In this document: piece by piece, positions 1 through 58,191 of the stretch
How positions within the stretch are numbered: the stretch's first letter is position 1
Layout of the letters: the number at the start of each line of letters is the position of its first letter
Source: Prasinococcaceae sp. CCMP 1430
Lineage: Eukaryota > Plantae > Prasinodermophyta
Reading direction: 5' to 3'
Assembly: GCA_013416795.1 (NCBI GenBank)
Contig: RQSC01001135.1
Coordinates: 106,410 to 164,600, forward strand
Length of the DNA stretch: 58,191 nt
The notes under the pieces: generated by a model
What the model was told of the DNA's origin: nothing
Database searches by the model: none
Seen by the model: only the letters and a program-made list of their open reading frames with translations
Translations under genes and position numbers: made by a program

Positions 1-602
1 CGCGCGCGCGCAGAGGGAAGGGCGCGCGAGCGAGCGGACTCCCCTTCCCTCCCCTCCCTTTCCCCCTCCCTCTCCCCCGGCAAGCTCCGGCTCCCCGCGC
101 GGCGCCCCCCGCCCCCCCCCCCCTTCCGCGCGCAGCTCGCCAGCAAACGCAAAAGGGCGAAAAAGCGGGCGCGGGGGCGCGCGCGCGCGCGCCCAGGGCC
201 ATCAGATCGCAACCGTTGCCCGCACGCGGGGATGCGACCCACCACGTGGGCCCGCGCACGTGAAGCGCGCCGATGTGGCCCCACTGGGACCGCCGGGGCC
301 GCGCCGCGGCACAGAGCAAAACCCGTGCGCGCGATGGCGTCCTGCGACGCTCCTGGGACGAGCACCGGCGAGCACCAGGTTGGCCTGGGCGTGTGACGTG
401 GCGGCCCGAACGATGGCCAGCCGAGCCAAAACTAACGCAAGCAGGCGGCACCGCGCCCATCACATGTCATGACCACATCGAGACCATGCATGCGCGAGGA
501 GGACGCATTGGTATCAGGTGCCACGCGAGGGGCAGCGACGACGCGAACGAATCATATGTTCTTAGAGACGCCAATTCAAGAAACGGGCGACTTCTTGAAG
601 GG

Positions 603-1554
603 TCACAGACTACGTGTGTTTTCAAGGGCGTCCACGAGCACGCTCCGACCGAACGGAGAACAGAGACGGGCGCCAACGGGGAGATCGCACGCATGGCATT
701 CGGCGGTGACGTTCTTTCGCGCGGCCCCCCTGCACGAGGCGCACCGACGACCAACGTGTGCGTCCAGCTGGCAGCGCGAGGGGCCGACGTTGGTGTCGAA
801 TCGATACGCCATCACCAGCACACAGGGCGAGCGCGAGTGCGGGTGCAGTGCGAGTGCGAGTGCGGGTGCGGGTGCGGGCTGGAGATCTGCGCGGCGCGAT
901 CGCGCGTGGCGCTGACGCAGCGCGGCGCCGCACGAGAGGAGGACGACCGAAAACGCGGCGCGCACGGCCGAAAGCGCCGCGCCGCGGCGACGCCAGAGAC
1001 CATCGCCCTGCACGCCAGCAAGCACAGCCACGGCATCCTCTGCAGCGTCCATTCTGACCCATCCATCGCACTCGTCGAGCACCTCGAGCCCAGGCGAGCC
1101 GCCCTGCCATACGAGCGTGATGCACGATAGGTCTCGATGCGCACCGTACAGCAGCCGCACGGCCTCTCCACCGCTTCGGCCATCACTCTTTGAGAGCGAG
1201 CGAGAAATGCTCTCCTCTGTGCCCTCCTGCGCCTCGATCGCCTCAGCACCGGGCCTGTAGCTCGTGACGCGCAGGGTGACCTGCAGCGCTTCGCTCTCTC
1301 GGCCGGCGTCGACGCCGAGTGCACCGGCAGCGAGAGCAGCCGCAGCCGCGTGGGCGTCGCGTAGTGACGGCTCTAGCGAAGCCGGCTCCCCCGGAACCGC
1401 ATCGGAGCCATCCATGCGCACCTGAGCGAAGCGTCCAGGCGCGTTCGGCGAAGCGGGAGCCGCGCAACGCGTGCGTCAGCAAATGCAAACTGCAACGTAC
1501 TACCCACGGGATGGGCGGAAGCGTGCACGAGCGTACCTGGAGCGACTCTACGCC
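603..1554 (-). CDS. Probable 2OG-Fe(II) oxygenase (IPNS/flavonol-synthase-like fold), 5'-truncated; exons >1554..1537 and 1421..603
   Basis: VRLLYGAHRDLSCITLVWQGGSPGLEV..GWV..AVAVLAG resembles the LRLxxY..HxD..LTLLxQ..GLEV..W..VxxG core. Intron 1536..1422 (cag|GTACGC ... ttcgctcAG|GTG) is phase 0; the upstream exon GVESLQ is cut by the single N at 1555. Distal His and 3' exon structure are uncertain. Confidence 0.5.
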
Positions 1555-2902
1555 NGCGGGGCAGGCGCGCGGCGCGCGAGCGCGGGCGTTTTTTTTTTTT
1601 TTTTCCCCGTTCTTCGCCCGGGCGCGGCGCCTGCCCCCCGCCTGTCCCTTTTTTCCGCGCCGCCCCTCCCGCGCGGCCGCCGCGGAAAAAGCGGCACGCG
1701 GGAAAAAGCCCGCGCGCCTCCGCGAACCGCCACCGAGGGTTCCAAACATACGTACCGAATCTGAAAATAAAGTGGAATCCATGCTCCGAACATTTATGCA
1801 ATGAAATAATGGTTTGACATGGAATCCCTGGCGAAGCTGCGCGCGGCGAGTCCCCCTTGCCAGCGGGGGCGTCCGCGCTCGCGCGGATTTCGCGGGCGGG
1901 CGAAACCGCGGATTGCGCGCCGCGCCGCGCGGGGGCCAACTGCCGCGCGCGCGTGGTTNNNNNNNNNNNNNNNNNNNNNNNNNNNNNNNNNNNNNNNNNN
2001 NNNNNNNNNNNNNNNNNNNNNNNNNNNNNNNNNNNNNNNNNNNNNNNNNNNNNNNNNNNNNNNNNNNNNNNNNNNNNNNNNNNNNNNNNNNNNNNNNNNN
2101 NNNNNNNNNNNNNNNNNNNNNNNNNNNNNNNNNNNNNNNNNNNNNNNNNNNNNNNNNNNNNNNNNNNNNNNNNNNNNNNNNNNNNNNNNNNNNNNNNNNN
2201 NNNNNNNNNNNNNNNNNNNNNNNNNNNNNNNNNNNNNNNNNNNNNNNNNNNNNNNNNNNNNNNNNNNNNNNNNNNNNNNNNNNNNNNNNNNNNNNNNNNN
2301 NNNNNNNNNNNNNNNNNNNNNNNNNNNNNNNNNNNNNNNNNNNNNNNNNNNNNNNNNNNNNNNNNNNNNNNNNNNNNNNNNNNNNNNNNNNNNNNNNNNN
2401 NNNNNNNNNNNNNNNNNNNNNNNNNNNNNNNNNNNNNNNNNNNNNNNNNNNNNNNNNNNNNNNNNNNNNNNNNNNNNNNNNNNNNNNNNNNNNNNNNNNN
2501 NNNNNNNNNNNNNNNNNNNNNNNNNNNNNNNNNNNNNNNNNNNNNNNNNNNNNNNNNNNNNNNNNNNNNNNNNNNNNNNNNNNNNNNNNNNNNNNNNNNN
2601 NNNNNNNNNNNNNNNNNNNNNNNNNNNNNNNNNNNNNNNNNNNNNNNNNNNNNNNNNNNNNNNNNNNNNNNNNNNNNNNNNNNNNNNNNNNNNNNNNNNN
2701 NNNNNNNNNNNNNNNNNNNNNNNNNNNNNNNNNNNNNNNNNNNNNNNNNNNNNNNNNNNNNNNNNNNNNNNNNNNNNNNNNNNNNNNNNNNNNNNNNNNN
2801 NNNNNNNNNNNNNNNNNNNNNNNNNNNNNNNNNNNNNNNNNNNNNNNNNNNNNNNNNNNNNNNNNNNNNNNNNNNNNNNNNNNNNNNNNNNNNNNNNNNN
2901 NN

Positions 2903-3848
2903 CGGCGACGCTGCCGTGCCGCGGCCGATGCCCTCACCGCCGCCCGCCGCGGCGGCGGCGGCGGTGCCGATGCTGCCCACGCAGGCCCAGGTGGGAAGCT
3001 ACGAGCACTCGGGCGCCGTGGCGCAGCCCCAGACCGAGCCCAGCGACCTCGACCGCGACGAGTACCAGACGGACCATTTTCGCATGTACGAGTTCAAGGT
3101 GCACATGTGCCCGAAGACCCGCGCGCACGACTGGACCGAGTGCCCCTTCGCGCACCCGGGCGAGAAGGCGCGCCGCCGCGACCCGCGCCGCTTCAAGTAC
3201 AGCGGCACGGCGTGCCCGGACTTCCGCAAGGGCGCGTGCCGCCGAGGCGACGCCTGCGAGTTCGCGCACGGCGTCTTCGAGTGCTGGCTGCACCCGAGCC
3301 GCTACCGCACGCAGCTCTGCAAGGACGGGCGCGCGTGCCCGCGGCGCGTGTGCTTCTTCGCCCACTGCCCGAGTGAGCTGCGCGCGCCCGACAGCGTGCC
3401 GATGTGCATGCCCACGGCACCGCCGCGGACCGTGTCGCCGGGCAAGCCGGCCTCGGCGGCGGAGGCCGTGTCCGCCTCCGCACCGGGCGCGCCGATCACC
3501 GGTCCGCCGACGGTGGACTCCTCGCCCACGTCGGCGCTGTCGCTGGGCAGCTCGCCCAACGGTGGCTCGCCCAGCCACGGCAGCTCGCCCTCAAGCTCCA
3601 GCCTGCCCTCCAGCGCCACCCTCATGGGAGCGACCGCGGTGCCGTCCTCGTTGCCCGTGAGCGTCATCGAGTCGCTGAAGATGGCGAGCCTGCACCTGGG
3701 GGACACCGGCGCCTTCATGAGCAGCGAGGCCATCGATATGCCCCAGCTGCGCAAGGTGTCGCAGCCGTCGATGGCGCGCTCGGACTCGTACCTGCAGATG
3801 TGCCAGGAGAACTCAAATTGGGTGAGCTCGCTGTGCGGGGACGTCTGA
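2903..3848 (+). CDS. Plant-type arginine-rich tandem CCCH zinc-finger protein (RR-TZF); start at 2928 or inside the upstream gap
   Basis: [10 protein letters not shown]; CHCH motif [16 protein letters not shown]; [11 protein letters not shown]; CCCH1 C-x7-C-x5-C-x3-H ([19 protein letters not shown]); CCCH2 C-x5-C-x4-C-x3-H ([16 protein letters not shown]); Ser/Pro-rich tail. Confidence 0.93.
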
Positions 3849-3861
3849 GCGCGCGCGGGCG

Positions 3862-3862
<1 letters not shown>

Positions 3863-3912
<50 letters not shown>
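3863..3912. repeat. Poly-G homopolymer, 50 nt
   Basis: Uninterrupted G run starting 15 nt after the TZF stop codon. Confidence 0.9.
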
Positions 3913-4480
3913 CGTTGAGCCGCGGAGTGCGCCCGATTGGGCCGACGAGAGAAACCGCGCTGGGTGAAACACGCACGAAACAGACACACACAGATACACA
4001 CACGAAACGACGACCCTATGGCATCCGATGCAATGGGCCACGGCCAGCAGAGACCATACACAGAAGACCACTCTATACCTCAAACCTATACTTTAGCATA
4101 CCTTCAGGCGCCGGCGCATACCTTCATGCGCCGGCGCGCGCCGCCGACCAATTCTTTGCTCCCCCCTGCCCCCAGTCCTGGCCTTTCAAGCTAATTGACA
4201 CGTGGTGGGCGGACGACAAAACATCAACAGCAAGCTACCCTGATTTTGGGAGCAAGGCACCAGCAGCACCGGCCCCTCTGCCCGCGTTGGAGCCCGCGCC
4301 AGCACGCGGGCGCCGCGGTGGTACTGGCATTGCGCGCTGACAGACATTTCGAACGGACGCACACGCAACGCGCCCCTTTTTGTCCATTAAGATTGCGAAC
4401 ACAATTTTCCACTGGGCGGCACGAGCTGCCGAGCGACGCGCATGTGCGGCGCAGCGAGCAATCGCGGGCGCGGCGGGCGC

Positions 4481-6283
4481 TCACCGAAGCTCGCCATCGA
4501 CGGAGACGTGGGGCGCGTGACGCTCGCGAACCTCGGCGGCGTGCCGTGCGTTGTAGTCGACGCGCTCTTGCACAGCGGCCCGCAGCGCGGCGGCTGCAGC
4601 GTCGAACTCGCGCTCGGTCGAGACGGCCGAAAGGGCGGCGACTAGCGCGAGCGATCGCTCGTCTCCCGCGCGCGGCCCGCCAGACATCAGCGCCTGCTGC
4701 GCCCAGAGCTGGTACTTGGCGGCCGCGGTCTGCGGGTCAGCCCCCATCGCCGCCGCCGTCCGCCCCTTCGCCGGCAGCAGGCTGCGCACGTTGCGCGCCA
4801 GCACGTGTTCCGCCAGCCAGCGCAGGCCACCGCTCGCCGCTCGCGCGCGGACGACCTCCAGCGAGCGTTCGAGCAGCGCCCGCATGCTGTACGAGCCGCG
4901 GAATGACTCCACCAGGTGGGCCTCGAGCGCCGCCGACACAGGTGCGGAGCGCCGGAGCGGTTCGGCGGTCTCATTGGCGGCCGCCCAGACCGCCGCGACG
5001 GCGAGGTCCGCGTACGTCAGGCTCGACGCGCCCTCGACGGCGCGCGTGAGCGTTTGCGCCGCGGCAACGTCGGCGGCGCTCGGCGCTGCGGCGCCTTCTC
5101 CCGCCGGCGCGGCCCTTCTACCCCAACCCCAGCCGCGGCTGCCGCCCTTGAGCTGGCTCGCCTCGAGCGCACGCCGCGCGCCGGCCTCGGCCGCGCGCAC
5201 CGTCTCAGCAGCGAGGTGCGCGTACGTCGCCTCCTGGACGTTCGCGCCAAGCGTGGCGTGAATCGAGTTGCTGCCGAGCGTCCGCGCCTCGTGCGCCCAG
5301 CCGCGCGGCAGGTACAGCACGTCTCCGGGGCCCAGTTCCACCTCCATCGTAGGGAAGCCGGCCTCCTGCCGCGACGGGAGCACCCGCTGATTCGGGCGCG
5401 GCAGTCCGAGCACGCTGCCGTACACCTGCCAGTGCTTGGTGCCCGACAATTGCACCACGAAAGACTCCATCTCGTCGAAGTGCAGCCCGAATCCCTGGCG
5501 CGCGGCCGCGGTTGCGCCCACAGCGCGAGCACTGGTGCTGACCTCGTCTTCATCAGGCGCGTCGGCCATGCCCGCTGGTGTCACGTACACGTTGACGCCC
5601 ACGAAGGCGCCCAGGTGGGCCGCTAGTGCGCCGGCCGCCTCGGCGAGTGCACCCGAACGGGTGTGCATTTGGTTGAAGACGATCGAAAAGCCGTTGGCAA
5701 GCGCGGCATCGACTACCTCGGCGCTCACCGTCTTGCCACTGTGTGACCAGAAGTTGCCGAGCATCTGCGTTTCGCCAGCGTGTGCCCGCGCGAGCATGAG
5801 ATCGCCACCCATGCCGTACACGAGCGGTTGAGGGGGCGCACCCAGCTTGCCGGTGGCGCTCACGTTGGCATGCAGCGCGCCCGCGATGTGTTCGAGCGGC
5901 AGCATCGCGCCCGCCCGCGCGGCAAACGCCTTGCCCGCGGCGCCGCGGTCTGCTGCGCGCCAAAGCCGCGGCCGTCGCTCAAAGGCCTCTCCGAAGAACG
6001 CGTGTGCGGCCGCCCGACTGCCGCCCAGGACCTGCGCTGCGATGCCATCGAGCGGCGGTGCGGGGGCTGCGAGGTCGGCAGCGTGCTGCACCAGCGCCAC
6101 GGGCGTTGGCGAAGACGCGGCTGCCCGCGCACCGGCCACAGCATTGGTCCACACGAGCGCCAGCAAGAGCACGCCACAACGCACAGTGCGGGGAGCAGCG
6201 CTCGCGCCCCGACGCTCGCATCCGCACGCAGGCCCGCCCGTCCGCTCGCTCACTCGTCGGCTCGCTCGCGCCTGCGCGCGCAT
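4481..6283 (-). CDS. JmjC/cupin 2OG oxygenase, ROXA/NO66(RIOX)-like, with an N-terminal hydrophobic segment
   Basis: FGAFVGVNVYVTP; GFGLHFDEMESFVVQLSGTKHWQVY (HxD); LGPGDVLYLPRGWAHEA (distal His); SIHATLG. First ATG at 6283; hydrophobic VLLLALVWTNAVAGA. Confidence 0.88.
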   Translation of the reverse strand: MRAQARASRRVSERTGGPACGCERRGASAAPRTVRCGVLLLALVWTNAVAGARAAASSPTPVALVQHAADLAAPAPPLDGIAAQVLGGSRAAAHAFFGEAFERRPRLWRAADRGAAGKAFAARAGAMLPLEHIAGALHANVSATGKLGAPPQPLVYGMGGDLMLARAHAGETQMLGNFWSHSGKTVSAEVVDAALANGFSIVFNQMHTRSGALAEAAGALAAHLGAFVGVNVYVTPAGMADAPDEDEVSTSARAVGATAAARQGFGLHFDEMESFVVQLSGTKHWQVYGSVLGLPRPNQRVLPSRQEAGFPTMEVELGPGDVLYLPRGWAHEARTLGSNSIHATLGANVQEATYAHLAAETVRAAEAGARRALEASQLKGGSRGWGWGRRAAPAGEGAAAPSAADVAAAQTLTRAVEGASSLTYADLAVAAVWAAANETAEPLRRSAPVSAALEAHLVESFRGSYSMRALLERSLEVVRARAASGGLRWLAEHVLARNVRSLLPAKGRTAAAMGADPQTAAAKYQLWAQQALMSGGPRAGDERSLALVAALSAVSTEREFDAAAAALRAAVQERVDYNARHAAEVRERHAPHVSVDGELR

Positions 6284-6431
6284 GCGCACGCTTGTGCGCG
6301 ACGAGACGCGCCCCCTCTAGCGCGCGGGCTCGAAGCCCTTCCGCCCTCCCTCCTTCCCCCCGGCCCACCCTCACCCCCGCGCCCTGCGCACGCGCTGTGG
6401 CGGAGCGGGCGACTCGGGGGAAGCGTGAGAA

Positions 6432-8242
6432 TTGACCGCCCTCGTGTCAGACCGCGCGCGCCATGCGGCGGTGCCGGGTCACCGGCACGATGGTGCGTTG
6501 GAGCGAGCCTGCGCTCGCGACGCGGCCGCGGCCGCGCGCGCGCACGAGTACGCGCGCCACGGCGCACGCGCGCGCGACAAGCGCTCATGGTCCGAGTGGT
6601 GGCGCGGTGCAGCTGCGCCTCGGGCGCCGCCGCGGAGGCATCCGACTGAGAGCGAGCCAGTGCCCGCCGAGCGTGCACCCTGGCTGGAGTACCCGCAGAG
6701 CTTCACGCAAGCGGGACCGCAGTCAGGCAGAGCGCAGCCAGGTGGCGGCGCGCCGGCGCTTCCGCCGCCATCCGCAGCGGCGCATGCGCATGCGGGCGGA
6801 GCGCTCCAACGCAGCCCACGGCGCGGCCGCTCGAAGGGCGGGGCGGGAAACGGCGACATGATGTCCTCGCTGAGCGGCGCCGTGGCCGGCGCGCGCTCGC
6901 AGGAGCGCGTGGCGCAGCTGCTCGAGCGCGCGCGCATTGCGCGCTCGCACCAGATGACGCTGCTGATGAATCACCTCGGTTGGTCGGTGCCCGCAATGCG
7001 TAAGCTCTTGCTGTGGGGTCTTACACAGCAGGACCGCTTCAAGGTCGAGGCGGAGCACTTTGAGCGACTGCTCTCCGCGCACGAGGCCGCGGGTGACGAG
7101 CGCGCGCTACAGGAGGTGCTCAAAACCGCCGCATACATGCAGTCGCACGACATCGAGCTCAGTGAGGCAGCGTACTCGACGCTCGCGCGCATGTATGCTC
7201 GGCACTCGCGGCTGGCCGAAGCGGAGGAGACGCTGCGCCGCATGCGCACGGCGGGCTACGTCGGCAGCCCACTGGTGCACGAGTGCATGTTGCAGGGCTA
7301 CGCGCGCAAGGGCGACCTCACGCGCCTGCTGGTGCTGGTGGGCGAAATGCGACGCGATGGCGTTGAGTTGACCGTGGTGGGGCTCAACGCGCTCGTGCGG
7401 GTGCTGGCGGCTCAGGAGGCGACGCTGGGGCAGGCCCAGGAGGTAGTGCGATGCATGCGCTCGCGCGTGTGCCCGATAGGGGCTGAGGCCCTCGACATTA
7501 CAGCGGGTGCTGAGGCACGCGCGGCGTTGGAGTCGCTGCCGCCGGCCGCTTACGGTGCCGACGGCGTGGCACGCCCTGACGCCGACACCTTCGCTGCGCT
7601 CGTCGATGGGTACGGTACGGCGCGGCGGCCTGAGGGCGCTGTGAGGGCCCTCGACGCGCTGCTCGAGGAGGGGCTGGATATCTCTCACGACGTGGCAGAC
7701 GGGATGGTGCGCGCTCATGTGCTTGCCGACGAGGACGACAAGGTGAGGCTTGCATCCCTCGCAAGCTTGCCCACCCATATACCCGCGCCGTGAGCGCGTG
7801 CCATGCGGGTGCTAATGGCCGATGCGTGACACCGCCCTGCACCCTCTCCCGCGCACAGGCGAGACTGTTCATGACCAACCTGCGCGGTACGACCCTCGCG
7901 CCGCCGCGGTGGCCCAGCGCTTCGACGTACAACGCAATTCTCCGTGCGGCCTCGTCGCGCGCCTCAGCCTACCGGCTCGTGGACACGGTGCGCTGGTTCG
8001 ACCGCATGGCAACAGACGGCGTCGCACCCGACACCACCACCGCTACGCTGGTGCTTGGCGCTTGCATCAAGGCGCAGAAGTTCAGCTACGGCCTCAAGGT
8101 GTACCAGTATATGCTTGACATGGGCGCCGAGGATCTCAAGGAGGAGGCCGCGGTAGCCGGGCTGCTCTATAAGCTGCGCAAAGGTGCCGAGCGGCAAGCT
8201 GGCGGCTGGTGGACCGGACCTGAAGAGTCCAATAATAAGTAA
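6432..8242 (+). CDS. Pentatricopeptide-repeat protein; exons (6432 or 6858)..7742 and 7859..8242; start uncertain
   Basis: Repeated 35-aa PPR-like units (AYSTLARMYARHSRLAEAEETLRRMRTAG; VHECMLQGYARKGD; TFAALVDGYG; TYNAILRA; FDRMATDGVAPDTTTATLVLGAC). Phase-0 intron 7743..7858 (AAG|GTGAGG...cacAG|GCG) joins the two ORFs. Confidence 0.88.
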
Positions 8243-8363
8243 TACGTGTACATGGAGACAGCCACCTGGATCGAGCGGCGCGCATGTGACGTTGTGTGGG
8301 CATCTTTTTCGAGGCCACGCCGGCCGTGGCGGGGTGTGCTCACCCAACTTCCCTTCCGCGAGG

Positions 8364-8834
8364 CTATGAGATGACACAACAGCACCCGCCGCTCGGCGAG
8401 TCCGGTTCTGCGCTCACAGTCGCTGGAGCGGACGCGCTCAGCTCGAGCACAACCGCATCGCTTGCGACAGCCGTTCTCCTCATCCCCTGGGGCGCGACCA
8501 GTCGCGCGAGCTTGGCCTGGTGCCGCGCGCGCGCGGTTTCGCTCGCTGCCGAGAGCACCTCGCGCGCCCGCGCCGCTTCTTTGCGGCCGCGCCCCCCCCG
8601 CCACGCGGCCTGCAAGCGCGTCGCCGCCCTGTCGCGCTGCTTGTCCTCCTCCGTCGCCACCCCAAGCAAGGCACGGCGTGCTGCCGTCGACGCCGGGAGC
8701 TCGGCCCAGGAGCGCGGCGACGTGCGGCGCTGCAGCGTGGTCATGGTCTTGTCGAGCATGCCATTGGGCGTCTGCCCGTTGGGCGTCGTCTGCAGCGAGC
8801 TCGCGCTCAGCGCCGCGAGCGGGGATCGGCCCAT
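8364..8834 (-). CDS. Small IQ-motif protein with a C-terminal CaaX box (156 aa)
   Basis: AATRLQAAWRGGRGRKEA fits IQxxxRGxxxR; ends GGCCCVIS-stop; first in-frame ATG at 8834. Confidence 0.7.
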   Translation of the reverse strand: MGRSPLAALSASSLQTTPNGQTPNGMLDKTMTTLQRRTSPRSWAELPASTAARRALLGVATEEDKQRDRAATRLQAAWRGGRGRKEAARAREVLSAASETARARHQAKLARLVAPQGMRRTAVASDAVVLELSASAPATVSAEPDSPSGGCCCVIS

Positions 8835-9024
8835 CGCCAGCGCTCCCCGGGCCGCCGCCCCGGAGGGAGTGCCACCGCCCCGCGCCCGCTCGCGCTCGCC
8901 ATCGCGCGCGCCATCGCGTTTGAACACCCACCAGCCTGATGAGCGAACGAAGGAGCGAACCTCCAGCCCAACCAAAGACTGGAATTCGGCGTGTGAGAGG
9001 TTTCGGGTTGGATCCTGTTTGGGT

Positions 9025-9032
9025 TAGGGTTT
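9025..9032. promoter_or_regulatory. Telo-box (TAGGGTTT = AAACCCTA reverse complement) between divergent IQ-CaaX and TCF25 genes
   Basis: Exact motif in a T/G-rich island upstream of a translation-quality-control gene; function inferred from plant telo-boxes. Confidence 0.4.
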
Positions 9033-9115
9033 GGACGATGAGAGGTAGGGCCGGCCGGCGGCGGCCCGCTCGCCGCGGGGCCGCGCGGGCGGATGGGTGA
9101 GGGCGGCGCTGCCAG

Positions 9116-11206
9116 CTGCGCAAGCTGCGCGGCGAGGACGCGCTGGCGGCCGCGCTCGCCGGCAGCGGCGACGAGAGCGGCAGCAGCGACGAGGAGGGCG
9201 ACGCCCCACCGCCGCGCGCGATCAACCTATTCGGCATGCTCGGCGACGAGGACGGCGAGGGCGACGACGACTTAAGCGACAGCGACGGAGATGGGGACCG
9301 GGGCGCGGCCGACGGAGCTGCAACGGCCGCGACTGTGGCAGCTGCCGCCGCCAGCGGCGAAGGCGAAAGCAGCAAGAGGAAGAAGAAGAGGAAGAAGAAG
9401 AAGAGCAAGAAGGGCAAAGAAAAGGCAGAAGAAGACCCCGACTCCGTCGAAGCCGCGCTTCGCGACCTCAACATCGAGCCAGTGCAAACCGTGGTCCCGG
9501 GCGCGGGCGATGCGGGCACTGGCGCGGGCGCGCCATCGGACGGTGCAGCCGCGCAGCAGCAGCGCACGTCGTGCCTCGGCGCAGACGTGCACTACTTCAA
9601 AGCCGACGAGGAAATGCGGCGGCTGTTTGGTGCGCAGACGATCCGTGACGCGCGAGCGGAGGACCACGCTGAGGCGGGCGGGCTCCGGCGTCGCCTCGGA
9701 GGTGCTCCGGCAGCTGCGCGGCGTGGTGCTGGTGCAGACCGCAGAGGGAAAGCGGCGGCCGCCGCGCTGCGCGCGACGGCAGCGCAGCACCGGCGGCGCA
9801 AGTGCGTGCTGGTGAACCCAGCGGACGAGTGGCCGCGGTTGTCGCCTTCGCTCGGCCTGACGATGCGCAGCGTCGGCGACGCCGCGCCGGCCGACTTCGG
9901 GGGCTGCGGAGGGCGCGTGTTCCGATACGAGCATTCGCACTCGTACGCGTCCACGCAGGAGCAGTACGAGGCTTACGCAGCCAGTGGCGACCCAAATCTC
10001 ATCGCCATGCTGCTGCGTCAAAATCCGTACCACGTGGAGGCGCTTTTGGGCATGAGCGAGCTCTATAAGTCCTCTGGCGAAGGCACGGCCGCGGGAGAGC
10101 TGCTGGAGCGAGCGCTCTACGCGCTTGAGGCGGCTTTTCATCCTTGGTTCGACGTGGGCGCTGGCGATTGCAGGCTTGAGTACTCGATCGAGGCGAACAA
10201 GCCGCTCTTCAACGCGCTCTTCCGCCAGTGCCAGCTTCTCAATCGCCGTGGCACGCACCGCTCGGCCTTCGAGAGCTGCCGCTTGCTGCTGTCGCTGGAC
10301 CCGAGTGATCCCATGGGCGCGCTCCTGATGGGTGACTTCCTGGCACACCGGGCGCGCCAATTCACTTGGGTGCTCCAGATGGTTGAGGAGATGGGATCGA
10401 AGTGCGCGCTGCTGCTCATGCCCAACTGGGCGCTGACGGTGCCGCTCGCGCGGCTCCGGCTGCTTGCGGGCGACGGCGGCGAAGAGGCCGCCGCCACGCA
10501 CGCAGCCGGGGACACAGAGGAGGATGCGCTCGAGCAACTCTCGCACGGCCTGCTGCTGCACCCGTACATGCTGGTGCGCGTGGCGGCGAAGGCACGCCTT
10601 GACGAGGGCGACGCACGGTGGAAATCGCTGCTCGCGCGTGCTCCCTTTGCGGGCGCGGAATTGGGCCTCGCGAGCGCGAGCGCCGATCGGCTGTCGTCAG
10701 TGGCAGCCGAGCGCCAGCAGCTCCTGTGGAAGGCGCCCGACGCGGCATCCTGGCTTCGGCGAGCCGCGGAGCGCGCGGCGGATCACGCCGAGGGCGGCGC
10801 CCGTGCCAACGCTGACTGGCCATCGATGGCCGACTGGGTGGCCGCCCGCGACCAAGCGTTTCCCCCTGGCGTGCCCAACGCGTACACGCATCTCAACCCG
10901 GCGGACTTCGGTGACAATTTCCTTGCGTTACCGCCGCAGGGGCTCAACGAGGAGGAGCCCGAGGGCGACTTCGCCGACGAGGCGGAGCAGCGTGCCGCGA
11001 TCGAGGCCGTCATGCAGCAGCAGGCGCTCGCTGCTGCGGCGGGCCAGCAACCCGACGTGCAGGAGGGTGAAGGCGCTCTGCAGCTGCTGCTGCGCTCGCT
11101 CTTCGACCCTGCGCTCGCCAACGACGGAGAGGCTCTCGCCGCCCAGCAGGCGCGCGAGGATGCTGCGGACACTGGCGACGACGGCGCGGGACCCGCGGGG
11201 GCATAG
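9116..11206 (+). CDS. TCF25: TCF25/Rqc1 ribosome quality-control factor; a short first exon is probably upstream of 9116
   Basis: The frame is open upstream of the listed ATG (LRKLRGED...NLFGML). YFKADEEMRRLFG; FRYEHSHSY; NPYHVEALLGMSE; LERALYALEAAFHPWF; RRGTHRSAFESCRLLLSLDPSDPMG; MPNWA. An in-frame stop at 9098 requires splicing. Confidence 0.92.
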   Translation: MRKLRGEDALAAALAGSGDESGSSDEEGDAPPPRAINLFGMLGDEDGEGDDDLSDSDGDGDRGAADGAATAATVAAAAASGEGESSKRKKKRKKKKSKKGKEKAEEDPDSVEAALRDLNIEPVQTVVPGAGDAGTGAGAPSDGAAAQQQRTSCLGADVHYFKADEEMRRLFGAQTIRDARAEDHAEAGGLRRRLGGAPAAARRGAGADRRGKAAAAALRATAAQHRRRKCVLVNPADEWPRLSPSLGLTMRSVGDAAPADFGGCGGRVFRYEHSHSYASTQEQYEAYAASGDPNLIAMLLRQNPYHVEALLGMSELYKSSGEGTAAGELLERALYALEAAFHPWFDVGAGDCRLEYSIEANKPLFNALFRQCQLLNRRGTHRSAFESCRLLLSLDPSDPMGALLMGDFLAHRARQFTWVLQMVEEMGSKCALLLMPNWALTVPLARLRLLAGDGGEEAAATHAAGDTEEDALEQLSHGLLLHPYMLVRVAAKARLDEGDARWKSLLARAPFAGAELGLASASADRLSSVAAERQQLLWKAPDAASWLRRAAERAADHAEGGARANADWPSMADWVAARDQAFPPGVPNAYTHLNPADFGDNFLALPPQGLNEEEPEGDFADEAEQRAAIEAVMQQQALAAAAGQQPDVQEGEGALQLLLRSLFDPALANDGEALAAQQAREDAADTGDDGAGPAGA

Positions 11207-11215
11207 CGCGGGCGA

Positions 11216-11220
11216 TGTAA
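11216..11220 (+). terminator. UGUAA-type polyadenylation signal (TCF25); similar signals at 16262, 27131, 29103 (+) and 14187 (-)
   Basis: TGTAA occurs shortly downstream of several stop codons on the coding strand; UGUAA is the established chlorophyte poly(A) signal. Confidence 0.55.
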
Positions 11221-11330
11221 CTCGACATTGATGACGGGCAATGGTGGCGCGGCTGCTCACCCTGGACTTCGGGGACCGCCGGCTGTCTCCGCTTCCGAAA
11301 TTGGGTATGATTTACGCAGACTGATTCCAT

Positions 11331-13017
11331 CTACGTAGCTTTGATCACCTCCTGATTGAGCTGCACGAGGGCACCCCTGAGCTCACTGACGAGCGGCTCA
11401 ACATTGGCCTCGCGTTCACACGCCGCGACGAAGTCCTGCATGGAAAAGATGCTCGCCTCCACCGCCCGCAGCTTGGCCTCCTCCTTGTCGGCCGCCATGA
11501 AGTCCGCATCGGCGTTTTGCTGCGAGAGCTTGGCCTCATACTTGGCGGAGCGGTCCTCGGCAAATGTGCGCATGCCGTCGCGACGCGCGGACAGCGTCGC
11601 GCGAGCCGCCTCCAAGCCCTGCCGCGTGCGTTCCGCCCCTGTTCGCAGGTCGTCGAGCCTGCGGGCACGGCGCGACGCTCGGTCAGCACGGGCGCGGGCG
11701 CGGACACAGGCAAAGGCGGAGGCGCGCCTTCAAAACGCTTTGAGCGCGCTCGCACCTCCCGTAGACCTCGATCTCTTCGCGCATGGTCGCGAGCTTCGTC
11801 TTGAGACTCCCCAGTTCCTTCGATATCTTCTCGTCGAGTGCGCCGATCTTTTGAAGCTCGCCCTTGCGCAGGGCGAGCTCGTCGTCCAGCCGGTCCTGTG
11901 TGGTGGTGGCGTTGTGCAGCTGGCTCTTCTTGAACTCCACCTCCTCCTGCAGCTGCTTGAAGCGCCCCGCGTTCGGCAGCTCCTTGGCCATCTGCAGCTT
12001 CGCACTGCCTCGCTGTAGGGCGGCGAGGATGTTCTGGCGCACTGACGCATTCGCGGCGGCCACCTCATCGCGCTGCTGCGGGAAGGCGTCCATAAAGGCC
12101 TCCATCTCTCGATCCTTGCGCTTGAGCTGTTCCAACTTGTCGGACTGGTCGTCCGCGCGCGCGCTGTTCAGATCCGTCTTGGCGGACGCGAGCTGCTGGC
12201 GCAGCGCCTTGACTTCGCGGTCGGCGGCCTTGATTTCCTCCTCGGCACCCGCGATGTCGGCGTTGTCCTTCTTCATCTGTGCCATCAGCGCCTCCTTGCG
12301 CTCCTCGGGCGACATGTTCGCCTTGGCCTCCTCCGCCGCCAGCTCGCGAGCCTTGTCCTCGACCGTGCGCAGCTGCTCACGCAGGCTGAGTAGGCGCTGC
12401 TTGCCATCGTCGGCGCGCAGCTCGCGCTCCAGCTCGGCACACCTCCTCTTGAGCGTGGCCTCCTCCCCCTCGGCCTTGGCGACGCTCGCCAGGAGCCCGC
12501 GATTCTCCTCCTGCAGCGCAGCGTACTGCTCGCGCATCGCCGGCGCGAGCTCCGTGAGCCGCGCCTCTTGCCGTTGCATGTGCGCGAGGAGCTGCTCCTC
12601 GAGCTCGACGAGGACCTGGTCCTTGGCGGCGCGCTGCCTGTAGGCCGCGTCGGCCTCGCGGCGCGTGGTCGCGAGCTTCTCGTTGGCCACCTTGCCCGCC
12701 TCGCGCAGCTGCTCCAGCCCGTTCGCTGTGCGGTGCTTGTCCAGCACGATGTTGTAGTCAGTGAGCGCGCCCTTGAGCTCCCTGACGCGCGCGCGGAGCT
12801 CGGTCTCGCGCCGCTCCAGCGCGGCGGCCTTGCCGGCGTCCTCGCTCAGCTCCTCGTGCGAGACTTTGAGCGCGTCGATCTCGTGGGCGAGGTCGTGCTT
12901 CTGTCGGTGCAGCTCGTCGAGGAAGAACGACCGGTCGTGCACCTGCCGCCCGGGCCCCGCGCCGCCGCCGCCGCCGCCGCCAATGCCACCGAGTGCCCCC
13001 CCGCCAGTGCCCGTCAT
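11331..13017 (-). CDS. IFT74: Intraflagellar transport protein 74; exons 13017..11756 and 11658..11331; 5' end uncertain
   Basis: RPMTG...GRQVHDRSFFLDELH; ELKGALTDYNIVLDK; DGKQRLLSLREQL; LKRKDREMEAFMDAF; coiled coil; ends KLRAVEASIFSMQDFV..LN. Phase-2 intron 11755..11659 gives YGR/LDDLR in frame. Confidence 0.93.
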
Positions 13018-13087
13018 TGGCCTGGCTGCCGCCGCCGCGAGCGCCGAGGTTGCGCAGCAGGCGCCGGCGCGTCCGGCGACACGCACG

Positions 13088-13624
13088 ATGCTGCACGCAC
13101 CGTGGTCGTTCTGGCACGTCAACCGCGACAGCGGGCGCGGCCCGCGCGGCTCGGCGAAGCAGTCCGCAGCGTACGGGTCCAGCCTGAGCCTCGTCGGCGA
13201 CATCGAGACCGCCGAGGAGTTCTGGGGGGTGTACTGCTATCTGTCGGTGCGTGCCGCCACGACTGCCCGACCACGCTTGCGCGCTCCCCTGCTCGTGCGC
13301 GCGCACCAACGCGCGGGCGGGCGGGCGCTCGGATAGGCCTCGCCTCTGACACGCATGCCGCCTCCCTGTGATCGCCTCGGAAACGTGTGCGCAGCGCGTC
13401 GGGGCGGGCGCTGGCTCGGGCAAGGGCGTGAGCGGTGACGTGTGCCTCTTCCGGCGTGGCGTGCGCCCCATGTGGGAGGACGAGGCAAACGCACGGGGAG
13501 GCAGGGTGCGTCCACGCGCGGACGCGCGAGCTGCTCCCGCACGCCAAGGCACCTGTCAACGCGCGCACTGATGTCCGTACTTGTCGCACGCTGACCGAAC
13601 CCCCCATTCCCCCACCCCCACCCC

Positions 13625-13661
<37 letters not shown>

Positions 13662-13982
13662 CACCTTCCCGCACCCCGGCGCCCCTCGCACGCGCAGGTG
13701 ACTCTCCGCGTGTCGAAGGCTGCGTCCGCCCGCTACTGGGAGGAGCTTACGCTCGCGCTCGTCGGCGAGCAGCTCGCGTTCGGCCATAGCGTGTGTGGCG
13801 CGGTCTTGTCGAGCCGCCCGGGGGACGAGGACGTGCTGAGTGTGTGGACGTGCGATGCGAATGACACGCAGTCCGTCGACAAGCTCCTCGAGGCCGTCCG
13901 AAAGCTGCTCTGCCTTGCGCCCTCGCACAATGTCGAGTACCGCCCGCACGCGGTCAGCGCCAGCTACGCGGCGCACAGGTAA
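13088..13982 (+). CDS. nCBP: eIF4E-family cap-binding protein, class II (nCBP/4EHP-like); exons 13088..13246, 13395..13505, 13698..13982 (alternative in-frame ATG at 12983)
   Basis: LHAPWSFW; YGSSL..IETAEEFWGVY; LFRRGVRPMWEDEANARGG; RYWEELTLALVGEQL..VCGAVLS; EDVLSVW; VEYRPH. Both introns are GT-AG and phase 0. Confidence 0.9.
13626..13659. repeat. (CA)n microsatellite in nCBP intron 2
   Basis: Direct reading of the sequence. Confidence 0.9.
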
Positions 13983-14278
13983 GGCCCGGGGCGCAGCTAG
14001 AAAGGACCTCCGATGGCGGCGGCGCGCGAGCGCGCGCGGTGGCGCACGCTCCAGGCTCAACGCGCACGGCGCCTCTATATGGCGTAAGACAGACATCCCA
14101 TGGCCTCATTGCGCGCGCTGCTCCCGCACGTGCGCTCTACGTCGTATTGCAAAGTACGTGAGCGTGAGTACATGTCTCCATACATATTACATACAGTCGG
14201 TGCGCGGGGCTGCCAGGCGCGCGCGCGCCACGTGGGCCCACGCACGCCTCATCGGCGCGGGCGCCCTGCGCTCTCGCG

Positions 14279-15118
14279 TCAACGAGCGCTGCCGTCGGCG
14301 TTCTGCAGCGCGACCTCCGCCGCGAGCAGCTCGGCGCGCAGCGCGCGAAAGGCCGCCTCCATCCGACTGCGCCGGTCGCCGGTCGCAGAGCCTGCCCTCA
14401 GGTCGTGCTCGAGCGCTTTGTACACCGCGACCTCGTGCGTGCCAACAGGCAGCATCTGCTGCAGCACCTCGGGCTCGTGCGTCAGGAAGTACCAGTCGCA
14501 GTCGAGGACCACGGCATCTCCGCTCGCATCCGGCGCGCACGATGGGTGGAGGCCTCCTCGCAGGGTGGCCAGGGGGCCGGCCACGGGCCTGGCGCGGTCG
14601 TGCTCTGCCCGCTCGAAGGCGCCCCTCGCCCCCCTGCCATCCAGACGTGTCGCGCCCGAGCCCTCCACGAGGTGCTCTGAGCCCAGTGCGACGGTGCGGT
14701 GTTTCTTGTCCTCAGCGGCCGCCGCAGCTGAGCGCTCGCGCGCGCGCGCGCGTTCGGCGTTGCCGAGCTTGGGCTGGGGGCGGAGCTTGCCGACCACGTC
14801 GCCAGCGCGCGCATGCGAGCCGCACACGTCGATGTCCGCTCCGCCCCGCGGCGCGTTTCCACCGGCATTGAGCACGAACGCCTCCTCTGGCCTGCCGTAC
14901 GCGTCTGCGTTGAAGACGCCCACCGCCACGCCGGCGGCGTCGCGTAGCGTGGCGGTCCCTCTGTGGTCCGAGGGCGCGTCCACGTCCGCCTCCACGCCGG
15001 GTGCGTCGCTGTCGAGTTCGAGCGTCACCCCGCCGGCCGCAACGAGCGCTGCCAGCTCCACTGGCAGGCGCATTGTGTAAGCCACCGGCCCGCCACCCGC
15101 CGCGCGTGCTCGCGCCAT
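14279..15118 (-). CDS. Hypothetical protein, possibly a compact ELL/occludin-ELL-like elongation-factor homologue
   Basis: Coding-like ORF from ATG 15118 or 15073. YTMRLPVEL start; KLRPQPKLGNAERARARERSAAAAAEDKKHRTVAL; C-terminal helical YKALE...FRALRAEL. The family call is only a loose resemblance. Confidence 0.5.
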   Translation of the reverse strand: MARARAAGGGPVAYTMRLPVELAALVAAGGVTLELDSDAPGVEADVDAPSDHRGTATLRDAAGVAVGVFNADAYGRPEEAFVLNAGGNAPRGGADIDVCGSHARAGDVVGKLRPQPKLGNAERARARERSAAAAAEDKKHRTVALGSEHLVEGSGATRLDGRGARGAFERAEHDRARPVAGPLATLRGGLHPSCAPDASGDAVVLDCDWYFLTHEPEVLQQMLPVGTHEVAVYKALEHDLRAGSATGDRRSRMEAAFRALRAELLAAEVALQNADGSAR

Positions 15119-15386
15119 GGCTCGTGGACCGACGCGCGCGAGGGCGGAAGCGCGAGGGAATGACCGGGGATTCCTAGCTCGCAGCGCTAGCTGGCGCGAG
15201 CGCCGCGCTCCGAGTGGGGAGTGCCCCGGCGAGCGCCGTGCGCCCTCTGGCCGCCCCTCTCCCTGCACCCGTGCTGCTGCGCAGCCCCCGCCGGCCGGCG
15301 ACCGTGCCTGGGGGCCGCCGGCCGCGCGCCTGCCAAAACCCAAACAAAAAGTTTGGCTCTTTGAGGTTTTGGTTTTCCGCCCTACG

Positions 15387-16155
15387 ATGCCTACCATGAT
15401 GGTATGCTCGGCGCGCTTTGCAGACCCTGTACGGGGGAAACGCATGCGGTTTGACCTTTGGCAGAGTGCGCACGAAAACGCAGACGCAAACGCGGCGCGC
15501 GCGGTGTGCCTGCGTGTGTCGACGCTGGCGCGAGGTCGCGTGCGCCGACGCACTGTGGCGGCAGTGGTCCGCCGAAGCCTGGCCCGAGGACTCGCTCGCC
15601 GCGAGGGCCGCGCCCCCCGGGGAGGCGTGGAGGCGCAACGCGGGCCGGCGCGCGCTCGCGGCCATTCAGAACAGGGCCAACGGCGCGCGAGAGATGGGCC
15701 CTGGCGCGCTCAAGCTCAAGCTGGATGCGCCGCCGGCGCGCGGCGAAAGGGCTCGAGCGGGCGAGGGCGGCGGCGGCGAGAGCGCCGGCGCGTCGCTCGC
15801 CCGGTGGAAGGGGTACTACGAGCGGCGCATGCGGCGCGTGCGGGCGGGGGGCAATGGCGTGTTCCTGGTGCGCGAGGGGGCGCGCGTCTTCAAGGTAGAC
15901 GACGGCCGCATCGTGGGCGAGGTCACCTGGAGCGCGGCGCTGGGAGCAAGGGCCGCGGAGGCCTTCGGCAGTGGCGTGGGCGGGGACGGCAATGGCGCGT
16001 GTGCCTCTCCGCTGGACTGGCTGTTGGGGGACGCGGGGAGGTGCGAGCTCAGCCGGGGAGTCGAGTACATGCTTCAGGCGAAGGAGCTCGCCGTGCGTAA
16101 CATCACAGGCGCGCCCACGTGGCGCGCCCCGGACGCAGCGCACCCATCCGGGTGA
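15387..16155 (+). CDS. Hypothetical protein with a partial F-box-like motif; possible micro-exon 15387..15401 then 15484..16155
   Basis: CACVCRRWREVACADALWRQ matches the second half of an F-box; the LP..L first half was not found; YYERRMRR downstream. Confidence 0.5.
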
Positions 16156-16279
16156 GCTCTCCGTGTGGCGGTCGGCCGCACCCTCGCCCCAGCAGAGTGG
16201 GGGTTGATAATTAAGCGGAGCTTGCCGGCGAGGTCGCGTCGCGCGTCGTGCGTTTCGGACGTGTAAGAAAGGCATTCCA

Positions 16280-18278
16280 TCAGGAGAAGACCATGTCCTC
16301 CATGCCCTTCTGCAGGCCCCAATTTTGCCGGAGCCACTGCGAGTATGCCATCGGCGAGCCGGGGTCGCCGCGCACGGCGATGGCCTCCTGCTCTCGCGCG
16401 CGCTCCTCAACTGCGTACAGCGCAAAAAGCAGCATGACGTAGTAGCGGTGCAGGGAGCGCAACGCTCGCACTGCCCAGTAGTCCGCGGTACGGGAGTCTG
16501 ACGCACGCTCGGCAACCTGGCTGCTGGCGGAGTCGCGCGCGGCGCGCACAGCTTGGCGACGAGCGCGCTCTGGCGCGCTGCGAATGCAATGCACGGCATC
16601 ACAGTGCGCAATGGCATCATCCAAGCGGGCCTTCACCTCCATCCCTTTCCGCACACCCAGCTGACGCAGGAGCCATAGCACGGGCGGAAACTCAGCGCGG
16701 TCGGGGTCGCCAACGCGCGAGCCTGCGAATGCCGCCGGGGGCTCCATCAAATGTGCAGGCGGCTCGACGCCGTTGCGCAGCCGCCACAGCAGGCATCCAA
16801 TCACCATTCCCATCGTGGCGCGATGCTTGCCTGTGTCACAAATGAACAGCAGCGCAGCGTCAACGCTGCTGCCCTCGTCGGCAGCGATCTTGCCGCCCGC
16901 GCGGAAGGCCCTCCAGCACGCATCTGCGATGGTGTCGAGCGCTCTGTCGTCAGGTGCCACGTCTGGCAGCGCAGTTGGGGCCCTAAGCAGCTCGGCGGCG
17001 GGCTGCGGCGGCAGCGAGCCGACGGCCTCCTCGAACGTTTTGAATGCGTCGCGCCCCGTGGCTATCACTTGGCGCGAAGCGATTTCGCCCGTAGACTCCT
17101 CGAAAGAAACCGCCAGCGAATCGCCCGCATCTGCGGCTGCCGCCGCACACTCCCCGCGCAGCCTGCGCTCCCGCCGCTCGAGTGACCACCTGCCCCCTGC
17201 GGGGTCGAAGGCGCCGCCGCTCGTGGCCGCGCCTCCTACCGGAGCGCCTGCCAGCGCGTGCCGTTCGCGTACCGTGCATGGCTTGTCACCGACGTATACC
17301 ACTGGCTCCGAACGCAGGGAGATGATCAGCACACGCCGGTGGGCATTATGCCGCAGCCCTTCCATGATGCGCCGCAGGCCCGACAGGGTGCACTGGCCGG
17401 CGCCGTAGACCGGGTCGCGGTCCTTGCAGCGCCGAAAATTCCACGCCCCCTGGTACAGCACCGCTCCCAGGCTCTCAGTGTGCACATCCCCCCACTCGTC
17501 GGCCTTGAGCGCCCGAGAACCAAGCACTTTCTGCGGCCAGTCTTGGAGCAGGTCACGAGGCGGCGGCGCGCTCGTGGCCAGCCAGTGGCTGAGCCAGCGG
17601 TATGGGTCGACCGGCTGAGCGGTGTACATCTCGGCGAGCGCCTCTACCAGCCCAGGCATCACCGTCTCAAGCAAAAAGTCCTGCGGCGAGAGGCTGTCGA
17701 GCGGGCCGCTCGGGAAAAGCAGTGCGATCTCGCGCGTGGCATCGGCGACGGTGGCGCTGGCGTGCACAGCGTTCCGGAGCGAGTCGGTGCCGTACAACGC
17801 GCGCAGTGACGATGGCGCAGAGTCTCGCGCCTCTTGCGGGTCTGTGGGGCCGCACAGCGCTCTCCAGCGCCGCACTGCACCCACTCCGCTCAGCACCATG
17901 GCATGACACTCGCTGCTGGACATGAAGTCGACCAGTACGCGGAAGGACGCCTGCGACTCGCGCCTGCGCCAGCGCGCGCGTGGGCGAACGTGCGCACAGT
18001 TGGTATAATTGCGCGTCAGGCGAGCACGCCGTGCCAACCAAGACGATCAGAGGGGAGCGCAGGCGTGCCCCCACGCGCAGTAGCGCTCGCGCGCGCAGCA
18101 GCGGTCCCGGTGCGCGCGCCGCGCCGACGCACTTGAGGTAGAGGCCGCTTGCGACTTCCGGCGTCAGTCGGGTGTCGATCCCGCGGCTCACGAATAGCCC
18201 TGCATTCTCGGCGATTGTCACGATGGCGTCGCGCGCGGCGAGCGCATCGGGCTTCACCAACGCAAGCGTTGCCTCCAT
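16280..18278 (-). CDS. NME5-type nucleoside diphosphate kinase + Dpy-30 motif fused to a paladin-like PTP/phytase-fold phosphatase (609 aa); exons 18278..18133 and 17963..16280
   Basis: NDK: TLALVKPDA, LVDFMSS, WRALCGPTDP, LRALYGTDSLRNAVHAS. Dpy-30: FLLETVMPGLVEALAEMYTAQPVDPYRWLSHWL. Paladin-like: GAWNFR, VYGAGQ, LRSEPVVYV, FICDTGKHRATMGMVI (CX5R), LDDAIAHC, LHRYYVMLLFALY. Phase-2 intron 18132..17964. Confidence 0.88.
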
Positions 18279-19001
18279 TGCGCCCGCTGCCCTCCCCTTC
18301 CGCCCTCCAGCTCCCCACTCATCCACCCAGCCACCCACCCACAGCGTATGAGCGCTGCCGCGCGATCCGCGCCGCCAAACGCAGCACTCCCGCGCTCGCG
18401 CCGCTGGCGCCGCTGTCGCCCCGCTCGCTCTCATCCCCCTTCCACGCCGGACGCGGTGGCAGCATGCGCTCAACCTGCATCTGGCGCGGCCGCGCCGCGG
18501 AGGCAAAGGCGGCAGCGGGGCGGCGCCGGCGCCGCGGAGCGCGCCTCGCCGCCCGGGGGAACTTTTTGAATTTGTGCGGGAAAATCGCGACCGCGCGGCG
18601 GTGCCGGTGCCGCCGGTGTTGGCAACCGGCGATGAAATTCTTGGCATGAATTAAAACTCATATGTAATCGGCAGAACCTCCGTCGAAAATGGCGGGATGA
18701 CGCACGCGGTTCGTTCGGCGCCGATGTTCCCCCGTGCGCTCGCCCGCACCGCCCGGGGGAGCGGCGGCAGTGCGCGCGCGCGGCGGGCGGGCGCGCGAGA
18801 GAGGGGCGGAGAGGAGGTGAGGAGCGCGCAGGACGGCGTCGGCTCTCGCAGCAGCGCGCGCGCTCGAGCGAGAGCCCCCTTTGTCTTTACGAGCGGAAGC
18901 GTGGGCTGGCGAGTGCGGGCACGGATCTGACGCGCGCTGTTCTGACGCGCGGGCGTGTGCGCCCTCGCGTTGCTGCCGCCTCGAATCCAACTTTGCAGTC
19001 A

Positions 19002-22000
19002 ATGGCGCCCCCCTCGCCGGCGAAGTGGGTGCGCCCCATGTCATCCAAGGCAGCTGCATCGCGCTCCGCAGCTGCCGCGAGCGCCGGCGCGAGCAGCAGC
19101 GGCGGCGAGCTCGCGCTCGAAGGCACCACCCCACCGCACACGAGCGAGCCGGGCCCGCGCGCGCTCGCCACACCCGTGCGCAGCTCGCCGCTCAAGGCTG
19201 GCCCGCCGGGGGCTGGCCTCCAGAGTGCTCAGCCCGCGTCTGAACAGGCGCAGACAAAGACAATCGTGGGGCGGAGACCAGAGGTGAAGCTGGGTGCTGC
19301 GAAGGCGGACGCATCGAGGGGCTCGCGCGTGTCGGCTCACGCCGAGGCGCGGATGGCCATCCTGCGCAAGAGGGAGGAGATGCGCGCGCGCCGAGCGCGC
19401 GAAGCAGAGGAGGAGGCCGCGCGCGCCAAGGCCGCCCGCGATAAGGCGCGCGCCGCTGCCCGAGCTGAGCGCGAGAAGGCCGCGGCCAAGCTCAGGGCGC
19501 TCAGACGCCCGCGAGGCGCCCGCGCGGACACCGACGCCGGCGAGGGCGCAGGCGCAGGCGCTGGTACTTGTGCGATCGAGGGCAATGGGCCGTCTGAAGC
19601 GCAGACGAGTGTGCAGGCGCTCGCTGAGACACAGCAGCGCGTGCTGGGCGCGACGGGGATGTCGCCCGGTCTTTCGCCCGCAGGCAGCGCGTCGGGTGCT
19701 CAAGCAGCGCCTGTGGCGGCATCTCCTTCTCATGACGCGCCCAACGATAGCGACGCGGCACATCAGGCCGAGCTGCAGCTCGCTGCTCGCGACAAGCTGC
19801 TCGCAGCCCTGACGAGCGCGGGCGAGTCCGATGAGGTCGACCCGCAGCGCGACGTTCTACTCGCGGCACGAGTGCTGCTCGCAATGGACTCGCCCGAGCG
19901 TGGTGGTGCCGGCGCTGATATGTCGTCCGCTCTCGAGGAGTCGGTGCTTGCACTGGAGGCCGAAGAGGCTACCATGTTGGAAGCCGACGCGGGTATCGCG
20001 GCTGAGACCGAGGCGCCCGACGAACCCGCCAGCCCAGAGGCGTCACAGTCGCCGCCCATTGAGACGCAGGCGCGCTCGCGCGGCCACTCCAACACTGCCG
20101 AGGCCGAGGCCGGCACCGGCGCTGGCGACCGCACGGGCTTGGAAGAAGAGGCTCCGGCGTCCGTCACAACGGGACTCGCAATGTCGGAGTCAATCGCCGA
20201 ATTCCTTGAGCATGAGGCTCTTGCCGCCTCCGAGGTGCAAATCGCTGAGGCGGCGGCGATGAAGGCTGCTGATTCGGCGGTAGCTTCCATTGAACGTGCG
20301 CGAGCTGCTGCCAGCGGCGAAATGCACAGCGATGTCGAAGGCTCACCAGGGGTCTCCGAAACCCCCGCGACCGCCGCCGAGATTGACGTTGGGGGCAAGA
20401 GTGTCTTGGGAGAAGGCCTGGAGGTGGACAAATCGCACGCAGTCGTTGGCACCGACACGAAGCAATGTGCAGATGCGGTGGCAGGCAGTGACAGTTCGCC
20501 AGCTGCTTTTGCTGCGCCTGTCAACTTCGACGTCGCGGCTGGCGCTGGCGCAGATGGACTGGATCCTCACGCACCTACCGATGCGAGAGCTGCTACGGCC
20601 ACGTCTACTTCGCACGATGCCACAGCGGATGACAGCGTCGCTCGACGCTCGCTGCACACCGTGATGGCAACCGCGGCAAATAAAGGGAGTCCCGCGTCGA
20701 CACCGGCCAGAGTGGAAGGCAACCGCCACACGACTGGAGCGGCATCTTCGTCGGCGAAAGCCTCTCCTCCAATACCGTCTGCTGTGGTTTCGGCGATACC
20801 GCCCGCGCCCGCGCCCGCGCCCGCGCAGCCCGCGCCCGCACCTCCACAGGTGCCGCCTGCGCAGCCCTCACCGCCCCCGCCACAGGCTGTGAGCAGCTTC
20901 GCATCTGTGCTCGCCTACCTCGACCAAGTGGAAGCGGACATTACACCAGACTGGTCGGGGGCCCCGCCTGTCTCGACGTCGGTGCTTTCATCCCCGGCGC
21001 ACTCAACGCTATCTGTAGACACCACCTCGACGTGGGCAACAGGCGCCGCATACCCAGATCCGCCGTCAGGCGCAGGGGCGGGCGCACTGGTTACTGGTGC
21101 AGGGGCTGGCGGGGACGCTGCTGGCTACGCAGCTGTTGCCTACGGCAGCCTTCGTGGCAAAGTCAAAAGCCTTCGTGCCGCGCTGGATGCTTCGCGCTCG
21201 CGCGTATCACAGCTCGAGGCTGCAGCGCGTGATCAGCGCGCCAAGCACGCCCACGAGCTCGAACAAGTCCGATTCGAGGCCGAGATGGCCGCAGAGGCGG
21301 TGCGTACCGCGGCGGACGAGGCAAACGCGCGTAGCGTCGCCTTCATGGACAGGCTGCTCGCGGACAAGGATGCTCTCAGCGCCAGATGTGACAGCCTAGT
21401 GGCCGCTGCCGAGGAGATTGAGGCGGCGCACGCCCGCGCGACGGACGAGATGCGCGCATCGTGGCAGGGCGAATTGAAACGCCACCGCGATTCATGGGCT
21501 GCGGCCGAGCGCGTCAAGCGCGAGGCGTGGGAGTCGGACAAGGCCAGAGAGATCAAAGAGCTCACTATCAAGGTTAGCCAGCGCTCGCCAATTGGATCGC
21601 TTCGCACTAGCGCGCCGCGCCCCATTCACTCGCGGGCGCTCGCACGCTGACCCTATTGCCGCAACGTCTGGCGCAGGGCCTTGAGCCTGAAGTCCAGCGC
21701 CTGGTGGCCAAGCACAAAGCCGATGTGCGTCGTGCAGAGGTCCGCGCGCGTGAGGCCGCGCAGGCGCAGCTCGACGCGCAAGCTGTCGAACACGAGAGTT
21801 ACGTGCGACAGCTGCGCGAGCGCCTCGTGCGCGAACGAGACGATTTGCTGGAAAAAGAGCGCGCCGGGGCCGCTGAGAGACTGCGTGACGCCACCGCGCG
21901 CGCGGAGCATGCTGCTGAGGTGGCGCGTCAGCGCTTGCGCTCTGAGTTCGAAGCCAGACTCGATGAGGCGACGAGTGACGCTCGCGAGGCCAGGCGGGGT

Positions 22001-22902
22001 GTGGCCGATGCGGTAAAGCGCTCGGAATCTGAGGCCGAGCGGCGTGCGGTGGCTTTGGAAGCCGACGCGCGCGAGCGTGTGAGCGCTGCAGAGCGTGCAC
22101 ACGAGGCTGCGCGGGCAGCTTGGGAGAGGGAGACTGAGCAACGCATAGCCGAGGCGATCAGGTACGACGCGCACACGATGCCAAGGCCTCGGCGCATCTT
22201 TCTGGCTGGGTTTGCTCCCTGCATTCCGCTCCGCGTTCCTCTCCCTCTGACGCTCACTCCTTGACACAACGCGGCGCCACGCGCTGGAACGCGCGCACAC
22301 GTGTGCGCATCCCGTCGGGCGCGCATCGCAGCGAACGCGAGGCGAGCATCCGCTCCGTGTGCGAGGCGGAGCGCGACGCGCAGCTTGAGATGGTCGTTCG
22401 CCGCCTCGGTGAGGAGAGCGAGAGCGTTGCTGCCGCGGCGGCCGCAGGTGAGCGCTTGACCGCGCGCGAGCAGGTCGCCAAGGCGCGCCAAGAGGCATCC
22501 GAATCGGTGGCTCGCTTTCGTGACGAAGCCGAAGCGCGCGCGCGCGCGGAGGCCCGCGCGGAGAGCGCTGCCGCCGAGTGCAAGCGCCTCAGCGCTGCGA
22601 TGGCAGCGCTCGAGGGGCAGTCCGAGGCGGCTCGCGCGGAGGCGGCGCTCATCGACCGACGGAGGGACGCTGCTCTGCGCGACGCAGAAGCGCGCGCAAG
22701 CGACGCGGAGGAGCGGGCGCTGCGAGCGAACCGGGCGTCTGCTGCTGCGCAGGAGGCTGCGGTGGCCGAAGCAGCGGCGGTCGACGCACGCGTGCGCGCG
22801 GTGCTGGCGCAACGCGACGCCGCCATCCGGCAGCTCGCAGACGAGCTCGAGGCGGTGCGCGCGCAGACGGCCGAACTGCAACGGGAGGTGGCACATGAGT
22901 AG
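19002..22902 (+). CDS. CEP131: Centrosomal protein CEP131/AZI1; exons 19002..21572, 21677..22161, 22332..22902
   Basis: FMDRLLADKDALSARC; WAAAERVKREAWESDKAREIKELTIK/GLEPEVQRLVAKHK; AERDAQLEMVVRRL. Long low-complexity N-terminal half. Both introns restore the frame. Confidence 0.9.
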
Positions 22903-23217
22903 TCGCCGTGCGCCCCTCCCCCAACCCCACCCCACCCCAAGGTGCCCTCCCATATCAGTGCATTGTTTCACGCGCCTCTCGCACCGTCCAGCCCGCACGC
23001 TCGCCCGCCGCGAGCCGAGGCGCGCGCCGCCGCGCCCCCTCCGCGCGAGCGCGCTCCAGCCAGAGGCCGGCGGCGGCGNNNNNNNNNNNGCCGCGGGCGC
23101 AAGGCAAGAGCGGGGAGGGGGGGGGCGCCGGGGCGGCTCGGGCGCGCACCCGCGCGCGCGGGTGCGCGGGTGCGTGCGCCCGCGCGCTGGGGTTGGCCAG
23201 CGTGGTTCGCCTTCGTC

Positions 23218-26200
23218 ATGGTCACCTCTGATGCGGACGTGCGCATCGAGGTGGGCGCGCTGCCGACGCCTGCGGAAGGGGGCGAGCAGCCGTGCACGCT
23301 CTCGCTGGAGCACGCGTCGTACCGCGCCCTGGAGGTCGATGGCCTCGTTCACATCAACGTCTTGCGCTCCGGCAGCGATGCAAACGCGTGCTCCGTGCGC
23401 GTGCGCACGCGCGACGGCAGCGCGCGCGGAGGTGTGCACTACGTGAAGATGGACGAGACAGTCACGTTCGAGCCTGGTGAGAAGAGCAAATCCGTGACCG
23501 CGTACATCTTCGACTCGCCCGACCAGTCGTCATACGTATTCAGTGTGGTGCTCTCCGAGGCGCGCGCGCTCGCGGGCAAGCGGCAGCGCCGCTCCTCTGC
23601 CCGCACATTCGAGGTGGCGATCGGCGCCACGAGTGAGGCGACCGTCGTCATCGTCGACACGGACCAGAAGACACTGCCCAAAACGCTGCTGAACAGCGGC
23701 GCCTTCCAGGTAATCGTCTTCCTCTCGACGGCCTTCGCGCTCTTCGGCAACGACATCTCAGCGGTGTACGGCGGGCCCAAGACCGACCCTATTATTGACG
23801 CCATCACTGCACTCAACATCGCAGTGTTCTCCCTGGAGCTCGTGCTGATGGCCATCGTCAAAGGTAAAGCGTATGTGCCCTCGATCCAGCTGGGCATGGA
23901 CTTGCTGGCCATCTTCGGGCTGGTAGCGCTCCTGCCGTCGTTTGCGCGCGCGCTGGGCAGCGGCGCGGGCATTGGCGTGCTCGCGCGTGCGGGACGCGCT
24001 GCACGCGTGGCGGCCAAGGCCGGGCGCACCATCAAGGTGCCCCAACTTCTGGGGAAGATTATCCACTTTGCTGCTGTCGCAGCTGCGTGGGTGCAGTCTA
24101 AGAAGAAGAAGAGGAAGGCCGAGGACGACGAATTCGGGGACGGCGAGGACGCGGGGGACAAGGGCGCCGGGAAGATCGGCGCCGGCGATGGCAACGGTGC
24201 CGATGATGGCTACGATGGAAGCGAAGGGCACGCTGAGGAGGGTGCCACCGATCCAAGGGCTCCCACGCTCCTGGAGTCGATGAGCGCGCGCAGCCTCGGC
24301 CGCGTCCAAGAGGAAGTGAAGGAGGCGACGGCGGAGACGGCCGATGGCGCCATGGTCGACAATGCCTCTCGCGCGGGGAAAATAGGCGCCACGGTCCTGG
24401 ACCTTCTCACATCCAAGGTCATCCTCATGATGCTGATGCTGCTCGTGTGCGCTGAGTTCATCACTGTGATTGAGGTGCCCGCGCAGAAGGAGCTGGGCCT
24501 GGATGTGCTCGAGGCGCTCGGGCCCAGCGCGGCTGATGTCGCTGTTCCAACCGCCGCCTTCGAGGACGTGCTTGCAATTTTCAAGGCCTCCGCCGCCAGC
24601 TTGCACGAGGATGGCAAGGGAGACGAAGCACCGGCCACTGCTTACAATGTGCGCGAGCCGTTGCTGTACCTTCGCATCAATGGCATCGAGTACAACGACG
24701 ATCTCAACGCGCAGCGGGTCACAAGCCTCCGCTCGATGGAAATGCGTGCGGTGTCGAGCGAAGGATGCAGCTTCGACCCCTTCGATGTGTACAGCGATCT
24801 CGTCGAGCCTGTTGGCGCCAGCGGTCCGGGCGCGTCGCAGTGCCCGTCCGCCGCCGTGTTCGACAACTCGTCCTTCTCTCGAGCGGATGCTGCTGCTTCA
24901 ATGGGTCTCACGTGTGCCATCGTGGTAATTTTGTCCATTGGGATGGGTCTCATGGCCGTTGACTTCCGGGAGAGGATGGGCGAGCCCCTTGCGCATATGA
25001 TGGACACCATGGGAGCCGTCAAGGCGCTCGTGAGCGGCACCCCCTTTGGCGCGGGCGGTGCCATCGAGGAAGAAGACGACGAGGAAGACGACGACGACGA
25101 CAGCGACCCGTCCGACTCTGGCGGCGACGACCCGAGCGAATCTGGCGATGCGGCTGAGGTCGCACAGGGCCGCAGCAAGCGTGCGCGAGCCACGCTGCGG
25201 CGCCTGCGCAACATCGTGGGCACCCCGAAGTCGTTTAGTGCGGGCGTTGTCAACGTCCACAAAACGTACGAGAGGATCTACTCGTCGATGTTGGGGCTGA
25301 CCAAAGACGTAGAGAATGCCTTCGGCGTGCGCATGACAGCCGTCCGGAACCGTCTCATCATGCGCAACCAGGAGCTGGGGAACGTATTCACCTCGCTTGA
25401 GGACGCCGCGCGCCAGGTTGCATCGGGCGAGATCCGGCTGGTTGACATGAGCGAATTCGCCGTCATGACCTCGCGCGCGGGACAGGGCGTCGTTGAGGAC
25501 GCGATGCTGGCCGTCAACAAAGATGAGCCAAAGGTGAGTGGGGCGTGCGAATGTGAGCGCGCTTGCGCTTGCGCAGGTGGGCGCGGTCATATGCGCCGTC
25601 TCTCCGTGTCTCGCGCTCGCAGGGTGCTCACGCATGCTCGCGCTCGCACGCGCCTTTGCTCTCGCGATCTCAGCCCGATTCGGAGGCGGATGCATCAGCT
25701 GTCTCCGCCGGAGCGTCCTCCATGTCTGAGTCTGCTCGCCCAAGCGCCTTGCGCCGCGTCGAGTCGGTCACCCGTGTCCTGGAAGCTCACTCAGAGGCGT
25801 ACCTGTCGAAGCTTGAGGATGCGATGGCAGAGCGTGGTGTTGCTGTGCCTCCGAGCGGGGTGACGCTCGGCGCGGCCCTGGGCTTCGCTGAAAGCGCGGC
25901 GGTGGATGCAGCGGCCAGCACGATCCGCTCTGTGGCCGCGCGTCTGTCGGAAAGCGGTGTGGTTGGAGATGCTTTCAAGCGCGCCGCTCAAAAGCATGCG
26001 TCGGCCAGCGGCGATGGGACGGGCCCCAGGGCACCGAGTGCGGCCGAGGCGACGTCGCTGTCAAGCGACTCGATTGACACGCTGGACTCGCGCGTCGCAT
26101 CGCTCGTGGCCGTGCTCGCATCGGAGAAGATCGAGTCGCTGGGCTTCTCCGTGCCAGATGACATGCCACTACTCGAGTCGGCAGACCAGCAGCAGGACGT

Positions 26201-27054
26201 GCTCGGCGCGCGCCTCCGAGGGACGCTTCTGCGTCTCGAGAATGCCTTCGTGCACAACTCGCTCATCGCTCTCGAGGAGAAAGGGGTGTGTCTCCCGCGC
26301 GAGGACGTGCTGAGGGAGGATCCGTCCGCTGCGCCGTGCATGTCTATGCGGGGATTGAAGGCCGCGACGGAGCAGTCGTTGGTGGCACTCGCCAAGCAGG
26401 CGCTCGAGGCCTCAGGTCCCGCTGAGGGTGCGCGCAGCCTGCAGGGCATGTCTCAAAACGACCTGCTGCGTGCCGCGGCGGACGCACTCGTGCAGGCGGC
26501 GCTTGATGGCGGCGATGCATTCGCCTCTCTGCCGCCGGTCGTGAAGCACGCTGCCAAGGCCGGCGGCGAGGCGCTTCTGCGTGCAGCCGCGTCTCCCGAG
26601 GGCGTAGAAACGTTCTTGGCGACGGTCGGCCCATCCGATCTCAGCTCGCTGCTCGAGATGGCGGTGCAAAAGAGCAAGGCAGCCGATGGAGAAGAGGACG
26701 ACGATGCTCAGGCGCACGCGACGGAACTGGTGCGTGCGCGATGCGTGCGCGCGCGGCCGCGCGAGAGGGGGCGTCGACGCGATGGCGTCGCTCGCTCGCT
26801 GCGGCTGACCCCGCTACCAATCGCTTTCGCGCGCACAGGCACTCGACCACATGTCTTTCATCGCCGAGGCTGCCAAGGCCCTGGCGGGCGCCGAAGGGGG
26901 CGGGCGGGTCGCCGCCGCGATTTCGCTGGTGTTGAGCGCGGCCGAGCGAGGTCTCGTTCCCGAGGGCGCGCTCGGTACGATCGATTTGAGACTGCTGCGG
27001 CTGGTGCGCGGCGCGGCCGGCACAGGGCCCACGGAACGCTCCGGCTCGTCGTAG
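23218..27054 (+). CDS. Calx-beta domain + 6-TM voltage-sensor/ion-channel module of the protist tmAC type + unrecognised C-terminal helical region (no cyclase motif); exons 23218..25533, 25674..26729, 26839..27054
   Basis: Calx-beta: SLEHASYRALE..VHINVLRSG..SVRVRTRDGSA..YVKMDETVTFEPGEKSKSVT..ATVVIVD. S1-S3 helices; S4 RAGRAARVAAKAGRTIK; S5 TSKVILMMLMLL; loop LLYLRING; S6 AVFD..TCAIVVILSIGM..EPLAHM. Both introns are phase 0 GT-AG. Confidence 0.82.
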
Positions 27055-27534
27055 ACCCCGTCCCGATGCGACCCGCGCGGCAGCTTGCAGCCCGGTTCGT
27101 AGCCTTCCCGAACCGGGGATTTTAAATCTATGTAATTCCCTGTCCCAGGCCCCTTCACGGGTCTGACCGCGAAAATTACCCCAAATACCAGTACAGGTAT
27201 TGAGCAGAACCGGGAGAAAGAACACCAATGCCCCCCACCCGGAACTCTTTTGAGGTCATTCCTTTCAGGGTTCGCGTAGCGGCGCCTCCCGCGCGCGCGC
27301 GCCCCACGGCTGCGCGCGCGCGCGCTTTCGCACGCGCGTTCGAACCGCGCATGGGGGGGGGGGTGCGGGCACACTGCGCGCGGCGGGCGCTGCGGAGGGG
27401 AGGGCGAGAGGGCGAGAGGCGGCGCTCGTAGAAGCGGCGCCGGCGGGCGGCTCGCGCGTCGGAAGGGTGAGAGGGAGGGGGAGGGGAGCGCGAGAGGGAG
27501 GGCGAGGGGAAGGGAGGGGTGGGCGGCGGCGACG

Positions 27535-28776
27535 ATGGCGGCGACGTGCGTCGACGCTGGCGTGCGCCAGGCGCTGGGCGAGGCGCTCTACCCGCTGGTG
27601 TGCGCGTCCGAGGCGGGCGAGGCGCGGGCGGGCAAGGTCACCGGGATGCTGCTCGAACTCGGCAGCGAGGCGTGCTCGGAAATCATCACGGGCGGCGCGG
27701 CCGCGGTGGACGAGAAGGTCGCCGAGGCGCTCGCCGTGCTGGCGCAGGCCGACGAGGCGGCCGCGGCGGCCGCGAAGAAGGCCTCCAAGGCGGAGGCCGC
27801 AGCGGAGGTCATGTCGCCCACGGGACCGGCGGACTTCCCTTCGTCGAACCAAACGACGCCCGACGAGGAGGCGGATGTCACCATGGTGAGAGCGCTCGCG
27901 CTCGCGCGGGCGAGCGACCAGCGCGTCGCGTTCGCTCGGTCGCTCGCGCTGACGCCGCGGGCGGCCGCCCCCACACGCAGGAGGCGATGGCGTGCGAGGA
28001 GTCCGTTGCCGCGACCGTGGCCGGCGCTCCGCTTGGCAAATCGGCGCGTTCGCGCACCGCCGGCGCCGGCGCGGCCAAGGCCCTCGCTGGCACCGTGCGC
28101 AAGCTCGAGGCCGACCTGGAGACGGTCGCCGACGCCAAGCGGAAGGGCAAGGGCGCGGGCGGCAAGGCAAAGAAGGCGACCAGCGCCAAGGAGCTCGCGG
28201 CGCGCCTCGAGGAGCCTAAGGTCGCGCTGGTGGCCCGCGCAGTAGCGACTCTCGGCCACAAGCGCGTGCAGGACCTCATCGCCGAGACCGAGGAGGTCGA
28301 GAGCAACGGCGGCATGATGATCGCCGACGGCACGCGCCGCCGCCGCAAGGGCGGCGTGTTCTGGGCTCTGGTCAAGGAGGCCACGTCTCACGAGCAATAC
28401 GGGGAGGTGAGGGCGCGTGCGAACGCCCGCGGGAGGTCGTGCCTCTGCGTGAATGCTCTCGGGGTGTGCGCGCTGGCTGGCAGCTGCCCTTGCGCCGCGC
28501 CGGTGCCCGCGCGTGCGCGCCGCTGACGCTCGACGCGCGCGCGCGGGCGAATGGCGCGCCGAGTAGATTTTTGCCGCAGAGAAGGCCAAGCAGCGCGAGC
28601 GCTGCGCCCGGAGGCAGCGTCAGCGCTACCTCAAGCGCAAGGAGGCGCTGTCGCGCCAGTCTTCGCTCGAGGATGAGGCCGCCAAGGTCGCGCCGAGCGC
28701 GGAGGAGCTCGCCAAGGCCGCGCAGCGCACGTCGCCCAACAAGCGCTCGTTCGCACAGATCATCCGCTCCGACTGA
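27535..28776 (+). CDS. PHAX: PHAX RNA-binding-domain protein with an N-terminal MLLE/PABC domain; exons 27535..27885, 27981..28406, 28567..28776
   Basis: MLLE: RQALGEALYPLV..AGKVTGMLLEL..VDEKVAEALAVL. PHAX: LEEPKVALVARAVATLG..LIAETEEVESNGGMMIADGTRRRRKGGVFWALVK/EIFAAEK. Both introns are phase 0. Confidence 0.85.
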
Positions 28777-29463
28777 GGCTGCCGATGGAGGCCGTCCGAG
28801 CGGTTCGGGACGCTCTCGGGACGCGCGACGCGCGCGCTGTCGCTGCTATACAGCGAGGCGAGCCATCCCAAGACGCCGCATGCCCGAGCGCGCTTCCCGC
28901 GCCCGGCACACTCGCACACACACACAGCGGCTCGCGTCCCCATGCGAAGCCCGCCAAGATCCGACTCGCCTGTATTTTATCCCCCGCCCTGGCCCCCACT
29001 CAGGACTCCCGCGCGCGCAGGCGTGTGCCCCCGCGGGCCCCGCTTGCCACTGGGATGGAGTGCCGTGGTGCATTCGCGCGCGGCACGCGCGGCACCACCC
29101 TGTGTAAATGGCCGGCCCTTACGTCCAATCGCCGCGGCCTTCGCTGCGGCGCGAGCGCCGCGAGCGCGTTGCGCGCGCGAGCGGCTCGGGGGCGATCGTG
29201 CGGGCGCGTGCATGCAGAGCGCGCGCGCGCGCGCGCATGCATGCATGTCTACTTGAACGCCGCACCGGAGGACGTGCTCGGGGCGGGAGCCTGGAAGGGC
29301 CGTGGGTGCGTGTGTGGGTCAGCGGTGTCGGGGCGCCTCCCCCCCCCTAGGCAATGGCGCGCGAGCGCGCGCGCCCGATGCATTCTGCCCCCCCCAGACC
29401 GCATGTTCGCGCGAGCACATTCGAGCCCGCTCGCGAAGAGGGCGCCCGCGCGCGCGCTCGCAC

Positions 29464-30063
29464 CTTGCCCGTCAGCACGTCCATGAGGCTCGGCTGCCCC
29501 GGCGCCTCGGCGTCGTCCAGGAAGAGGTCATCCGGCGCGCGCATGGCGCCGTGGCCTGCGCAGAGCGCCGCTCCCACGAACGCGCTGGTGATCAGCGTCG
29601 AGCCCACGCCCGTGAAGAAGAAGATGAACAGCGCCGAGAGTGCACCCATGCCGTACAGCTTCTGCTGCGGCGTCACCTCATGGCCGTTCACCACCAGCGG
29701 GGCCTCGCCGCGGACCATGAAGACCCACACCCACGCGATGGCGAGCAGCGCCATCCACACGAGGCTGCTCGGGTTGAGCACGAGGCCGAGCGCGACGCTG
29801 CCCGCCGTGACCACGCCGTAGTTCACGCCGAAGTACGAGGCGTTTTTGCGCGCGCGCGTGATGGCCTCGCCCACCGTCGCCGGGCGCGAGAACGCGCTGC
29901 GGTCGGCGAGCTCCGTCCACGGGCGCCGGCGCGCGAGCGCGGCGCCGACGCGCTCCTTCACGACGGGCGCCGCCGCCTGCAGCGCCGTCACGGCGGCTCC
30001 GAAGCCCGCCTGCGCGCCGCCACTCGCGCTCGAGATGGCGGTGGTTCCCGCCATCTCCGTCAT
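29464..30063 (-). CDS. PRA1: PRA1 (prenylated Rab acceptor 1) family protein; short 3' exon unresolved
   Basis: RRPWTELADRSAFSRP; RARKNASYFGVNY; two hydrophobic hairpins; GHGAMRAPDDLFLD. Likely donor AAG|GTGCG at 29463. Confidence 0.92.
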
Positions 30064-30786
30064 CGCGCGCGCCGCGCGCTCTCAGGCGGCGAAGCGACGC
30101 CGCGGTGCCGGCGCGCGCCGGCGCGTGCGNNNNNNNNNNNNNNNNNNNNNNNNNNNNNNNNNNNNNNNNNNNNNNNNNNNNNNNNNNNNNNNNNNNNNNN
30201 NNNNNNNNNNNNNNNNNNNNNNNNNNNNNNNNNNNNNNNNNNNNNNNNNNNNNNNNNNNNNNNNNNNNNNNNNNNNNNNNNNNNNNNNNNNNNNNNNNNN
30301 NNNNNNNNNNNNNNNNNNNNNNNNNNNNNNNNNNNNNNNNNNNNNNNNNNNNNNNNNNNNNNNNNNNNNNNNNNNNNNNNNNNNNNNNNNNNNNNNNNNN
30401 NNNNNNNNNNNNNNNNNNNNNNNNNNNNNNNNNNNNCGCGCGCGCGCGCGCGCGTGCCGCCCCGGGGAACTCGGTCGGGGAACGGCGCCCCCACGCTGCG
30501 CGACGCGCGCGCGCGCGCCAATCACCGCGATGTCAGGTCATTCGCAATGCGTCAACGCGTACGGAAGGCGATTCGACGCGCGACGTTTCCGCGGGTTCGA
30601 ACGTCTCTCGCGAGACGTCAAAGTAAAAAAAAAAAAGGAATTTCATTTGGAAACGAGGTCGAAACCAAAACGCGCCGCGGAAAAAAAAAAGAGCGTGGAA
30701 TTTAAAAAAAGGGAGGCGACTGTTGGGGCCGCGCGCGCGCTCGGCAAATGCCGGCGCACCGACCCACACGCGCGCCGATTCCGTTT

Positions 30787-30904
30787 TTTTTTAAAGATTT
30801 TTAAAAATTATGGTGTTTTACATTCTTGTGCATTCGTTCTCTCTGGTGTCCGACTGTGTTTTTATTTTATTTTAATTCCCGTGTTATTTTACATTCTTGT
30901 GCAT
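30787..30904. repeat. AT-rich island with a duplicated 18-mer TTTTACATTCTTGTGCAT (30816..30833 and 30887..30904)
   Basis: Exact direct repeat inside T-tract-rich sequence. Confidence 0.8.
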
Positions 30905-31418
30905 CCGTAAATACGACATGTGCTGATGGTGTTTCCCGTGGTGTAGCATGTCCTTTGTTTCAGATTGTCGCGTGCGGTTTCGGGTTCCGTTCGCCGTCCC
31001 GGCCTTACCGCTGTTGCGCGCGCGGCACAGCCACACGCACACGAGCCCGGCAGCGGCGGCGCGCCGCGGCGGCCGCGGCAGCCTCGCTCCCGTCCCGCTC
31101 TAAGATCGAGCCAGCGCCGGCGTCGTGCGACAAAGAGGTTCGGCACCAGCCAGCCGGATCCACTACCATCCAGCCCCGCCTCCGACCGGACCCGGACCCG
31201 ACCGAGTGAGATGCTCTTCTGGCAGGCTGGACTGGACTGGCCGCGGCACATGCACGCAAACCCGCACGCCCACACGCCGACACCCCCCACCCACGCCCCC
31301 ACGCCCACGCGATGCGACACACACACCCAATTGACGCACAAACAAAACCGTCGAATGCGTGTGAAGCACCCCCATCCCCCACCTCTTACCAACCAAACGC
31401 CACGGCGACGAAGGGAAG

Positions 31419-31692
31419 GAAGCCCAATATCAAATGCAATGGGAAAACGCATGCTTCTCCGGAGAATATTACAGTACGGACTTTGAGTACGGTACGCACT
31501 TAGGACGAAAGAAGCCCCGTATCAAATGCAATGGGAAACGCACGCTTCTGCGGAGAATATTACAGTTAGTACGGACTTTGAGTGCGGTACGTACGTATGA
31601 GCAAAGAAGCCCCACATCAAATGCAATGGGAAAACGCATGCTTCTGCGGAGCATATTACGTACTTTACGTGCGGTATGTATGTGCTTCTTTG
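31419..31692. repeat. Three degenerate tandem copies of a 92-95 bp unit (starts 31419, 31511, 31606)
   Basis: Unit core GAAGCCC(c/a)xxATCAAATGCAATGGGAAA(A)CGCAyGCTTCTsCGGAGmATATTAC, followed by a homologous GTACGGACTTTGAGT-type segment. Confidence 0.9.
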
Positions 31693-31862
31693 TGCTGTGG
31701 TGTGCCGAAGTGGTGCATCCGTGTGCGGGTCGGGTGCGCGTGTGGGCGGCGGCCACACACTGCGCGCGCGCGGCAGAGGCGGGGGGGGTCGTCGGCGAGT
31801 GAGGGTTAGCGCGCCCGCTGCGCATCGGCGCGTTTGGCAGCGTGGCGCGCAATAGCACGCAC

Positions 31863-32418
31863 CTTTGGCGTCTTTCTGTATCGCAGAATTGTCCTCCGCT
31901 GCGTCTGCGGCAGCTTGCGCGTCCGCGTGCGCCGCCTCAACCTCCTCGAGTGCTTCCAGCGCGCGTGCGCGGCGCATGAGCACCTTGGGCGCGCCTGGCG
32001 CTAGCCGCAGGCTCGCGTCGCAGTCGTCACGTGCGGTGCGCGCGTCCCCTGCCTGCAGCGCGGCCGCCGCCCGGTTCGCATGGTACACGGCACGCGCGGC
32101 CGCGAGCGCCGCCGCGCCTGCCCCGCGCGCAGCGGGAGCAGCGGCGAGCGCTGCGCTGTACCGCTCGCGCGCGCCCGCAAAGTCGCCCTGAACGACGCGT
32201 GGGCGCGTGCGTGCGTGTGTCAGCACGTGAGATCGATTGCGGCCATCGACATGTGCGGACGCGCCCGAGTGCACAAGACTCCGCGACGCGCATCGCCTGC
32301 CGCGCCGTCGCGCGCGCGGGGGAGTGCCAGCGCGCGCACTTCGGTGTACGCAGGCGCCCACGCACCGACTTGAAGAGAGCGTTGCCCTCCGCTTTGAGCG
32401 CGTCCGCCTCGGCGATGC
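31863..32418 (-). CDS. TPR-repeat protein (TTC1-like), both ends incomplete; exons >32418..32366 and 32187..31863
   Basis: ADALKAEGNALFKS/GDFAGARERYSAAL; AVYHANRAAAAL; ARDDCDASLRLAP..KVLMRRARALEALE. The 5' end is cut at the single N 32419. Confidence 0.85.
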
Positions 32419-32470
32419 NTCGCGCCGGACGCGCGCTGACGCCCCGCGCCGCGCGGCGCCGGCGCCGCAG

Positions 32471-33061
32471 GTGCTCAAGCGCGCGATGGAGCGCCGCCCG
32501 GCGATGGGGCTGCAGAACGTGATGCGGGTGTACAACGCCGCGCAGGTGGTGGTCAACGCGTACATCGTGTGGCTGCTGTCGGGGGAGCACATGCTCCCAA
32601 ACCTCTTCGGCATCAACAAGCCGTACAGCGACGGCACGCGGTACGCCGTCTTCCTCCACTACTGCTGCAAGTTCGTGGACTTCCTCGACACGGTGTTCAT
32701 CCTGCTGCGCAAGAAGGACGCGCAGTTCTCCTTCCTGCACGTGTACCACCACTCGACCATCGGCATCATGTGGGGCTTCCTGCTCAACATCGGCCACGGC
32801 AACGGCTCGGCGTCGTTCGGCGCGTGGATCAACTCGCTGGTGCACGTCGTCATGTACTCGCACTACTTTTACACGTCCTTCGGCTTCAAGAACCCACTCA
32901 AGCCCCTGATCACCAAGTTCCAGATCGTGCAGTTCTACCTGTGCCTCTTGCACGTGCTGGTGTTTCTCGCCATGGAAACGGTCGTGCCCACGCAGCTCGG
33001 CTACTTGCAGTTCGCCTACCACGTCACGATGGTTGGCCTCTTCACGCAGTTCTACAAGAAG
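32471..33061 (+). CDS. ELO/GNS1-family fatty acid elongase (PUFA-elongase-like), internal exon; 5' exon lost at N 32419, 3' exon unresolved
   Basis: YNAAQV; KFVDFLDTVFILLRKK; FSFLHVYHH; NSLVHVVMYSHY; ITKFQIVQF; LFTQFYKK. Acceptor gccgcAG at 32470, donor GTGCGC at 33062. Confidence 0.93.
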
Positions 33062-33414
33062 GTGCGCGAGCGCCGCCGCTCGCCCGCCCGCGCCCCCTTC
33101 GGTCAGCGCGCCCGCGCCCGCGTCCAGCCGCGCGGGCCACATGGCATCCATGAAACCACGCCAGGCCGTCGACGACATGCGGACAGCCGCGCTGGCTGCG
33201 CGCGGTGGGCGACAGCCCGCCGCTGGCACCAACAGTGCATCAGCAGCATCTCATGCCTTGCAGTAATATGAATGACCCGCATTTGGGATTGGTCGCAGCG
33301 CCTCGCTCAAAATCGATCGCTTACTCCGGCAGCAGGTCTCGGCTGCTCTATCATCCGCCCCCGGCACGCGCCGACGCTGCGCCGCCAGGTGCGGTCCGGA
33401 CCTGCGCGTCATCG

Positions 33415-36399
33415 CTATATAAGGCTGTCCTGCGGCGGCGGCTTGGGTGGGGGTGCCCGCGGTTTTGCGGGCGCTGGGCGCGGCGCCGACCGCTGCGGCA
33501 CCGGCCGAGAGGGCCTGTTGCTCGCGGGCGCTGGAACCCCTCCCCTCGCCGAATTCGGCACCTTCTTCTTCGCGGCGCTCGCCATGCTAGGACCGCCCAT
33601 CGGCGCGCCCATCGGGGGGGCGCCTCCTCCCGCACCCACAGCAGCCGCCGGTGGCTGAGGCCGGGGCTGTGTGGGCAGGGACGACACTGGCTGCTGCCCA
33701 GGTCTTTGCGTGGACGCCGGGCGCATCGCTGCGAATGGCTGCTCCGTGACGGGCGCTCGCGTCGCCGCCAGCGGCGGTTGCTTTTGAGCCGCGTTGACGA
33801 CGGGATTGTTGGCCGCCCTTCTGGCCGGCACCGGCGCCGGTGCCAGTGCCGACTCGCTGGCACCCACTTGTGGCCCGAAGATGTCATCGATGGCATGGCC
33901 GCCCCCCCAGGCAGAGCCGGCGGGCTTCGGGGCGCTGCCCGTTGCTCCCGCGCGGCGTGCACCCGAGGCGACCGGCACGGACGCTGCTGCTGCTGCTGGC
34001 GCTGGCGCTGCTGCTGGCGGCGCTGCTGACGGGTGCGTCCTGCCCATCGGAGCTGGTGCAGCCGATCGCGCGGCACCTGGCGTTCGCATTTTTGTAGCGG
34101 GCATTGGTGCGGGAGGGACGCGCATCGGATGCTGCTCGGGGCCTGCGCTCGTCACACCCAGCTTGTCGTTCGCAGCAGCACCGCTGCTTCGCGCCGGTGC
34201 TCCATTGTTGGGGCCCGTCACGATGCCCATGCGCTCTTCTCTCGCAGCGTCTTCGAGCCTGGCGCTTTCGCGGCGCGTGAAGGCGACGCCGTTCTCATCG
34301 CCCCTACCGCCTCCGAGTCCGCCGCGCTTGAACGCGTCGCCAAACACCGCCTTTTCCTCGCGCTCGCGGGCGTGTGCGAAGAGCGCGCGCGCGGCAGTGC
34401 GCGCCGCACGCAGCGGCGGCAGCGCTGCCGCGACCTGCTCGCGGCGCGCGTCCCAGCCCGGGCTCTCCTTTGCCCAACTCTCGAGCGCGCTGCGCTCGCC
34501 GACGCCGCCCTCGCCCGCCACGCGCTCGTCGGTGGCCTTGCACATTTCCTTGAAAAGGCGGCTCATCAGCTCGGTCTTGACGGGCTCGAGCATGAAGAAG
34601 ACGATGACCTTTGGGATCGAGTGCAGCAGCACTGCGGCAGTGTGGTCCATGTACGCGCGCCCGGTCTCGGCTACGTGGTCTATGACCTCGCCGCCGTAGA
34701 GCGACTCGGCGTGACTTCCGTACATGAATTCTTCGCGCTCCGCGGCTCCCATGTTGGAGGGCATCGCCCAGCCACGCGACTGCGCGTACGCCTGAGCGTC
34801 CGCCGCGCGTTGATCCTCGTCCCCTGACTGGCCCTCGGCGCCACCGACCGCACCCGCGGCCGACTCTTCACTGGCACTGCCCACGCGCGCTGCGGCCGGA
34901 TTGAGGTCCACGCCCACCGCGCCGAGCCTGGTGAGCCATTCGCGCTTCTGCTGGGCACTTTCGGCTCGCAGAATGACTCGGCTGTGGCGGCCGCCCACAG
35001 TTGCGTGCTCGTCTTTCGGCGACAGCGCGACCATACATTCGGTGCCAGCGTACGCTTGCCGAGACTCCTCGCTTTCTGCCATGTCGGTGACAACGACCTG
35101 AGACATGTCAATCTCGCCACGCACGGCCGTCGCCCTCTGGTCGGAAAAATACCACAGCGTGCGGCGCTGCTCGTCCAGAACGAAGTAGCGCCGCTGCCAG
35201 CTCTCGCGGCTGACCAGCGCGCTCTCCTTCTCCGTGTGCTTCGAGAGGTATCCCGCGAGTTGAGAGCCTGCCATTGTCGCGCGCCGAGCGAGCTCGCGCT
35301 TCGTGGTGTCTTCGAACGCCGCTTCGTCTTCCTCCACGGACAGGCCGGCGAGTACATCGTCATCGTAGGAGGTACGAGCGGTGCGACGTGCGCCGCTCCT
35401 TGCGCTCCCGTCGTCGTCGGAGTCCGCGTCCGCGTCAACAGACAGGCGCGAGCTCTGAGATCGGCGAAGCTCGCCATTCGCGCCCCGTGCGAGCAGGCGG
35501 CGCTCTGCGGCGCTAGTGACCTGCAGGGGCCGCGTGCGGAAGAAGCGCGGTGTCGGGTATTTGCGATGCGCCGCAATCATGGCATGCAACATCTTCGACG
35601 CGCGCGCTTTGTGCTCGTCGAGCGAGGCCAGCGCTGCGGCACTGAGCCGCGCGTGTGCGTGCGGGTACCTGCGCAGCACACCGCTACCGGAGGCGTCCTC
35701 GTCGAGCGCGGATCCCGCACCGCCGCCGCCGCCCGCCACTTCGGCGCCTTGGCGCGCACTCGCCGCCCCGGAGGACGTGTTCCCACCGGCACCGAGCGCT
35801 CCGAAAGCCGCCGCCACTGCAGCGTGCACCGCCTCGAGGCACGCCTCTGCAGGCTCGGCGAAGAGCCCCACCGCGTCGTCGACCAGCTGGCGCAACGCGC
35901 CCTCTGGGCTCACGAGGAAGGGTTGCACGCCATCCCCCCTCGCGACAGCATCCCTCACGGCGTCGCGGCTGAAGAACCTGTCCGCCAGCGGTAGCGCTGC
36001 CACCGCGGCTGGCAACGCGCTGTCGAACGCGCGCATGATGGCAGCGGCGCCTGCGCCCGAGTCGAGCACGCGCAGCAGCCGATCGGAGAACTCGCGGCAG
36101 AGCTCGACGGCGAGCATGCTCGGGGTCACCTCAACTTTCGGCACGTCGCCGCTGTCCGACTCGGAGTCGGCTCCTCCTCCTCCGCTCCCGATGCGCCCCT
36201 GCCGGCGCAACTCCTCGTGGCGCGACTCAGCCTTTCGCTGCAGCACGCCCAGCGCGTCGCCAGGCAGGCGCGTGGCCAGGCTGGCGGCCTCCTCCTCGAG
36301 CGCGCGCTCTGCCGCAGCGAGTGCGTCGCCGAGCGCCGTCACGTCCTCCGTCGAGCTCACTGCAATCGATGGCCCGGCAAACGCAGTCACGCACCCCAA
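33415..36399 (-). CDS. DRP2: Plant DRP2-type (classical) dynamin: middle, PH, GED and proline-rich domains; most of the GTPase domain is missing
   Basis: LAVELCREFSDR; GDGVQPFLVSPEGALR; LRRYP..LDEHKARASKMLHAMI..PTPRFFR; PH domain LAGYLSKH..WQRRYFVLDE; GED IPKVIVFFMLEPVKTELMSRL; Pro-rich tail. No GxxxxGKS P-loop in the window. Confidence 0.88.
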   Translation of the reverse strand: MGCVTAFAGPSIAVSSTEDVTALGDALAAAERALEEEAASLATRLPGDALGVLQRKAESRHEELRRQGRIGSGGGGADSESDSGDVPKVEVTPSMLAVELCREFSDRLLRVLDSGAGAAAIMRAFDSALPAAVAALPLADRFFSRDAVRDAVARGDGVQPFLVSPEGALRQLVDDAVGLFAEPAEACLEAVHAAVAAAFGALGAGGNTSSGAASARQGAEVAGGGGGAGSALDEDASGSGVLRRYPHAHARLSAAALASLDEHKARASKMLHAMIAAHRKYPTPRFFRTRPLQVTSAAERRLLARGANGELRRSQSSRLSVDADADSDDDGSARSGARRTARTSYDDDVLAGLSVEEDEAAFEDTTKRELARRATMAGSQLAGYLSKHTEKESALVSRESWQRRYFVLDEQRRTLWYFSDQRATAVRGEIDMSQVVVTDMAESEESRQAYAGTECMVALSPKDEHATVGGRHSRVILRAESAQQKREWLTRLGAVGVDLNPAAARVGSASEESAAGAVGGAEGQSGDEDQRAADAQAYAQSRGWAMPSNMGAAEREEFMYGSHAESLYGGEVIDHVAETGRAYMDHTAAVLLHSIPKVIVFFMLEPVKTELMSRLFKEMCKATDERVAGEGGVGERSALESWAKESPGWDARREQVAAALPPLRAARTAARALFAHAREREEKAVFGDAFKRGGLGGGRGDENGVAFTRRESARLEDAAREERMGIVTGPNNGAPARSSGAAANDKLGVTSAGPEQHPMRVPPAPMPATKMRTPGAARSAAPAPMGRTHPSAAPPAAAPAPAAAAASVPVASGARRAGATGSAPKPAGSAWGGGHAIDDIFGPQVGASESALAPAPVPARRAANNPVVNAAQKQPPLAATRAPVTEQPFAAMRPASTQRPGQQPVSSLPTQPRPQPPAAAVGAGGGAPPMGAPMGGPSMASAAKKKVPNSARGGVPAPASNRPSRPVPQRSAPRPAPAKPRAPPPKPPPQDSLI

Positions 36400-36753
36400 C
36401 GCGTTGCGCGCAGCATCGGCCGAGCGCGTCGGCCGGTGTCCGCCCGCGCGGCGAGCGCGGAATGGATTCGTGGGGCGGCGCAGGCTCGTCAGCGCACGCG
36501 CACGAGCGGCCCAGGAGCGCGATCTCGCGCATGTGGCACGATCATCTCCATAACGTACGATGGGCGCGCACTAACACTCGGCCTCGCGGCAGCCGAGTGT
36601 AGGCACGCCGGCGCGCGATCGGGGTCGCACCTACGCCTGCCTCGCCGCCGACTCCTGCGAGCGCCCTCTCGAGCAGCTGCTCGATGGGCCGCGCGGGCAG
36701 CGCCGACCTCGGCAGCAGGCCTGCGCCGCGCGCGCGCGCCGCCACGGCAGCCN

Positions 36754-37399
36754 CGAACAGGAGAACGCGCGGCTGAAGAGCATGCTGGAGCGCTTCACCA
36801 ACCCGATTCACGAGGACCCGGACGATGATCCCGCCGACAGCGAGCAAGTCATGCCGCTGCTGTCTGAGACGAAGGACGACGACGACGAGGCCCTTTAGGA
36901 GCGTGCGCCTGGCGCAGGAGCGTGCGCCCGCCGCGGGACCCAGGGCACCCTGGCCGCGGCCAGCGCCCGCCGCTCCGCCATCTATGTACGTGTTTGTCGC
37001 ACGCGGTGCTACAGTAACGGCCCACCGCCTCTGCCTTCGTGTGACTCGCTCTCCCGGGCCGGGCGCCGGCGCCGGCGCCGGCGCCGGCGCCCGGCCCGGG
37101 AGAGCGAGTCACACGAAGGCAGAGGCGGTGGGCCGTTACTGTAGCACCGCGTGCGACAAACACGTACATAGATGGCGGAGCGGCGGGCGCTGGCCGCGGC
37201 CAGGGTGCCCTGGGTCCCGCGGCGGGCGCACGCTCCTGCGCCAGGCGCACGCTCCTAAAGGGCCTCGTCGTCGTCGTCCTTCGTCTCAGACAGCAGCGGC
37301 ATGACTTGCTCGCTGTCGGCGGGATCATCGTCCGGGTCCTCGTGAATCGGGTTGGTGAAGCGCTCCAGCATGCTCTTCAGCCGCGCGTTCTCCTGTTCG
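36754..37399. repeat. Perfect 646-bp palindrome (323-bp arms, no spacer, centre 37076/37077 in a (GGCGCC)n run)
   Basis: The left arm is the reverse complement of 37077..37399. The ORF track shows identical 159-aa ORFs on both strands (36825..37304 + and 36849..37328 -). It starts immediately after single N 36753. Confidence 0.95.
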
Positions 37400-37800
37400 A
37401 GCGCCACAGACCTGTTCGCGAGGTCCTTGATCAAGGATTTCCACTCGAAGGGGCTCCCGCCCCCGCCAGTGCCACCCGACCTGCCCGCCCTCAACACGGC
37501 GCTCTGCATGCGGCGCATCTTGCCCCAGCCGCTGAGCTTTGCCCCGCCTTCCTCTTCATCGTCGAGCCTGTGCGCTGTGCTCAACTGCCTCATCATCTTC
37601 GACTTGCCCGAAAGCAGGTTGAGCAAGTCACGAGTGCTCTTGAAGACGTTGAAATGGAAGTACTTCCACGCCACGAGCAGCGCGATGGCGATGAAGGCAA
37701 CCGAGCCGGTCACGATGCCTGCGACCACCTCGGTGTCCAACGTTTCGGTGGTCGTGTTGACGAACACAGTGATGTTGGGAGGGGCGGGGGCTGGCGGCAT
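37255..37800 (-). CDS. Single-pass TM segment + cytoplasmic coiled-coil/acidic tail, probably the C-terminus of the giant fibrocystin-like gene
   Basis: VVAGIVTGSVAFIAIALLVAW-KYFH (TM plus basic stop-transfer); LANRSVALEQENARLKSML. Pro-rich start continuous in style with the upstream SPPP region; the join to the upstream ORF is unresolved. Confidence 0.7.
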   Translation of the reverse strand: MPPAPAPPNITVFVNTTTETLDTEVVAGIVTGSVAFIAIALLVAWKYFHFNVFKSTRDLLNLLSGKSKMMRQLSTAHRLDDEEEGGAKLSGWGKMRRMQSAVLRAGRSGGTGGGGSPFEWKSLIKDLANRSVALEQENARLKSMLERFTNPIHEDPDDDPADSEQVMPLLSETKDDDDEAL

Positions 37801-37852
37801 GCTCGGCGGTGCGCTAGCATCGCACTACTTCAAAGTCGCTTGTTGGCCGCCG

Positions 37853-37868
37853 TCATGTACGTCGAGAA

Positions 37869-37900
<32 letters not shown>

Positions 37901-40900
37901 GCTCGGCGGTCTCGGCGGCGGCGGCGGCGCCTCGGTGGCGACGTCCGCGCTCAGGTGCTCGAAGTACGCCGCCGCGGCGCCAGCAGCCGAACCGCCCGCA
38001 CAGATCTCGTACCTGCACGAGTCGGCCCAGGCGTCCAGGCTGTCGACGAGGGAGCTCCATCCGCGGGCGCGCTCCTGCGTGCAGGCCAGGTCGGCGGCTT
38101 CGGCCCTGTTGGATCCGCAGACGTCTCGGGCGGCAACCGCAGGGGTCACCGCCCTGTCGGCGTCGCCGTCCGCCCCTGGCGGGCACCATCCGCCCGCCGA
38201 GGGGGAAGCGGCCGGCTCCCACGCGGCAGCCAGGCCGCTGCACATGCCCGCGTCGTCGACCCCCAAAGGGAGCGCCAGGCGAGTCGTCAGCCTTCCGTCG
38301 TGGTTGACGATCACGACGTGACCCTCGTAGGCGTCCTCGACGATAAGCATGGGCGGAAGCTCCGACGACGCGTCGTAGGATGAGTCCAACGTCCAGAGGG
38401 CGTGCGTGCCGGGCCACACGACGGTGGTGTCGTCGTTGGGCTCCAGCGCGCCGCCATCGGGGAGGGTCACGGAGAGACCGCCCGTACCGTCGGCGTCCAC
38501 CTGCAGGGCGCCAGGGAATTCGGCGTCGAAGACGCGCACGGAGGTGACCACGCCGTCCGCGACGCACGCGCGCACGGCGGTCTTGACGGTGCTCCACAGC
38601 TCGAACTCACCGGCGATGCCAGGCGCGACCGAGGGCGCAGCGCCGTCCACGAGCAGCTGCGCGTTGCCGAAGAGCGAGCACACGGTCGACCGGGGGCGTG
38701 ACGCGTAATTCACCACGCGCGCGGCGACGAGCTGGAAGTTGTAGTCCAAGGTCTCGCCTGTCAGGGTGTTATGCGTGCTGATGGTGTAGCGGGTCGCCTC
38801 ACCGAAGGTGGACGAAACGTTGAGGTCGATCGGGACGCCGCTGTAGACCTCCTGGCTTTCGTCGCTCTGCGCGAGCGAAAGCGCTCGCGCGCGCCGCGCA
38901 CCGGCCTCGCCACCGGTGTGAAAGATCACCGTCGCAATGATGTGCGGGGGGAGGTCGAGCGTGACCTGGAAGCTCTCGCCAGCGTTGGGCATCGCCACCG
39001 AATAGTTGTAAACCTCCGGGGTGAAGGGCGGGTGCACCACGGGATCCTCCTCGTACGGCTCGGCGCTAGCCCGCGGGGGCGGGAGAAATCCGATGCTGAA
39101 TCCGTACTCCTCGAGCATCTCGTCGGCCGATGGCGCGAACGACGAGGCAAAGCTGAGCTTGTTGATCGTAATCTCCACCGGGGGCGGCGGTGGGCTCGGC
39201 GGCGGCGGGCTCGGCGGTGGCGGGCTCGGCGGGCTCGGCGGCGGTGGCGGGCTCGGCGGCGGCGGAGGACTTGGCGGGCTCGGTGGCGGTGGCGGCGGCG
39301 GGCTCGGTGGCGGCGGGGCGAACGCCGAGGTGGCGACCGTGAGGGAGTCTACCTCGTCTCCAATTTTGAGCGACACGCGCAGGGTCTCGCCCCAGAACCG
39401 CGCCCTGAGCCGCACACGCACCCGATCGCCCTTCTCCACAAGCTCCCCCGAGCTGCTGATCGCCACGAAGGCACCCGCTCCGCTCCGCTGGACCTCCATG
39501 TATGCCTCGCGCTCCTCGGGCGCCGGGCCCATGCCGGACAAGCCCAAGTGAAGCGACGCCGTGACCCGCGCCCCAGCCGTGGCGGGCTTGACCTTGATAC
39601 TCTCAGATGTCATCCACTCGTACGCGACGGCCTTGGTCCAGCTGTCGCCCAGCTCGAAGGGGGCGACGTCCGTCAAGGGTGGCGGGCTCGGCGGTGGTGG
39701 CGGGCTCGGCGGCGGCGGGCTCGGCGGCGGCGAGGGGCTCGGCGGCGGCGGGCTCGGNNNNNNNNNNNNNNNNNNNNNNNNNNNNNNNNNNNNNNNNNNN
39801 NNNNNNNNNNNNNNNNNNNNNNNNNNNNNNNNNNNNNNNNNNNNNNNNNNNNNNNNNNNNNNNNNNNNNNNNNNNNNNNNNNNNNNNNNNNNNNNNNNNN
39901 NNNNNNNNNNNNNNNNNNNNNNNNNNNNNNNNNNNNNNNNNNNNNNNNNNNNNNNNNNNNNNNNNNNNNNNNNNNNNNNNNNNNNNNNNCGGGCTCGGCG
40001 GCGGTGGAGGCGGCGGTGGCGGCGGCGGGCTCGGCGGGCTCGGCGGCGGCGGGCTGCACGTCATGGGGCTGCCGGGTGACGTGCATGGCGCCGGCGGCGG
40101 GCTGGGCGGTGACGGGGGCGGCGGGCTCGGAATGGCATCAGCGAGCACCATGCACGTGCCCTCGTCGAAGTCGCCCAGGCTCGACGCCTGGCGAACGCAC
40201 TGCGTGGTCACCGTGTACGCGTCCAAGATGTGTTGCCCGTCCCCAAGCGCGAGGGTCTCGTCGAAATCGCAGGCGCCCGTCTCATTGACGCCAGTCTGAT
40301 TGGCGCACCAGTCGAACGCGTCCTGATTGGTTCCGTCCAGCGGGATGACGTGCGGGCAGTCGGCCGAAGACACCTGGGTTAGCTCCTGGCCGCAGTCGGG
40401 GTCCCAAATGCCACAGTCGCAATTGCACGTGGTGCCATCCTCGTAGAGGTCAGCATCGCAGAGCCACTCGACCGGAACGTTCGACAGCTCGGTGCCCACT
40501 TCGAGCACCGCACTCTCATCGATCCCTTCCACGTTCGCCACGAGCGCACCCGGATCCGAAGCGATGGCCGTGTTGAAGACCTCCATGGCCTCGGCCAGGT
40601 CCTCGTACGCAGCGTCCGCTGCCTCGCTCTCGGCTTCGATGAGCTCGCTTTCGGTCGTGTCCGAGACGTCCACGATGGTCGTGGACTCTTCCTCGTCGAT
40701 GGCGAAATCGATCGAGATCCCCTCCTCGTCCTCGGCAAGCATGCGATACACCCTGTGGAACCCCATGAGCCGCCGCCGCGAGTGGGTGTCGATGTTGTTT
40801 GGGTCCCGCTGGCTCACGCCCACGATGCGGATGCGCGACCTCGGGACGTTCATGAGCAGCGCGATGTTGCTCACGAGGCCCTCCTCTCCGGTCGCATAGA

Positions 40901-43900
40901 AATCGTCCTCCGATATGACCAGATCAATCTTGAGCGCGACCATCTTCGACTGCTTGAGCGTGAACTCCGCGGGGCCCTTCAGGACGATCTCCAAGAAACC
41001 CGTCATGTAATTGTAGAAATACGAGCCGCTGGGGTAAGAGGCATTCGTCGCGTCCAAGTTGGGCGTCGTCGGATTGTCCCACGTCGGCGTCGTCAAGGGC
41101 TCCACCTTTTCGTTCGCCTCGTCGTACACGTGCACCTGGTTGGGCACGCCGTAGAAGACGCGCAGGTGCACCCCCTCGTCGGGCGCGCAGTCCTTCAGCA
41201 TCAGCCTTGTGCGCTGCGGGTTGGTGCTCGAAAGGTACACGTCGCTCGTTGAGCCCATCTGCACCGTGATCGGAATCATGGACGTGCGAGACACCTTTCC
41301 GTTCCAGCCCATGCCGTACATGCCGGGCCCCGTATAGAGGGACATGTATCGATCGCCCGCCTGATGGCCCGCGCCCTCGTAGGTGCGCACGCCCACCGGG
41401 GCGATGCGACGCGAGTTGGTGTCTGGGTCCATGTTCTCGATGATGGCGTGCCGGTGCCGACCATTCGGGCACGCGTAGAAGGGCATGCCGTCGGCCGAGG
41501 CCGCCTCGGTGCGCGTACACCCTGCCCGCGGCAGCCCCGCGTGGTCGTACACGCCGGGCACGTCCAGCAGCGGCTCTGTCTGCGAGTCGTCGCCGTAGAC
41601 CCAGCGGGAGGCGCGCGGGATGAGCTCGCCCATCGTGCGGCGGCTCTCTGGGTCAGTGTACTGGAGCGCCCAGTCCCAGTCCAGCTCGTTGACGGGGATG
41701 AGCGTCCCGGCCGTCGAGTTCGTGAGAGTGCCATCGCGATCGATGTATATTCCGTTGCGGCGCGCGTCGCCTGAGAATTGCGCCGTCGTGCGGTCCCTTG
41801 CCCTGTCGCCCTGGGCGTTTTGGGCCAGCTTGGAGAACATGAGCCGCGACTCGGCGTCCACGGTTTCGCTGAAGGTCAGCCCGCTCGTCTCGATCGAAAT
41901 GGTCTCGTCATGCCACGCGAGGCCCCAGTTGGCCCCGACGTTTGAGCTCACCATGGCAAAGTTGCGGCCGGGCTGGCCCCTGTCGTCGACGCACGTGCCG
42001 AAGCTGCGGAACTCCATGTCCTTGAGAACGGTGCCCCCCATCATTGCAGGGTTGCCGCCGATCTGGTTCGGGCGCCAGGGCTCGTTGCCGCCGACGAACA
42101 CTGTCGCGCGCACGCCGTGGTTGCCGCAGCGGCCGCCCGCGGGGCCGCCGACAACGGTCCACCCCTCGAGCTTGACGTGCTTGTCGCGCGCGCTGTAGCC
42201 GTGAGCCTTCGGGTTCCCGTTGTCGCTCCAGCCCGCGTAGGCCGTCGTGGCGTCCACGACGAGCATCCTCTTGAGCCATATGGTGGGGCCACCCATTGGC
42301 TTGCCCACGCCGTAGGACATGGTCGAGTAGATGGTCTGGTCGGCGTGCGCGACGCACTCCATGGGCCTGCCTCGGAATACCTTGCCTGGGTACGCCCCTT
42401 CAGGCGACGGGCGAGTCGTCGATGCGGTGCTCCGATGGTGCCTGCCGAGCTTTTCGACGATGGTGGCCCCTGGAACGTAGCCGACTCTCGACGAGTGCGC
42501 CACGTTGCCGCTGTACAGCGACTCGATGTTGGTGTCGCCGATCTGGTCACAGAAATAGCCCTGCGCGGCGATGCCGACAAATTGGCAGCCCGCAACGGCG
42601 TTGTTGAGGATCCTCCCGGTGGCCATCTCGGCGCGCTCATAGACGTCAAATTTCGCCGTGATGCACCTGCTGCCGACCATCTTCATATAGTCCGCCCTCA
42701 GGTCGCGCACGTGAATCACGAGGTTGTTCTCCACGGCGTGGCGACCCAGCGATGTGATGCCACCGCCGAGGGCTTTGTAGATGACGTTGTTGGCCATGAT
42801 GGCGCCAGTGTTCACCGTTTGAGCGCCGAGCCCTTGGAACGGGTTGTACTTGGCATAGCCGTCCACCTTGAGGGCCGTTGCGTACGTGCCCTCGAAGACG
42901 TTGTTGCGAATCTTGGCCGTGGCGCCGGCGTACGGCCCGTCCGGTCTGAGCACGCCGCGGCCATCCGCGACGTCGTTGCGGTTGAAGCCGAAGCCCTCGA
43001 CTCCGAGGCAACCCGCGCCATTCTCCGTCTGGCCGCAGCGGCTCAGCCGCACGCCGTCGATGATTACCCGGCCCTGGAATATGCGTTCCGCGCACAGGGG
43101 CGTCCTATCCCCTTTGTAGCTCTCGATGACGGCGCCCAGCTGATTCGCGTCGCCCTCATCTTCGGCGCCGCGGAACTCGACGTTCATCGCGCCGAGCCAT
43201 CCCACCTCGGCGCCGGGCACGCCCGCCGCGTCGCCGCTCCTGGGGCCGAAGTGGTCGTCCCGAAGCGGCGCGTCCAGCGTCAGGCGGTACACGTCTTCGT
43301 CGATGGTGCGCACGCCAGTCACGAGGCGCACCTCGTCCTGCGTGTAGTTGTGCGTCGACGGCGCAACGACGATGCGAGCTCCGTTCCACTGGTCGCTGGA
43401 GATGCCATCGCCCACGCTGATGTCGATGGTGGTGGCTCCGGCGAGCGCGTCGGCCGTCAGCCGGCTCCACGTCGCCTTGGTCTCGCCCACGAGGGACACG
43501 GTCCCAAAGTTCATCAATCCCTTGCGCTCGGTTCTGCCGTACGGGTGGCGCATTGCCGCGGTGGTCCTCCAGCTCCCGGTGAGCTCGATGACTCCGTGTC
43601 CTGTGAAAGGGGCTTCCTCGGTACCGATGATGAGGCTCGCCTCGGCGTGCACGATGACGATCTGGCTGCGCAGGGCCACAGTGGTGCTGGACCCTGCCGA
43701 CTCGAAGCTCAGCGTGCCAAACACATCCACGCGCGACGCTACCTCGGTCTCCACGCAGCCGCCGCTGCCGAGCGTCACCGTCCAGCCGCTCTTGATGATG
43801 ACGTGGGCGTCCATGGCAGGCGCACCCGACCACCCCACGGGGTTGCCGTCGTCGTCCAAGGGATCGACGTCACACCAAGAAAACGTGGCGGGGGCCTCGG

Positions 43901-46900
43901 CCACGGGGACGTCCTCTGCTCGTTCCGAGCATGGGGTGGTTCGCGGGTGCCACGATTCAGTGCGCGTTCAGGGCGTGTCAGCGCCGAGGGCGCGAGGACT
44001 CGGAGCTCGCGGCGCGCACGACAGCGCTGCTCGCGCAGCGCAGCTCCGCGGTGGCGCGGCTCCGCGGCAGCGAGCGGGCGCTGCTGCGAAAAGCTCGCAC
44101 CTTGGAAATAGTCCTCCGATCCCATGCAGTTGGGGGATACGTCCGAGCAGTACTCGCCCCTAGGGCAGTCCCTCTTCGAGTACATGTAGAGCTGCGTGTT
44201 CCCGTGCGCGCACGCGTTGAGGTCCATCTCGCAGACGTTGTGGTGGTCCACTTGGAAGCCATCGGCGACTTCGCTATTGGCGGGATAGTCTGTGGACAGA
44301 TACCGCGGCGGCAGCCCTCGTGCAGCCATGATAGGCGTAAGACCGGGGGTATCGGGGTCTTCGAACCAGTCGGCTGGCGGCCACGTGTCCTCCGGCCCGG
44401 TATACCAGGCATAGAGCTCGTACTGCCACCTTCCCGTTTGAGCGAGGGCGTAGCTATTGTTGTGGGTCTTGCCGCCGGGGAAGGACGTAATCAAGAAGCA
44501 ATCTTTCCTGCTCACCCCATACTCGATGCCCACGCAGCTCCACCTGCGCGTGCATAGGTACATGCACTCGTTGCGGGTCAATGGCCTGCTTGGTCGCTGC
44601 TTAATGCACACTTCGCCGCCTGGTCCGCACTCGCTGGGCAAGGCGACGTTCTTGGCGTTCGACAGCCTGCAATTTTCGGTGGGCTCGCCGTCGCTTTTGA
44701 GGCAAGTGAGCCGCGTGAAGCCGCGGGGAATGTCGGTCCCACGATACGACTTGCTCGAGAGGAGCATCTTGAATGTGCCCTCGAAGCCGAGGTTCTCAGG
44801 GTTGGACACGTTGGGGACGTACGCCCAGTCGCGCGCACCGTTCGTGACGAAGTCGAAGCCCGACCAACCAGCGTCGAAAGAGACCTCATTCCGTCCCAGC
44901 CTGGTGAAGTTGTTGGTGGTCGCGGCGGAGTACTCGGGCCCCCACTTGGTATTGTAGTGATCCGGCAGGTCGGTGGACCGAGTCGTGAGCACGGCCCACC
45001 TATTCGCAATATTGCCGCGAAGCTCACCAGCCGACCAAGACTTCAGAGCGGGGTCCCAACCCGTGGGCAGGTAGTGCCTGATCTCGTGCTCCACGGGGGG
45101 CTGGTCGCTGGGCATGAGCACGACGGTCATGTGGTTGTTGTAGCGCCGCCCCATGGTATCGTACATATAGAAGCGCGCCTTGGAGAAGCCGAACTCGGTG
45201 AACACGTAGAAGTCGGCGGAAGCCAGCCCCCAGGACTTCCTGCGCACCTGCAGGTGGCCGATCGTCACCTTCGAGGCGTCGCACACCGCGCCGCCCACGA
45301 GCGCGCTGGGCACGCATATGTCACCCCCTGGGAGGTGGCCCAGAGCGCGCGTCTGCGCGGGCGCGCCGAACGCCGCAGCTGCTTCGGCCTCCTCTTCGTC
45401 CATCTCGGACACCAAGCCCGGGACGAGCGCGTGCAGGTACGCGCGCGTGCCAGTGCCCGCTACGCTGCCGTCCATGTCGAGGATGGTGCCGCTCTGCCCC
45501 GCGGAGACGTCGAAGGTCACGCGCATGGTGCCGGCCTCCTCTCCCAGGAACGTCGCGCCAACCACTCGCGTCTGGAAACCCCTGTCGGATATCGACATCG
45601 CCGAGGACTCCTTGAAATCGACGAAGGTCGGGTCCTTGACGAAGACGTTGCCGCCATCGGGGCCGCCGATGCCGCACCGTCCGGACCCGTGGGTCTTCCT
45701 GAGGGTGTCCACGTCGATGCTCTTCTTGCAGCCGCCACCCTGTGCGAGCGGGCCGGGCGCGCTGTCGATAAAGACCGGGTTCAGCAGCACCGCGGCGTTG
45801 GTGTTGGCCTCGCTCCACCACCGGTCCGACTTGACGTTCAAGTAGTCGATCCCCACTGGCTGCGCGGCGAACGTCCAGTTCACGAACTGAAGGTGGCCGG
45901 TGCCACCCACAGTCGCCGCCCCCGACGCGTGGTTCCCCCATGCGACGCAGTTGCTCATGACGCCCGAGATGCGGTGGACGTCGGCGCTGCCGTACCTCCA
46001 GTCCACGGGCGTGGCGGTGTTCGTGGGATCCACCTCGGAGAGCCAAAAGCCTGAGTCGCCGTTCGAGTGCGCCACGTTTCCGTCGAAGACGCCCAGCGGC
46101 TGGTTGCGGCAGTACACGCTGGCGTCTGCCGATGGCCCGGTCGGGTGGGCGGGCGCGTCGAACCAGAAGCCGAACGAGTGCCCGCCCACGGCGCGGTTCC
46201 GAATGAAGTTGTTGTTGGGGTTGGTGATCCAGAACACGGCTGGCGTCTGATCGGTGTTGAGCAGGCTGAAGGCGCGGTGGGCGATGAGGCCCACATTCTC
46301 CGTGTACGTATTGCCAGTCTCGATTCCATCCTCGACGAAGTACTGGTGGCCCATCGAGTTGTACGCCACGTTGCGCTTGATGTTGAGGTTGTGGCATGCG
46401 TGTGCGGTGATGGCACGATTGAACGTCTTGTGGATAGCGCACCCCTCGATGTTGGACTCGCTCTGGTCAGAGCCGTGCGTCTCGTACGGCTGGCCCACGG
46501 TGTGGATGTGGAAGGGGTAGCGCCCGAGTGCGTAGGCCTGTCCAGCGAAGGTGGTCTCGACGTACAGGAGGTTGACCTTGCCGCGGAGCACCATGACGTG
46601 CGACCCAAAGAAGGGGTCGTTCTCCGTGCCCTTGATGCGCACGTTCCGCGTGAGGTGCAGGACTTCGGCTCGGATATCCACGCTCTTGCCGTGGCTCGTG
46701 TGGGTGTAGCCGAAGTGGGTGTACTTCAGCGGGGAATCGAGGCCGATGTCGGTGTACCCTGCGCCGGCGGTGACGCTGGTGATGGTCTTCTCCTCACTCT
46801 CGCAATCGTCGTCAACGCGCGCCAGCGTGCACGCAAACTCGCTGCCCCAGCCAGTGCCGGCGATGGCGATCGCGTCTCCCACTTGCCAGTTGGCGGCGCC

Positions 46901-49900
46901 CTGGATGCGGATGACGCTGGCGTTGGCCTGCGCGGTCGACTCGAGGAGCGACCACGTGGGCGACGACTCCTTGCCGCGCATGTAGAGCTCGCCATCGGTC
47001 ATCGCCAGCGTCTTGATGCCAAACTTTGGGAGCGTGAGAGTGCCGCGCGTTCCGTGCAGGAGCAGCTCGAAGTTGTGCGGGTGCGCGGCTGCCTCGCTGC
47101 CCACCTGGAACTTGCCAAAGGCGCCATTGACGATGACCGCCTGCGACTCGAGCCGCAGGTCGCCCGCGTCGTCGGCAATCTTCAGCGTGCCCTCGACCAC
47201 CCAAAAGCGGATGTAGACGTCCGTGTCCAGGACCAGCGTCGTGTTGGCAGGGATGTAGACGATGTCGGTGTCGGCGCTCGAGGGCACCGAGTCGCCACCC
47301 CACGTGGCCACGTCGCTCCACCTGTGCTCGAGCTGGTCCCCAGGACTCATCGCGAGAAGCCGACGCCTCGCCGCGGCGCCTTCGAGCGCGGCGGGCTTCG
47401 CCGACGAAAAGGCCATCGAGCCCGGCACACCAGGAGTGCGCGCGGGCAGCGCGCCGATCTCTTCCTCGCTCAGCACGCGCGCGGGTGGCGTCGTGTCGTC
47501 CCAGTGGCCAGCGTGAGGAGGGCTGCGCATGGTTTGCCGCCTTTCCACCGCGATGGGCGCGCGCGCCCGCTCGGGTTCGTCGGGCTCCTGCGAGTCGGCG
47601 GCGCCACCGAGCACCGCGGACCCCGAGGCCGTCGCCGTCAGGCGCCGCCGCCCGCCGCCCGCAGCAGCGACCTCCGACAGGTCGGTCGTGCAATTGGCGA
47701 CGCCCGCCCTGCATGCCACCTTGGCGCCCGCCGCGGTGCGCAGCTGGACGTGCGGCGTGGCGCTTCGGAGCGAGAAGTGGCGATCGAAACCGGGCAGTGG
47801 CAGGTGACTGACGCCTCCCTGCTGCACCAGCTCAAGCTCGACGGTCGTGCTGCCAGCCGCCACCACCAGAAGCAGATCGGCCAGGACGACATCGTCTAGC
47901 ACGGCGGCTACGCCCCAGTCGATCTCCAGCGTGCGCGTGCCGCAGCCCTCTACCGAACCCGTGCCCACCTCGCGCACGGTCACGTCCAAGCCGGCGAGCA
48001 GGCCATTGATGGCCGCCTCCCACGCATCGGGGCCGGCGCTTGGGTTCACGGTGGCCACAGCCGCGCCACCCGGGAAGGACGCGCCAGTCATCGTCAGGGT
48101 CACGTCTCCGAACTGGGGATCGTCCGAGGACAACTTCGTCGGCTGATCGGGCGCGTCGCCCGAGAAGGTCAGCCCAGAGTAGTCGGCCGTGAGCACGAGG
48201 TCGCCTGAGATGCCATCCCGCGGCCCAGCCCCATCGATGCACCCGCCCGCCCGGCGGATCGAGACGCCCACCTGGTTAAAGGTGCGCGTCGCCGTGACTA
48301 CCGGCGCTGCCGCGGCGCCCTCGGTGAGACTCGCGACCGAGCCACCGAGGGCAACGCCGGTGAGCGACACCGGTGCCGAGTGGAGATGGATCTCATCGAT
48401 GAAGAAGTCCTCGCCCGAGAGGTAGCGGTACTGCGCCCCGGGGGCGCTCTCCTCCATTGCGGAGCTGCACCACTCCTCGCGGAAGAGGCGGAACGTGGGA
48501 GACATGAAGCGCAGGGATTTAATGCCCGCTTGGATGGCGTCTGATGACATGTGCCAGTCGGAGTTCACCATCGTCGCCTGCAGGTCGATCTCGGCCACGT
48601 GCCACTGGCCGTCGTCGATGAAGGTGACGCCGGTGGGCCCGCACGGCGGGATGTCCCACGCCGTCGACGGGAAGTCGGGCTGAGTCCAAGTCATCGGGAT
48701 GGAGCACCTATCCCCGGGGATCCCGACTTCTCTGTTGTCCTTTTTCGTCGTGATGACCAGGTTGACCTTCGTGCCGGCGGGGATGAGATACGCGAACGAA
48801 AGGTAGCGCGCCTCGTTGTCGAGGCGCTTGAATCTGTAGCGGACGGAGTGGAAGTCCCATCCGTTGAAGATGCCTGTCCCAGGGGCCGCGTCGGACGGGG
48901 AGATGCGCATCGACCCGCGCCCGCAGAAGGCCGTCGAGTAGTCCAGACGCCCGCCGCCCTGCCAGGTGCCCAATTCGCTCTCGAAATCGTCCGCGAGGGC
49001 CTCGCCCGGCGTGCGGCTGCAGTTGCGCCACGCCATCAGGCCGCGCACCGCCGCGTCGATGGTCGTCGAATCCGCGTCCCACGCAAGCGGCGGCGTCGTG
49101 CGCCCCGCGCCCAGACTCAGCGTGAAGGAGCCGCCGGTGGCGCTGTTCAGGTCGATGCTCCACATGTTGCTCAGGTCACCCCCACCGCTCTGCGAGGAGC
49201 GGGCGACGAGACGGTGCTTGGTTGCCTTGACGATCCCCGACGCTTTCGGAGCGTCCTTGAGTGGCCATGCCGTCTCGACGCCCATGGCAAAGGCCCCCTG
49301 GAAGTCCATCCACTCTCGTCTCGCCTGCGTGCTGTGCAGCGTGGTGAAAACCTCAAGGGCGTGCCTGCTGCCCGCATCCATCGCGAACCAGTCGGACTTC
49401 TTGGGGTCGACCTGCGCCGTCCGGGTGCCATCCACGCGCATCGCCACGCGGTACCTATTCGCCGCGTGTGGATTGTGCTCGAAAAACTTGATGCGCTCGC
49501 GCGACTTGTAGTCAACACCGAAGCGGAACAGGGCCGACTCGGGCGCCTCGAAGAAGCCCGAATAGTACCCGAGCACGCTGCGGCCGTAGCCGTCGGGAAG
49601 GTCAGGGAAGACATGCCCGTGCTGGAGCGTCCCGTCGCCCCTGTGGCTCACCACCGCCCCGCTCACGGTGGGTTGGCGCCCGGCGCGACGCATGGCCCAG
49701 ATCTTGCCAAGCGCGTCGAACTTTGCGTCCGCGTACTGCGTCCAGAAGCCCGGCTGGAAGTTGCTGTACATGGTACCGACAGGGAAGCCCCACAGCTCGC
49801 GCTGAAAGCCGCTCGCGCCCACGTAGGGGTCTTCGGGGAAGACCTCAGCGAACGCAAAGCCCTGAGCGCCCGAACCGGTGCCGTTGACGCCCGCCCACAG

Positions 49901-51255
49901 CGCGGGCGAGGCACCGTCGGCGGCCCGGCCCGCAGCGAGCGCGTCGATGTCGTCGTCGCCCGAGACCTCGCACTCGAGCCAGGTGCCGTCGCTCGCGCGC
50001 GACACCACGGCGCAGTCCGCGCCGCCACCGGAGTGCCGCTCCGCAAGGGTGATACTCGCTACCTCGCCCAGGAGCGTGCCCTCTACGCGCAGGCGCCGGG
50101 CGCCCACCGCTGTGATTGACGTCGCGCTGGCGACCACTTGCAAGGCGGAGGTCCCCGACGCCTTGGTGTAGGTGAGGTGTGACGACGCCGGGGGCATCCC
50201 CGTGTGCCACGGCTTGACGCCAAACCGGGCAGGCATCGAGACGCCGGCGCCCCTGAGGGCGCTGTCCACGCCGCCGCCGAAGTTGACCGACAGCGGATAG
50301 TGGCCCGCCGGCAGGTCGGCAGGGATTCTGCACTGGAAGGCGGACTGCACGCAGTGGCAGCCCTGCCTGTTGCACTCGACGCCGGTTCGGCCGTTGAAGT
50401 AGTGGTCGGGGTGGGTCACGACCGCCTGGTAGAAGGCCCCCAGCCCGTACGGGGACGGCCTGCGGAGCTCACACGAGAAGTTGCCGCCCAGGCCCACGCG
50501 CGCGACGTTGGCGAGCGCGGGCAGGCGCTCGGACTCGGCCACGCCCACGCCAAAGGTCCTCAGGGCGAGCGCGAGCTCGGCGTCCTCGTCTTCGAAGGCG
50601 ATCGCCTCGCCCTCCTCGTCCACCTCGGAGGATCGGCCCGAAAGCACGTCAGCGAAGCACATGTGCCCGCCGACGGTGATGACGTCGCCGGGCGACGCCG
50701 CCTTGGTGGCGTGGGTGATCCTGGGCGTCAGGCGGCTCGACTGCTCGAAGAGGCACCTGTTGTTCCCCGCACCACAGCTGCCGGTGTTCCACCTTGGAGC
50801 CCCGTTTCTCGTCTGAACGCTGCCGCCCTGGCCGTCGATGTAGACGTAGACGAAGGAATCTCGGGCTTGGCAGCCGCGCCCTGTGTACGGCCCGGCCGCG
50901 TCCGCGTAAAACAGCATCTCGGCGGCGGCGGCCTCGTCCAGCACCGGCCGCGTGACGCACACGAGCTTGGTGGGGTTGCTCAGGTAGTGGATGACGTCGC
51001 ATGTGTTGCCCATGGGCGAGCCAAGACGCACGACGACGCGCTCGGAGAGCGGCGCATCGCTGTCGGCCGCCAGCGACGCCGGCCATAGGTTCGTCCCCCT
51101 GATGGTCAGGCGCGTGCCGCCCAGCAGCGACCCGCCGCGGGGCTCGACCGAGCTGACCGTCGGCAGCGCGGCGAGCGCCGGCCTCAGGGCGGGGCTCGCG
51201 CACAGCAGCAGCGCCGCGAGGAGAGCCCCCGCGAGCGCCGATGCCGATGCGCCGC
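37853..51255 (-). CDS. Giant fibrocystin-L/PKHD1L1-like cell-surface protein (~4,400-4,600 aa): signal peptide, IPT/TIG, PA14, two G8 + beta-helix modules, PAN-like, Cys-rich, SPPP-rich, cadherin-like sandwich and VWD/C8-like; exons >51255..44101 and 43915..37853
   Basis: The frame is open upstream of 51031: ALLAALLLCASPALRPALA-ALPTVSSVEPRGGSLLGGTRLTIRG. G8-1 HRWSDVATWGG..VYIPANTTLVLD; GQAYALGRYPFHIH; AIHKTFNRAIT; GHQYFVEDGIETGN; G8-2 VIIKSGWTVTL..LIIGTEEAPF; SEDDFY..LVSNIALLMNVPRSRIRIV. Phase-1 intron 44100..43916. The frame across the 39758-39989 gap cannot be determined; the ATG lies in the 51256-51536 gap. Confidence 0.88.
39180..40130 (-). repeat. Ser-Pro3-5 (extensin/HRGP-like) coding repeats of the giant protein: 39180..39316 and 39676..40130 (gap inside); a further block at 37865..37930
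   Basis: (CCG AGC CCG CCG..) arrays translating as SPPPP. Confidence 0.9.
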
Positions 51256-51732
51256 NNNNNNNNNNNNNNNNNNNNNNNNNNNNNNNNNNNNNNNNNNNNN
51301 NNNNNNNNNNNNNNNNNNNNNNNNNNNNNNNNNNNNNNNNNNNNNNNNNNNNNNNNNNNNNNNNNNNNNNNNNNNNNNNNNNNNNNNNNNNNNNNNNNNN
51401 NNNNNNNNNNNNNNNNNNNNNNNNNNNNNNNNNNNNNNNNNNNNNNNNNNNNNNNNNNNNNNNNNNNNNNNNNNNNNNNNNNNNNNNNNNNNNNNNNNNN
51501 NNNNNNNNNNNNNNNNNNNNNNNNNNNNNNNNNNNNCGGCCGGCCCAGGGCCGAACCCGAGCCCGCGGCCCCGCGGCCCGCGCCGGAGCGCGGACCGCGC
51601 AAAACGCGGATGAATCTCCCTACCAAAAACGCTCGCGCGCGCGGTCACGGTCGCGGTGGTTGTACGCGGGACGGGGGCGGGATTGTAACCGCTCATCGGA
51701 CCCCGTTTCATCAATCAATCTCAATCTCAATC

Positions 51733-52087
51733 TCAGCCCCCAACCAACCAGGGAGTGCCACCATCAGACTGGGTGTACGACGTGGTGGGAAGCCAGCCGG
51801 CCGCGTAGGGAGTTCGTAGGTCAGACAGGAGCTGACTGCCAGACTGACTGATGGGTGGGTGTACGTGTGTGTGTGTGTGTGTGTGTGTGAGTGTGTGCGT
51901 GTGTGTGTGGGTGTACGCGCGTGCAAGCGTGTGTGCAAGGGTGTGTGCAAGTGTGTGTGCGCACGCGTACGATTGTGCAGCAAGCGTCAGAGCATGCGTG
52001 TGTGTGTATGTGTATTTGCGCGCGCGCGTGTGTGTTTGTGTGTGCACGCGCGAGCGCCCGCGCACCTTGGCCTGCTCGTCCGACATG
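51733..52087 (-). CDS. Possible small spliced ORF beginning MSDEQAK, followed by a GTGCGC donor
   Basis: ATG TCG GAC GAG CAG GCC AAG|GTGCGC at 52087..52067, using the same donor type as other genes here. The second exon is ambiguous among several CAG acceptors near 51840-51850. Confidence 0.25.
51865..52050. repeat. Degenerate (GT)n/(CA)n microsatellite region
   Basis: Direct reading; possibly the intron of a small minus-strand gene. Confidence 0.85.
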
Positions 52088-52667
52088 GCGCGCGCGTGCG
52101 CGCGCGTGGCGTGCGTGTGCGCGGGGGCGCGCGCGCGCAGCGGCGCGAGCNGCGGCGGCGGCGCGCCCGGCCGGCTGTGCCCGCGCGCGGCCGTCCCGCC
52201 AACCAACCAGGCAGCACAGGCAGACGGGTCAACCACCTCGTCGCTCGTCGCATGTCGGTCGCGGAGGTGGAGGGGGGGCGCGTGCACGCGCCGGCCGGCC
52301 GGCCTGTTTTTGTTTGGCGGGCGAGAGAGACGCAACGCATGCGTTGTGATGGGGGTGCGTTCCCCGACCGACCGACCGAGCGGCGCGGGCGGAACGCCGT
52401 GGCGGCACGCGGCGCGGGGACGGGGACCGGGGGAGGGGGAAGGGGGAGGGGGAGGGGGAAGGGGGGGAGGCGGGGGAGAGAATCCGACCCAGAGATGATC
52501 AGTCGGTCTTTAGTCAGATCAGTCGGTCGGGCGCAGCATGCAGGGCAGGCAGGCAAGGGGCTCACGCCGCTGCCTGTGTCGCTATCAGCAACAACAACAA
52601 GCAACGAGCGAGCGGCCGGCCGGGACCCGCCGCAGCGCGCCGCCGGCATCGTCGTTTTGCTTGCAGC

Positions 52668-52950
52668 CCTCGAAGCCTCTACCTCGAAGAAGGACCAGAC
52701 CGAAGAGCAGGAAGGTATGTGTGTGCACACGCCGCGGTCGCGCCAACAACTGCGATGGTGCGCGTGGCACTTGTATGCCTGTTTGGCTGACACAGACAGT
52801 GCCTCTGTGCGTCGAGCAGTCGTCGATACACCTGCTCCCGATGAGGCCGAAGCCGAGGGCGAAGCCGAGGCCGAAGCTGACGCCAAGGCTTCCGAGAACC
52901 AGGTCGACGTGCAGTACAACAAAGACAACGACGCCAACAGCCGCAGGTGA
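52668..52950 (+). CDS. 3' part of a small acidic hypothetical protein; exons ..52714 and 52796..52950; 5' end unknown
   Basis: Strongly GC3-biased codons (DEAEAEGEAEAEADAKASENQVDVQYNKDNDANSRR). 81-nt intron GTATGT...GCTGACACAG with branch site. Confidence 0.45.
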
Positions 52951-53297
52951 TCCGCCGAACGATCTTCCCGCCTCCGACGCCCGGACGCCCATAGACTTTC
53001 CATACGATGCGCCCAACGCACCTGGGCGACGCAGCGTAGTAGGCGAACGCTCTCCCTAACCCCCTCACCCGAAACGGTGGGGTACAGCGAAACGCAACGG
53101 TTTGGGTTTTGAGTTAAGGTTTTATTGTAGGGCTTCTCGGCCCACGATCGCGCGCGAGTGCACGGCCACGCGGCAACTGCGGCGATCGTCCCCCCGAGAG
53201 TGGAGAGGTGGGCAGGGGCCACACGGCGCCCAGAGGGCGGCGCGCGCCGCTCCGCGCGGTGTCGCAGTACGTCTCGACACGCGGCGACGGCGCCCGC

Positions 53298-55724
53298 ATG
53301 GCTGCGGCCGGCGGCGGCGGCGGCGGCGGCGGCTCGGTGAACGTCAAGGAGATGGCCGCGCAGATGAAGGACGTGCGGCGCCAGATGGAGGAGGACGAGG
53401 ACCTCAGCGCGCTGATGGCAGGCCTTCGCGGCTCAAACCTCAACGAGGAGGACTTTGCGAGCGCCGACGTCAACATGCGGCTGCTCGACTTCGACGGCAG
53501 CTCCGCCAACGTCGGCTCCGAGGACGCGCTGCCGCTGGTGTACTCGCCGACGGGCATCGCCGCGTACTGGGGTGCGCGCAAGGGTGCCATCGCGAAGCGC
53601 ATCGTGCAGCTCACCTCGGTGGCCGGCTCGTTCGTGGCCGGCCTCGCGCTGGACGCCGTGCGCGGCACCCTCAAGGAGAACGAGGTGAAGCGCGCCATCG
53701 AGCTGCGCGACATCGTTACCTCGCTGGGCCCCGCGTACATTAAGATCGGCCAGGCGTTGGCGATCCGGCCCGACCTGCTCTCGCCGGCTGCCATGGTCGA
53801 GCTGCAGCGCCTGTGCGACAAGGTGCCCTCCTTCGATTCCAAGATCGCCTACGAGTGCATCGAGGAGGAGCTCGGCAAGCCCGTTTCCGAGGTGTACGCC
53901 GAGCTCACCCCCGAGCCCATCGCCGCGGCGAGCCTGGGACAGGTATACAAGGGCAAGCTGTATTCCGGGGAGACCGTGGCGGTCAAGGTGCAGCGCCCCT
54001 TCGTCCTTGAGACGGTCACCATCGACCTGTACATCATCCGGACGATCGGGCTGTGGCTGCGCAACTTCCCCGAGCTCGTCGAGCGCGTGGATGTTGTCGC
54101 GTTGCTCGACGAGTGGGCCGCGCGGTTCTTCGAGGAGCTCGACTACGTGCGCGAGGGCGACAACGCCACGCGCTTCGCCGAGCAGATGCAGGCCGATCTG
54201 CCGCAGGTGGTCGTGCCGAAGACCTACGCGGAGTACACCTCGCGGAAGGTGCTCACGACCTCGTGGGTTGAAGGCGAGAAGCTCAGCCAGTCGACCGCCG
54301 ACGACGTCGGCGACCTCGTCAATGTGGGCGTGCTGTGCTACCTGAAGCAGCTCCTGGACACCGGCTTCTTCCATGCTGACCCGCACCCTGGCAACCTCAT
54401 CAGGACGCCCGACGGCAAGCTCGCCGTGCTTGACTTCGGGCTGATGACCGAGCTCGACCAGGACATCAAAATCGGCATGATCGAGGCGGTCTCGCACCTG
54501 ATCCACAGGGATTATGACGCTATCGCGGACGACTTCGTCACCCTGGACTTCATCGACCCGGGCGTCGATACGGACCCCATCAAACCCGCCCTCGCGCGCG
54601 TGTTCGACGCGGCCCTCGCAGGTGGCGGCGCCAAGGCCATCAACTTCCAGGACCTGGCCGCCGACCTCGCGCAGATCACGTTCGATTTCCCCTTCAAGAT
54701 CCCTCCCTACTTCGCCATCGTCATCCGCGCCATTGGTGTGCTCGAGGGCATCGCGCTCACGGCCGACGAGGACTTCGCAATCATCGACGAGGCGTACCCC
54801 TACCTTTCCCGCCGCCTGCTGACGGACGACTCGCCGCGCCTGCGGGCTGCTTTGCGTTACATGGTCTACGGGAAGGGCACCACCTTCGATGCCGACCGCG
54901 TCATCGACCTACTGGAGGCACTCGAGACCTACGCCGCGGCTTCGCGCACTGCCATGGGCGACGGCGCCCCGGACGGTGGCGAGAAGGACGCCGCGCAGGA
55001 CGATCGCGCCAGCAGCGGCGCGGCCGCAACCAGCAGCCAGGGATCCGGTCAGGGAGGCAGCCTGGTGCCGGCGCTAGCCAGCGCGCCGACGCTGCCGCTC
55101 CCTGGCGGCTTCCCGCTGCCTCCGCTTCCCGCCGGCCTGCCGCTGCCGCCGCTGCCGGCTGGCCTGCCGCTGCCCCCGCAGCTCAGCGGCGTCTTCGCCG
55201 ACGGCGCGGGGTTGGCGACGCCGCCTTTCGGCGCCATGCAGCTCTCGTCTCTCGGTGGGGCGGCGAGCGGCGGTGGTGACGGCGGCAGTGGCTCCTCTCG
55301 TGAGGCCCTGACGTTCGTGCTGTCCGAGGAGGGCGGCTTCTTCAGGGAGTTCGTGCTCGACGAGGTGGTGAAGTCCATCGACGCCCTTTCGCGCGATCAG
55401 CTGGTGCTGCTGGCGTCGTCGCTTGGTGTCTCGTCTCTCGCCGTCCCTGTCCCTCTCCCGGGCGCAATCAACTCGCTCCAGCTCGTGCCCGAGGTGAGCG
55501 AGGAAGACCGCAAGCAGGTCGAGAACGTCACGAAGATGGTGCAGTTCCTGGTGGCGGGGGGCAGCAGCGGCGGCAACAGCAGCGGCACGCTCACGCAGGA
55601 GCAGCTGGCGGAAATCGCGCCGCTGCTGCCGCGCGTGGCCAGCCAGGTGCTGCCCGAGCTGACCGAGAGGCTCACGTCGCGGGTGGCCGCGCGGGCCATC
55701 CGCGAGGTCTTTTTGCCAGCGTGA
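53298..55724 (+). CDS. ABC1K6: ABC1/UbiB atypical kinase, plastid ABC1K6-like; transit peptide/start uncertain
   Basis: RRQMEEDEDLSALMAGLRGSNL; LGPAYIKIGQALAIRPD; LQRLCDKVP; AAASLGQVY; VAVKVQRP; FFHADPHPGN; LDFG. Subfamily assigned from memory of the N-terminal motif. Confidence 0.92.
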   Translation: MAAAGGGGGGGGSVNVKEMAAQMKDVRRQMEEDEDLSALMAGLRGSNLNEEDFASADVNMRLLDFDGSSANVGSEDALPLVYSPTGIAAYWGARKGAIAKRIVQLTSVAGSFVAGLALDAVRGTLKENEVKRAIELRDIVTSLGPAYIKIGQALAIRPDLLSPAAMVELQRLCDKVPSFDSKIAYECIEEELGKPVSEVYAELTPEPIAAASLGQVYKGKLYSGETVAVKVQRPFVLETVTIDLYIIRTIGLWLRNFPELVERVDVVALLDEWAARFFEELDYVREGDNATRFAEQMQADLPQVVVPKTYAEYTSRKVLTTSWVEGEKLSQSTADDVGDLVNVGVLCYLKQLLDTGFFHADPHPGNLIRTPDGKLAVLDFGLMTELDQDIKIGMIEAVSHLIHRDYDAIADDFVTLDFIDPGVDTDPIKPALARVFDAALAGGGAKAINFQDLAADLAQITFDFPFKIPPYFAIVIRAIGVLEGIALTADEDFAIIDEAYPYLSRRLLTDDSPRLRAALRYMVYGKGTTFDADRVIDLLEALETYAAASRTAMGDGAPDGGEKDAAQDDRASSGAAATSSQGSGQGGSLVPALASAPTLPLPGGFPLPPLPAGLPLPPLPAGLPLPPQLSGVFADGAGLATPPFGAMQLSSLGGAASGGGDGGSGSSREALTFVLSEEGGFFREFVLDEVVKSIDALSRDQLVLLASSLGVSSLAVPVPLPGAINSLQLVPEVSEEDRKQVENVTKMVQFLVAGGSSGGNSSGTLTQEQLAEIAPLLPRVASQVLPELTERLTSRVAARAIREVFLPA

Positions 55725-56008
55725 AGCCGGAGCGGCGGGGCTGGCGAGGGTCCCTTGTGTGTGTGATGGTTTAAGCATTAATTATTTTTTCCCCAGCAGA
55801 GCCACTCAGCGGTCCGCGGGCCGCCAGCGCGGGATGCGCGCGCGCGCGCCCCGCGAGAACGGGCGCCCACGCGGCCCCCCTCCCCCCCCCCGNGCGATTC
55901 CTTTTCCGCTGAGCGCGATGCGCAACGCGACGTCTCGTCGTTTGCGCCGTTGCTTTTGTACATGTCGTTATTACTCGGCCTCCCCCGTGCGCGAGGCGTC
56001 GCGTCGCT

Positions 56009-56568
56009 CTACCACTGCGCATCGTGCGCGGCCGCGCCCTTGCCGCCTCTCCTCCCCTTCTGCGCACCCTTCTTTCCCGCATTGCGCGCGGCGGCGCGGC
56101 GCGCGCTGGCCGTCGCCTGACGCACCGCCTGCTCGTGCACGCGCCTCTGCACTGCTGCGCGCTCGTGTGCGTCCAGCTCGGGCGCTGCCGCCGCCTCGTC
56201 CTGGCCGTCGCTGTCGCCGTCGTCGCTGGTGTCGTCGCCCGCGCCCTCACCCTGCTCACGCGAGCCACCGCCGTTGCGTGGCCTCTCCTGCTCCGGCGCG
56301 CCCGCCGTGCCGCCCTCCTCCGTGTCACTGAGGTCGCACACGGCCCCGTCGCTGCTCGCGGCATCATCCGAGCCGCAAGGTCCCGCATTCCCGCGCACGC
56401 CCACCGACTGGTCGTACCCGAGGTCGAGCAGCGTCAGGCCGGCCGCCAGGGCACCGCCAGCGCTTGTGCCCACGCCATCCGCTTCGCCGCCGTGCTGGCC
56501 ACGCGCGTCCACCTCTCGCTCGCTCCCGGCATGTTGCCCATTTGCCTCGTCACCATCGCCGCCGCTGC

Positions 56569-56599
<31 letters not shown>

Positions 56600-57640
56600 G
56601 TCATCGCTGTACTCGACGCCGTCGTTGCCGTACTGGTCGACGTAGTGCTCGAGCGTCTCCTGCTCCTCGTGCGAAAAGCCCGAAGCCCTGAGCGCCTTGG
56701 CGATGTCGTCCGTGTCGGCGTCTCCTTCTCCCCGGGCGGCCGCCGCTTGTGCCTCGGCGATGGCACGCAGCTGCTCGTCGAAGGTTGGCGCATTGCGCAC
56801 CCTGAAGCCGAGCTTCCTCTCGAAGAACTTGGCCACGCTGAACACGTCGCGGTCGAAGTACATGCGCGCGTTGCGGTGGCTCACGGACACCATCTGCGGG
56901 AAGTCAATCATGGTGAGGTCGCCGTCGTCGTTGACGAGCAGGTTGAACTCGTTGAAGTCGCCGTGGATGAGGCCGTGACGAGCCAGCCGACAGATGAGCT
57001 CGAAGGACTCCCGCACGACGCGCGTGGCGTGGTCGGGGCCCATCTTGCGCACCTGGTACAGCGGGAAGCCGTCGGCGAGGCCCATGACGACCACGTGGCG
57101 GTTGCACTCGACGGCGGGCGGCACGGGATAGCCCCGCTCGTTGAGCGCCTTGAGGAAGGCGTACTCCTTGATTGCCGCCAGCCGGCTGAGGTACAGCCAC
57201 GAGTACTGCGTGCGCCCCTTGAGGTAGTCGCGCTTCGACTTGACCGCGCGGAACGACGTGCGGCCCAGCCGGTGGAACTTGAGCACGAGCACAGCGCCCT
57301 CGGGGTCGGTGGCCTCGAAGACGTCGGACTCTTTGCCCACGCCAATCTGGCGGCCCAGCCCGGAGATGACGCTGCGGTTGACCAGCACTTTGAGCGCAAG
57401 GAAGTCGTACCCCAGCGGCGTCAGCCGGTAGCCGTCGTAGTGCTTCGACTCGTGGTGCAGCAGCTTGTGGCGCAGCAGCGTGCCCATGCACTTGAAGGCG
57501 CCCCCGCGCTTGAGCTTGGCTATGGAGGATACGAGCTCGGCGGGCACGAGCTCGTGGTTTCGCATGCCCATCTCCACCGCCGTCAGCACGCGGAACTCGT
57601 CGCGGCCCAGGTAGCGCAGCACGTTCGCGTCGAGCTTCAT
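56009..57640 (-). CDS. RIO2: RIO2 atypical kinase (pre-40S maturation)
   Basis: MKLDANVLRYL..DEFRVLTAVEMGMRNHELVP; YDGYRLTPLGYDFLAL; IGVGKESDVF; HRLGRTSFR; IHGDFNEFN; IDFPQM; YFDRDV. Confidence 0.98.
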
Positions 57641-57791
57641 CGCTGCGCCCCCCTCCCGCCGGAGCGCCGGGTGGGAGGAGGAGGAGGAAGGACGGAAGGG
57701 ATGGGGGAGCGCGCGCGAGGCGCGCCGCTACGCGCCGCCGCGCGCGTGTGGCTCCGTCGCGCGAGCCTTCGCCCTCCCTCCAACTTCCGTA

Positions 57792-58191
57792 CCTCCCCCG
57801 CCGAGTCCATCCCCGCCGAGTCCACCGCCGCCGAGCCCGCCGCCGAGTCCTCCACCGAACCCTCCTCCGCCGAGCCCACCTCCACCACCAAGCCCACCCC
57901 CAGGAGCGCCGCTGGCGTCACCCCCGCCGCCCAGCCCACCTCCGCCGAGCCCGCCGCCGCCGAGTCCGCCGCCTCCGAGCCCGCCGCCGAGTCCTCCACC
58001 GAACCCTCCGCCGCCGAGCCCGCCACCAGGAGCGCCGATGGCGTCACCTCCGCCGCCGAGCCCGCCCCCGCCGAGTCCTCCACCGAGTCCTCCACCGAAC
58101 CCTCCTCCGCCGAGCCCACCTCCACCACCAAGCCCGCCCCCAGGAGCGCCGATGGCGTCACCCCCGCCGCCCAGCCCACCTCCGCCGAGCC
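57792..58191 (+). repeat. Higher-order GC-rich repeat reading as Ser-Pro (HRGP-like) on the + strand; GGAGCGCCG(C/A)TGGCGTCAC recurs at about 57903, 58029 and 58143
   Basis: The + frame gives PPPPSPSPPSPPPPSPPPSPPPNPPPPSPPPPPSPPPGAP(L/M)ASPPPPSPP... with mixed CCT/CCA/CCG codons; it runs off the window end; no in-frame ATG found. Confidence 0.7.

What the first reader, a model, noticed from the sequence alone, without database searches (positions are those of the whole stretch)
16280..18278. NME5/RSP23-type NDP kinase-Dpy30 fused to a paladin-like CX5R phosphatase
Seen: one open exon (17963..16280) carries the NDK C-terminal half, the Dpy-30 motif and a full paladin-type unit, with the NDK phospho-His (NAVHAS) and an intact P-loop C-D-T-G-K-H-R, so the fusion is not a splice-prediction artefact. 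Known: NDK+Dpy-30 is the NME5/radial-spoke architecture; paladin-family proteins normally carry tandem PTP/phytase-like units and act on phosphoinositides or inositol phosphates. Inference: a phosphotransferase and a lipid/inositol-phosphate phosphatase in one chain, potentially docked to the axoneme via Dpy-30. I do not recall this combination being described.
Basis: partly seen in the sequence, partly recalled or inferred. Interest (0 to 1): 0.8.

Follow-up and report, generated by a model that had tools for sequence, protein, structure and literature searches.

The report
NME5-type kinase fused to paladin phosphatase
This green-alga gene really does encode one protein that joins a cilium-type nucleoside diphosphate kinase and its Dpy-30 docking motif to a single paladin-type phosphatase unit. 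The same undescribed fusion occurs in several unrelated flagellated protists, which hints that paladin and the radial-spoke kinase work together.

Summary
A two-exon gene on the minus strand (18278..18133 and 17963..16280, 609 aa) encodes three parts:
- an NDK domain that keeps its catalytic His;
- a Dpy-30 motif;
- one complete paladin-type PTP-like-phytase unit with a C-x5-R loop.

All three pass Pfam thresholds. The C-terminal 412 aa model at pLDDT 90.5. Their best structural matches are vertebrate paladin unit 1 and bacterial PTP-like inositol phosphatases.

The window matches Prasinoderma coloniale gene model PRCOL_00006887. That model wrongly splices out 46 conserved residues.

The fusion is not unique to this genome. 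At least 17 clusters (50% identity) carry it, including intron-less single ORFs in marine picoeukaryotes and transcripts of Palpitomonas and Cantina. Their paladin units form one clade apart from free three-unit paladins, which points to a single old fusion.

Databases name these proteins only "nucleoside diphosphate kinase". No paper I could search describes the fusion.

Function is inferred, not shown. Most likely it is a Dpy-30-dimerised, flagellum-associated NME5/RSP23-like scaffold that carries a phosphate-binding or phosphatase module.

Two caveats apply. The canonical general-acid Asp is replaced here, and across the family either the NDK His or that Asp is often lost. I rate it a new variant of known kinds, of moderate interest.

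The parts
18133..18278 (-). Exon 1: start codon and NDK residues 1-49 (includes the KPD lysine motif). It ends in phase 2 (AA|GT).
   Evidence: Sequence; Pfam NDK profile positions 1-50; same junction as public model P0002.
17964..18132 (-). Intron, 169 nt, GTGCGT...CAG.
   Evidence: Sequence. The joined reading restores a colinear NDK domain that aligns with intron-less homologues. No RNA read across the junction was obtained.
17699..17963 (-). Exon 2, first part: the rest of the NDK domain (about residues 50-137). The catalytic His116 codon lies at 17764..17762 in the motif R-N-A-V-H-A-S.
   Evidence: Pfam; alignment to NME5/NME7/RSP23 chains; His invariant in the green clade.
17498..17605 (-). 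Dpy-30 motif (residues 169-204), a dimerisation and docking helix pair.
   Evidence: Pfam PF05186, 7.5e-07, above its cut-off; aligned with the Dpy-30 part of NME5 chains 8j07_X, 9fqr_HX and 8wzb_E.
16283..17518 (-). One complete paladin-type PTP-like-phytase unit (residues 198-609), including the W-N-F-R-R entry motif and the C-terminal helical bundle.
   Evidence: AlphaFold model at pLDDT 90.5, pTM 0.92. The top 35 PDB matches are all PTP-like myo-inositol phosphatases. Vertebrate paladin residues ~99-470 match at TM 0.71-0.75. Profile-to-PDB E-values run from 9e-18 to 2e-11.
16820..16840 (-). P-loop C-D-T-G-K-H-R (Cys424...Arg430), followed by A-T-M-G-M.
   Evidence: Sequence. It aligns with C252...R258 of the Selenomonas phytase. 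Cys and Arg are present in 69 of 69 free paladin units and in nearly all fusion proteins.
16961..16966 (-). General-acid position: Pro382-Asp383, in the motif R-A-P-T-A-L-P-D-V-A-P. The column that holds D223 of the Selenomonas phytase is Pro here, and an Asp follows after a one-residue insertion.
   Evidence: Alignments.
16517..16654 (-). A 138-nt coding segment (46 aa) that the public gene model PRCOL_00006887 removes as an intron. It is coding sequence.
   Evidence: It is conserved in all homologues, contains nearly invariant paladin residues G292/K296/D300/R313 of the unit, and forms well-modelled helices at block pLDDT 93-98. A metatranscriptome contig, 16620-16792, runs unspliced across the proposed donor.

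Best explanation
What is shown: this is a real, conserved, single-chain gene. It is the Prasinoderma coloniale member of an old and so far undescribed protein family. In this family an NME5/RSP23-type (group II) nucleoside diphosphate kinase domain and its Dpy-30 dimerisation/docking motif are followed by one paladin-type, cysteine-based PTP-like-phytase unit.

How it most likely works (inferred):
1. The NDK-Dpy-30 half serves mainly as a structural and docking module. The Dpy-30 helices pair two chains and clamp an amphipathic helix of an anchoring protein. In flagellates the best candidate is RSP3 of the radial spoke, which the P. coloniale genome retains.
2. Docking places two paladin units side by side, mimicking the tandem units of free paladins, at or near the axoneme of a rarely formed flagellate stage.
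3. There the C-x5-R pocket binds, and probably slowly hydrolyses, a poly-phosphorylated small ligand such as an inositol polyphosphate or pyrophosphate, or a PI(4,5)P2-type head group.
4. In this alga the NDK site keeps all its catalytic residues and may still autophosphorylate. In the wider family that activity is dispensable.
For: Gene and fusion are real:
- One ORF holds all three domains.
- Marine relatives have intron-less single ORFs of 593-668 aa with the same three domains.
- Assembled transcripts with complete ORFs exist in Palpitomonas bilix and Cantina marsupialis.
- Metatranscriptome contigs lie over the Dpy-30/paladin junction, 17434-17599.

Family and single origin:
- At least 17 clusters at 50% identity give a single full-length match.
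- The 19 fusion paladin units form one group with SH-aLRT 100, apart from units 1-3 of free paladins.

NME5 nature of the N-terminal half.

Paladin nature of the C-terminal half.

Structural rather than enzymatic role for the NDK:
- The catalytic His is replaced in 8 of 18 family members.
- Chlamydomonas NDK5/RSP23 rescues its mutant without H121 (PMC5662260).

Link to cilia:
- Dpy-30 of RSP23/RSP2 docks on RSP3 (PMC3494852, listed; PMC7024210).
- P. coloniale keeps 217 flagellar proteins, including RSP3 (PMC7455551).
- The named carriers are flagellates.
- Mammalian PALD1 enters primary cilia and is co-conserved with cilia (PMC8054476).
- The head-to-head neighbour gene carries a precomputed CEP131 coiled-coil hit in the 97%-identical strain.

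Substrate class:
- The nearest solved folds are inositol-phosphate phosphatases.
- Paladin immunoprecipitates dephosphorylate PI(4,5)P2 (PMC7857541).
Against: - There is no localisation, interaction or activity data for any member of this family.
- P. coloniale has never been seen with flagella. A culture-derived run labelled as probable RNA held no contig of this gene.
- The general-acid Asp of PTP-like phytases is Pro here and E/A/K in the marine clade. The unit may therefore bind rather than hydrolyse.
- NME5-like proteins also exist in red algae, which lack flagella, and there they are dispersed in the cell (PMC7024210). Dpy-30 motifs also serve non-ciliary complexes.
- The organisms behind most family members are unknown, so the correlation with flagella rests on three named taxa.
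- The NDK tree does not place the fusion NDKs with vertebrate NME5.
- The CEP131 neighbour hit could not be reproduced with the Pfam copy at hand. It appeared only at rank 21 of the atlas search.
Confidence: 0.55

Rival explanations
1. A cytosolic, non-flagellar signalling or metabolic enzyme. Dpy-30 only dimerises the chain. The NDK supplies or buffers NTPs, while the paladin unit turns over inositol phosphates or phosphoinositides on membranes, with no connection to the axoneme.
For: The NDK site is complete in this alga. A red-algal NME5-like protein is an active, dispersed NDPK fused to another nucleotide enzyme, adenylate kinase (PMC7024210). No flagellate stage is known for P. coloniale. 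Paladin acts at endosomes in endothelial cells.
Against: The NDK His is lost in about half of the family while the fusion persists, so kinase chemistry cannot be the conserved reason for the fusion. The named carriers are flagellates or keep flagellar genes. The best full-length structural relatives of the N-terminal half are radial-spoke subunits.
Confidence: 0.28
2. An internal phospho-relay. The paladin unit's Cys pocket acts on the phospho-histidine of the adjoining NDK domain, in its own chain or its dimer partner, or on NDK-phosphorylated protein targets. The fusion would then be a self-resetting phosphotransfer switch.
For: In the green clade the NDK His and the Cys/Arg P-loop are always retained together. 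Covalent linkage of a phosphoryl donor to a phosphatase fits a cycle. NDK5 function in Chlamydomonas involves 'protein phosphorylation-related reactions' (abstract of PMC5662260).
Against: Eight family members lack the His yet keep the paladin unit and its Cys/Arg. The nearest folds are specialised for inositol polyphosphates. Nothing is known about phospho-His activity in this phosphatase class.
Confidence: 0.1
3. A gene-prediction or assembly artefact: two neighbouring genes (an NME5 and a paladin fragment) read as one, or a decaying pseudogene in an alga that no longer makes flagella.
For: RNA support in this species is thin: three short metatranscriptome contigs that could be DNA carry-over. 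dN/dS against the 97%-identical strain is 0.37-0.5, based on few changes.
Against: The ORF is uninterrupted from the NDK C-terminal half through to the stop codon. The same order occurs in intron-less ORFs, in transcripts of distant taxa and in a 68%-identical sister species. Motifs are invariant across all three domains. No frameshift or stop occurs in any Prasinoderma-type copy.
Confidence: 0.02

Closest known systems
NME5 (vertebrates) and RSP23/NDK5 (Chlamydomonas), radial-spoke neck subunits
   Same: A group II NDK domain directly followed by a Dpy-30 motif. Alignment runs end to end over residues 2-183 with NME5 chains from axoneme structures (E 4e-32 to 1e-31) and with RSP23 (3e-23). 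It is 41% identical to a ray NME5. Like RSP23, it carries a long lineage-specific extension after Dpy-30.
   Different: The extension is a 412-aa folded phosphatase-type unit, not the calmodulin-binding IQ tail of Chlamydomonas and not the bare C-terminus of vertebrate NME5. Orthology by tree is unresolved. Location in a spoke is untested.
Paladin (PALD1) and protist/plant paladin-like proteins
   Same: The same unit: PF14566, the N-F-R entry motif, a C-x5-R-(S/T)-T loop, and a C-terminal helical bundle with the L-x-R-Y and W motifs. TM is 0.71-0.75 against residues ~99-470 of human, mouse, chicken, frog and fish paladin. Atlas and AFDB neighbours are all paladins.
   Different: There is one unit instead of two (vertebrates) or three (all protist paladins recovered here). 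There is no N-terminal myristoylation site. The fusion units form their own clade. In this alga's clade the P-loop is C-x-(D/T)-G-x-x-R rather than the usual C-Q-M-G-R-G-R, and the general-acid Asp is missing.
Bacterial PTP-like myo-inositol phosphatases (PhyA of Selenomonas and Mitsuokella, LppA of Legionella, the Desulfovibrio and Bdellovibrio enzymes)
   Same: The fold matches (TM by target 0.6-0.69; all of the top 35 PDB hits), and profile matches cover the acid loop and P-loop.
   Different: Sequence identity is only 11-17%. The unit here has extra helices. The catalytic D223 equivalent is not conserved. Substrate is unknown.
Ancestral-type NME5-like proteins with a C-terminal adenylate kinase domain (red alga Chondrus crispus and others)
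   Same: The same logic: a second phosphoryl-transfer enzyme is attached after NDK-Dpy-30 (PMC7024210).
   Different: The attached enzyme there is a kinase (ADK) and here a phosphatase-type unit. That survey of 37 NME architectures does not mention a PTP or phytase partner in its text.

Membership tests
NME5/RSP23 (group II NDK with Dpy-30) | NDK fold domain | tested here: met
   PF00334 at 4.2e-21 for exon 2, plus profile positions 1-50 in exon 1.
NME5/RSP23 (group II NDK with Dpy-30) | Dpy-30 motif directly after the NDK domain | tested here: met
   PF05186 at 29.2 bits against a cut-off of 22; colinear alignment with NME5 residues 13-198.
NME5/RSP23 (group II NDK with Dpy-30) | Orthology to NME5 rather than to NME7/8/9 in a tree | tested here: inconclusive
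   In a 105-row NDK tree the fusion NDKs group with other NDK+Dpy-30 domains (support 86). The one vertebrate NME5 falls elsewhere with weak support. Only 142 columns were usable and the sample was biased.
NME5/RSP23 (group II NDK with Dpy-30) | Residence in the radial-spoke neck through binding of the RSP3 amphipathic helix | not testable with these tools
   Context only: RSP3 is reported present in the P. coloniale genome (PMC7455551).
Active nucleoside diphosphate kinase | Catalytic histidine and the nucleotide-binding residues | tested here: met
   His116 lies in N-x-x-H. The K-P-D lysine, the Tyr, two Arg, Thr, Asn, Ser and Glu positions can be read in the sequence and alignment. Activity itself was not tested. 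Human NME5 is reported inactive.
Paladin family | PTPlike_phytase (PF14566) domain with a C-x5-R loop | tested here: met
   PF14566 at 4.5e-13 over the full profile; Cys424 and Arg430 are aligned with all 69 paladin units examined.
Paladin family | Whole-unit fold, including the C-terminal helical bundle | tested here: met
   TM 0.71-0.75 to vertebrate paladin unit 1, from a model at pLDDT 90.5.
Paladin family | Two or three tandem units in one chain | tested here: not met
   A single unit here. The free paladins recovered have three units (two in one 929-aa protein, P0206), and vertebrate paladin has two halves.
Paladin family | Placement among paladin units in a tree | tested here: not met
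   The fusion units form a separate group (SH-aLRT 100, branch length 0.64), not nested in unit 1, 2 or 3 of free paladins. They are a sister subfamily rather than ordinary paladins.
PTP-like phytases / catalytically competent Cys phosphatases | General-acid Asp in the loop before the P-loop (D223 of Selenomonas PhyA) | tested here: not met
   The aligned column is Pro382, with Asp383 adjacent after a one-residue insertion. The marine clade has E, A or K there. Only 32 of 69 free paladin units have Asp.
PTP-like phytases / catalytically competent Cys phosphatases | Hydrolysis of inositol phosphates or phosphoinositides | not testable with these tools
   Needs an enzyme assay.

The most novel reading that the evidence does not exclude
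The fusion is a 'Rosetta stone'. On this reading paladin and the NME5-type radial-spoke kinase are ancestral working partners in cilia, and the paladin pocket acts at the axoneme on an inositol pyrophosphate or phosphoinositide signal, or on NDK phospho-histidine. Vertebrate PALD1, whose job inside cilia is unknown, would then be expected to meet NME5 or the spoke neck there. The single, well-modelled unit of this family would be the simplest handle for finding paladin's true substrate.
Probability: 0.2. Interest if true: 0.8.

Novelty: new variant of a known kind. Interest (0 to 1): 0.55.

Why it matters
Paladin is conserved across eukaryotes, enters cilia and affects Hedgehog and VEGFR2 signalling, yet its substrate and ciliary role are unsettled. 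NME5/RSP23 is needed for radial spokes, but its kinase activity is dispensable there.

A conserved gene fusion of the two, found in three eukaryotic supergroups, gives independent genomic evidence that they share a pathway or a location. It yields concrete tests: does the Dpy-30 motif dock on RSP3, and is there a PALD1-NME5 interaction?

It also offers a compact single-unit paladin that models with high confidence, suitable for biochemistry and structure work.

More modestly, it corrects the public gene model, which deletes 46 conserved residues. It also adds a phosphatase-type partner to the list of enzymes attached after the Dpy-30 motif of NME5-like proteins, alongside adenylate kinase and IQ tails.

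Tried and rejected
1. Splice or assembly artefact: rejected. See the fourth rival explanation.
2. Naming the marine/estuarine clade (P0004-P0009): failed.
   - All records are metagenome contigs (TARA, estuary sets, NCBI metagenome assemblies GCA_001756385/GCA_001757025).
   - A paper search for the WGS prefixes found nothing.
   - The atlas gave no taxa for the family.
   - What can be said: local GC is 68-73%, the ORFs are intron-less, contigs reach 2.36 Mb, and the tree places the clade sister to the Prasinoderma copies. They are probably green picoalgae, but whether they are flagellate is unknown.
3. Word-indexed homologue searches with the family alignment and with the N-terminal half added little. 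No separate NME5 of P. coloniale turned up, but that search cannot prove absence.
4. NDK-domain phylogeny: unresolved.
5. Selection test against the 97%-identical strain: too few substitutions (dN/dS 0.37-0.5 from about 30 changes). The 68%-identical sister is too saturated to use.
6. RNA evidence in the species itself:
   - The best 'holder' runs are genomic DNA, because the intron is present.
   - A small run labelled as probable RNA has no contig of the gene.
   - No read crosses the exon 1/exon 2 junction.
7. A neat 'either kinase or phosphatase stays active' pattern was considered and dropped. Some members keep both the His and the Asp, and some keep neither.
8. CEP131 identity of the neighbouring gene could not be reproduced with the local Pfam copy. 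The atlas gave it only at rank 21.
9. Supplementary tables of the genome paper held as text do not list RSP23, NDK or this gene id.
10. Literature searches for the domain combination, and for PALD1 together with NME5, returned nothing.
Full report
**1. What is in the sequence**

On the minus strand an ORF is open from 18037 to the stop at 16282..16280. Pfam finds three families above their curated cut-offs in its translation:
- NDK: 4.2e-21, profile positions 50-132 only;
- Dpy-30: 7.5e-07;
- PTPlike_phytase PF14566: 4.5e-13, whole profile.

The missing first third of the NDK domain (profile positions 1-50) is encoded at 18278..18133.

Reading the DNA gives an ATG at 18278, a donor AA|GTGCGT after 18133 and an acceptor CAG| before 17963. 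Joining them gives a colinear NDK domain and a 609-aa protein. The exon junction is the one used in the public model P0002.

**2. Source and annotation**

The closest database protein is EukProt PRCOL_00006887-RA. It is identical to the window's product except that it lacks 46 residues, so the window is Prasinoderma coloniale.

The missing piece (16654..16517, bounded by GT..AG) is treated as an intron in that model. It is in fact coding sequence:
- It is present and conserved in every homologue.
- It contains residues that are nearly invariant in 89 paladin-type units.
- It forms two well-modelled helices (block pLDDT 93-98).
- A seawater metatranscriptome contig (16620-16792) runs through the proposed donor unspliced.

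**3. The fusion is real and conserved**

A word-indexed search found nine further proteins with the same three Pfam domains, at 33-97% identity.

In marine and estuarine metagenome contigs the orthologue is a single intron-less ORF of 593-668 aa. It sits in conserved synteny: a TPR gene, the fusion, a small ORF, then SRP54.

A 68%-identical sister species has the same two-exon layout, with its intron eight codons further downstream.

An exhaustive profile search of 1.84 billion representatives returned at least 17 clusters (50% identity) that match the whole profile in one stretch.

Look-ups of those clusters name two organisms:
- Palpitomonas bilix (Cryptista), two paralogue clusters from MMETSP transcripts;
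- Cantina marsupialis (a stramenopile), two clusters from Trinity transcripts.

The fused reading frame therefore exists in assembled mRNA of distant flagellates. Source annotations say only 'nucleoside diphosphate kinase' or, once, 'protein-tyrosine phosphatase/nucleoside diphosphate kinase'.

In P. coloniale itself RNA support is thin. Three short metatranscriptome contigs lie on the gene, one of them bridging the Dpy-30 motif and the start of the paladin unit (17434-17599). A small run labelled as probable RNA from the organism had none.

**4. The N-terminal half**

Against all PDB sequences, residues 1-195 match NME5 of human, bovine and mouse axonemes over residues 2-183, covering both NDK and Dpy-30 (E 4e-32 to 1e-31). 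They match Chlamydomonas RSP23 over residues 1-169 (3e-23). NME7 scores similarly only because it has two NDK domains. The best named free-standing relative is a vertebrate NME5, 41% identical over 97% of the query.

All the classical NDK catalytic positions can be read in the sequence.

A tree of NDK domains was too short to settle orthology.

Across the family the catalytic His is replaced in 8 of 18 members, by D, Y, E, N, R, Y, L or R. This fits the finding that Chlamydomonas NDK5 works in spoke assembly without H121 (PMC5662260).

**5. The C-terminal half**

With an 89-row alignment, the last 412 residues give an AlphaFold model at pLDDT 90.5 and pTM 0.92.
- The top 35 PDB matches are all PTP-like myo-inositol phosphatases or phytases, with TM by target up to 0.69.
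- In Swiss-Prot models the top five are vertebrate paladins, residues ~99-470, at TM 0.71-0.75.
- AFDB clusters and the ESM atlas return paladins only.
- A sequence profile of the unit reaches the solved phytases at 9e-18 to 2e-11. It aligns the family's R-x-P-x-x-D-E loop and C-x5-R-T-T loop with D223 and C252...R258 of the Selenomonas enzyme.

So this is one entire paladin unit. Free paladins recovered in the same search have three such units, and vertebrate paladin has two.

In a 101-row tree the 19 fusion units form one group (SH-aLRT 100), separate from units 1, 2 and 3 of free paladins (quick search, several rows with biased composition). One fusion event, followed by vertical descent or transfer, is the simplest reading.

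**6. Catalytic state of the paladin unit**

Cys424 and Arg430 are conserved here and almost everywhere: 69 of 69 free units, and all full-length fusions except one that lacks the Arg.

The general-acid column is Asp in the Palpitomonas/Cantina-type members. It is Pro382 here, with Asp383 next to it after a one-residue insertion, and E, A or K in the marine clade. Free paladin units also vary at that column (Asp 32, Pro 17, Ala 13 of 69).

The pocket is therefore kept, but fast hydrolysis is doubtful in this alga. I put an active phosphatase at roughly even odds against a phosphate-ligand-binding module.

No simple 'one or the other enzyme survives' rule holds. Some members keep both the NDK His and the Asp, and some keep neither.

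**7. Likely mechanism (inferred)**

- Dpy-30 motifs form dimers that clamp amphipathic helices. In Chlamydomonas the Dpy-30 domains of RSP2 and RSP23 bind RSP3 (PMC3494852; PMC7024210).
- P. coloniale has no known flagellate stage, yet it keeps 217 flagellar proteins including RSP3, IFT and dynein heavy chains (PMC7455551).
- The named carriers of the fusion are flagellates.
- Mammalian PALD1 accumulates in primary cilia and its phylogenetic profile follows cilia (PMC8054476).
- Paladin immunoprecipitates dephosphorylate PI(4,5)P2 but not phospho-peptides (PMC7857541).

Taken together, the most economical reading is a flagellum- or basal-body-associated NME5/RSP23-like scaffold. Its post-Dpy-30 extension holds a paladin unit here, IQ motifs in Chlamydomonas and adenylate kinase in red algae and others (PMC7024210). 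Dpy-30 dimerisation would pair two units, as the tandem arrangement does in free paladins.

A modest extra hint comes from the divergently transcribed neighbour (ORF from 18957, about 680 bp from the start codon). Its orthologue in the 97%-identical strain carries a precomputed CEP131 coiled-coil hit. I could not reproduce that hit locally.

**8. Against the mechanism**

Nothing here shows localisation, binding or activity. NME5-like proteins also exist in aflagellate red algae. Most family members come from unidentified organisms. A cytosolic role (28%) and an internal phospho-His relay (10%) remain open. An artefact is essentially excluded.

**9. Novelty**

Full-text searches found no paper holding the domain combination and no paper mentioning both PALD1 and NME5. 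A survey of 37 NME architectures does not mention a phosphatase partner in its text.

The proteins are in public databases under machine-given names. The architecture is thus undescribed rather than undiscovered. Both parts belong to known families, and the fusion defines a distinct paladin subfamily. I class it as a new variant of a known kind, with moderate interest (0.55). Its main value is as a Rosetta-stone lead on what paladin does in cilia.

Noticed in passing
window 16517-16654 (minus strand): The public gene model PRCOL_00006887-RA removes 138 nt (46 aa) as an intron. The segment is conserved coding sequence within the paladin unit, so the model is wrong.
   Followed up: yes
window 18957-22264 (plus strand); L025-L027 1-356: A divergent neighbour lies head to head with the fusion gene, about 680 bp from it. 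It comprises an 897-aa Ala-rich, coiled-coil ORF ending ...I-K-E-L-T-I-K, followed by an ORF containing G-L-E-P-E-V-Q-R-L-V-A-K-H-K. Its orthologue in the 97%-identical strain carries a precomputed Pfam hit to the CEP131 coiled coil, a centriolar-satellite/ciliogenesis protein. The local Pfam copy gave no hit, and the atlas gave a CEP131 cluster only at rank 21.
   Followed up: partly
L005 780-1220 versus window 17964-18132: The single intron in the NDK domain sits eight codons further downstream in the 68%-identical sister species. In both species it is phase 2 with a GTGCGT donor and a CAG acceptor. This may be intron sliding or independent gain.
   Followed up: partly
window 15418-16155 (plus strand): A 245-aa ORF converges on the 3' end of the fusion gene. 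It has a weak F-box-like match (22.2 bits, just under the cut-off of 24.3).
   Followed up: no
window about 2001-3000, 30001-31000, 39001-40000, 51001-52000, and X runs near 23050-23100: Dips in G+C come from runs of N (1,780 N in the window). These are assembly gaps inside an otherwise ~69% G+C sequence.
   Followed up: no
proteins P0091, P0092, P0094: The profile search surfaced proteins of 1,400-1,500 aa that match the fusion profile in seven separate stretches (P0091, P0092 and P0094; the local NDK-only scan counted seven NDK domains in P0091 and P0092), and others with three NDK domains followed by a Dpy-30 motif. These are unusual multi-NDK architectures from unnamed organisms.
   Followed up: no
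proteins P0107-P0236: Nearly all the free protist paladins recovered have three tandem units (one, P0206, has two). Every unit keeps the Cys and Arg, but only about half keep the general-acid Asp. This suggests a regular mix of active and inactive units within one chain.
   Followed up: partly
L001-L004, L009-L024: The marine/estuarine orthologues lie in conserved synteny (a TPR gene, the fusion, a 172-199-aa ORF, then SRP54) on contigs of up to 2.36 Mb at 68-73% local G+C. The organism is abundant in TARA samples but could not be named.
   Followed up: partly

Follow-up and report, generated by a model that had tools for sequence, protein, structure and literature searches.

What does a voltage-sensor module of the channel-cyclase type do when a Calx-beta domain is attached in front of it and a helical tail behind it? 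This question is raised by a marine algal gene at positions 23218-27054, on the + strand, of the window (the whole 58,191-nt stretch of DNA that was analysed), which the sequence-only reading had put forward as its best candidate for an undescribed system. Open reading frames and their translations give a gene of three exons, the product of which is about 1,200 aa long and crosses the membrane several times. The best overall explanation, to which we give roughly an even chance, is that this protein is a member of a group of Calx-beta-bearing relatives, referred to as the Calx clade, with the layout of an enzyme-free Ca2+ and voltage sensor, the function of which we can only infer.

Exon 1 (23218..25533, + strand, 772 aa; from ORF and translation) contains the Calx-beta domain, a 6-TM module and a post-S6 helical module. 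Translation is predicted to start at the earliest ATG in the coding-like region, with an N gap at 23079-23089; the GC content at codon positions 1, 2 and 3 of the exon is 0.66, 0.46 and 0.80, and a 98% identical TARA scaffold has the same ATG and reading frame. The predicted intron 1 (25534..25622, + strand, GTGAGT...CAG, 89 nt) lies at a frame change between two long ORFs. Enumeration of in-frame splice pairs placed its donor, AAG/GTGAGT, at 25534 and its acceptor at either 25622 or 25673; with the latter, the intron would be 140 nt long and the protein 17 aa shorter. Exon 2 (25623..26729, + strand, 369 aa), which is partially covered by RNA contigs, encodes an Ala/Ser/Leu-rich helical tail, and exon 3 (26839..27054, + strand) adds 71 aa and the stop codon. 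The proposed exon chain agrees with the RNA at the exon 2-exon 3 junction, where intron 2 (26730..26838, + strand, GTGCGT...CAG, 109 nt) is spliced out in metatranscriptome contigs of the X2 and X3 runs, which reach 57-58 nt beyond the junction on their shorter side. Intron 1 is a prediction: a contig from run X1 (25224-25666) is unspliced across the donor and the first of the two acceptors (25622), with zero mismatches, and the exon 1-exon 2 junction was seen in none of the metatranscriptome contigs.

The Calx-beta domain (23287..23664, + strand, aa 24-149) that had been read ahead of S1 was recovered with Pfam PF03160 (E 3.9e-13; 49.9 bits, well above the gathering cut-off of 27; positions 4-119 of the 119 in the profile), and a phmmer search of the PDB matched NCX1 (E 4e-13). 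The predicted fold is a seven-strand beta-sandwich like NCX1 CBD1 (VIA Z 19.1) and was aligned by Foldseek to the CBD1 structures 2dpk and 3gin with TM 0.85-0.89 and rmsd 1.2-2.6 A at 27-28% identity. When the reference Ca2+ ligands of NCX1 CBD1 (E385, D421, D446-448/E451 and D498-500) are used for comparison, E38 and D66 are kept, as are a single Asp in the E-F loop and a C-terminal D-T-D. The other acids of the E-F loop are mostly lost (D-S-P-D-Q-S-S versus D-D-D-I-F-E-E-D in NCX1), and the terminal DDD of the NCX1-type site is D-T-D. Because of these two changes, Ca2+ binding at this degenerate site may be weak or lost. Some other members of the Calx clade retain the full DDD/DDD motifs. 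The domain directly precedes S1 and no signal peptide is present, and its proposed position on the cytosolic side is consistent with this arrangement if the standard voltage-sensor topology applies. In an alignment of 12 sequences from the clade, the linker to S1, about 8-10 residues, hardly varies in length between most members. The likeness to CBD1 of NCX1 and CALX extends to the beta-sandwich, the retained E38/D66/D-x-D residues and a putative role as a cytosolic regulator on a membrane protein; unlike CBD1/CBD2, the domain is single rather than tandem and is placed on S1 of a voltage sensor instead of in an exchanger loop.

The voltage-sensor domain S1-S4 (23668..24045, + strand, aa 151-276) begins about 10 residues past the D-T-D of the Calx-beta domain. 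S4 (aa 253-275) carries the basic residues R258, R261, R264, K268, R271 and K274, with the Arg-rich motif RAGRAARVAAKAGR at aa 258-271 in the translation of 23218-25533, and agrees with the family consensus ARAGRAARxGxRAGR, with a basic residue at every third position. Of the 45 relatives aligned, at least 90% share the F-x-x-E/D charge-transfer centre (F204, E207 and D228), and these three residues and R270 are nearly invariant. At the level of sequence, the gating-charge array and the charge-transfer centre are shown to be intact. The AlphaFold2 model of exon 1 (pLDDT 73, pTM 0.69) places a beta-sandwich ahead of six membrane helices, with pLDDT 85-96 over S1-S3 and 73-82 around S4, and S1-S3, S5 and S6 were recovered by hydropathy. 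Comparison of the predicted aa 147-276 by VIA-align gave Z 12.2 over 130 residues for the Ci-VSP sensor (4g7v), Z 10-11 for the sensors of Nav1.7, Kv4, CatSper and KvAP, and Z 9.6 for SpSLC9C1; TPC sensors were also among the structural matches. Hydropathy, the S4 charges and the match to Ci-VSP bear out the earlier assignment of S1-S3 and S4, and the motifs quoted for the module, TSKVILMML (S5), LLYLRING, AVFD, TCAIVVILS (S6) and EPLAHM, were all found in the exon 1 translation. Of the suggested profiles, Pfam Ion_trans (PF00520) had no match to this protein at E<=1; relatives match the first half of that profile at 17-41 bits (cut-off 25).

Between S4 and S5 there is a helix with an insert (24046..24381, + strand, aa 277-388), first Lys-rich, then acidic and Gly-rich, of which aa 310-382 are predicted to be disordered (pLDDT <50) and the length varies among relatives. 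It is followed at 24382..25035 (+ strand) by S5 (aa 389-420), an outer loop (aa 421-550) and S6 with a cytosolic extension (aa 551-606). The S5 and S6 helices have pLDDT mostly of 80-91. The outer loop, 130 aa long, forms a mixed alpha/beta domain in the predicted model and contains the motifs LRxxE and AxFD as well as two Cys that align with Cys in the relative P0171, and the motif LVxxPxExM is found in S6 and its extension. No pore-helix or selectivity-filter signature was identified between S5 and S6, and no G[FYL]G is present in the whole protein. None of the PDB matches to a pore domain was clean: the channel matches covered the sensor only, and those extending into S5-S6 had rmsd 15-22 A, although weak or missing structural matches of this kind are no proof of absence.

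We identified 252 relatives at E<=1e-3 in an exhaustive HMMER search of 1.84 billion representatives, many more than chance would produce. Among the 161 proteins tallied, which comprise the matches listed and cluster members, the sensor was found in 156, the S5-S6 module in 119, a class III cyclase in 58, a PDE in 16 and Calx-beta in 14. The cyclase-bearing proteins (consensus FGFCDIRxFT) include proteins from Blepharisma and dinoflagellates; phosphodiesterases, RGS and RhoGEF-PH are other fusion partners of the membrane module according to Pfam. HMMER and local profiles link the module to these 58 proteins, so the proposed homology to channel-cyclases stands: S1-S4 and S5-loop-S6 are homologous to those of the ciliate and apicomplexan proteins (Paramecium, Tetrahymena and Plasmodium), and the S4 Arg array, TTxKVI, LRxxE, AxFD and LVxxPxExM are held in common. 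By shape, the closest entry of the ESM Atlas was a ciliate guanylate-cyclase cluster (402 residues, rmsd 5.2 A), and the top cluster in the AlphaFold DB, matched over aa 153-605, is named "cation channel family protein".

In a tree of the membrane module, obtained by a quick IQ-TREE search, unrooted and with several long branches, 10 rows (9 with Calx-beta and 1 other) split off at SH-aLRT 99. The protein is one member of this conserved clade and not an isolated case. Named members, from green algae, are the "Calx-beta domain-containing proteins" KAK3233414.1 (P0151) and CYMTET_41837 (P0170) of Cymbomonas tetramitiformis and P0038 of Spirogloea muscicola, and P0005, P0008, P0152 and P0171 are further members from MMETSP/ENA. 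Pfam recorded Calx-beta and Ion_trans with no cyclase in P0002, P0003, P0005 and P0006, and Calx-beta as the sole match in P0008, P0038 and P0066. The alignment with P0171 spans aa 60-745 (E 3e-39). Like the window protein, the Calx-beta proteins of Cymbomonas, Spirogloea and MMETSP are enzyme-free and lead from Calx-beta to a DVExAF motif, with 28-34% identity over the membrane part. The clade, small and conserved in its order of Calx-beta, S1-S4, S5, outer loop, S6, DVExAF module and variable helical tail, lies inside a larger protist superfamily of enzyme-linked sensor and 2-TM modules, and no description of it was found in the literature searched. The suggestion of a flagellar role was not borne out: nothing links the protein to flagella, and one relative is from Spirogloea, a zygnematophyte and so a member of a group that lacks flagella.

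Past S6, an acidic low-complexity stretch (25036..25149, + strand, aa 607-644; pLDDT <50 for aa 612-643) is followed by the post-S6 helical module (25150..25473, + strand, aa 645-752), which contains the motif D-V-E-N-A-F-G at aa 697-703 and has helices with block-mean pLDDT of about 72-82 over aa 671-740. The linker KTYERIYSSMLGLTKDVENAFG, at aa 682-703 in the translation of 23218-25533, had been regarded as a channel-cyclase signature (KTYERIYSS...DVENAFG). The expression [DEN][IVL]ExAF[GSD] matches Calx-beta relatives only among the 161 tallied proteins, with P0005 included once Asn is allowed at the first position, and no profile similarity was detected by hhalign between the module and the S6-to-cyclase linkers (0.2%). 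Those linkers follow the pattern ET..LE.T..KIG.LL..GFGEAG, of which GFGEAG is present in 34 of the 58 cyclase relatives; the window protein lacks it, as do all 17 proteins of the Calx clade. GFGEAG is reported, in Weber 2004, to be the displaced pore-loop-like element. On the sequences compared, the DVExAF linker marks the Calx clade and not the channel-cyclases, from which the window protein further differs by its separate clade, its lack of a class III cyclase and its additional N-terminal Calx-beta domain and helical module.

The tail had been interpreted as a novel effector or scaffold output. Exon 2 has no Pfam match and low recognition in the Atlas, and its AlphaFold2 model is all helix with zero strands at a low confidence (pLDDT 36). 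No homologues were detected beyond near-identical copies, the tail is scarcely conserved even between the Cymbomonas paralogues, and the tails of clade relatives are 2-4 times longer and mostly unalignable, with short co-linear blocks only in common. Since there is no confident fold, no detectable homologue and barely any conservation, a specific effector role is doubtful, and the idea of a novel folded effector is not upheld. Tail block 1 (25821..25868, + strand, aa 839-854, A-M-A-E-R-G-V-A-V-P-P-S-G-V-T-L), which is common to the relatives' tails, was given 5.6 bits by a block HMM for which four relatives were used and the window sequence was left out, and 0 of 1000 shuffles scored as high. 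Evidence for tail block 4 (26286..26327, + strand, aa 994-1007, V-C-L-P-R-E-D-V-L-R-E-D-P-S) is weak: it is the best match of the block HMM, yet 85 of 1000 shuffles were equally high. It is co-linear with an LPxxE..DP block of the relatives, about 300-380 aa past the DVExAF motif, for which a post-hoc expression gave 5 matches in clade proteins versus 0.42 expected, two of the five being an identical segment in P0006 and P0170.

Could a cyclase still be present, either as a degenerate C-terminal fold or in an exon elsewhere? That 58 of the 161 tallied proteins carry one after the same module is a general point in favour, and yet we consider this highly improbable. No Pfam match to a class III cyclase was obtained in the protein and no motif in its tail; a 20-sequence cyclase profile gave hhalign probabilities of 0.3% for exon 2 and 0.1% for the post-S6 region, the best hmmsearch hit in six frames of the whole window had E of about 1, and none of the clade relatives has a cyclase. 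In the RNA, exon 2 continues into exon 3, which closes with a stop codon. The degenerate fold that the sequence-only reading had named as evidence against itself was not found, the low-confidence tail model being strand-free, and the statement that no cyclase follows the membrane module is sustained. That a cyclase was "replaced" is a different matter, as the unrooted, unresolved tree gives no direction. It is also unlikely that the tail is a separate transcript, with intron 1 retained or rarely removed, so that the membrane protein stops at 25861-25863, not far past the post-S6 module, and a transcript of exons 2-3 could begin at the in-frame ATG at 25722. The unspliced X1 contig, the unseen exon 1-exon 2 junction and the undetected tail homologues would fit such an arrangement; however, pre-mRNA is frequent in low-depth assemblies, the donor is a consensus site with two in-frame acceptors behind pyrimidine-rich tracts, and read-through would add about 110 non-coding-like residues that overlap the supposed second gene. 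Long tails also follow the DVExAF module in most full-length clade relatives, several of them from spliced transcriptomes, and tail block 1 matches these at a co-linear position.

A drifting paralogue, that is, a copy of a Ca2+ and voltage sensor with a decaying Ca2+ site and tail and little remaining function, is improbable, if less so than a hidden cyclase. Set beside P0171 and NCX1, the acids of the Ca2+ site are degenerate, the RNA depth is low, and the TARA variant differs by 35 non-synonymous and 17 synonymous changes, a small sample that gives no sign of strong constraint. Against this, two variants, environmental or cultured, keep the frame open for about 3.6 kb, with an in-frame 9-nt deletion within exon 3 of the TARA variant as the sole indel, the gating charges and charge-transfer centre are intact, and the gene is transcribed in several ocean metatranscriptomes with intron 2 correctly spliced. 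The main rival, which we see as possible with a clearly minor share of the probability, is that the protein is itself an ion channel, voltage-gated through a non-canonical S5-S6 pore and tuned by Ca2+ at Calx-beta as in BK or TPC1; it would amount to a channel-cyclase that has kept its conductance and has no cyclase. The Calx clade conserves the sensor and the 2-TM part while the tail drifts, and long disordered tails are frequent in channels. The S5-S6 module and its loop motifs are kept throughout the superfamily, although Ci-VSP demonstrates that a sensor alone can drive an enzyme. A Paramecium cyclase of the same type was reported with a K+ conductance (Schultz 1992; Weber 2004; both as cited in PMC12414865). 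What counts against a channel is that the S5-S6 loop shows neither a P-loop nor a selectivity-filter signature, that the channel matches are confined to the sensor and that GFGEAG is absent from 17 of 17 Calx-clade proteins. BK and TPC1 are functional analogues only, in which a single polypeptide contains both a voltage sensor and a Ca2+ sensor on the cytosolic side; the latter is an RCK or EF-hand sensor instead of Calx-beta, and their canonical pore domain was undetected here.

The output that we favour, with a probability somewhat short of even, is that of a non-enzymatic Ca2+/voltage sensor-scaffold. S4 would move with the membrane potential, as in other voltage sensors, while the cytosolic Calx-beta domain would hang on S1 via its short linker. 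Ca2+ bound at Calx-beta would stiffen or reposition the S1 junction and thereby bias the sensor, since the Ca2+-binding tip of NCX1 adjoins the C-terminal D-x-D motif. The joint signal would pass along S6 and the conserved extension of this helix into the cytosol to reach the DVExAF helical module, and the output would consist of altered protein-protein contacts or an altered oligomer state of this module and the tail, with no enzyme. A voltage sensor likewise serves as the input module of a non-classical-channel protein in Ci-VSP and in sperm SLC9C1. Ci-VSP differs in that it has a phosphatase and no S5-S6, whereas the window protein has two extra TM helices and an outer domain but no catalytic domain.

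We infer that the gene encodes a new variant among voltage-sensor-coupled signalling proteins. More tentatively, and with the balance of probability well on the other side, the Calx clade may represent a new class of dual Ca2+ and voltage sensor, in which a Calx-beta domain clamped directly to S1 makes the voltage range of the sensor depend on cytosolic Ca2+. If so, this mode of sensor regulation would have no known precedent among studied proteins, and the enzyme-free output would be either ion conduction via a non-canonical S5-S6 assembly or voltage-dependent protein recruitment. The acidic stretch past S6 draws unrelated metatranscriptome contigs at 25065-25102, and the Pfam 38 family PF26726 ("Helical_RasGEFs") was recorded, weakly, on P0171 and on the nearest Atlas clusters.

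Relatives of the predicted protein were collected in an exhaustive HMMER search with amino acids 150 to 772 as the query and a cut-off of E<=1e-3, which recovered 252 proteins. Domains were tallied with local profiles on 150 listed hits of the 252, together with cluster members, which made up a set of 161 proteins. The voltage sensor was present in 156 of these and the S5-S6 module in 119, and class III cyclases were identified in 58, phosphodiesterases in 16 and Calx-beta domains in 14; Pfam agreed with the tallied domains. Among the relatives with a cyclase are proteins of the ciliate Blepharisma and of several dinoflagellates, a ciliate guanylate-cyclase cluster comes closest in shape among the ESM Atlas models, and the top cluster in the AlphaFold DB, "cation channel family protein", aligned over amino acids 153 to 605. 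The central claim of the sequence-only reading, that the membrane module is homologous to that of the channel-cyclases, therefore holds. Pfam also identified RGS domains fused to the sensor and 2-TM module in two relatives (P0087, P0149) and a RhoGEF-PH unit in a third (P0112, Acytostelium), and the module is thus a general input device that is not tied to cyclic nucleotides. In another relative, P0136, the sensor alone, with no S5-S6 detected, is accompanied by a protein kinase and a weakly matching TIR domain. These comparisons show that the ciliate-type sensor and 2-TM module is a widely reused protist input module, found with cyclases, phosphodiesterases, RGS domains and RhoGEF.

The best HMMER hits all consist of Calx-beta, the sensor, S5-S6 and a long tail, and no enzyme domain was identified in them with Pfam. 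Named members of this Calx clade are two proteins from Cymbomonas tetramitiformis and one from Spirogloea muscicola. In an unrooted maximum-likelihood tree with 88 rows for the membrane module, nine Calx-bearing rows and one other form a single branch with an SH-aLRT support of 99, which is placed in an unresolved polytomy with cyclase-, PDE-, RGS- and RhoGEF-linked modules. It had been proposed that the cyclase was replaced in this protein; the absence of the cyclase stands, but the direction of the replacement cannot be read from the tree because it is unrooted. The Calx branch is a conserved one in early-diverging green algae, with a Ca2+-sensor-type domain added at S1 and without an enzyme. 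No paper on a fusion of Calx-beta with a voltage sensor was found in full-text literature searches, nor one that names Pfam PF26726, and the Calx-clade relatives carry automatic names only.

The Calx-beta domain was assigned to amino acids 24 to 149 (counted from the ATG at 23218), which match the Pfam family with an E-value of 3.9e-13 and, among PDB sequences, NCX1 (E 4e-13). Modelled with AlphaFold2 as part of exon 1 (pLDDT 73, pTM 0.69), the domain can be superposed on CBD1 of NCX1 at a TM of 0.85-0.89 and a VIA Z of 19. Of the acidic residues that bind Ca2+ in NCX1 CBD1, the protein keeps E38, D66 and a D-T-D as the C-terminal D-x-D, but little of the acidic E-F loop; P0171 and other clade members, in contrast, retain the full DDD motifs. 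No signal peptide was identified in the window protein, and standard voltage-sensor topology would place the Calx-beta domain in the cytosol. Some 10 residues separate the end of the domain from S1, and the clade alignment shows that the length of this linker is near-constant in most members.

All motifs quoted in the sequence-only reading are present in the translation. Amino acids 151 to 276 form a four-helix voltage sensor with basic S4 residues at positions 258, 261, 264, 268, 271 and 274, and with a charge-transfer centre, F204-x-x-E207 in S2 and D228 in S3, that is conserved in at least 90% of 45 aligned relatives. The best PDB match to the sensor is that of Ci-VSP (Z 12.2 over 130 residues), and the sensors of Nav1.7, CatSper, KvAP and Kv4 match with Z 10-11. 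Beyond S4, the AlphaFold2 model contains, in order, a disordered acidic insert, S5, a 130-aa outer loop, in which two cysteines align to cysteines of P0171, and a long S6 helix. The segment after S6 had been taken for a channel-cyclase linker, which the distribution of its motif and a profile similarity of 0.2% rule out. The motif [DEN][IVL]ExAF[GSD] is confined to clade members among the 161 tallied proteins, and thus marks the Calx clade; the helical module around it spans about 100 amino acids, can be aligned across the clade and has a block-mean pLDDT of ~72-82 over amino acids 671 to 740. The S6-to-cyclase linkers, which showed no similarity to this module in the profile comparison, have a motif of their own (...KIG.LL..GFGEAG...), which 34 of the 58 relatives with a cyclase share and all 17 clade proteins lack.

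The gene lies on the forward strand of the window, which is eukaryotic sequence with a G+C content of ~69%. A 973-aa ORF at 22942-25863 is followed by a 520-aa ORF in a different frame at 25563-27125. Exon 1 extends from the ATG at 23218 to a consensus donor, AAG/GTGAGT, at 25534, for which in-frame intron 1 acceptors are predicted at 25622 and 25673; spliced contigs from two ocean metatranscriptomes confirm intron 2 (26730-26838), and exon 3 ends with a stop codon at 27052-27054. The predicted product is ~1,212 aa, or ~1,195 aa with the acceptor at 25673, and all three exons show coding-like codon-position G+C. An 11-N assembly gap at 23079-23089 lies ~130 nt upstream of the proposed ATG, so that the view of the gene's 5' end, including any exon further upstream, is incomplete. 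Metatranscriptome depth spikes (93-128) with many loose ends at 25065-25102 are no sign of expression of this gene; they arise because unrelated GAG/GAC-rich (Asp/Glu-coding) contigs align to the acidic low-complexity stretch.

The gating charges and the charge-transfer centre are intact, which favors a working voltage sensor. Since a short, fixed link connects S1 to the end of the Calx-beta sandwich that bears the Ca2+ site, Ca2+ occupancy may stiffen this junction and thereby bias the sensor, a reading modelled on the CBD1-CBD2 junction of NCX1, and the output would have to leave via S6 and the DVExAF module. We infer this mechanism and all of the function. The window protein would, tentatively, be a non-enzymatic sensor-scaffold. 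Ion conduction by the membrane module itself is possible and rather unlikely; no pore helix or filter signature was found in the window protein, and PDB channel matches gave no clean extension past the sensor. It is improbable that the tail, encoded by exons 2 and 3, belongs to a separate gene, a reading favored by a transcriptome contig (25224-25666) that is unspliced across the intron 1 donor and the nearer acceptor, and by the lack of an intron 1 junction among the RNA contigs aligned to the gene.

We give still less credence to a drifting paralogue. A TARA Oceans scaffold that is 98% identical to the gene (L001) keeps the ATG and the frames, with an in-frame 9-nt deletion as the sole coding indel; the 35 non-synonymous and 17 synonymous differences at 2% divergence are too few to interpret. 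Least credible is a hidden cyclase, against which stand a cyclase similarity of only 0.3% for the tail, so that a degenerate cyclase was rejected there, and a scan of the whole window without any cyclase-like sequence, so that a cyclase exon elsewhere in the window was rejected as well. The proposal that the protein lacks a cyclase is borne out by both comparisons. The suggested flagellar role found no support in the analysis, and Prasinoderma coloniale has been reported to be without flagella (PMC7455551).

The tail is rich in Ala (20%), Ser (12%) and Leu (12%) and has no Pfam match. Its AlphaFold2 model, a check proposed earlier for the C-terminal region, is all-helical with no confident fold (pLDDT 36). 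An Atlas feature search was uninformative, a word-indexed search recovered only copies with 96-98% identity, and phmmer and jackhmmer searches with the window tail and the tails of two relatives returned nothing but the queries themselves or near-identical copies. Together with the low-confidence model, this makes the novel effector domain that had been suggested doubtful. Tails can barely be aligned even between relatives, and a whole-tail HMM from four relatives scored the window tail at 0.7 bits, which 23 of 500 shuffles equalled or exceeded. Two short blocks are co-linear with relatives, of which amino acids 839 to 854 exceeded 1000 of 1000 shuffles and were the only significant block; the LPxxE..DP block (amino acids 994 to 1007) is weaker. 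We read the tail as a diverged, shortened form of the helical tail of the clade rather than a newly acquired effector domain.

Few voltage sensors are coupled to anything but a classical pore, and those that are have been informative, examples being Ci-VSP, Hv1, sperm SLC9C1 and the ciliate channel-cyclases. Should the sensor be tuned by Ca2+ binding at S1, one protein would integrate the two main fast signals of the cell in a new manner. For asking what the S5-S6 part of the channel-cyclases does, no system would be simpler than the enzyme-less members, and this bears on the unresolved question of the role of cyclase membrane domains (discussed in PMC12414865). The present value lies in a well-defined family and testable constructs, with functional statements inferred.

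Some minor observations concern the scaffolds and the surrounding sequence. An apparent 155-nt insertion in L001 was rejected as a variant, as its source is a scaffolding gap of 100 N whose flanks are duplicated; the gap, at L001 positions 1195-1294, mimics a variant in the acidic insert and is an assembly artefact. Because of it, the relative P0001 begins inside the gene, and its extended C-terminus is due to read-through of the unspliced intron 1. A helix followed by G-hydrophobic-x-hydrophobic-P occurs three times in the window tail (25750-26330) and four times in that of P0151 (C. tetramitiformis KAK3233414.1), as compared to 0.3 expected; the three copies were equalled by 1 of 20,000 shuffles, a figure of low weight as the pattern was defined post hoc, and only these two tails are enriched. 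Upstream, at 18957-22902 on the forward strand, three consecutive long ORFs in different frames, with an Ala/Glu/Arg-rich, coiled-coil-like product, are probably one spliced gene. They stop ~316 nt before the ATG at 23218, and the N-terminal position of Calx-beta in the family layout argues that they are separate from the Calx-beta gene.
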